25,727 nucleotides of DNA. Source: a virus. Taxonomy: Duplodnaviria; Caudoviricetes. This document shows, one piece after another, positions 1 through 25,727 of the stretch; position 1 is the stretch's first letter; the number at the start of each line of letters is the position of its first letter. The stretch spans positions 1-25,727 of IMG/VR virus record IMGVR_UViG_3300020362_000088. One strand, written 5' to 3'. The notes under the pieces were generated by a model. The model made no database searches, had not been told where the DNA came from, and saw only the letters and a program-made list of their open reading frames with translations. Made by a program: the position numbers and the translations under genes.

Positions 1-837
1 GGTGCATTAATAGAAGTTAATAGAGAATTAATGTTTTCTAAATCTCTTAATGCAGTTACTAATGAAATAACAGTTGAACGTGGAGTTAGAGGTACTACTG
101 CTACTACTCATGACGCAAATGATATAATTAAAATAGCTCCTGCATTTACAAGACAAGCAGTTTATGACGCAGTATCAGACCAAATTAAAAATCTTTATCC
201 TACATTATTTGCAACAGAAACATTGGAACTTACTGCTAGTACAGGATATAAATTACTCGGTACATATGGTAGTGATGGAGATAGTTATAATTATTTTGTT
301 GCACCATTAAAAGCTATATCACAATACACAGATTGGCAATCAGGCTCAGACCAAACAGGACTTAAATATAATGGTGTTGCTATAGAAATGATTGACCTTC
401 CTAATCCTTTTACTTGGACTGATGATACACAAACAGAAAGAACTAAAACATACACATCAGGTCCTGACGTTGTGCATGCAGTACAATTTGTAAATATATC
501 AGCAGGACATACTGTATTTGTTACATTTAAAAAGAAATTTATTGCACCTACTGATGAAGACACAACATTATCTAGCATAGGTTTAGAATCAGAATACGAA
601 CCAATAATTATGGCTGGTGTAGCTGCACAAATGTTAGTTGGAAAAGATATTAAAAATGTTGATGCAAGATATATTACAGAACAAATGGCAGCAACAAATT
701 ACCCTGTAGGTAGTTCTAATACAATTAGTAGCAGTTTACTTAGATATCAACAATTGTTAATACAACAAGCTAGAAGTAATTTAAGGTCTAAATACCCAGA
801 ACCAGTTCAGTTAAATAGTATATTGTATCCAACATAA
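1..837 (+). CDS. Virion tail/adaptor protein (tail tubular protein A-like), 5'-truncated
   Basis: Frame is open from base 1 (GALIEVNRELMF...), so the real start is upstream. IEVNRELM...ITVERGVRGTTATTH resembles phage tail-protein motifs. Coupled (TAATG) to a large beta-rich protein. Confidence 0.55.
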   Translation, partial: GALIEVNRELMFSKSLNAVTNEITVERGVRGTTATTHDANDIIKIAPAFTRQAVYDAVSDQIKNLYPTLFATETLELTASTGYKLLGTYGSDGDSYNYFVAPLKAISQYTDWQSGSDQTGLKYNGVAIEMIDLPNPFTWTDDTQTERTKTYTSGPDVVHAVQFVNISAGHTVFVTFKKKFIAPTDEDTTLSSIGLESEYEPIIMAGVAAQMLVGKDIKNVDARYITEQMAATNYPVGSSNTISSSLLRYQQLLIQQARSNLRSKYPEPVQLNSILYPT

Positions 838-2807
838 TGGCTAGAGTTGCATCAACATCTAATGTTCGTAACCCTAAACGATTTGGTTATGACATACGTT
901 TAGATAATATATATTTACGTACTGCTGTAGGTCCTAATCGTGAAATGACTATACAATCATCTGATGTACAACAAGGACAAAATGTAAATGTAAAACAAAA
1001 TCCTGAAGATTTTACATCTAACTTAGGTCGTATATACTCAAGAAATAATTTTAGTTCAGGTCAAGGTTTAGACACTGCACATAGAACTGATGGTAAACCA
1101 GACGATGTAAATAGATTTTGGGATAGTAAAGGTATTGATGTATTTCATGGAGATGATGAAACAGCATATAATATACATTTACTACATCAAACAGCTGTAG
1201 AAAGTTTATCTTTTGGTGATAGTAATAATTATTTAGCACAAACTACAAATGGATATTTATATATAACTGATGGTACAACTATACATGTATATGATGGTAC
1301 ATCTTGGGATACAATATTAGCTGCTACAAATCTTGCTACCCATGATTTTACAGGTATTGCTGCTTTTGGTAATGAATTATATTTAACAACTAAAGATAGT
1401 ACATCAGGTTCACAGTTAATAAATTATGATGGAAGTAGTTGGAGTGTTTTAACTACAGCACAAAGTAGTAGTGGTGGATTAACTGGTGTGTGGTATGTAA
1501 AAAATAGATTGTGGGTATCAGGAAATGATGGTACAGCTGAACATGTATGGGAAGTAAACCCATTTGATTCTTGGAGTGCATCTAACTTTGCTAATGCTGA
1601 TGCAGTTATAGAAGTAGAACCTACGCATGAAATAACAAATATTATTGATGGAGGTGCTGTTGCACTAGCATCTAGTACTGATGGTACTGTTTATTCTTTT
1701 AAATTAGATGTTGCTAATTCTGTATACGTAAATCAAGGACAAACAAAAATACCTTTTGAAGAAGTACATAGTATTGCATCTACAGAAGGAATTGTATTTA
1801 TTGGAACTAAAGAAGTTGCTAGAGATGTAGGACGTTTATATAGATTAGAACTTGTAAATGCAGATGATTTGTATGTATTAGCTAACAGACAATTAATTAA
1901 AGAATGGGTATTAGCTGAAGATACAACACCTAAAACAATGTTTGTGTCAAGAGATAGTGTTTATATGGGCATAAAAGAAGATAGTAGTGAAGTAAATTTG
2001 TGGCGATATTACTTACCAACAGGTGGTTTGGCTAGAGATTTACAGACATCTGGTACTGGATATATAACTGGCATAACACAAGATGATGGTAATTTTATAA
2101 TAGTTGTATCAGGCGATGATGTATATAAAGAACAATCTACATATGAATCTGAAGGTTATTTAGTATTATCTGCTGCAGATTTTTTTACAGCAGAATCTAA
2201 ACAATTTGTTGGTGCTGAAGTATCTACAGTTACTATGCCTGAAAATACACAAGTAAGTTTACAATATTCAACTAGATTTGAAGATTTAGATGCACCTGAA
2301 TCTGCTACGTTTACAAATGCTTTAACACAACTTGGTGGTACAGGTGATGAAGAAAAACAAATAGCAGAAGTGTCAAGATATATTATAGGTAAAGTCATAT
2401 TAAGAAGTACAGATAATGTGGCAACTCCTAAAGTTAAATCGGTACAGTTTCGTGCATTAGCTAGACCAGAACTTGTAGTTGCACAAATACCTATAAACAT
2501 TAGTGATAGAGTAGAAAGACCAGGTAGAAAACCTTTACGTGTTAAAGGGTTAGGAGATACTTTATACAATTCTTTACGTTCAAAAGAAGGTGATTCAGTA
2601 ACATTAGAAATATTTGAACCAGCAGAAATTATAAAAGGTGTTGTTGAGCAAATAAGTTATCCTATACAATCTAATGATGTAGTTGGAAGTGATACACATT
2701 ATGCTATTATTACAGTACGTGGTACTAGACAAGGTACTATTGAAGAAGTAACATCAATACATACACCAGGTATTGCATCTTGGGGTATAATGAGATACGG
2801 AGCATAA
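837..2807 (+). CDS. Tail tubular protein B / nozzle-like beta-propeller virion protein (656 aa)
   Basis: Repeated blade-like segments (IHVYDGTSW, LINYDGSSW, LWRYYL); size and position after the adaptor-like gene match podovirus tail modules. Confidence 0.6.
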   Translation: MARVASTSNVRNPKRFGYDIRLDNIYLRTAVGPNREMTIQSSDVQQGQNVNVKQNPEDFTSNLGRIYSRNNFSSGQGLDTAHRTDGKPDDVNRFWDSKGIDVFHGDDETAYNIHLLHQTAVESLSFGDSNNYLAQTTNGYLYITDGTTIHVYDGTSWDTILAATNLATHDFTGIAAFGNELYLTTKDSTSGSQLINYDGSSWSVLTTAQSSSGGLTGVWYVKNRLWVSGNDGTAEHVWEVNPFDSWSASNFANADAVIEVEPTHEITNIIDGGAVALASSTDGTVYSFKLDVANSVYVNQGQTKIPFEEVHSIASTEGIVFIGTKEVARDVGRLYRLELVNADDLYVLANRQLIKEWVLAEDTTPKTMFVSRDSVYMGIKEDSSEVNLWRYYLPTGGLARDLQTSGTGYITGITQDDGNFIIVVSGDDVYKEQSTYESEGYLVLSAADFFTAESKQFVGAEVSTVTMPENTQVSLQYSTRFEDLDAPESATFTNALTQLGGTGDEEKQIAEVSRYIIGKVILRSTDNVATPKVKSVQFRALARPELVVAQIPINISDRVERPGRKPLRVKGLGDTLYNSLRSKEGDSVTLEIFEPAEIIKGVVEQISYPIQSNDVVGSDTHYAIITVRGTRQGTIEEVTSIHTPGIASWGIMRYGA

Positions 2808-3368
2808 ATGCCAGGAGCAAATAGAGCAACACAAGTTTTTAACTTTTACGAAAGTACAATAGCTTCTGCAGATTTTAGTGCAGGTGCAACATCATTTTCA
2901 GTAGCATCTACACCTACAGTTGATGGTACTAATGGTATTACATCTGCTACTACAGGAAATGCAGATACTTGGATATATCTTGTTATAGACCCAGACAGTA
3001 CATCAAACAGAGAAATTGTAGTAGTCAAAACACATACTTCTGGTTCTACAGCTTTTAGTGATGTAGAAAGAGATTATGATGGTAGACAAGAAGCAGCAGG
3101 TGCTGCAGCTGATACAGGTGTATCACATGGTATTGGTACTACAGTTAGAATGGCTGTATTAGCAGAACATATACTTGACCAAAACGAAAGAGTTGCTGCA
3201 AATATTGAATCATTGTCTACAGCTATAACAGATTTTGAAACAGACGGTGCTGCAGCTATAGCAGATTTAGAAACAGATTTTGATAATTTAGAAACTAGCT
3301 TAACTAATACTGTTAATACAGCATTAGCAGCTAAACCAAGTCTTGGGTTAGTAATAGCGTTAACATAA
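2808..3368 (+). CDS. Minor tail / tail-fibre attachment protein (186 aa)
   Basis: YLVIDPD...REIVVV...RDYDG...SHGIGTTVR segment resembles the motif in ORF1; C-terminal coiled coil ending LGLVIAL; tail-module context. Confidence 0.55.
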   Translation: MPGANRATQVFNFYESTIASADFSAGATSFSVASTPTVDGTNGITSATTGNADTWIYLVIDPDSTSNREIVVVKTHTSGSTAFSDVERDYDGRQEAAGAAADTGVSHGIGTTVRMAVLAEHILDQNERVAANIESLSTAITDFETDGAAAIADLETDFDNLETSLTNTVNTALAAKPSLGLVIALT

Positions 3369-3574
3369 TGTCAATGTTATTAATGCTTAAAGAAGGTGGA
3401 AGTCTAGGCATAGACACTATTGGTAATTTACCTATTGATGAAGATATAGATTTATTACCTGATGCAGGTGGAAGTGGAACTCTTAGTTATGCACTAAGAA
3501 CAAGTTATGAAAGTCTTTCAGTAACAAGCGTGACACAAACACAAGTCCGTGCTATAGTGTTGGGAGATAGTTAA
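3368..3574 (+). CDS. Hypothetical virion protein (68 aa)
   Basis: TAATG coupling to upstream gene; no recognisable motif. Confidence 0.6.
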   Translation: MSMLLMLKEGGSLGIDTIGNLPIDEDIDLLPDAGGSGTLSYALRTSYESLSVTSVTQTQVRAIVLGDS

Positions 3575-3600
3575 TTAATTAATTATATGGAGATAAAATA

Positions 3601-3939
3601 ATGGCAGAAACATTTAAGAATGTAGTAGTAGCTTTAGGAGATACAGCTGACACCGCTGTCTATACAGCAGATACAACTGACCTAACAGCAGCTATTGTTA
3701 TTCATGCACAAGTAGCAAATGTTGATGGTTCAGCAGCAGCTGATTTAAGTATCGATTTATACGATAATTCAGGCACAACTGCAGGAGCATTAGTAAGTGG
3801 ATTAGAAGTACCTGTTGATAGTGCAGTAAATCCTTTTGGAGGAAAAGTTGTACTAGAAGCTGATGATGAAATTAGAGCATGGGCTTCAGCTACTGGTGAT
3901 TTAGAGTTAACACTCGGCATTTTAGAAATAACATCTTAG
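3601..3939 (+). CDS. Small beta-rich tail-associated protein (112 aa)
   Basis: GGAG RBS; MAETFKN...VANVDG...KVVLEADDEI...LEIT pattern seen in small tail proteins of aquatic phages. Confidence 0.6.
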   Translation: MAETFKNVVVALGDTADTAVYTADTTDLTAAIVIHAQVANVDGSAAADLSIDLYDNSGTTAGALVSGLEVPVDSAVNPFGGKVVLEADDEIRAWASATGDLELTLGILEITS

Positions 3940-3947
3940 GAGAATAA

Positions 3948-4940
3948 ATGGCATTTGGTTATATAGGTAAAGAACCTACTAACGACATTACAGAAAATAA
4001 TGGAGTGTTTTCACTTGAGGATTTAAACGAGCTTGAAGAAGACGCTAAATTAAATAGTAAATCTTTTGAAGCTGACTTCTTAGTAGTCGCTGGTGGAGGC
4101 GGTGGAGGAGTTGGTGCATCAGGAAACTTTGGCGGTGGAGGCGGTGCAGGTGGAATTATATCATCAGTTGATAATCAAGGTGGTGGTAATACTCTTGATA
4201 GTGCTAAAACTTTAGCAAAAGGTGTTGCTTATTCTGTAGAAGTTGGTGCAGGTAGTAATGCTAATGGTTATCTTGGTGGACATTCAAATTTTGATACATT
4301 AACTGCAGTCGGTGGAGGTAGAGGATGGCGAAGTAACAGAGCTATCGGTGGTGGTTCAGCTGGCGGTGGTGGACGTGCTTTTAACTGGTTAGCATACGCA
4401 AGAAGTGTACCAAGAGCTATGAGTGATAGTGCTGCAACATTAGCATTCGGTTCAGTATCTAATCAAGGTAGTGATGGTAATAACACAGGTTATGAAAGTT
4501 ATAACTCTGCAGGTGGCGGTGGTGGTGCATCTGGTAACAGGGGAACACGAGTTGAAGGTTCAAATGGTATTATCGTAAATATTGCATCTACTACTAACGC
4601 TGGTTCGGCTAATGTCGGAGAAACTTCTGGTTCTAACGTTTATTATGGTGGTGGTGGTGCAGGCGGGCATTATTCGCACACGGGTGGTGGACTTGGTGGG
4701 GGCGGTAATGGACACGATTACTATTCAAATAGTGGAGATGCTAACACAGGCGGTGGCGGTGGAGGCAATCTTGGTACAGGTTCAGCAGGCGGTTCTGGAG
4801 TAGTTATAATTAGATACCCAGATACTTTAACTTGTACTGCTAGTGCAGGTGTAACTGGTGTAGAAAAAACTGAAGCTAATAACAAAAAAACTTTTATTGT
4901 AACCGCAGGTTCTGGAACATTAACTTGGAGTGATGCGTAA
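3948..4940 (+). CDS. Glycine-rich virion/tail-fibre-like protein (330 aa)
   Basis: AGGAG RBS; hallmark motifs FLVVAGGGGGG, GGGGAGG, NTGGGGGG and GGSGVVIIRYP. Confidence 0.8.
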   Translation: MAFGYIGKEPTNDITENNGVFSLEDLNELEEDAKLNSKSFEADFLVVAGGGGGGVGASGNFGGGGGAGGIISSVDNQGGGNTLDSAKTLAKGVAYSVEVGAGSNANGYLGGHSNFDTLTAVGGGRGWRSNRAIGGGSAGGGGRAFNWLAYARSVPRAMSDSAATLAFGSVSNQGSDGNNTGYESYNSAGGGGGASGNRGTRVEGSNGIIVNIASTTNAGSANVGETSGSNVYYGGGGAGGHYSHTGGGLGGGGNGHDYYSNSGDANTGGGGGGNLGTGSAGGSGVVIIRYPDTLTCTASAGVTGVEKTEANNKKTFIVTAGSGTLTWSDA

Positions 4941-5350
4941 TGGCACACTATGCTTTAATTGATGACAACAATGTCGTAATATCAGTTATAACAGGAGTTG
5001 ATGAAGATAGTCCACTTCCAGATGGTTATACTTCATGGGAACAATTCTATGGAGAATTAAAAGGTTATACTTGTAAAAGAACATCTTATAACACAATCAA
5101 AAATGAACATGTAAAAGGTGGTACTCCATTTCGTGGTAATTATGCTGGTATTGGAGATACTTATGATGTTGAAAACGACCGATTTATTGGAGAACAAGAA
5201 TATCCTAGTTTTGTATGGAATGAGTCAGAATATGAATGGCAACCACCTGTTGCTAGACCAGAAACTGACCCAGATAAATACGAATGGAATGAAGAAGCAT
5301 ATCAAGCAGATAATACACAGGGTTGGGTATTAACACCTGAAAACAGGTAA
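4940..5350 (+). CDS. Conserved phage protein partnering Gly-rich tail proteins (136 aa)
   Basis: MAHYALIDDNNVV...RTSYNT...RGNYAGIGDTYD...W.PP motif; TAATG coupling. Confidence 0.7.
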   Translation: MAHYALIDDNNVVISVITGVDEDSPLPDGYTSWEQFYGELKGYTCKRTSYNTIKNEHVKGGTPFRGNYAGIGDTYDVENDRFIGEQEYPSFVWNESEYEWQPPVARPETDPDKYEWNEEAYQADNTQGWVLTPENR

Positions 5351-5369
5351 ATTTAAAAAAAGGTGGAAC

Positions 5370-6101
5370 ATGGCAAAAATTAAGTACATAATTACAAATG
5401 AAATATATTTTGAAGCAAAAGAATTACATCCACAACCATTAAAAGACTTTATACCTAATTGGCTTAAAAAAGTTCCAAATACATTTACTCCAGATAGCGT
5501 TGTGCCATCTTGGTCAAGAAAAATGAGAAACGTTAGAGCATGTCCAAGTTTTGTAGATATTTATAAAGAAGGTCATGTTTTGCTTGCACCTACTGATATA
5601 AAAATATGGTACGAAAAAGAAAACGATATTTGGTATTGGCGTACTCCTTTTGATTTATTTCCTGATGAACCTGAAGCAACTAATATTACAATACATGAAG
5701 ATGAACAAATGAAAAATCATTTGCCTTCTGCAGCTAAAACAAAACTTATATTTAAAGTTAATTATCCAATGTTTATGGATGTACCAAGAGGTTATGGAAT
5801 AAGAGTTTTACCAGTTCCTTATCATTATCAAAATGATTGGAGAGTTACAACAGGAGTATTTACTCCAAGTAATGTTTCACAAGCTAATTTATTATTTGAA
5901 TTTATAAGTGATAAAGATGAAATATTAATTAAACAAGGCACTCCATTAGCAGTACATTTACCATATAAAAAAGAAAAACATTCAATAAGCACAGAACTAT
6001 ATAACCCAAAAAAACATAATAAATTAAAATATAAAAATGTATTACTTATTAATGGTAGATTTCATTCTTCTTATTTAAGGAACATAAAAGATAATGATTA
6101 A
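5370..6101 (+). CDS. DUF6065-like / dUTPase-fold-like protein, paralogue 1 (243 aa)
   Basis: PxW.K, ACPSFVD...GHVLLAPTD, P.GY and IKQGTPLAVHLPY motifs. Confidence 0.55.
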   Translation: MAKIKYIITNEIYFEAKELHPQPLKDFIPNWLKKVPNTFTPDSVVPSWSRKMRNVRACPSFVDIYKEGHVLLAPTDIKIWYEKENDIWYWRTPFDLFPDEPEATNITIHEDEQMKNHLPSAAKTKLIFKVNYPMFMDVPRGYGIRVLPVPYHYQNDWRVTTGVFTPSNVSQANLLFEFISDKDEILIKQGTPLAVHLPYKKEKHSISTELYNPKKHNKLKYKNVLLINGRFHSSYLRNIKDND

Positions 6102-6846
6102 CATAGATATATACCCTAGATTTGTAGAGTTTCAACACATACTCGAATTATATCCTTTACAACCAGCAAATAAGTTTTTACCTGAGTGGTACAAAAAAAG
6201 TAAATTAGTACCTCGCTTGGACCAAAAAGGTTATGAACCTCTACAACCACATGCAAAAGAATGTCCAGCGATACAAGATGAATTAACTAATGGATTTATT
6301 TTACCAGCTTGGTCAGATATGTATTTTGAGATAAAAGAAGGTAACTTAAAATGGGAAATGCCAGTAGGTATGAAACCACAACCACTTGCAGACAAAGAAT
6401 GGCAATGGATAGGTATGCAAAATGAACAACAAATAACTTTAATGAATGTTAATAAATTGCATAATTATGGTGTTTTTAAATTATTTACGCCATATTATTT
6501 TAAAACGCCACCTGGATATGGTTTAAGGTTTAGTGATATGTTTTACCACGACCAAAAAAATATACGTATAATGCCCGGACAAGTAGAAACAGATATATGG
6601 CATGAAGTTAATTTTCCATTTGAGTTTGCTTTACCAACAGAAAATGATACTAAATTTGTAATAAAAGCAGGAGAACCTTTAGTAATGATTACTCCATATC
6701 CAAAAGATAACAAAGCAACAATAACTAATAATGCGTATTCAAAAGATTTTATTTATGAGCAAGACCACAATGGTTATAAATTAGCTTCAATGACTTTTGA
6801 TTTTAAAAAATATAGATTACATAAATCATTAGATGAAGAAGAATAA
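6094..6846 (+). CDS. DUF6065-like / dUTPase-fold-like protein, paralogue 2 (250 aa)
   Basis: PEWYK, ECPAIQD...GFILPAWSD, TPPGY, PGQVETD and IKAGEPLVMITPY, collinear with the upstream gene. Confidence 0.55.
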   Translation: MINIDIYPRFVEFQHILELYPLQPANKFLPEWYKKSKLVPRLDQKGYEPLQPHAKECPAIQDELTNGFILPAWSDMYFEIKEGNLKWEMPVGMKPQPLADKEWQWIGMQNEQQITLMNVNKLHNYGVFKLFTPYYFKTPPGYGLRFSDMFYHDQKNIRIMPGQVETDIWHEVNFPFEFALPTENDTKFVIKAGEPLVMITPYPKDNKATITNNAYSKDFIYEQDHNGYKLASMTFDFKKYRLHKSLDEEE

Positions 6847-6848
6847 TG

Positions 6849-6857
6849 TGTTATAAT
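6849..6857 (+). promoter_or_regulatory. Extended -10 promoter (TGnTATAAT), probably leaderless
   Basis: TG-T-TATAAT with ATG at 6865 exactly 7 nt downstream and no SD. Confidence 0.6.
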
Positions 6858-6864
6858 CCGATTT

Positions 6865-6999
6865 ATGGATTTTTTAATTGGTTTTGTTCTTGGATATTTA
6901 TGCAAAGAAATAGCAGCATATCTTAAAAAATTATCTACACCTATTCAAAAAGACTGGGAAAAAGAATGGGATTGGTTATCACACGAGGACTTACCATAA
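6865..6999 (+). CDS. Small membrane protein (44 aa, MDFLIGFVLGYLCKE...)
   Basis: Hand-translated, below ORF-track cut-off; hydrophobic N-terminus; abuts next ATG. Confidence 0.65.
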   Translation: MDFLIGFVLGYLCKEIAAYLKKLSTPIQKDWEKEWDWLSHEDLP

Positions 7000-7161
7000 A
7001 TGACAAACAATGGCTATACCCAAAAGGAACTTCTTAATATGGTCATTGATAGGTTAGACAAACTAGAAGAAAAACTAGATAATAAACTAGATAAATCAGA
7101 ATTTTATAAAGTATTAGGGTTAGTTGCAACAGTAGTATTAATAGTTGCAGCGTTTACATAG
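7000..7161 (+). CDS. Coiled-coil plus C-terminal TM protein (53 aa, MTNNGYTQKELL...)
   Basis: Hand-translated; GAGG RBS; LDKLEEKLDNKLDK coil then VLGLVATVVLIVAAF. Confidence 0.7.
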   Translation: MTNNGYTQKELLNMVIDRLDKLEEKLDNKLDKSEFYKVLGLVATVVLIVAAFT

Positions 7162-7168
7162 GAGAAAT

Positions 7169-7381
7169 ATGAAGGCACAAGTTAATCTAAGTCAAATACT
7201 GCAAGGTGGATTAGCTGCATTAGTTGCTTGGTTGTTTAAAACAGTTAATGATTTACAACAATCAGTTGCTACATTAAATGCACAAGTGTTGGCGTATCAA
7301 GACTCAATAGCTGGTTTTAATGCAAACCTTATGGTTATTGAAGAAGTTATTAGAGAAATTCTTTTTAAAGTAGGTGGATAA
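7169..7381 (+). CDS. N-terminal TM plus coiled-coil protein (70 aa), possible lysis accessory
   Basis: AGGAG RBS favours ATG 7169 over TTG 7145; GGLAALVAWLF hydrophobic segment. Confidence 0.65.
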   Translation: MKAQVNLSQILQGGLAALVAWLFKTVNDLQQSVATLNAQVLAYQDSIAGFNANLMVIEEVIREILFKVGG

Positions 7382-7382
7382 T

Positions 7383-7469
7383 ATGTGTATGGTAAAACAA
7401 AAAAATGATGGTTCGTTTGTACAGATTTGTAATTGCAAGCATGGTAGTAATAGCTGCCGTAATAACTAG
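7383..7469 (+). CDS. Cys-rich micropeptide (28 aa, MCMVKQKNDGSFVQICNCKHGSNSCRNN)
   Basis: Hand-translated; AGGTGGA upstream; starts 1 nt after previous stop. Confidence 0.45.
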   Translation: MCMVKQKNDGSFVQICNCKHGSNSCRNN

Positions 7470-7522
7470 CTTTACAAATCAATTATCATTATACTTAGTA
7501 CGAAAAGAAACCAGGAGATATA

Positions 7523-7816
7523 ATGGCAGTACCTGAACGTGTAAAAAAAACAATGAAAAAACACGGTCTAAAAGGTGTAAATAAACCTAAACGTACACCT
7601 AAACATAAAACAAAATCACATGTTGTTATGGCAAAAGAAGGTAATACATATAAATTAATTAGATTTGGACAACAAGGTGTTAAAGGTGCTGGTAAAAATC
7701 CTAAATCTAAAAAAGATAAAGCACGTAAAAGGTCTTATTACGCAAGACATAATGCACAAGGTAAACCTAAATCTAAATTGTCTGCAAAATATTGGTCACA
7801 TAAGGTAAAGTGGTAG
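7523..7816 (+). CDS. Highly basic conserved phage protein (97 aa, possibly DUF6321-like)
   Basis: AGGAG RBS; IRFGQQG...RKRSYYARH...SAKYWSHKVKW motif. Confidence 0.7.
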   Translation: MAVPERVKKTMKKHGLKGVNKPKRTPKHKTKSHVVMAKEGNTYKLIRFGQQGVKGAGKNPKSKKDKARKRSYYARHNAQGKPKSKLSAKYWSHKVKW

Positions 7817-7817
7817 T

Positions 7818-7946
7818 ATGGCAAGAACAGTAACTTGGAAATGGGGTGGCAAAACCTATAAAGGTACAGTTACTCGCACAACTAAAACGCATATATATGC
7901 ACGTACACACAATGGTAAAATTAAAAAAATCCCAAAGAAGAAATAA
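7818..7946 (+). CDS. Small basic SH3/Tudor-like protein (42 aa, MARTVTWKWGGKTYKGTV...)
   Basis: Hand-translated; tightly packed between neighbours; VTWKWGG...GTV resembles DUF2945/Hva1-type Tudor domains. Confidence 0.6.
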   Translation: MARTVTWKWGGKTYKGTVTRTTKTHIYARTHNGKIKKIPKKK

Positions 7947-8107
7947 TGCCGTTACCTGGAGCATATGTTAACAGAAGTCATACACTTGGTCAGTATTGTG
8001 GTAATTGCAAACATTATATTAATAACTATTGCATTGCATTCAAAGAACAAGTAGCACCTGGAGGTTGGTGCAAGATATGGAGTGGTATTGAAATACGAAG
8101 TACTTAG
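7946..8107 (+). CDS. HiPIP-like four-Cys microprotein (53 aa)
   Basis: Hand-translated MPLPGAYVNRSHTLGQYCGNCKHYINNYCIAFKEQVAPGGWCKIWSGIEIRST; C-x2-C-x7-C-x12-C ending GWCxxW; TAATG coupling. Confidence 0.65.
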   Translation: MPLPGAYVNRSHTLGQYCGNCKHYINNYCIAFKEQVAPGGWCKIWSGIEIRST

Positions 8108-8684
8108 AATAAGCAGCGATAAAGATTCTACATCTGGTTTGTTATTTGAAATTGAAGGTAATAAACGTACTTTTTTAGCGTATACATTAGAAGATGAACA
8201 ACGTGACGTTAAAGTCTGGGGTGAAACTAGAATACCTGCAGGTACTTATAAGTTAGGTTTACGTACAGAAGGTGGTTTTCATAACAGATATAAAACAAAA
8301 TATACTTTTCACAAAGGTATGATACATGTACTAGATGTGCCAGGATTTGAATATATATTATGGCATACAGGAAATACTGATGAAAATACTGCTGGTTGTT
8401 TGCTACTTGGTAACACACAAACAAACAATCGTATAGCTAAAGATGGTTTTGTTGGTAATAGTGTTGATGCATATAAGTTTGTTTATCCTCGTGTTGCAGC
8501 TGCAATAGAAGCAGGGTTAGACGTAGAAGTAGAGTACATAGATTATGATGGAAATATAAAAGAAACATCTAATAAATCAACTGATGATGTAATACTTACA
8601 AGTACAGTTATGGAAAAATTGCAAGAGATAAATGGTGAAGTCAAAATCTTATCTGCTAAGCTTGATGGAAAAAGAATAATATGA
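8088..8684 (+). CDS. DUF5675-family L,D-transpeptidase-like protein, candidate endolysin
   Basis: TLED, ETRIPAGTY, VPGFEYILWHTGN and TAGCLLLG motifs. GGAG favours TTG 8088; GTG 8082 is the alternative start. Confidence 0.8.
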   Translation: MKYEVLRISSDKDSTSGLLFEIEGNKRTFLAYTLEDEQRDVKVWGETRIPAGTYKLGLRTEGGFHNRYKTKYTFHKGMIHVLDVPGFEYILWHTGNTDENTAGCLLLGNTQTNNRIAKDGFVGNSVDAYKFVYPRVAAAIEAGLDVEVEYIDYDGNIKETSNKSTDDVILTSTVMEKLQEINGEVKILSAKLDGKRII

Positions 8685-10384
8685 GTGACATAGACAGAAT
8701 AGAATATATAATAGAACAATTAACTAAAGGTGGTAGTCGTTCTGTTCGTTTATCTAACAAATTTAATATTAGTAAAAAAGATTTACCTACATTAAAAAGT
8801 ATACATGCTGAATTAAAGTTAGGTGGTGAACTTACACCAGGTACAATAGATGCAAATAAATTAAAATCTGATGGTGCTGATGATGCATTTGATACAGCAA
8901 TTATAAATAAAATTTTACAGTCGTCAGGTAGTACTGGTTTAGGTGAATATAAAGACAGTAACTTAGCAAATGTAGGTAATATAGAAAATATAGGTGGTGT
9001 AAAAAGTAAACAAATATTTAAACAAAGTAGAGGAAATGTACCTAGAAAAGTAGGTGATGTAGAAACTACTGTATCTAGAGCTTTATCAGACATACAAGCT
9101 GACATTGATATAGGTAAACAACTTCGTAGAGGTTATACACCTATGTTAAAAGATATAAGTACAGCTGGTCCTAGACCTAGTTTTGTAGAAAAATATGTAC
9201 CTGTTTATAAATCATTAGATGATTTTAGTGACAATGAATTGCGTTTAACTAAACAATATGTTACTGCTAAAAACAAAGGACTATCAGATAAACTTGCATT
9301 AAAAGTAACTAAGTCAGGTATTAGTCGTATGTTACGTACATCTGGAACTGATATATCTAAAACATTACCTTCAGCTGGTGATAGTGCTACAACAAAAGCA
9401 GTAGAAGCTGCTAATCAAGCAACTGAAGACTTAGAATATTTACAAAAAGAATCAGGTTTATATGATGATAAATATTACGGACCTGTAGATAGTCATGTAA
9501 AAGAATATAATTTAATTAAAACTGCAAATGACAGCAGCATTGGTAAACAAATGCCATTTGAAAGTAGTGCTGAAATTAAAGAATACAATAAAATGGTACA
9601 AGATTTTGACAAAGTAGATTTATCTACTGAAACTAAACGTGCACAAAAATTAAGTAAATCATTAGACGAATCACAAACAAACATTATAGAACAAGGTAAG
9701 GGTGGTTTGTTAGAAGGACAAGCTATAGGTGCACAAACTAAACCTATGCTTACAGAAAACTTTGGTGATATGAAAATAGGTGGTGGATTTAAAACTAAAA
9801 CTGAAGAAGATATAGAAGCTGCAGCAAAAATAAATTATGAAAAAGCTTATGGTGATAATACAATACCTATTAATTTTAAACATCCAACTGCTGTAGGAAA
9901 TAAAACTATAAAAGAAATGGGTTTTAATGTTGGAGATAAATTACCTGTAGGTATTGATAAAAAAGGTAACTCAATATTTTTAAAAGTAGGTCCTGAAGTT
10001 GATGAAGCAAAACCAATAGGTACTGGTATTACTTCTTTTGGTACTGATAGATTATCAGGTGTAAGATATGACTCAGATAAACAAGCTGAAAGAGCTAGTA
10101 AACAAAACCCAGGTAGAATAGAAATTTATGACAAAACAAAAAGAGAATATAAACCTAAACAAACATATGTTCCTAGTGCTGTTGATGCAGATACACCTAC
10201 AATATCTAAAGCAGAATATAAAACACAACAATCATTAGTTGGTCAAATGAATCAATTAAAAGCAATGTACCCTAACGTTGCAAATAAGAATAATCTTGTT
10301 AGACTAGCTGTAAGAAATATGGAAAAAGAGTATGGTTTACCAGTTAATAAAAAATTACTGTTAAATCTTAGCAAGTTTTTTTAG
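8681..10384 (+). CDS. Large hypothetical protein (567 aa), possible internal virion protein
   Basis: Long ORF with ATGA overlap; hydrophilic, no Cys or Trp, no recognisable motif. Confidence 0.6.
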   Translation: MSDIDRIEYIIEQLTKGGSRSVRLSNKFNISKKDLPTLKSIHAELKLGGELTPGTIDANKLKSDGADDAFDTAIINKILQSSGSTGLGEYKDSNLANVGNIENIGGVKSKQIFKQSRGNVPRKVGDVETTVSRALSDIQADIDIGKQLRRGYTPMLKDISTAGPRPSFVEKYVPVYKSLDDFSDNELRLTKQYVTAKNKGLSDKLALKVTKSGISRMLRTSGTDISKTLPSAGDSATTKAVEAANQATEDLEYLQKESGLYDDKYYGPVDSHVKEYNLIKTANDSSIGKQMPFESSAEIKEYNKMVQDFDKVDLSTETKRAQKLSKSLDESQTNIIEQGKGGLLEGQAIGAQTKPMLTENFGDMKIGGGFKTKTEEDIEAAAKINYEKAYGDNTIPINFKHPTAVGNKTIKEMGFNVGDKLPVGIDKKGNSIFLKVGPEVDEAKPIGTGITSFGTDRLSGVRYDSDKQAERASKQNPGRIEIYDKTKREYKPKQTYVPSAVDADTPTISKAEYKTQQSLVGQMNQLKAMYPNVANKNNLVRLAVRNMEKEYGLPVNKKLLLNLSKFF

Positions 10385-10392
10385 GAGTATAA

Positions 10393-11478
10393 ATGGTCGC
10401 ATTTAAAGGCGGAAATAATACAGGTGGTCAGAATGTAGATTACTATGATAATCCTAACTATGACCCAACAGATGAAGGCAAATCTAAAAGCAGCAAAAAA
10501 GCTAGTGATTTAGGTGATGCTATTAGTGATTATAAAAATGCGTACGGTTATCATACAGAAAATGTAGAAGCCGATACTAATTTAGGGCGTGGTGGAACTT
10601 TAAAATCTTATGAAGATAGAATAGATGCACAATCTGAAGCATTGGATACACAGGTAAAAAAAACAGTATCTTATTTCAGAGGTAAAGATAGAGAAAGAAT
10701 GAACCCAGGTGGTGTTGGTGGTCCACAAATTAATCCTAAGTTTAGTCAACCTGCATCATTGCAAGATAAACTAAACAAATTTGGTTTTTCTTATGACCCA
10801 ACTGACCCAGATACATTTTTTGACCAAGTTTTTAGAACACCAGAACAAGCAGTAGACCAATATAATGTTAGAAGATTTGATACAAGTAATATGAGTCCTC
10901 ATAGTGGTTGGAATCAAGAAACGATGGAATACAAAAAAGATAGTCCAATGCCTAAAACAGTAGCTGGTGTTAATCAAGAACTACAAGCAGTTAAAGCTAG
11001 AACAAGAGATGCTGCTATGGAATTTAGAGGCATGGTATTTGATTTTATTGATGCACATAGAAGTAATTTAATTCAACATAAAAATGATATAGTTAATGAA
11101 CACTTACGTAGAGAAGATTCAGGTACAACAATGATGTTTAATGAAAAAGATATAGAAGATAAATATTTTCCTGATGATGCAAGTAAAAAAGCAGCTAAAA
11201 AAGAACTTCAAAAAATGGTTAGTTTTACTGATGCCGCAAGTGATATAACTAGAGAATATAGTACTTTAGGTCAACTTGCAGAAACTATTGTTGGTGATAC
11301 TCCTGAAACCCCTATGGGTTTAATGGACCATGGTATACGTGGAATGGTTGGTGAACCAAAATTAATTAATGAAGCAATTACTGCTGAAAATTATAAAAAA
11401 AGTTTAGATGCTTACTCTCAATGGAAATCTAAAAAAGGTATTCCAAAAATAGTAAGATTAATAAATAAACTACCATAG
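10393..11478 (+). CDS. Hypothetical protein (361 aa), possible internal virion protein
   Basis: AGGAG RBS; hydrophilic, Cys-free. Confidence 0.6.
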   Translation: MVAFKGGNNTGGQNVDYYDNPNYDPTDEGKSKSSKKASDLGDAISDYKNAYGYHTENVEADTNLGRGGTLKSYEDRIDAQSEALDTQVKKTVSYFRGKDRERMNPGGVGGPQINPKFSQPASLQDKLNKFGFSYDPTDPDTFFDQVFRTPEQAVDQYNVRRFDTSNMSPHSGWNQETMEYKKDSPMPKTVAGVNQELQAVKARTRDAAMEFRGMVFDFIDAHRSNLIQHKNDIVNEHLRREDSGTTMMFNEKDIEDKYFPDDASKKAAKKELQKMVSFTDAASDITREYSTLGQLAETIVGDTPETPMGLMDHGIRGMVGEPKLINEAITAENYKKSLDAYSQWKSKKGIPKIVRLINKLP

Positions 11479-11486
11479 GAGATAAT

Positions 11487-11693
11487 ATGAGTAATGAATT
11501 AAAAGATATGCTAACCAAAACTCTTTGGACATTTGTTGAAGCATTTATTGGTGCATTAACAGTTGCACCACTTGTGGGTGTAGACGCTAGTGCAATTCAA
11601 TTAGCAGCTATGTCTGGTGCAGGTGCAGCATTAGTTGTTGTTAAAGAGTTTGCTAAAAAACAAGTATCATCACCAGCTAAAGTAAGTAAATAA
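11487..11693 (+). CDS. Holin (r1t-like, two TM helices)
   Basis: AGGAG RBS; KTLWTFVEAFIGAL...AAMSGAGAALVVVK with basic tail. Confidence 0.75.
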   Translation: MSNELKDMLTKTLWTFVEAFIGALTVAPLVGVDASAIQLAAMSGAGAALVVVKEFAKKQVSSPAKVSK

Positions 11694-11938
11694 TGCCTGG
11701 ACATTATCACAATAAACACGAAGTAGCTTTAGAAAATAAAGATGAAGAATCTATTGTAGAAGCAGGTGTTAATTTTGAAAAGATTGCTAGTCATACTGTG
11801 CTTACTGACATGGGATTAGCACAACAACCTGTATCACATGGTAAAAGTGATGGTCAAGTATCTGTTAACTCAGTCGCTGCTGCAGTTGCAGCTCCAAAAA
11901 TAGACGAACGTAACGTATATACATTAGAAAATCTATAA
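11693..11938 (+). CDS. Hypothetical protein (81 aa)
   Basis: TAATG coupling at both ends. Confidence 0.6.
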   Translation: MPGHYHNKHEVALENKDEESIVEAGVNFEKIASHTVLTDMGLAQQPVSHGKSDGQVSVNSVAAAVAAPKIDERNVYTLENL

Positions 11939-12474
11939 TGGCAAGTGATAACTACAATAAATTAGTAGGTAAAGGTTCTGCCGGTTTAGGTACAAATGAA
12001 CTTAAAAAACGTGTCAAACAACACAATGCATTAGCTGAAAAAGCATTTGCTAGTGTTAAAGGCAAAGAACAACTTACTGCTGCTGACGTAGCTAACATTT
12101 ATCGTGGTATTAAATTAAAAAATGATGCTAAATTAATGCAATCTATAGGTGATAAAACATATTCTTTTCCTAAACAAAAAAATAATAAACCTATAATTCC
12201 TGGTTTACCAGAATATTTTACTAGGGATAATGTTAAAAAAGCAATGGCTGATACAATAAAAGATTACCAAGATACTGGAAAAAAATGGGCTAAAAATATT
12301 GCTAAAGGTTATAAAGTATTAGACGCTATAAACTATGGATTACTTCCTGGTGGTGTTAAACCAGTAAATCCTTTTGGTAGTAAAACAGGTAATACTCTCA
12401 CACGTTTAAATAGTTCGCCAACCCTTCCAGTATGGGAAGATAGAAATAAAAAAAATAAGAATACTAAATTATAG
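11938..12474 (+). CDS. Hypothetical basic protein (178 aa), last gene of + arm
   Basis: TAATG coupling; 3' end overlaps the convergent HNH gene by 11 nt. Confidence 0.6.
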   Translation: MASDNYNKLVGKGSAGLGTNELKKRVKQHNALAEKAFASVKGKEQLTAADVANIYRGIKLKNDAKLMQSIGDKTYSFPKQKNNKPIIPGLPEYFTRDNVKKAMADTIKDYQDTGKKWAKNIAKGYKVLDAINYGLLPGGVKPVNPFGSKTGNTLTRLNSSPTLPVWEDRNKKNKNTKL

Positions 12475-12739
12475 TACTCTCTCTTTTAAGATATCCTTTT
12501 AATAAATCCCTATACGCTACTGATGTACCTACTCTTTGCCTTCCATCATAAATATCATGGTGATGTTTACATAATATAGCTACGTTATTTATATCAAACT
12601 TACGTTTTTTATTGCCACCCATACCTATTCCTTGTATATGTGCAAGCTCTAACCATTTGTTGTCTGTACAATATGCCCACTCACAGCGTCCTCCTGCCCT
12701 TTTAAGAGCTTCTTCTCTTAAAGGTGACAAACTATCCAC
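12464..12739 (-). CDS. HNH endonuclease (91 aa)
   Basis: RAGGRCEWAYC...LELAHI...GG...NNVAILCKHHH. Confidence 0.85.
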   Translation of the reverse strand: MDSLSPLREEALKRAGGRCEWAYCTDNKWLELAHIQGIGMGGNKKRKFDINNVAILCKHHHDIYDGRQRVGTSVAYRDLLKGYLKRESTII

Positions 12740-12981
12740 TATTCTTCTTCCATACGCTTGTAATCTTTAACATGTGCATCTTGTTGATATTCTTCAGACA
12801 ACTGTTCTAAATGAAAATTGTAATCATTTACAAACTTATCCATTAAAAATCTTAATTTTACCATGTTAGGTGCTACATTAAACGTGTCGCTACCACATGC
12901 GTGGTCAAATTGTTTTGCCCATACTTTCATAAACTTAGGGTTAGTAAATATATTAATCTTATCTATGTCTATTTTCGCCAT
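12739..12981 (-). CDS. Hypothetical protein (80 aa)
   Basis: AGGAGG RBS; tight packing. Confidence 0.65.
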   Translation of the reverse strand: MAKIDIDKINIFTNPKFMKVWAKQFDHACGSDTFNVAPNMVKLRFLMDKFVNDYNFHLEQLSEEYQQDAHVKDYKRMEEE

Positions 12982-13167
12982 TTATTCCTCCTTAAAGTAA
13001 TCGTCAAACATATCTTGTTCACATTTTGTACAACGTTCTGTAAATTCATAATCAGATTTAAATTGTGTCCTACAATTTTTACATCTTATATCATAATTAT
13101 CTACAGTTATTTGACTTCGCCATATATTCCAATCGCCAGATGTATACGATTTAAAGTAATCATTCAT
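12982..13167 (-). CDS. Zinc-ribbon microprotein (61 aa, MNDYFKS...)
   Basis: GGAGG RBS before ATG 13167 (track start 13248 lies deep in the upstream gene); CKNC...CTKC. Confidence 0.65.
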   Translation of the reverse strand: MNDYFKSYTSGDWNIWRSQITVDNYDIRCKNCRTQFKSDYEFTERCTKCEQDMFDDYFKEE

Positions 13168-13600
13168 TAGTTTCCTCCATATATAACAGTTTGTTTTTGT
13201 AATCTTTCCAACAATGTTTACTAGCATTCCAATGGTGCCATCCATCATTGTAAACTAACCAAGCAGCTACTGCTGTAGATACTTCAGGGTCAGTTCTATC
13301 ACTTATTATACCAAGCTTAGGAGTTAACCAAGCCCAGGTATTATCATTGAATTGCCATAAGCCGACATCTTTGGTCTTATCTGTATTAATGCCTATCGCA
13401 GTAGGCTTTCCACTACTCTCACAGGAGATTACATTTAATGCCTGTAAGGTATCGGCTTTGGCAAAATACCTTTGTACAAGGTCTGTATGTTCTAACACAT
13501 ACTCCACTTTAGAAGCCACTTCCATACATTCCCTGTACTCTGGTAATGTATCGGTTGTAATCAACAGGGGTATCATACAACCGACCAATACTTCTATCAT
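13160..13600 (-). CDS. Lytic transglycosylase (SLT/lysozyme-like, 146 aa)
   Basis: Catalytic CESSG, N.D.T.DVGLWQFN..TW and GWHHW motifs; hydrophobic N-terminus. Confidence 0.85.
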   Translation of the reverse strand: MIEVLVGCMIPLLITTDTLPEYRECMEVASKVEYVLEHTDLVQRYFAKADTLQALNVISCESSGKPTAIGINTDKTKDVGLWQFNDNTWAWLTPKLGIISDRTDPEVSTAVAAWLVYNDGWHHWNASKHCWKDYKNKLLYMEETNE

Positions 13601-13881
13601 TAGCTAATGGTAGCAGCTTTCTTTGTAGGTAATTCAGTACAAAAGTAATGTACTAACCCACGTTTTTTACTAGGTAAAGTGGTTATCTTATAACCTTCCT
13701 GCCTAAGATTATGGATAATACCACCGAATCTGTGGCAGTATAACTCTGCTACAAATTCCCAGTTAGATATTGGTTCTTCATTCATGTATCTTGTTAATAC
13801 ATAAGCAACCAATTGTGTTTTGCTTTTGATATACGCAGGTATTGCTTCATCTCTGAAGTATTCAGGTATCATATTCCCCAC
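13600..13881 (-). CDS. Winged helix-turn-helix protein (HTH_39-like, 93 aa)
   Basis: ISNWEF...HRFGGIIHNLRQEGYKITT; start may be the second Met (MIPEY). Confidence 0.7.
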   Translation of the reverse strand: MGNMIPEYFRDEAIPAYIKSKTQLVAYVLTRYMNEEPISNWEFVAELYCHRFGGIIHNLRQEGYKITTLPSKKRGLVHYFCTELPTKKAATIS

Positions 13882-14408
13882 TCCTCTGGTATATCACTGT
13901 TGTCTATCCACCAAGACTTACGCCACTTGCCTGTATGACCACCGCATTCTGCAGGGTTATTAGTGCTGCATGTAAAGTCTGGGCTTTTATCTGACCTTTT
14001 ACTGTTACGATTGTCATACACCATTTGTTGACAATAAGGACACTTAAGGTCATCTCTATATTTATTTTGTTCAGCCATTTGGTTTACTACCTCTCCGACA
14101 ATACCTTCTGGAGTTTGTGGTCCATTAGTAATGTCTATTGTTTCTATACCAGCTGCACTTAGTTTCTCTTGTATTGACATAGTTTCAAACTCTGCTTGAG
14201 TAAACTCTGTAGGTAAATCAAGCATTCGTTCAATCATGTCAAGGTAAGCTCCGACCTGTTCATCAGACCAGAGTTCCTTACTGGCTGGAAACTTTTTAAC
14301 TTGTGCATACTGATTTGCAGTACCTATTATTTTATTAACAGTTTCTACAGATTCAACTTTAGAAGTCATTTCTGCAACAGTTTGTGTAATAAAGTTAAGG
14401 TCTTGCAT
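13869..14408 (-). CDS. Protein with C-terminal zinc-binding domain (179 aa), recombination-module associated
   Basis: CPYC..MVYDNR...KSPDFTC...C...W motif; coupled to the Rad52-like gene. Confidence 0.6.
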   Translation of the reverse strand: MQDLNFITQTVAEMTSKVESVETVNKIIGTANQYAQVKKFPASKELWSDEQVGAYLDMIERMLDLPTEFTQAEFETMSIQEKLSAAGIETIDITNGPQTPEGIVGEVVNQMAEQNKYRDDLKCPYCQQMVYDNRNSKRSDKSPDFTCSTNNPAECGGHTGKWRKSWWIDNSDIPEEWGI

Positions 14409-14971
14409 TAGAATGGTGCTTCTTCTGGCTCATTAACAACGCTATCTGCAATTGCTTGCATACGTTCTAATGTTTCTTTAGAAGGTTTATTTTCCTTCTT
14501 ACGCATATCTGCTTTAGTTACTTTAACTTTAGCGTCTTTGTCAGCCATATCCTGTGTGTAACCATCATGTGCTACAGATGTAGCTTCTTCTTCTGATTGT
14601 TTACTACCAGACCATAGCTCAACACCAAGACCAAACCTCATACACGCACGTTTAAATGCGTCAGACTCTGCGTCTTTAAGGTTTGTACCATCATTGAACT
14701 TAGCATTGCCTAGCTTAAATGTATCAACGTCACCGAAACCATCATAGCTACCCATGCCTTCAATAGTTATAGTACCTTTAGCACCTACTATTCTTTTTTC
14801 TCCATTGTATGTACCATACACAGCTTCACATTGCCATGTGTACTTAACTCCACTGTCCCTTAAACGCTCAACGTAGTGTGCGTGTGGAACATAATCACCA
14901 AACTTACCAGCTGGTGCTTTACGAACTAACTCCTGTGGAAATGGAGATAGTAAGTCAACGTTATTAGTCAT
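14408..14971 (-). CDS. Rad52/Rad22-family single-strand annealing protein (Sak-like, 187 aa)
   Basis: LLSPFP, YVPHAHYVERL and LKDAESDAFKRACMRFGLG motifs; acidic EEAPF tail. Confidence 0.85.
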   Translation of the reverse strand: MTNNVDLLSPFPQELVRKAPAGKFGDYVPHAHYVERLRDSGVKYTWQCEAVYGTYNGEKRIVGAKGTITIEGMGSYDGFGDVDTFKLGNAKFNDGTNLKDAESDAFKRACMRFGLGVELWSGSKQSEEEATSVAHDGYTQDMADKDAKVKVTKADMRKKENKPSKETLERMQAIADSVVNEPEEAPF

Positions 14972-14984
14972 AACATTCCCTTCT

Positions 14985-15021
14985 GTATTTGTTTTTTTCT
15001 CATAAAGAGAAAAACAAATAC
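14985..15021. repeat. Conserved-loop hairpin, copy 1
   Basis: GTATTTGTTTTTTTCTC-ATAAA-GAGAAAAACAAATAC (17/5/15), directly upstream of the RBS of the Sak-like gene. Confidence 0.85.
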
Positions 15022-15023
15022 TT

Positions 15024-15194
15024 CTATTCTTTATCTAAGTCTAATAAATTTCGCAAGTTATGTACCCCTTTTTCTATGGGTACTAATTTGCACTCGCCAT
15101 TTATGTTGGTCAGAATAAAGTATGGCTTATCACCTAAACCACTGTACTCTATTCCAGTTAATGTCCAACTAGACTTAGTGTCTATGTTTGTCAT
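15024..15194 (-). CDS. Hypothetical protein (56 aa, MTNIDTK...), probably leaderless
   Basis: ATG 15194 lies 7 nt after TATAAT; ORF track extends it to 15212. Confidence 0.6.
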   Translation of the reverse strand: MTNIDTKSSWTLTGIEYSGLGDKPYFILTNINGECKLVPIEKGVHNLRNLLDLDKE

Positions 15195-15201
15195 AGTTTT
15201 C

Positions 15202-15231
15202 ATTATAGTCACTTATGTGACAATTTTACAA
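15202..15231 (-). promoter_or_regulatory. Sigma70-type promoter TTGTAA-N18-TATAAT with palindrome in spacer
   Basis: -10 at 15202-15207, -35 at 15226-15231; GTCAC-TTAT-GTGAC at 15208-15221. Confidence 0.55.
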
Positions 15232-16267
15232 GGTATTCTGCAGTTACTCCATGATTAGGTTTAGCAAACAATAACCATTGACATGGTCTTCCCATACTTG
15301 CTAATTGTTCTAATGCATATGTATTGTAACTTTCAGTACTACCATTTACCCACAATCTTATGTCATTAACATACATAGTTGTAGGTGTATGCCAATGTCC
15401 AGCAATAGCATAATCAAAATCAGGCATTAAACCTCTAGACGCTAGTGCTTTCCAACCTAATAGCTTTTTACCAAAGCCATACCATGGAAAACCTGAGTGT
15501 CCCCTTACATTATCGCCATGCCAAACAAAGAATTTACATCCTTTACCCAAGTCAGCAATATCAAACCAATGATTATCACCCTCAGAATCAGGAATAGTAA
15601 ATGATATTCGCTTATCTTTTTCATATACCATATCCATTATCTTGCCTAGCATTCTGTCTGCATTGCTATCAGGGTGATAATCTTTTCTGGCACGTCCCCC
15701 TAACGAACCATGGTTACCTATTACCCAATGTACTTCTACTTCATTAAAGTTCGCCAATAATGTATCAAAGAATTTTGTAAGTATTCTTGGACCATCAACT
15801 GTAACTTGATTGTATAAGCTTGCGTCAATCAAATGTGTTTGACCTGGGAATATAAGTTCACCTTCTACAATATCGCCAGCAGCTAGGACTACGCATTTGT
15901 TAACTGGATGTGCATATCGTTGTACGTTTGTCAACTCAACTATTTTATTTGCATATTCAATTACACGTTCTTCTGCTACTTCTGTGTTATAATCTGGCGT
16001 TACTTTCGCCAATTGTACATCTGAGAGTACAGCTATAGCTACTTCTTCGTTTTTATTACGTTTATGTAATTTAGGTTTAGGAATATTTGGTTTATTCCAT
16101 GTACGAAGATTAGTAGATACAGCTTCATAAACTGCTTCAATCATGTCAGCTTTTTTATTCTTAGCTTTTTCTAATGACTTAAGTAGTTTAAGGTTATCAG
16201 CTTTGAGTTCTTGTACTAATTTAGATTCAGCTTCTATAAATAGTTTATCAATATCTTTGTCACTCAT
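15209..16267 (-). CDS. Calcineurin-like metallophosphoesterase with N-terminal coiled coil (352 aa)
   Basis: SDVQ, GDIVEG, GNHG, WHGD and GHWH motifs. Confidence 0.9.
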   Translation of the reverse strand: MSDKDIDKLFIEAESKLVQELKADNLKLLKSLEKAKNKKADMIEAVYEAVSTNLRTWNKPNIPKPKLHKRNKNEEVAIAVLSDVQLAKVTPDYNTEVAEERVIEYANKIVELTNVQRYAHPVNKCVVLAAGDIVEGELIFPGQTHLIDASLYNQVTVDGPRILTKFFDTLLANFNEVEVHWVIGNHGSLGGRARKDYHPDSNADRMLGKIMDMVYEKDKRISFTIPDSEGDNHWFDIADLGKGCKFFVWHGDNVRGHSGFPWYGFGKKLLGWKALASRGLMPDFDYAIAGHWHTPTTMYVNDIRLWVNGSTESYNTYALEQLASMGRPCQWLLFAKPNHGVTAEYLVKLSHK

Positions 16268-16500
16268 TGAGTACCTAGATTTGCCAAGTTTTCAAAGTGA
16301 TTACGCACTGCACTTTCACTTATTTTTATACCATAGTTTTCTTTCAATAATCTTGAAACAACATATGGTTTTATATTACGTCCTGACTTAACACGTTCCT
16401 CACATCCACGCCAAAAAGGTTCAGCTTCTTCAGTAATTCTGTCTAGTATAGGACTTCTTTTACCATTCTCTGCTTCGTAAAGCATATCATCTATATTCAT
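16264..16500 (-). CDS. Small HTH-like protein (78 aa), probably leaderless
   Basis: VVSRLLKENYGIKISESAVRNH; ATG 16500 lies 7 nt after TATAAT (16508-16513). Confidence 0.65.
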   Translation of the reverse strand: MNIDDMLYEAENGKRSPILDRITEEAEPFWRGCEERVKSGRNIKPYVVSRLLKENYGIKISESAVRNHFENLANLGTQ

Positions 16501-16507
16501 ACTATTC

Positions 16508-16534
16508 ATTATACTCTTTCTGATATTTAGTCAA
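16508..16534 (-). promoter_or_regulatory. Promoter TTGACT-N15-TATAAT, probably leaderless
   Basis: Perfect -10; near-consensus -35 but short spacer. Confidence 0.5.
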
Positions 16535-16544
16535 TCTTATATAA

Positions 16545-16697
16545 AAATAAAATAGCGTAATGGTGTTCACTATAGGGATTGACTTGTACAGATTGTACGA
16601 AAACCTTGTCCGGAGTTCTCCTCCGACTCTATTCCATTACTTGATAAGGGTTACGTGGAAAGGAACACGTCACTATTGCTAGTACCTTATCTGCTAC
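16545..16697 (-). ncRNA. Candidate multi-branched structured RNA ending in a U-tract
   Basis: Nested inverted repeats GTAATGG/CCATTAC, GATAAGG/CCTTATC, CGGAG/CTCCG, GTACA/TGTAC, ACGTG/CACGT, closed by TAGC/GCTA. Confidence 0.5.
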
Positions 16698-18155
16698 TTA
16701 TACTAGCACGTTTAGTTTTAATGCGTGCTCTTTTACTTCCTTCATATTTTTTAGATTAATTATGTTTGCTTTCATACAAGTATCTAAGCATTCTTTAAGA
16801 AGATTGTAACCACAACTACTATCACCTCTACCAAATACTTGCATGTCACTAACCCATATACGTCTAGCTGGTTGTTCTGCTAGCCAACGTAAAGCTGGAC
16901 CGTCAATAACATTACCTCTGCCAGAATGTTTATTTAAATAAACATCGTCAGCACGTAATCCATTCTTAGCAATAATGCGTAAGTCACCGTAATTACCACT
17001 ACCATTGTACATAGCAATATTAACAGCAGGTAACAACATCATAATATCTAAGATATCTTGTCCATCAAACGACATTGAACCAGAAGCGTCAATCAATATA
17101 GTGCCACCTTTGACACGTTGTTTTTGTTTGAATATCTTCTTGTCAATACAGTACCTATTAATGTATTTAGGATTATAACCATAATCTTGTGGTCTATAAT
17201 CTCTACCATTTTTAAGTCTAGCTTGTAGATTAACTGACAATGGAGGTTCATGCATTCTCATTTCACCCCATACACCCAGAGTAGATGTTGTATAATAACG
17301 CATTTCTTCTAACAACTTACGTTGCATACGTCTTTTAAGTTCTTCTGGACTGTTACCAGAACCAGCTGTATCACTCTCTGCTTCACCTTCACCATCTTCA
17401 TCCATACCAGGTGCAGTGTTAACACCAGGTTTAGGCATAGGTTTATATACATAATCTGAACTAGGTTTATCATCCATTTCTAACAGAATTGTTAGACGCT
17501 TTGCTAGCTTTTTAACCTTAGCAAACGTAGGTGTATTAGTTCTTCTACTACTTATTAAGTCGTATGCAAATCGTTCTATTTGTGCTTTTACAAATTGATA
17601 TTCCATACGTCTTGCTTCTGTATATCTCATGTCATCTGCAGCGTCTTCTAACACAGCCAAATACATTTGAGTTAATCCACTATAATTATATGAATTGTAA
17701 CCATTGTAATATCTACGATATTTACTATCTTTTCTATTACTCCAAGTTAACAAGTTAAGAAAGCCTGCTATCATTTCTGCAATAGAACCTTCTGCTAATA
17801 GTTTAAGTACTTGTGCATTAGTAAAATCTATACATTTATATGGTTCTACTATGCCAACATTTTCTCTACCTAGTAGCCAGTCTATACGCATACGCTCTAG
17901 AATTTCTACAGCTTCTTGTCTAGTATCAGGTCCAAACTTACCTAATGTTTTAGGTGACCATTTAGCTCTACCTAGTTGATGTCTACGTATCATACGACTA
18001 TGGTTTACACCACAATACTCACACTCTCTATCAAGTGGTACAACCATCTTTCTATTTAGATTGTCAGTACGTGGTGTCTGATTTATATCAGTAGTCCCAT
18101 AGACTTGCCAAGCTTCGCCAGTTACAATCTCTGGATAAGGATAAGCTTTAGTCAT
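16698..18155 (-). CDS. VWA (MIDAS) domain protein, MoxR partner (about 485 aa)
   Basis: TILIDASGSM MIDAS motif, GNVIDG, IWVSD; acidic linker; likely start MTKAYPY at 18155. Confidence 0.85.
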   Translation of the reverse strand: MTKAYPYPEIVTGEAWQVYGTTDINQTPRTDNLNRKMVVPLDRECEYCGVNHSRMIRRHQLGRAKWSPKTLGKFGPDTRQEAVEILERMRIDWLLGRENVGIVEPYKCIDFTNAQVLKLLAEGSIAEMIAGFLNLLTWSNRKDSKYRRYYNGYNSYNYSGLTQMYLAVLEDAADDMRYTEARRMEYQFVKAQIERFAYDLISSRRTNTPTFAKVKKLAKRLTILLEMDDKPSSDYVYKPMPKPGVNTAPGMDEDGEGEAESDTAGSGNSPEELKRRMQRKLLEEMRYYTTSTLGVWGEMRMHEPPLSVNLQARLKNGRDYRPQDYGYNPKYINRYCIDKKIFKQKQRVKGGTILIDASGSMSFDGQDILDIMMLLPAVNIAMYNGSGNYGDLRIIAKNGLRADDVYLNKHSGRGNVIDGPALRWLAEQPARRIWVSDMQVFGRGDSSCGYNLLKECLDTCMKANIINLKNMKEVKEHALKLNVLV

Positions 18156-18858
18156 CAGCTTTAGCCAGTAATACTGCGTCAATTATTTCTTCTGCTTTAT
18201 CAGAAAATATAAGTTTAGCTGCAGTTTCCTCATCAAAGCTTTTATCTTTTAGCATGAAAAACTCTTTCCATGCACGTATAGATACACGTTGTTCTGGGTC
18301 ATCAACTAATGTAGTGTCATTAATAACACCATGCCATTCTTTAGGGAATACTTCCAAAGCTTTTGGATGTATTGTATCCATGTGAATTTTAACTGGGAAC
18401 CTATCTTTAAGTGCTAAAGGTAAACTCTCAGGTGGGCTGTTAGTTGTTGCGATAACCTGAAATCCTTCGGCAGGTCTGACAGTTTCACGTTTGTCATTGT
18501 TAATTGTTATACCTGCAATTTCTGGGTCATCTAAAATTGCATGCAGAAACGTCATTGCGTCTGGTGATGCGTGGTCTATCTCATTGATAACCAATCTACC
18601 ACCATGTCGCCATGATTGTATAGCGATACCGTCATGCCATTGAAAGCCACCATCTTTACTTGGTTTATAAAAGCCTTCTAAGTTAGCAGAAGCAGTATCT
18701 TCTGTCATTGTAATTTGAAACACATTTGGTTCGCCAAACGCATTCATAGGTTGGTCTTGTTTGACCGCACTATATGTTTTACCTGTACCAGGTGGACCAT
18801 ATAGTAATATTCTGTTTGATACACTAATTACATCGTTAAGTAAATCCCAACAATTCAT
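18148..18858 (-). CDS. MoxR-family AAA+ ATPase (CbbQ/NirQ/CobS-like, 236 aa)
   Basis: Walker A GPPGTGKT, FQWHDG, Walker B LVINEID, VIATTN, LPLALKDRF, VSIR. Confidence 0.9.
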   Translation of the reverse strand: MNCWDLLNDVISVSNRILLYGPPGTGKTYSAVKQDQPMNAFGEPNVFQITMTEDTASANLEGFYKPSKDGGFQWHDGIAIQSWRHGGRLVINEIDHASPDAMTFLHAILDDPEIAGITINNDKRETVRPAEGFQVIATTNSPPESLPLALKDRFPVKIHMDTIHPKALEVFPKEWHGVINDTTLVDDPEQRVSIRAWKEFFMLKDKSFDEETAAKLIFSDKAEEIIDAVLLAKADD

Positions 18859-19328
18859 TATGCACCTTCCTTTCCTTCGTCTATATCTTTTAAGAACTCC
18901 TCTGCTTGAGTACCCAAGTGAGAAGCATGTTCCATTACGTCATTTAATACAATGTCATTGATACGTTTTGTCTTGTCGTACTCAACAACTTGTATAGCTG
19001 CAGCTGGATGCATTAGCCATGAAGCAAATATACCTTTGTCTATAGCTTGCTGCCTAAGATTTTCTAGTTCGTCCCTAGTAAATACTTGTTTACCAAGTAA
19101 TGAAGGATGAGAACCAACATAATCTGTCATCATCTCTGCTTTATTAACTAAGTCAATAGTTGTTGCCATAGTTACAGCTTGAACTACGTCTTTAGCTTTC
19201 AAAAGTACACGAACAGTTCTAGTGCTTCTATCTTCTGGTGAACCAGGCATATCTAAATATGTTAGTGTAACCAGATATTCGATATCATCTTGTTCGCCTA
19301 CTTCTAAATAGTCACCTTCTATAGGCAT
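18858..19328 (-). CDS. Hypothetical protein (156 aa)
   Basis: AGAAAGGAG RBS; TAATG-coupled to the AAA gene. Confidence 0.7.
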   Translation of the reverse strand: MPIEGDYLEVGEQDDIEYLVTLTYLDMPGSPEDRSTRTVRVLLKAKDVVQAVTMATTIDLVNKAEMMTDYVGSHPSLLGKQVFTRDELENLRQQAIDKGIFASWLMHPAAAIQVVEYDKTKRINDIVLNDVMEHASHLGTQAEEFLKDIDEGKEGA

Positions 19329-19349
19329 ATATCTCCTTTCTTTTTTATA

Positions 19350-19390
19350 GTATGTGTGCCTTTAGCTCATAAAGAGAAAGGCACGCATAC
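19350..19390. repeat. Conserved-loop hairpin, copy 2
   Basis: GTATGTGTGCCTTT-AG-CTC-ATAAA-GAG-AAAGGCACGCATAC (19/5/17). Confidence 0.85.
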
Positions 19391-19494
19391 ACTTACCAGT
19401 TATGTGAGTGATACTGGGCATGAATACAAACATAACTAGCTTTGTATCTATGAATTGTAGTTGTAGATATTTATTTATATTTTCTAAAACATTC

Positions 19495-19736
19495 ATAGAT
19501 AGCTTGTAACACACAAGGAAAGTTTGTTAGACTTTTTACACCTTAGCTAAGGGATTACAACCTTATGTGCTACAAGCTACCTATAACCAATATGAGGTTT
19601 GCAGGACCAAATCTTGTTATTCCCATTCGGGCAAGACTTTATAAGGTACTCATATCAACAATTATAGATAGCTTGTAACACACAAGTAGAGTGGGTAGGA
19701 ATTTGAGTTACTACCTATGTGCTACAAGCTACCTAC
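19495..19736 (-). ncRNA. Two-unit repeated stem-loop array (conserved 23-bp stem, variable inserts)
   Basis: ATAGATAGCTTGTAACACACAAG at 19495-19517 and 19664-19686; CYTATGTGCTACAAGCTACCTAY at 19562-19584 and 19714-19736; all mismatches are G-U on the - strand. Confidence 0.7.
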
Positions 19737-19794
19737 ATTATGGTCTATCGGTTGACAAAGGGGAGTCAACAATGTAAATAGCTCTGCGTTTCAA

Positions 19795-20013
19795 TTACAG
19801 GGTTTCTGCGATTGAACTGTACCTTGATACTACATATATAGCAGGTCTATGTGATACTAAATTATCAAACTTATTGTCTGAATATTCTATTATCTTATCA
19901 ATAGTTTTTAGTGCTTGTCTTAAATCTGTATCTGTATCAAAGTAAAAATCTACTGTCAAACAATTTTCATCTTGTTTACCAGTTTCATCTACGTATTGAT
20001 ATACTTCACTCAT
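19795..20013 (-). CDS. Hypothetical protein (about 72 aa, MSEVYQY...)
   Basis: AAGGAG RBS before ATG 20013/20016; longer track version overlaps upstream gene. Confidence 0.6.
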   Translation of the reverse strand: MSEVYQYVDETGKQDENCLTVDFYFDTDTDLRQALKTIDKIIEYSDNKFDNLVSHRPAIYVVSRYSSIAETL

Positions 20014-20245
20014 CATGCTCCTTACAATCACACTGCATATCAGGTGTAATAGGACTAGATAAAGATAGTAATGCAACTTCTATATTGTGTCTGTTACACC
20101 ATATCTGTATATGTTGCATATCTTCTGTTAATCCTGCTGATATGTCTTGCCATTCCATTGGACTATAATGTGGTGGTTTATTCTGTAAACATACACCACA
20201 ATGTCCGTACTGTACTATTAGATTTTCTGACCTTAACTCATGCAT
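20006..20245 (-). CDS. Cys/His-rich zinc-binding protein (79 aa)
   Basis: HCGVC...IQIWCNRH...CDC. Confidence 0.65.
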   Translation of the reverse strand: MHELRSENLIVQYGHCGVCLQNKPPHYSPMEWQDISAGLTEDMQHIQIWCNRHNIEVALLSLSSPITPDMQCDCKEHDE

Positions 20246-20819
20246 TTCTTACACTCGCACGCATGTTAGCATTTTCTTTTCTAATACCATTAAAGATTTC
20301 TTCAGCATTCTTTATGGGATAAGTAGTTGCAGTTTCTTCTTCTTCAAATTCAACTACAAATGTATTAGTTATAGTTAGATTATATTTTGTTGCTATGTCA
20401 TGCAGTAGCATATATGGTTGTCCCCATGCAGATTCAAACCAAAAATGTACAGTTCTTTTACCATCAGTTGTTGTATCTGATACTAATTGTGTTGACATGT
20501 CACCCCATTTAGTACCCCAGTAGTCATACTGCCAGTCAATTGGTTCGTATGTACCGTACTTTTCTATAAGTTCTGCTTTAGTCATGTCAAGCATTGGTCT
20601 AGTTGTACCATCTTCATCTTCATACCATGCGTCACATCTAACACCATCAATAGTTATTGAACCTTGATGTACATTATCTAATTCTTTTGGTATAGGATTA
20701 CATTGGGTAAAATCATAAATAATTTCTTGTTCATCATACTTTGTAATAGTATCCATAAACTTAGAAACATCAGCTAAGTTACCTGTAATTAACGCATTAT
20801 TTCTACATATATTAGGCAT
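20238..20819 (-). CDS. YubB ferredoxin-like domain / DUF1281-related protein (193 aa)
   Basis: MPNICRN, DF....P.P.EL, W....WGTKW and FESAW..P motifs. Confidence 0.8.
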   Translation of the reverse strand: MPNICRNNALITGNLADVSKFMDTITKYDEQEIIYDFTQCNPIPKELDNVHQGSITIDGVRCDAWYEDEDGTTRPMLDMTKAELIEKYGTYEPIDWQYDYWGTKWGDMSTQLVSDTTTDGKRTVHFWFESAWGQPYMLLHDIATKYNLTITNTFVVEFEEEETATTYPIKNAEEIFNGIRKENANMRASVRNA

Positions 20820-21088
20820 TACTCTTCCTCTCTTTTCTTATCTAATATCATCTCATTTATATCTTGCATAAATACTTTCATGCTATCTGATATACCTTCT
20901 TCAGTATTAATATACTCAGTAAAATCATTTCTAATTTCATCGTATGATAATATAGCTGCAATAGCTTTCATTTGAAACCTTGGGTTTCTTGAACCCATTT
21001 CTTCCATAACTAATAACTGCATATCAGCTAATGTATTTATACGCATAGATAATTGGTCTAATTTATCTAGCAATTCTTTATCAGTCAC
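20819..21088 (-). CDS. Hypothetical protein (89 aa)
   Basis: GAAAGGAAG RBS; GTGA overlap. Confidence 0.65.
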   Translation of the reverse strand: MTDKELLDKLDQLSMRINTLADMQLLVMEEMGSRNPRFQMKAIAAILSYDEIRNDFTEYINTEEGISDSMKVFMQDINEMILDKKREEE

Positions 21089-21291
21089 TGTTCTTCCTTT
21101 CTTGTATTACTTGATACAGCTTTATCTATTTGATATACAATAGCTTCATTAAGCATTGCACACCAACCTTTAACTCGTTCATCAAGACCTTCATAATTTG
21201 TGGCTGCATTTTTTGTATCAGCTAGTGTCCACTTGATAACAGTACGTAACTGTGTAGTAGTAAGATTATCTAGCTTGTCATCAATATCCAT
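21085..21291 (-). CDS. Hypothetical protein (68 aa)
   Basis: AGAAAGGGA RBS, downstream of hairpin copy 3. Confidence 0.65.
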   Translation of the reverse strand: MDIDDKLDNLTTTQLRTVIKWTLADTKNAATNYEGLDERVKGWCAMLNEAIVYQIDKAVSSNTRKEEQ

Positions 21292-21317
21292 ATATTCCCT
21301 TTCTTAATTAATAATAA

Positions 21318-21354
21318 GTTCTTTTCTATTTTCCATAAAGAAAAAGAAAAGAAC
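21318..21354. repeat. Conserved-loop hairpin, copy 3
   Basis: GTTCTTTTCTATTTTCC-ATAAA-GAAAAAGAAAAGAAC (17/5/15). Confidence 0.8.
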
Positions 21355-21366
21355 GCCACCTATGTA

Positions 21367-21477
21367 CTACAATACCGGTGAACACGTATAGCAAAGTTCG
21401 TCTTCTGCTAATGGATACTCAGTGTATTGTAGACATTGATAACATTGTGGATATGGTTGCCCTGTAGGACTACTCAT
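21367..21477 (-). CDS. CxxC..CxxC micropeptide (36 aa, MSSPTGQPYPQCYQC...CYTCSPVL)
   Basis: Hand-translated; ATGA overlap with upstream ORF. Confidence 0.55.
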   Translation of the reverse strand: MSSPTGQPYPQCYQCLQYTEYPLAEDELCYTCSPVL

Positions 21478-21590
21478 TTTAAATCATAATCCAATTCATA
21501 TGTCTGTTTAATTCTATCTTTAATTTTACGTTCATTTTTTTTCCAATACAAATATGTTGGATACATTGGATGTTCTTTATTGGTCTTCAT
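21474..21590 (-). CDS. Micropeptide (38 aa, MKTNKEHPMYPTYLYW...)
   Basis: Hand-translated; GGAG upstream; overlapping chain. Confidence 0.5.
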   Translation of the reverse strand: MKTNKEHPMYPTYLYWKKNERKIKDRIKQTYELDYDLK

Positions 21591-21729
21591 TACCTACTCC
21601 AGATATGTCCATCTTAAATTGTTTTGGTATAAGTTCTAAGTGTTGTTCTGCCATACGTATAGCTTCGTTCTCATCATAAGCTTTGTATGTACGTTCACCT
21701 ATAAAATATATTTTATATTCATTCATCAT
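21577..21729 (-). CDS. Small protein (50 aa, MMNEYKIYFIGERTYKAYDENEAIRMAE...)
   Basis: Hand-translated; xAxxExEAI pattern common in small phage early proteins. Confidence 0.55.
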   Translation of the reverse strand: MMNEYKIYFIGERTYKAYDENEAIRMAEQHLELIPKQFKMDISGVGNEDQ

Positions 21730-21859
21730 CTACCACTACTACCTTTCTTACTGTATTTTTACCTTCGCCAAAAGCTTTCATATGAAGCTGTGCTTCACGA
21801 TATGAATAACCTCTGCGTAAACATTCCCATAATTGTTGAATAATTTGTTCTTCAGTCAT
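21719..21859 (-). CDS. Small protein (46 aa, MTEEQIIQQLWECLRRGYS...)
   Basis: Hand-translated; AAGGAGG RBS; ATGA overlap. Confidence 0.6.
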   Translation of the reverse strand: MTEEQIIQQLWECLRRGYSYREAQLHMKAFGEGKNTVRKVVVVDDE

Positions 21860-21963
21860 TGTTCCTCCTTATATTCACAATTTACGCAACATACCAATAC
21901 TTCATCAACGATTTGAAAGTCAGTTGGATTTGTATTGCATACTATACATAAACTATTAGTCAT
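21856..21963 (-). CDS. CxxC..CxxC micropeptide (35 aa, MTNSLCIVC...CCVNCEYKEEQ)
   Basis: Hand-translated; GGAGG RBS; TAATG coupling. Confidence 0.6.
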   Translation of the reverse strand: MTNSLCIVCNTNPTDFQIVDEVLVCCVNCEYKEEQ

Positions 21964-22052
21964 TATTCTTCCTCCAATGTATTTAAGTAATTCCAATAGT
22001 CATCTATAGAACTACCTTGTTTTATAAATTCTTCTAATGTATATTTAGTCAT
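21963..22052 (-). CDS. Micropeptide (29 aa, MTKYTLEEFIKQGSSIDDYWNYLNTLEEE)
   Basis: Hand-translated; GAGG RBS; TAATG coupling at both ends. Confidence 0.6.
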   Translation of the reverse strand: MTKYTLEEFIKQGSSIDDYWNYLNTLEEE

Positions 22053-22411
22053 TATTCCTCATCCATTTGACTTTGGTGATTTAAAATTCTATTCCATTCA
22101 TCTTGTGTTACACCGGTCAATGCAACTTTTAGTCCTTTAAATAAGTCTAGCAATTCTGGAAAATAAATATCAGTTATTTTTTCATTACCTTTAGCTTCAG
22201 TCCAAAAGTTTACACTGAATGTATCAAGCCATGTATGTATAATAGTTACTTCCATGTCGTCACCTGTATAATTTTTAAACGCAAGTTTTAATCCACCACG
22301 TTCATTGTCTTCGCCTTCGGTTAGTTCTTTAACCTTTACATTTGTAAAGTCAAAGTTTACTTCCTCTGCATAAGCTTTGATAGCGTCTGCACTGTCTGTA
22401 TATTGTCGCAT
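22052..22411 (-). CDS. Hypothetical acidic protein (119 aa)
   Basis: AGAAGGGA RBS. Confidence 0.7.
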   Translation of the reverse strand: MRQYTDSADAIKAYAEEVNFDFTNVKVKELTEGEDNERGGLKLAFKNYTGDDMEVTIIHTWLDTFSVNFWTEAKGNEKITDIYFPELLDLFKGLKVALTGVTQDEWNRILNHQSQMDEE

Positions 22412-22439
22412 ATAGTTTCCCTTCTTATATAATTAATCT

Positions 22440-22543
22440 GTCTAGCCAACATAATTTGTTTTACTTTATTCCGTGCGGAAGCTAGACTATTGGTATATAT
22501 ACCTAGCAGTCCATAGTAATCTATAGACTGCAAGCTATACACC
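22440..22543 (-). ncRNA. Tandem intergenic stem-loops, one related to the 19.5 kb stems
   Basis: GTCTAGC/GCTAGAC (22440-22487) and a long hairpin at 22492-22543 with G-U pairs and UAGCUUGCAG on the - strand. Confidence 0.5.
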
Positions 22544-22550
22544 GATTGTG

Positions 22551-22811
22551 TTATACAGATACAGTATCATCTACCGGTGCAGTAGTTGATACAGTTCCTT
22601 TCGTATCTGTAGTATTGTTCTCTGCATTAGTTTCTTTCTTTACATAGTCTGCAGATTTTCTATGTAATTCTCTTACGCAATTAATGTGTAAATAAAATGG
22701 TATCTTTTCCAAGTTGCCATCTATTGGGACTGTTGCCCACGTTCTATCACGCCATGCTTCTATTGATGTGTGACATACACCGCAGTCAACCGGTTTATAT
22801 TCTGTAGTCAT
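22551..22811 (-). CDS. CxxC...HxxC zinc-finger protein (86 aa)
   Basis: CGVC...IPFYLHINC; GGAAGGA RBS. Confidence 0.7.
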   Translation of the reverse strand: MTTEYKPVDCGVCHTSIEAWRDRTWATVPIDGNLEKIPFYLHINCVRELHRKSADYVKKETNAENNTTDTKGTVSTTAPVDDTVSV

Positions 22812-22834
22812 ATATATTCCTTCCTAAATATAAA

Positions 22835-22871
22835 GTTTTTTTATATTTTTCATAAAGAAAAATAAAAAAAC
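22835..22871. repeat. Conserved-loop hairpin, copy 4
   Basis: GTTTTTTTATATTTTTC-ATAAA-GAAAAATAAAAAAAC (17/5/15). Confidence 0.85.
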
Positions 22872-22888
22872 ACATTAATCTAATGCCT

Positions 22889-23107
22889 TCACTTTTGTGA
22901 AGACACTAGATTATTTGGATGAGTTGGGCTAGTTTTACTAGCTTCCCATATCGCTTGCTTTGATACGTGAGTAGGTGCGTCACGCCATGCATTTGTTTTC
23001 TTATCAAATACCGGCAACCATGCTACTTCACTATATCTTGTCATAGTGATACCTGATATTGCACATATCCTTGGTTCGGGCATGATGTTTTTATCTTTAG
23101 TTGTCAT
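22889..23107 (-). CDS. Hypothetical protein (72 aa), possibly degenerate zinc finger
   Basis: AGAAAGGA RBS; ICAISG...PTHVS. Confidence 0.65.
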   Translation of the reverse strand: MTTKDKNIMPEPRICAISGITMTRYSEVAWLPVFDKKTNAWRDAPTHVSKQAIWEASKTSPTHPNNLVSSQK

Positions 23108-23127
23108 ATATTTCCTTTCTTTACTAA

Positions 23128-23165
23128 ATGATATTGTGCCGACATATCATGCCGACACATATCAT
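23128..23165 (-). repeat. 17-bp intergenic hairpin
   Basis: AUGAUAUGUGUCGGCAU-GAU-AUGUCGGCACAAUAUCAU pairs on the - strand with two G-U pairs and one bulge. Confidence 0.65.
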
Positions 23166-23178
23166 ATTGTGCGTAACT

Positions 23179-23391
23179 TTAAAATGGGTTTTCATCAAAC
23201 GCTTCTATGTCTACCTTAGTTATATTTAGTGCTTGAGTATCCCTGTCCACTACTTTTTGTATTTGATTATCGTAGTGGTCTTGAACACCTTGTTCCAAGG
23301 CACGTTCTATAACAGACATAGTTTCGCCTGATAGGTATTTACCAATAGTTTCCAATGCTTTGTTCACTTCTTGAACGTCAATATATTGCAT
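23179..23391 (-). CDS. Hypothetical protein (70 aa, MQYIDVQ...FDENPF)
   Basis: AGAAAGGA RBS before ATG 23391; track start overlaps upstream gene. Confidence 0.65.
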   Translation of the reverse strand: MQYIDVQEVNKALETIGKYLSGETMSVIERALEQGVQDHYDNQIQKVVDRDTQALNITKVDIEAFDENPF

Positions 23392-23402
23392 ATCATTCCT
23401 TT

Positions 23403-23630
23403 CTAGAATAATGTTTCTTGTTTGTTTTGTTTCTTTTGATATGTCCAAGATAACTTGTGAAAATGCCATACATTTTCGCCTAAGTTATCTATTTTAGTTC
23501 CACATTCTCTGTGTAAGTATGCGGGTATGGACACACCTTTGCTTCTCAAATAGATTGGATATCTGTCATCACTCATTACTTCGTTCTGACAGTATCCACA
23601 GTGTACGATATTTACGCCATTATTGGTCAT
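23403..23630 (-). CDS. CxxC...HxxC zinc-finger protein (75 aa)
   Basis: CGYC...IPAYLHREC; AAGGAAG RBS. Confidence 0.65.
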   Translation of the reverse strand: MTNNGVNIVHCGYCQNEVMSDDRYPIYLRSKGVSIPAYLHRECGTKIDNLGENVWHFHKLSWTYQKKQNKQETLF

Positions 23631-23663
23631 AACAATACTTCCTTATGCAGAAGAAAGGTAGCA

Positions 23664-23855
23664 CTATTGTGCTACACTTTCTTTCTCTGCATTGTATTTA
23701 TCCCAATAACAGTTTCTATGGATAGCCAAAGCGTATGCCTTCGGCATACCTTTGTCATCTTTCTTGTATGTTTTGTTAGCAGTGTCCCATGACAAGTCAT
23801 GTATTCTACTGCCCTTGCTTGTGAATGCTTCACCGCACAATAAACAATTAATCAT
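23664..23855 (-). CDS. CxxC...HxxC zinc-finger protein (63 aa), first gene of early arm
   Basis: CLLC...LAIHRNC; AGAAAGGA upstream. Confidence 0.65.
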   Translation of the reverse strand: MINCLLCGEAFTSKGSRIHDLSWDTANKTYKKDDKGMPKAYALAIHRNCYWDKYNAEKESVAQ

Positions 23856-23874
23856 ATCTCTTACTGTCCTTTCT

Positions 23875-23911
23875 GTTCTTTAGAGAAATTCATAAAGAAT
23901 TTCTAAAGAAC
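23875..23911. repeat. Conserved-loop hairpin, copy 5 (stem extends 23858-23929)
   Basis: GTTCTTTAGAGAAATTC-ATAAA-GAATTTCTAAAGAAC (17/5/15). Confidence 0.85.
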
Positions 23912-24034
23912 TATAGAAAGGCGTAAGAGTATGATAATTTATTGTCGGAAGCATTAAAGCAAGCAGTAGATACAACTTGTCGGACACCTAACAAACATAC
24001 TAAAGATGATAAGCTATCCGGATTAACATAGGTA

Positions 24035-24203
24035 AGTTAAATGCAGATATCAATGAATTAAAGTATACAGTAGGGTATTGCATTTAACTACAGAATGCCT
24101 GCATTCTGAGTCAAACTACAGAACTAGAAAGCATAATACTGCATACAGAATAAAATTCTGTATAGGTATGCAGTAATTATGCTTACTTCTGTATAGTTTG
24201 ACT
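24035..24203. repeat. Cluster of long inverted repeats and TACAGAA heptamers; candidate origin/packaging region
   Basis: AGTTAAATGCA/TGCATTTAACT, CAGAATGC-CT-GCATTCTG, and a 95-nt imperfect hairpin AGTCAAACTA...TAGTTTGACT. Confidence 0.7.
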
Positions 24204-24460
24204 ACCTAATGTTAATCTAAGGTGTTCTATTTATTAACGTAAGGTCTATAAAATATCTTGGTAATCTTTTGTACAGATAAAAGCCTTATAGTAGTTGCCT
24301 TTCTTGGCAGGAGCGGGCATAGTATGTAGTGCTCCTGACTTAACCTTTTTTAATGTCCTTGGGTACTGCCTTTGTCTTTCTAGTGTACTGATTACTCAGT
24401 GAGCAGCTTTCGGTGTCCCGGTCACCACTTTACCTGTAACAAAATACTATGGTTTAGTGT

Positions 24461-24502
24461 TTGTATTTAATGTGACTATAGCATATAATTCTCACTATAC
24501 AA
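24461..24502. promoter_or_regulatory. Overlapping divergent sigma70-type promoters
   Basis: + strand TTGTAT(24461)-N17-TATAAT(24484); - strand TTGTAT(24502-24497)-N16-TATAGT(24480-24475) with TG extension. Confidence 0.55.
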
Positions 24503-24526
24503 ACATCTACAGAAAGTTAGTTAATA

Positions 24527-25727
24527 GTGTCAAACAATGTCATCTGTATAGCAGAGGGTTGCAGAAAAAAATTAAAAGGTAGACAAACAAAATTCTGCTC
24601 AGGAACATGCCAGAAGCGTCAATTTGCACGTGACAAGCGACATAATGACAAAGTGGACACCAAGCCCATAAATAAAGAGTATAATGCAGATACAGGCGAT
24701 TACGCATCTGTACGCAGAGGACAGTATTACCGAGCTTTTGTAAGCGAAGGTATAGCCGAAGAAGTTGCAACTGGCGACATGACAGTAGCAGATGCGGCTT
24801 CCCTCCTTGGTTGCACTCCTGCTACTGTTAGTCGCATGCTTGCTGCCTACAAAATAGATAGTAGGAACGAAATAGCAGCAGAAGAGTGGGAATTATCAGC
24901 AGAAGCAGAAGCAGCATTAGAAAATTTTTCTAGCTTCCGACACAAATACTTTAGAACAGAGCTAGGAAAACACTATGACACCGCAGATTTTCACACTAAT
25001 TGGATAAATAATATTATAGATAGTATAGAAAACGGTAAAGAATTATTAATACTGTCACCCCCACGACACGGAAAAACAGAATTATTAATACACTTTGCTG
25101 TATATCAAATATGTAAAAACCCTAACGTACGTATTATGTGGGTAGGTGGTAACGAAGATATAGCTAAAAATGCATTATCTGCTGTACTTGACGTACTAGA
25201 TACTAATGAAGAACTTAAAGAAGATTTTTGTGCACCTGGACAATCTTTTAAACCAGATAATAGGTCAGGTAAAAACTGGTCACAAAACCAATTTACTGTA
25301 GGTACTAGAACAGTAGCAGGTATTAAGTCACCTACTATGGTAGCTGTAGGTAAAGGCGGTAAAATTCTATCACGTGATTGTGACATAATTATTGCAGACG
25401 ACATTGAAGACCACCAAACTACACAACAACCTGGTGCAAGAGAATCTACAAGGCAATGGTGGACAACAACATTATCAAGTCGTAAAGAGGAACATACTGC
25501 TGTTATTGTTATTGGTTCTAGACAGCACCCTGATGATTTATATAACCATTTACTTGAATCAGATAACTTTACAAGCATAGTAGAAACTGCACATGCACTT
25601 GATTGTCAGATACCAGAACATTTAGAAGATGAACATATTGACTGTATGTTGTGGTCAAACAAACGTAGTTTTAAATGGTTAATGTCTAGGTTGCACTCTG
25701 CTGAATCTACAGGTGGTAGACAAACAT
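24527..25727 (+). CDS. terL: Terminase large subunit with N-terminal Zn-finger and HTH extension, 3'-truncated
   Basis: Hand-translated from GTG 24527 with no stop to window end: Walker A LSPPRHGKT, Walker B IIIADDIED, coupling motif IGSRQHPDDLY; N-terminal CIAEGC...FCSGTC and MTVADAASLLGCTPATVSRML. Confidence 0.92.
   Translation, partial: MSNNVICIAEGCRKKLKGRQTKFCSGTCQKRQFARDKRHNDKVDTKPINKEYNADTGDYASVRRGQYYRAFVSEGIAEEVATGDMTVADAASLLGCTPATVSRMLAAYKIDSRNEIAAEEWELSAEAEAALENFSSFRHKYFRTELGKHYDTADFHTNWINNIIDSIENGKELLILSPPRHGKTELLIHFAVYQICKNPNVRIMWVGGNEDIAKNALSAVLDVLDTNEELKEDFCAPGQSFKPDNRSGKNWSQNQFTVGTRTVAGIKSPTMVAVGKGGKILSRDCDIIIADDIEDHQTTQQPGARESTRQWWTTTLSSRKEEHTAVIVIGSRQHPDDLYNHLLESDNFTSIVETAHALDCQIPEHLEDEHIDCMLWSNKRSFKWLMSRLHSAESTGGRQT

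Follow-up and report, generated by a model that had tools for sequence, protein, structure and literature searches.

Covarying hairpins with lineage-specific tips before the early genes of a podovirus-like phage group: candidate structural promoters

Five hairpins in the early arm of the window (the whole 25,727-nt stretch of phage DNA analyzed here) are part of a family-wide element of a podovirus-like phage group whose host is probably within the Actinobacteria. The element occupies the gap from a stop codon to the next ribosome-binding site (RBS) in a fixed orientation and in the early arm only; its stem covaries, its tip is lineage specific, it is linked to the gene downstream, and its loops and mismatches lean toward the template strand. 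We tentatively read it as a private promoter, in which a hairpin extruded from the DNA would be read by a phage protein, and we give this reading a probability of about 0.38.

Hairpins in the window and in related phages

The copies in the window, with the predicted extension of the last one, are as follows.

14985..15021, minus strand: before the single-strand annealing protein (SSAP) gene; RBS directly after the stem
19350..19390, minus strand: before a 156-aa gene; one mismatched pair, C-A on the mRNA strand and G-T on the template strand
21318..21354, minus strand: before a 68-aa gene; a 6-nt loop plus a 1-nt bulge, or a 5-nt loop with a G-U pair
22835..22871, minus strand: before an 86-aa zinc-finger gene; T-rich distal arm, also the tail of a terminator-like stem at 22876-22913
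23875..23911, minus strand: before the first early gene
23851..23935, minus strand: extension of the copy at 23875; predicted long stem in which, on the mRNA, the first gene's RBS and AUG are paired (z, -8.7)

All five copies reported by the first-pass annotation were found again, with the heptamer C-ATAAA-G at 15001, 19368, 21334, 22851, and 23891, and the claim that they lie 13 to 26 nt upstream of minus-strand start codons was confirmed by gaps of 13, 21, 26, 23, and 19 nt. The one further match to the heptamer in the window, at 20316 on the minus strand, is within a coding sequence and has no stem. When the window was scanned without regard to the loop word, a single apex word was recovered five times, whereas no word occurred more than once in any of 100 block-wise dinucleotide shuffles (100/100). 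A covariance-model search of the hairpins against Rfam gave no matches at an E value of ≤1.

Other parts of the original description needed qualification. The stems had been called unrelated, and they do differ strongly (30 to 80% identity among the five lower stems), but over 37 nt the copy at 14985 has 68% identity to the one at 21318 and 76% identity to the one at 22835. The 37-nt sequence at 14985 is itself the same in relatives L001 and L008 to L013. Likewise, the two extra nucleotides said to be always on the gene-proximal arm are obtained at 21318 only by splitting them between a 6-nt loop and a 1-nt bulge or by allowing a G-U pair on the mRNA. The copy at 23875 tops a longer predicted hairpin (about 23851-23935), within which the first gene's RBS and AUG are buried.

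The closest near-complete relative (50 kb) carries exactly five such hairpins over its whole record, all in the early arm. Across relatives, the stems covary strictly, whereas the loop and the 2-nt offset are constant only within a lineage, other lineages having different but related loops at the corresponding positions. What had been described as constant, namely the loop, the +2 offset, and the GT..AC ends, holds inside the lineage but not for the family: relatives have 4-nt loops or the offset on the other arm, and +2 on the gene-proximal arm was found in 4 of 52 clusters. For an apex class that was defined after inspection of the data, the same apex word was found in 30% of 187 within-genome pairs versus 9% of 5807 between-genome pairs. 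Family-wide, the stems are 15 to 25 bp with interruptions, the loops are 4 to 5 nt, and no flank is conserved.

The early genes differ in order and content among relatives, and a unit of stop codon, stem-loop, RBS, and ATG, at which genes are exchanged, is present in this variable region. Among 60 pairs of look-alike hairpins with one flank changed, the downstream DNA was kept in 58, versus 2. Breakpoints around the stem base were spread from -14 to +40 nt, and the stem began within 20 nt of the upstream stop codon in 43 of the 102 cases measured. GenBank phages yielded distant terminases only and no SSAP match, and a search of freely accessible literature returned nothing on this element. None of 23 RNA runs, all in the form of contigs, contained more than 0.11 of the words, and the four examined gave only patchy cover by relatives.

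Early genes and candidate readers

The genes behind the hairpins, together with a second zinc-finger gene near the first copy, are as follows.

23664..23855, minus strand: first early gene, encoding the family-20 zinc finger (63 aa, CxxC..HxxC), a candidate reader
23403..23630, minus strand: 75-aa CxxC..HxxC zinc finger (family 3), a paralogue; second candidate reader
22551..22811, minus strand: zinc-finger paralogue of family 4 (86 aa), preceded by the copy at 22835
21085..21291, minus strand: conserved gene of family 5 (68 aa) without a family match, preceded by the copy at 21318
18858..19328, minus strand: fast-evolving gene of family 2 (156 aa), preceded by the copy at 19350 and coupled to an AAA+ ATPase gene; third candidate reader
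14408..14971, minus strand: Rad52/Sak-like single-strand annealing protein, preceded by the copy at 14985 (phrog_3290, E 2.7e-10)

The suggestion that shape plus loop forms a signal for one factor gained support, since the stems covary, the apex is common to the copies of a genome, and the apex type co-occurs with one phage gene. The window's type, a 5-nt loop with the +2 offset, was present in 17 of 19 contigs with a family-20 gene and in none of the 92 contigs that reach the terminase and lack this gene (60 of which include at least 3 kb of the early arm). The two exceptions, L098 and L099, encode a diverged family-20 protein and have a different loop with, by eye, a similar 5-nt/+2 shape. 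Apex type also correlates by linkage with several other early genes (rho of 0.64 for family 3, 0.54 for family 12, 0.48 for the AAA+ gene, and 0.44 for family 2), and the link between gene and type comes from essentially one or two lineages. Two identities of 1.0 were ignored as inferred truncated ORFs.

Homology did not single out a reader. Profiles of families 2, 3, 4, 5, and 9 had no PDB match below an E value of 0.1, and Pfam scans of families 3 and 4 gave no shared family. For family 2, the best Atlas score was 0.80, and its model (pLDDT, 82) had no viral fold match at an E value of ≤0.001. The idea that the zinc fingers are PARP-like, which came from ligand spacing alone, found no support, and WhiB was found in none of five relatives.

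DNA or mRNA as the active form

The first-pass annotation had left open whether the hairpins act as RNA or as DNA, citing an A-C mismatch on the mRNA strand of the second copy. This mismatch was recovered, and comparison of loops and mismatches across relatives leans toward the template strand. Counting one element per sequence cluster and leaving out RBS positions, we found 8 G-T and 14 A-C isolated stem mismatches on the mRNA strand of the apex class, compared with 35 and 12 in the remaining intergenic hairpins of these genomes (Fisher P = 0.003); looser clustering gave 8 and 11 versus 34 and 12 (P = 0.02). The A-C excess by itself is not significant (14 versus 8), and hairpins before family 5 show the reverse bias (19 G-T and 4 A-C).

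On the template strand, most of the loops are purine-rich types that are stable as DNA. Of 37 cluster representatives whose 4-nt loop is closed by C-G, a set picked irrespective of loop sequence, 21 have R-N-A-R and 13 have GNNA/GNAB on the template strand, whereas none has UNCG, GNRA, or GNNA on the mRNA strand. Unusual stability has been described for C-G-closed GNNA/GAAB loops in DNA, which are found at N4 promoters and primase sites (PMC13037366; PMC4496689). The window's own loop, ATAAA on the template, is A-initial and of neither the GNNA nor the GNA type; in lineage L052-L074 the tip is closed by U-G pairs and the loops are UNCG-like on the mRNA, and L098 has a loop rich in A on the mRNA; these cases run counter to the lean. 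In its favor, 13 of 45 SSAP-site hairpins (4 clusters) contain a tandem TC/TC internal loop, which reads GA/GA on the template strand.

Folded as DNA, the template strand had the lower energy in 104 of 138 core hairpins. The same arm also has a separate family of G-U-rich, sequence-conserved stalks, one of which lies at 19662-19737. This family folds much better as mRNA (-38.9 versus -25.4 kcal/mol), so stems selected on the mRNA look different in this arm. The hairpins do fold on the mRNA, yet without the G-U excess of their neighbors: the 25 window-type elements, a set selected for at least 9/10 pairing from which rows L042 and L063 of another lineage were left out, have only one G-U in 250 lower-stem positions. 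The strands of the 18 long first-gene stems fold equally well (8/10 as RNA and 11/7 as DNA).

From these features we infer a model in which a strictly paired inverted repeat with a lineage-specific tip, filling the gap before an early-gene RBS, would act in the DNA. The hairpin would be extruded and its template-strand loop exposed to a phage-encoded protein, most likely one of the small early zinc fingers, and host RNA polymerase would start transcription inside the gene-proximal arm. Each unit of hairpin, RBS, and gene would then be a portable, separately driven module. A terminator-like stem that ends directly at the copy at 22835, where re-initiation would be needed, fits this model. Since transcripts starting in the proximal arm would be without the distal arm, the RBS of the first gene would be left open, whereas read-through RNA would fold it shut. 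Two points sit less easily with the model. The model does not explain how the first gene comes to be expressed initially, should that gene encode the reader; and the long first-gene stems cover both RBS and AUG, which is explained most simply as mRNA control. The full version of the model, in which the first-gene zinc finger of a phage with no RNA polymerase of its own reads the template loop and recruits host polymerase to each early module, and reader and loop co-diverge into a private structural promoter code for each lineage, is doubtful.

Conventional promoter signals were not seen. No -10 or -35 box was fixed at any set distance, and promoter-like sites numbered 47 against 55 expected. 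A sigma-type promoter with the apex as its -35 or -10 element was rejected: 52 cluster representatives showed no downstream TAnnnT peak, and none was fixed upstream. A TAGACT before the SSAP-site hairpin was also set aside, since it belongs to the last part of the upstream gene and the other sites lack it. No phage RNA polymerase was recognized, including in a PF00940 search run without a control that gave a signal. A 1.9-kaa protein of the virion region gave no match in Pfam, PHROG, or PDB; among named Atlas clusters, LPD38 came closest to it (0.91), and the C-terminal half of the protein, modeled with low confidence (pTM, 0.33), had no fold match. The covarying stem and the template purine loop bear out part of the analogy to N4 promoters that had been proposed, whereas the polymerase that it calls for was not recognized.

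The main alternative, which is possible with the odds against it, is that the hairpins act as operators on the mRNA. In that case, the U-rich loop above the bulge would be bound by a phage protein, again probably one of the early zinc fingers, much as the mom hairpin is bound by Mu Com, opening or closing the RBS of the first gene and, at the other copies, stabilizing, processing, or antiterminating the transcript. The RBS is predicted to be buried in all nine family-20 leaders (probability unpaired of 0 to 0.39 in eight) and in most other first-gene leaders; the AUG is buried as well in the window, and the same design stands before other first-gene families. A T-G beside the closing pair in 5 of 25 window-type elements also fits, and the lineage-specific tips and the zinc-finger link fit equally well. 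RNA loops that are read by proteins need not be stable loop types. In addition, Com is a small phage zinc finger that is described as reading a hairpin-loop motif beside an RBS-burying stem (PMC6483171). Against mRNA operators, the stems lack the G-U excess of neighboring mRNA hairpins, and at four of the five window copies the RBS is outside the stem, so that an effect of binding there must be assumed.

The hairpins are unlikely to be host-nuclease processing sites or 5' stabilizers in one long early transcript, for which a phage reader would be unnecessary. T7 has RNase III sites laid out along its early mRNA, and the loop word presumably matches the RNase III end at these sites. The location (intergenic, before an RBS) is the same, the interrupted stems of 15 to 25 bp include the double-helical stretch of about 11 bp or more that is a trait of such sites, and RNase III is encoded in Actinomycetota MAGs that hold relatives and presumably represent their hosts. 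RNase III can open a buried RBS (PMC5371410), and the T7 and SP82 sites are described as having internal loops and being cut on the downstream side (PMC1935012). However, the available account has bacterial RNase III reading stem boxes and ascribes loop reading to yeast Rnt1p (PMC3867540), and a host enzyme leaves the joint change of the tip at all sites of a genome unexplained. Ruler-type cleavage was likewise rejected, since the irregular part of the stem is 1 to 5 pairs below the loop with no position constant across lineages. The second, G-U-rich stalk family is the better candidate for RNase III.

It is quite improbable that the hairpins are intrinsic terminators or attenuators without a U-tail, acting on early or antisense transcription. 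The proximity of 43 of 102 stems to an upstream stop codon, the terminator-like score of the copy at 14985 on the plus strand, and a T-run after the stem in a few relatives fit termination. However, at least six T's in the 9 nt after the stem were found in 5 of 51 clusters, compared with 17 of 119 other hairpins, and at least six A's before the stem in 6 of 51; with no U-tract, behavior as plain terminators, which had been raised at the outset, was not borne out at the level of sequence. In addition, the hairpin follows the downstream gene (58 versus 2), the RBS often comes directly after the stem, and terminators have no need of a shared loop.

Least probable of all are structure-read, attC-like recombination sites that shuffle early-gene cassettes. 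The attC sites, too, have stems that vary, additional bases on one arm, and a template strand that is rich in purines and folds better (PMC5027507), and early-gene order and content do vary. However, a tyrosine recombinase was absent from five of five near-complete relatives (the control gave a signal in 14 of 14 genomes), the breakpoints are scattered, and a conserved crossover triplet was not seen. Moreover, the hairpin stays with the gene downstream of it, whereas an attC site is carried at the 3' end of its gene, and lineages differ in which arm bears the extra bases.

Comparison with known systems

To our knowledge, promoters defined by a hairpin are on record only for virion polymerases of the N4 type, and Mu Com is the single case of a phage zinc finger that reads a loop. 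In the present case, a signal defined by structure is maintained ahead of the early genes across an entire phage group, with a tip that has changed by lineage, and the candidate readers form a short list of 63 to 156 aa. Whether the signal acts as DNA or RNA, it would offer a natural series of orthogonal hairpin-reader pairs, and either outcome would account for the compatibility or incompatibility of early-gene modules across lineages.

Mu has one target gene where several are seen here, and the Com finger, whose ligands we take to be C4, differs from CxxC..HxxC. The likeness to Com/mom lies in a small phage zinc finger, a hairpin-loop motif, and a stem containing RBS and start codon, as described for mom (PMC6483171), with burial of RBS and AUG here at the first gene only. 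In the early mRNAs of T7 and SP82, too, a number of long, irregular stems separate the early genes and precede an RBS (PMC1935012; PMC5371410), but the conserved feature described there is an internal loop in mid-stem, whereas here it is an apical loop that changes by phage lineage. Integron attC sites share a shape that is kept while the sequence varies, with purine and G-T skew of the template strand (PMC5027507); unlike attC, the present element has downstream-gene linkage and no integrase, crossover triplet, or sharp breakpoints.

N4 early promoters are also inverted repeats with a variable, covarying stem and a C-G-closed purine loop on the template strand, confined to the early region (PMC4496689). 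They differ in their stems of 5 to 7 bp, 3-nt loop, and conserved sequence from -17 to +1, compared with 15 to 25 bp, a 4- to 5-nt loop, a bulge, and lineage-specific tips here, and in their virion RNA polymerase, none having been recognized here. The promoter-early stem-loop (PeSL) of the T4-type phages RB49 and phi1 has the same order of stop codon, stem-loop, RBS, and start codon in a portable unit, located in a variable early region, at which genes are swapped (PMC2839356). However, PeSLs hold sigma-70 -35/-10 boxes and terminator stems with G/C tracts, neither of which has a fixed place here; the shared part is the promoter box in PeSLs and the loop in the element described here.

Gene layout and the five early hairpins

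Tail and lysis genes on the plus strand open the window, which is an entire 25.7-kb virus record, and are followed by an early arm on the minus strand (about 12.5 to 23.9 kb) and then by terminase on the plus strand. The early arm encodes a Rad52/Sak-like annealing protein, a metallophosphoesterase, a MoxR-type AAA+ ATPase, and many small genes. It also holds an SLT/transglycosylase protein at 13160-13600, outside the lysis and virion genes (Pfam SLT, E = 4e-9), which has a weak, below-cutoff Rpf-type match (E = 0.0014). Relatives encode an SU10-type major capsid protein and large proteins downstream of the portal, which suggests a podovirus. No DNA polymerase, primase, helicase, integrase, or RNA polymerase was recognized among the scanned proteins (the window, stretches L238 to L241 of the near-complete relatives G001 and G005, and part of the relatives' open reading frames); replication seems to be left to the host, with the phage contributing an annealing protein, a nuclease, and an AAA+/vWA-like pair. 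G001, a 50-kb record (L238 and L239), has similar tail genes of diverged sequence at both ends; the record may have a long redundancy, or its assembly may be chimeric.

Four of the five matches among bacterial genomes fell in Actinomycetota metagenome-assembled genomes (MAGs) and one in a Gammaproteobacteria MAG, and the phage ribosome-binding site (RBS) is complementary to the 16S end in one of the matching actinobacterial MAGs. The host is thus probably an actinobacterium, as judged from binned contigs. Actinomarinales phages with WhiB are described in PMC7771536; since WhiB was absent from all five near-complete relatives, we do not equate the two groups.

All five hairpins reported in the first-pass annotation were recovered, in a single orientation:

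14985-15021, minus strand, hairpin before an early gene
19350-19390, minus strand, hairpin before an early gene
21318-21354, minus strand, hairpin before an early gene
22835-22871, minus strand, hairpin before an early gene
23875-23911, minus strand, hairpin before the first early gene

The start codons lie 13 to 26 nt downstream, as had been claimed. Across the family, apex and start codon are separated by a median of 36 nt, the spacing at which a -10-region element would sit given a short leader. Of the window's six matches to the loop heptamer, five belong to these hairpins and the sixth, which has no stem, lies inside a coding sequence. A scan that took no account of the loop word found no apex word more than once in any of 100 local dinucleotide shuffles but found one five times in the window. 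Folded on the mRNA strand with their flanks, the copies gave z scores of -2.6 to -8.7, and an Rfam search returned no match at an E value of ≤1. The copy before the first early gene is predicted to be prolonged, on the mRNA, into a long stem covering the RBS and AUG, a design that recurs before unrelated first genes. In the divergent gap between the first early gene and terminase (23930-24620), there are more inverted repeats (24035-24089, 24083-24115, and 24129-24184) and repeated CCGACA words, which also occur twice at 23137-23163 and are frequent in relatives' hairpin stems.

Conservation of shape across relatives

Three scans yielded 232 viral loci; combining these with the window gave 186 stretches. 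A strong hairpin (≤-10 kcal/mol in an 80-nt leader) preceded the annealing protein in 98% of 55 distinct leaders, the 156-aa gene in 81% of 52, the 68-aa gene in 87% of 54, and the first early gene in 92% of 12, compared with 12 to 23% in three control families; for the 86-aa finger, the figure was only 32% of 47 at this 80-nt limit. The closest near-complete relative carries exactly five window-type hairpins (5-nt loop and 2 extra nt on the gene-proximal arm) in its whole record, all early. From one lineage to another the hairpin sequences are wholly different, even at locus L002, where the protein behind the hairpin is 96% identical.

The annotation's observation that stems differ yet stay complementary was borne out by 25 distinct window-type elements, in which all four Watson-Crick pairs were seen at most lower-stem positions. 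Pairing held at 244 of 250 positions, versus 46% with arms redealt. Choosing the set for at least 9 of 10 pairs makes this percentage partly circular, a circularity that does not extend to the variety of pair types. The proposed invariance of loop and offset held in part: the +2 offset was present in 24 of the 25, but the loop varies slightly (TTTAT, TTTAC, TTTTT, TTTAG, and TTGAT on the mRNA strand) and the offset varies across the family (of 52 clusters, 4 have +2 and 20 have -1).

A strand-neutral scan gave 361 distinct intergenic, RBS-proximal hairpins. The tip C-Y-Y-(Y)-D-Y-G, a pattern picked after inspection, was seen on the mRNA strand in 141 of them and on the opposite strand in 5. 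Without a preset pattern, 4-nt loops were closed by C-G 57 times versus 11 for G-C, and the 57 had pyrimidines at positions 1 (46), 2 (46), and 4 (42). In the more distant lineage L068 (2008, 2296, 4988, and 9917) and in L070 (2370), short TAAC-loop hairpins precede early genes, with a TATGAY-like box 22 nt later. Since the one L068 stem folded at length is G-U rich and U tailed, these hairpins may instead be junctions of a terminator and a promoter, distinct from the element described here.

Gene order and content in the early arm vary between relatives. Among 198 hairpin pairs at least 80% alike, one flank alone differed in 60, and the downstream DNA was kept in 58 of these, a result favored by the mostly coding nature of that side. 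Measured from the distal stem base, identity ended at points ranging from 14 nt inside to 40 nt outside, and no promoter box was found at a set distance from the hairpins.

A second repeat family is also present:

19493-19586, minus strand, conserved stalk
19662-19737, minus strand, conserved stalk
22498-22539, shorter relative

In this family a stalk of some 26 bp, conserved in sequence, surrounds a hypervariable insert of about 10 to 90 nt. On the mRNA strand the stalk includes several G-U pairs and folds at -38.9 kcal/mol, versus -25.4 on the opposite strand. There are 48 distinct copies in 55 stretches; every one is on the early strand, and most directly precede the 156-aa gene, at times in tandem. 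An Rfam search found no match. In form the repeat resembles a processing stalk of the RNase III type, from which a variable small RNA would be released.

Strand traces and a candidate reader

Isolated stem mismatches in other intergenic hairpins of these genomes behave as mRNA stems do (35 G-T and 12 A-C). In hairpins with the family's tip pattern, the counts were 8 and 14 (P = 0.003 against the others; P = 0.02 at looser clustering), although the A-C excess is not significant by itself. Of 37 clusters with C-G-closed 4-nt loops, 21 read R-N-A-R on the template strand and 13 read GNNA/GNAB, whereas none of the 37 has a UNCG, GNRA, or GNNA loop on the mRNA strand; recurrent tandem TC/TC loops likewise become GA/GA on the template. 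PMC13037366 describes GNNA/GNAB-like DNA loops as unusually stable and as found at N4 promoters and primase sites. Leaders of the 68-aa gene lean the opposite way (19 G-T and 4 A-C), long first-gene stems show no preference, and lineage L052-L074 has U-G-closed, UNCG-like tips on mRNA. A similar trace would be expected if RNA were selected to keep a pyrimidine patch unpaired and flexible, and antisense RNA would be compatible with the strand data, although its source is not obvious.

Tips also follow the genome. The same apex word was shared by 30% of 187 within-genome pairs (different genes) versus 9% of 5,807 between-genome pairs, and the same loop length by 87% versus 53%, in related genomes whose pairs are non-independent. 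Inheritance of the downstream gene does not by itself account for the window type: the window's annealing protein is closer to that of L002 (96%; other hairpin) than to that of L010 (88%; identical hairpin).

The type instead goes with the first early gene. This gene encodes a 63-aa CxxC..HxxC zinc finger (23664..23855, minus strand), and 17 of the 19 contigs with it carry the window type. The six typed contigs without it all end before that gene, and none of the 92 terminase-reaching contigs without it is typed. Loci L098 and L099, whose versions of this finger are 33 to 37% identical to the window's, have a different loop of similar shape. Family 2 (the 156-aa gene) and family 1 likewise group typed genomes, and the 75-aa finger correlates best overall with apex similarity (rho = 0.64) and is absent from one typed subgroup. 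These early-gene families are candidate readers drawn from one or two lineages, in which linkage is inseparable from cause. Small CxxC..HxxC fingers cluster at the start of the early arm (23403-23630, 22551-22811, 22889-23107, and 23664-23855); the 75-aa and 86-aa fingers are paralogous (HHalign, 96%), and the first-gene protein is weakly so (58%, E = 1e-4). A Q-x2/3-L-F/Y motif, which resembles the sliding-clamp-binding motif, ends 24 of 63 distinct 75-aa-family proteins.

Competing explanations and known systems

We class the elements as a kind of structure-defined early regulatory cassette. We favor, at a probability of roughly 0.4, a private start signal in which the hairpin would extrude from DNA, a phage protein would recognize it on the template strand, and host polymerase would initiate within the gene-proximal arm. 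Under this reading the strand lean, the lineage code, the portability with the downstream gene, and the terminator that immediately precedes one copy would all be explained, but it has no polymerase or proven activator to point to and does not account for how the first gene would itself first be expressed. Its boldest form, a DNA hairpin promoter code read by zinc fingers for host polymerase, is unlikely.

A Com-like operator (Mu Com, PMC6483171), read by a phage protein on the mRNA, is a possible but weaker contender and gives the best account of the buried first RBS. Taken together with the DNA start signal, it makes reading of the tip by some phage-encoded protein about two chances in three. 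Processing by host RNase III has the best precedent (PMC1935012 and PMC5371410); genome-wide tip switching goes unexplained by it, and we consider it improbable. A plain intrinsic terminator is very improbable, having failed a direct sequence-level test in that neither side of the hairpins has a U-tract, and an attC-like site, which also failed its direct test, is the least credible; no tyrosine recombinase was found in the five near-complete relatives.

We found no published description of the element in the open literature. Possible parallels include the fixed-loop T4 intercistronic hairpins, lambda boxB, and the T7 cut-site word. Although the elements lack defining features of N4 promoters (PMC4496689), PeSL cassettes (PMC2839356), and integron attC sites (PMC5027507), the N4 early promoter and the PeSL cassette are the closest matches to how they would work.
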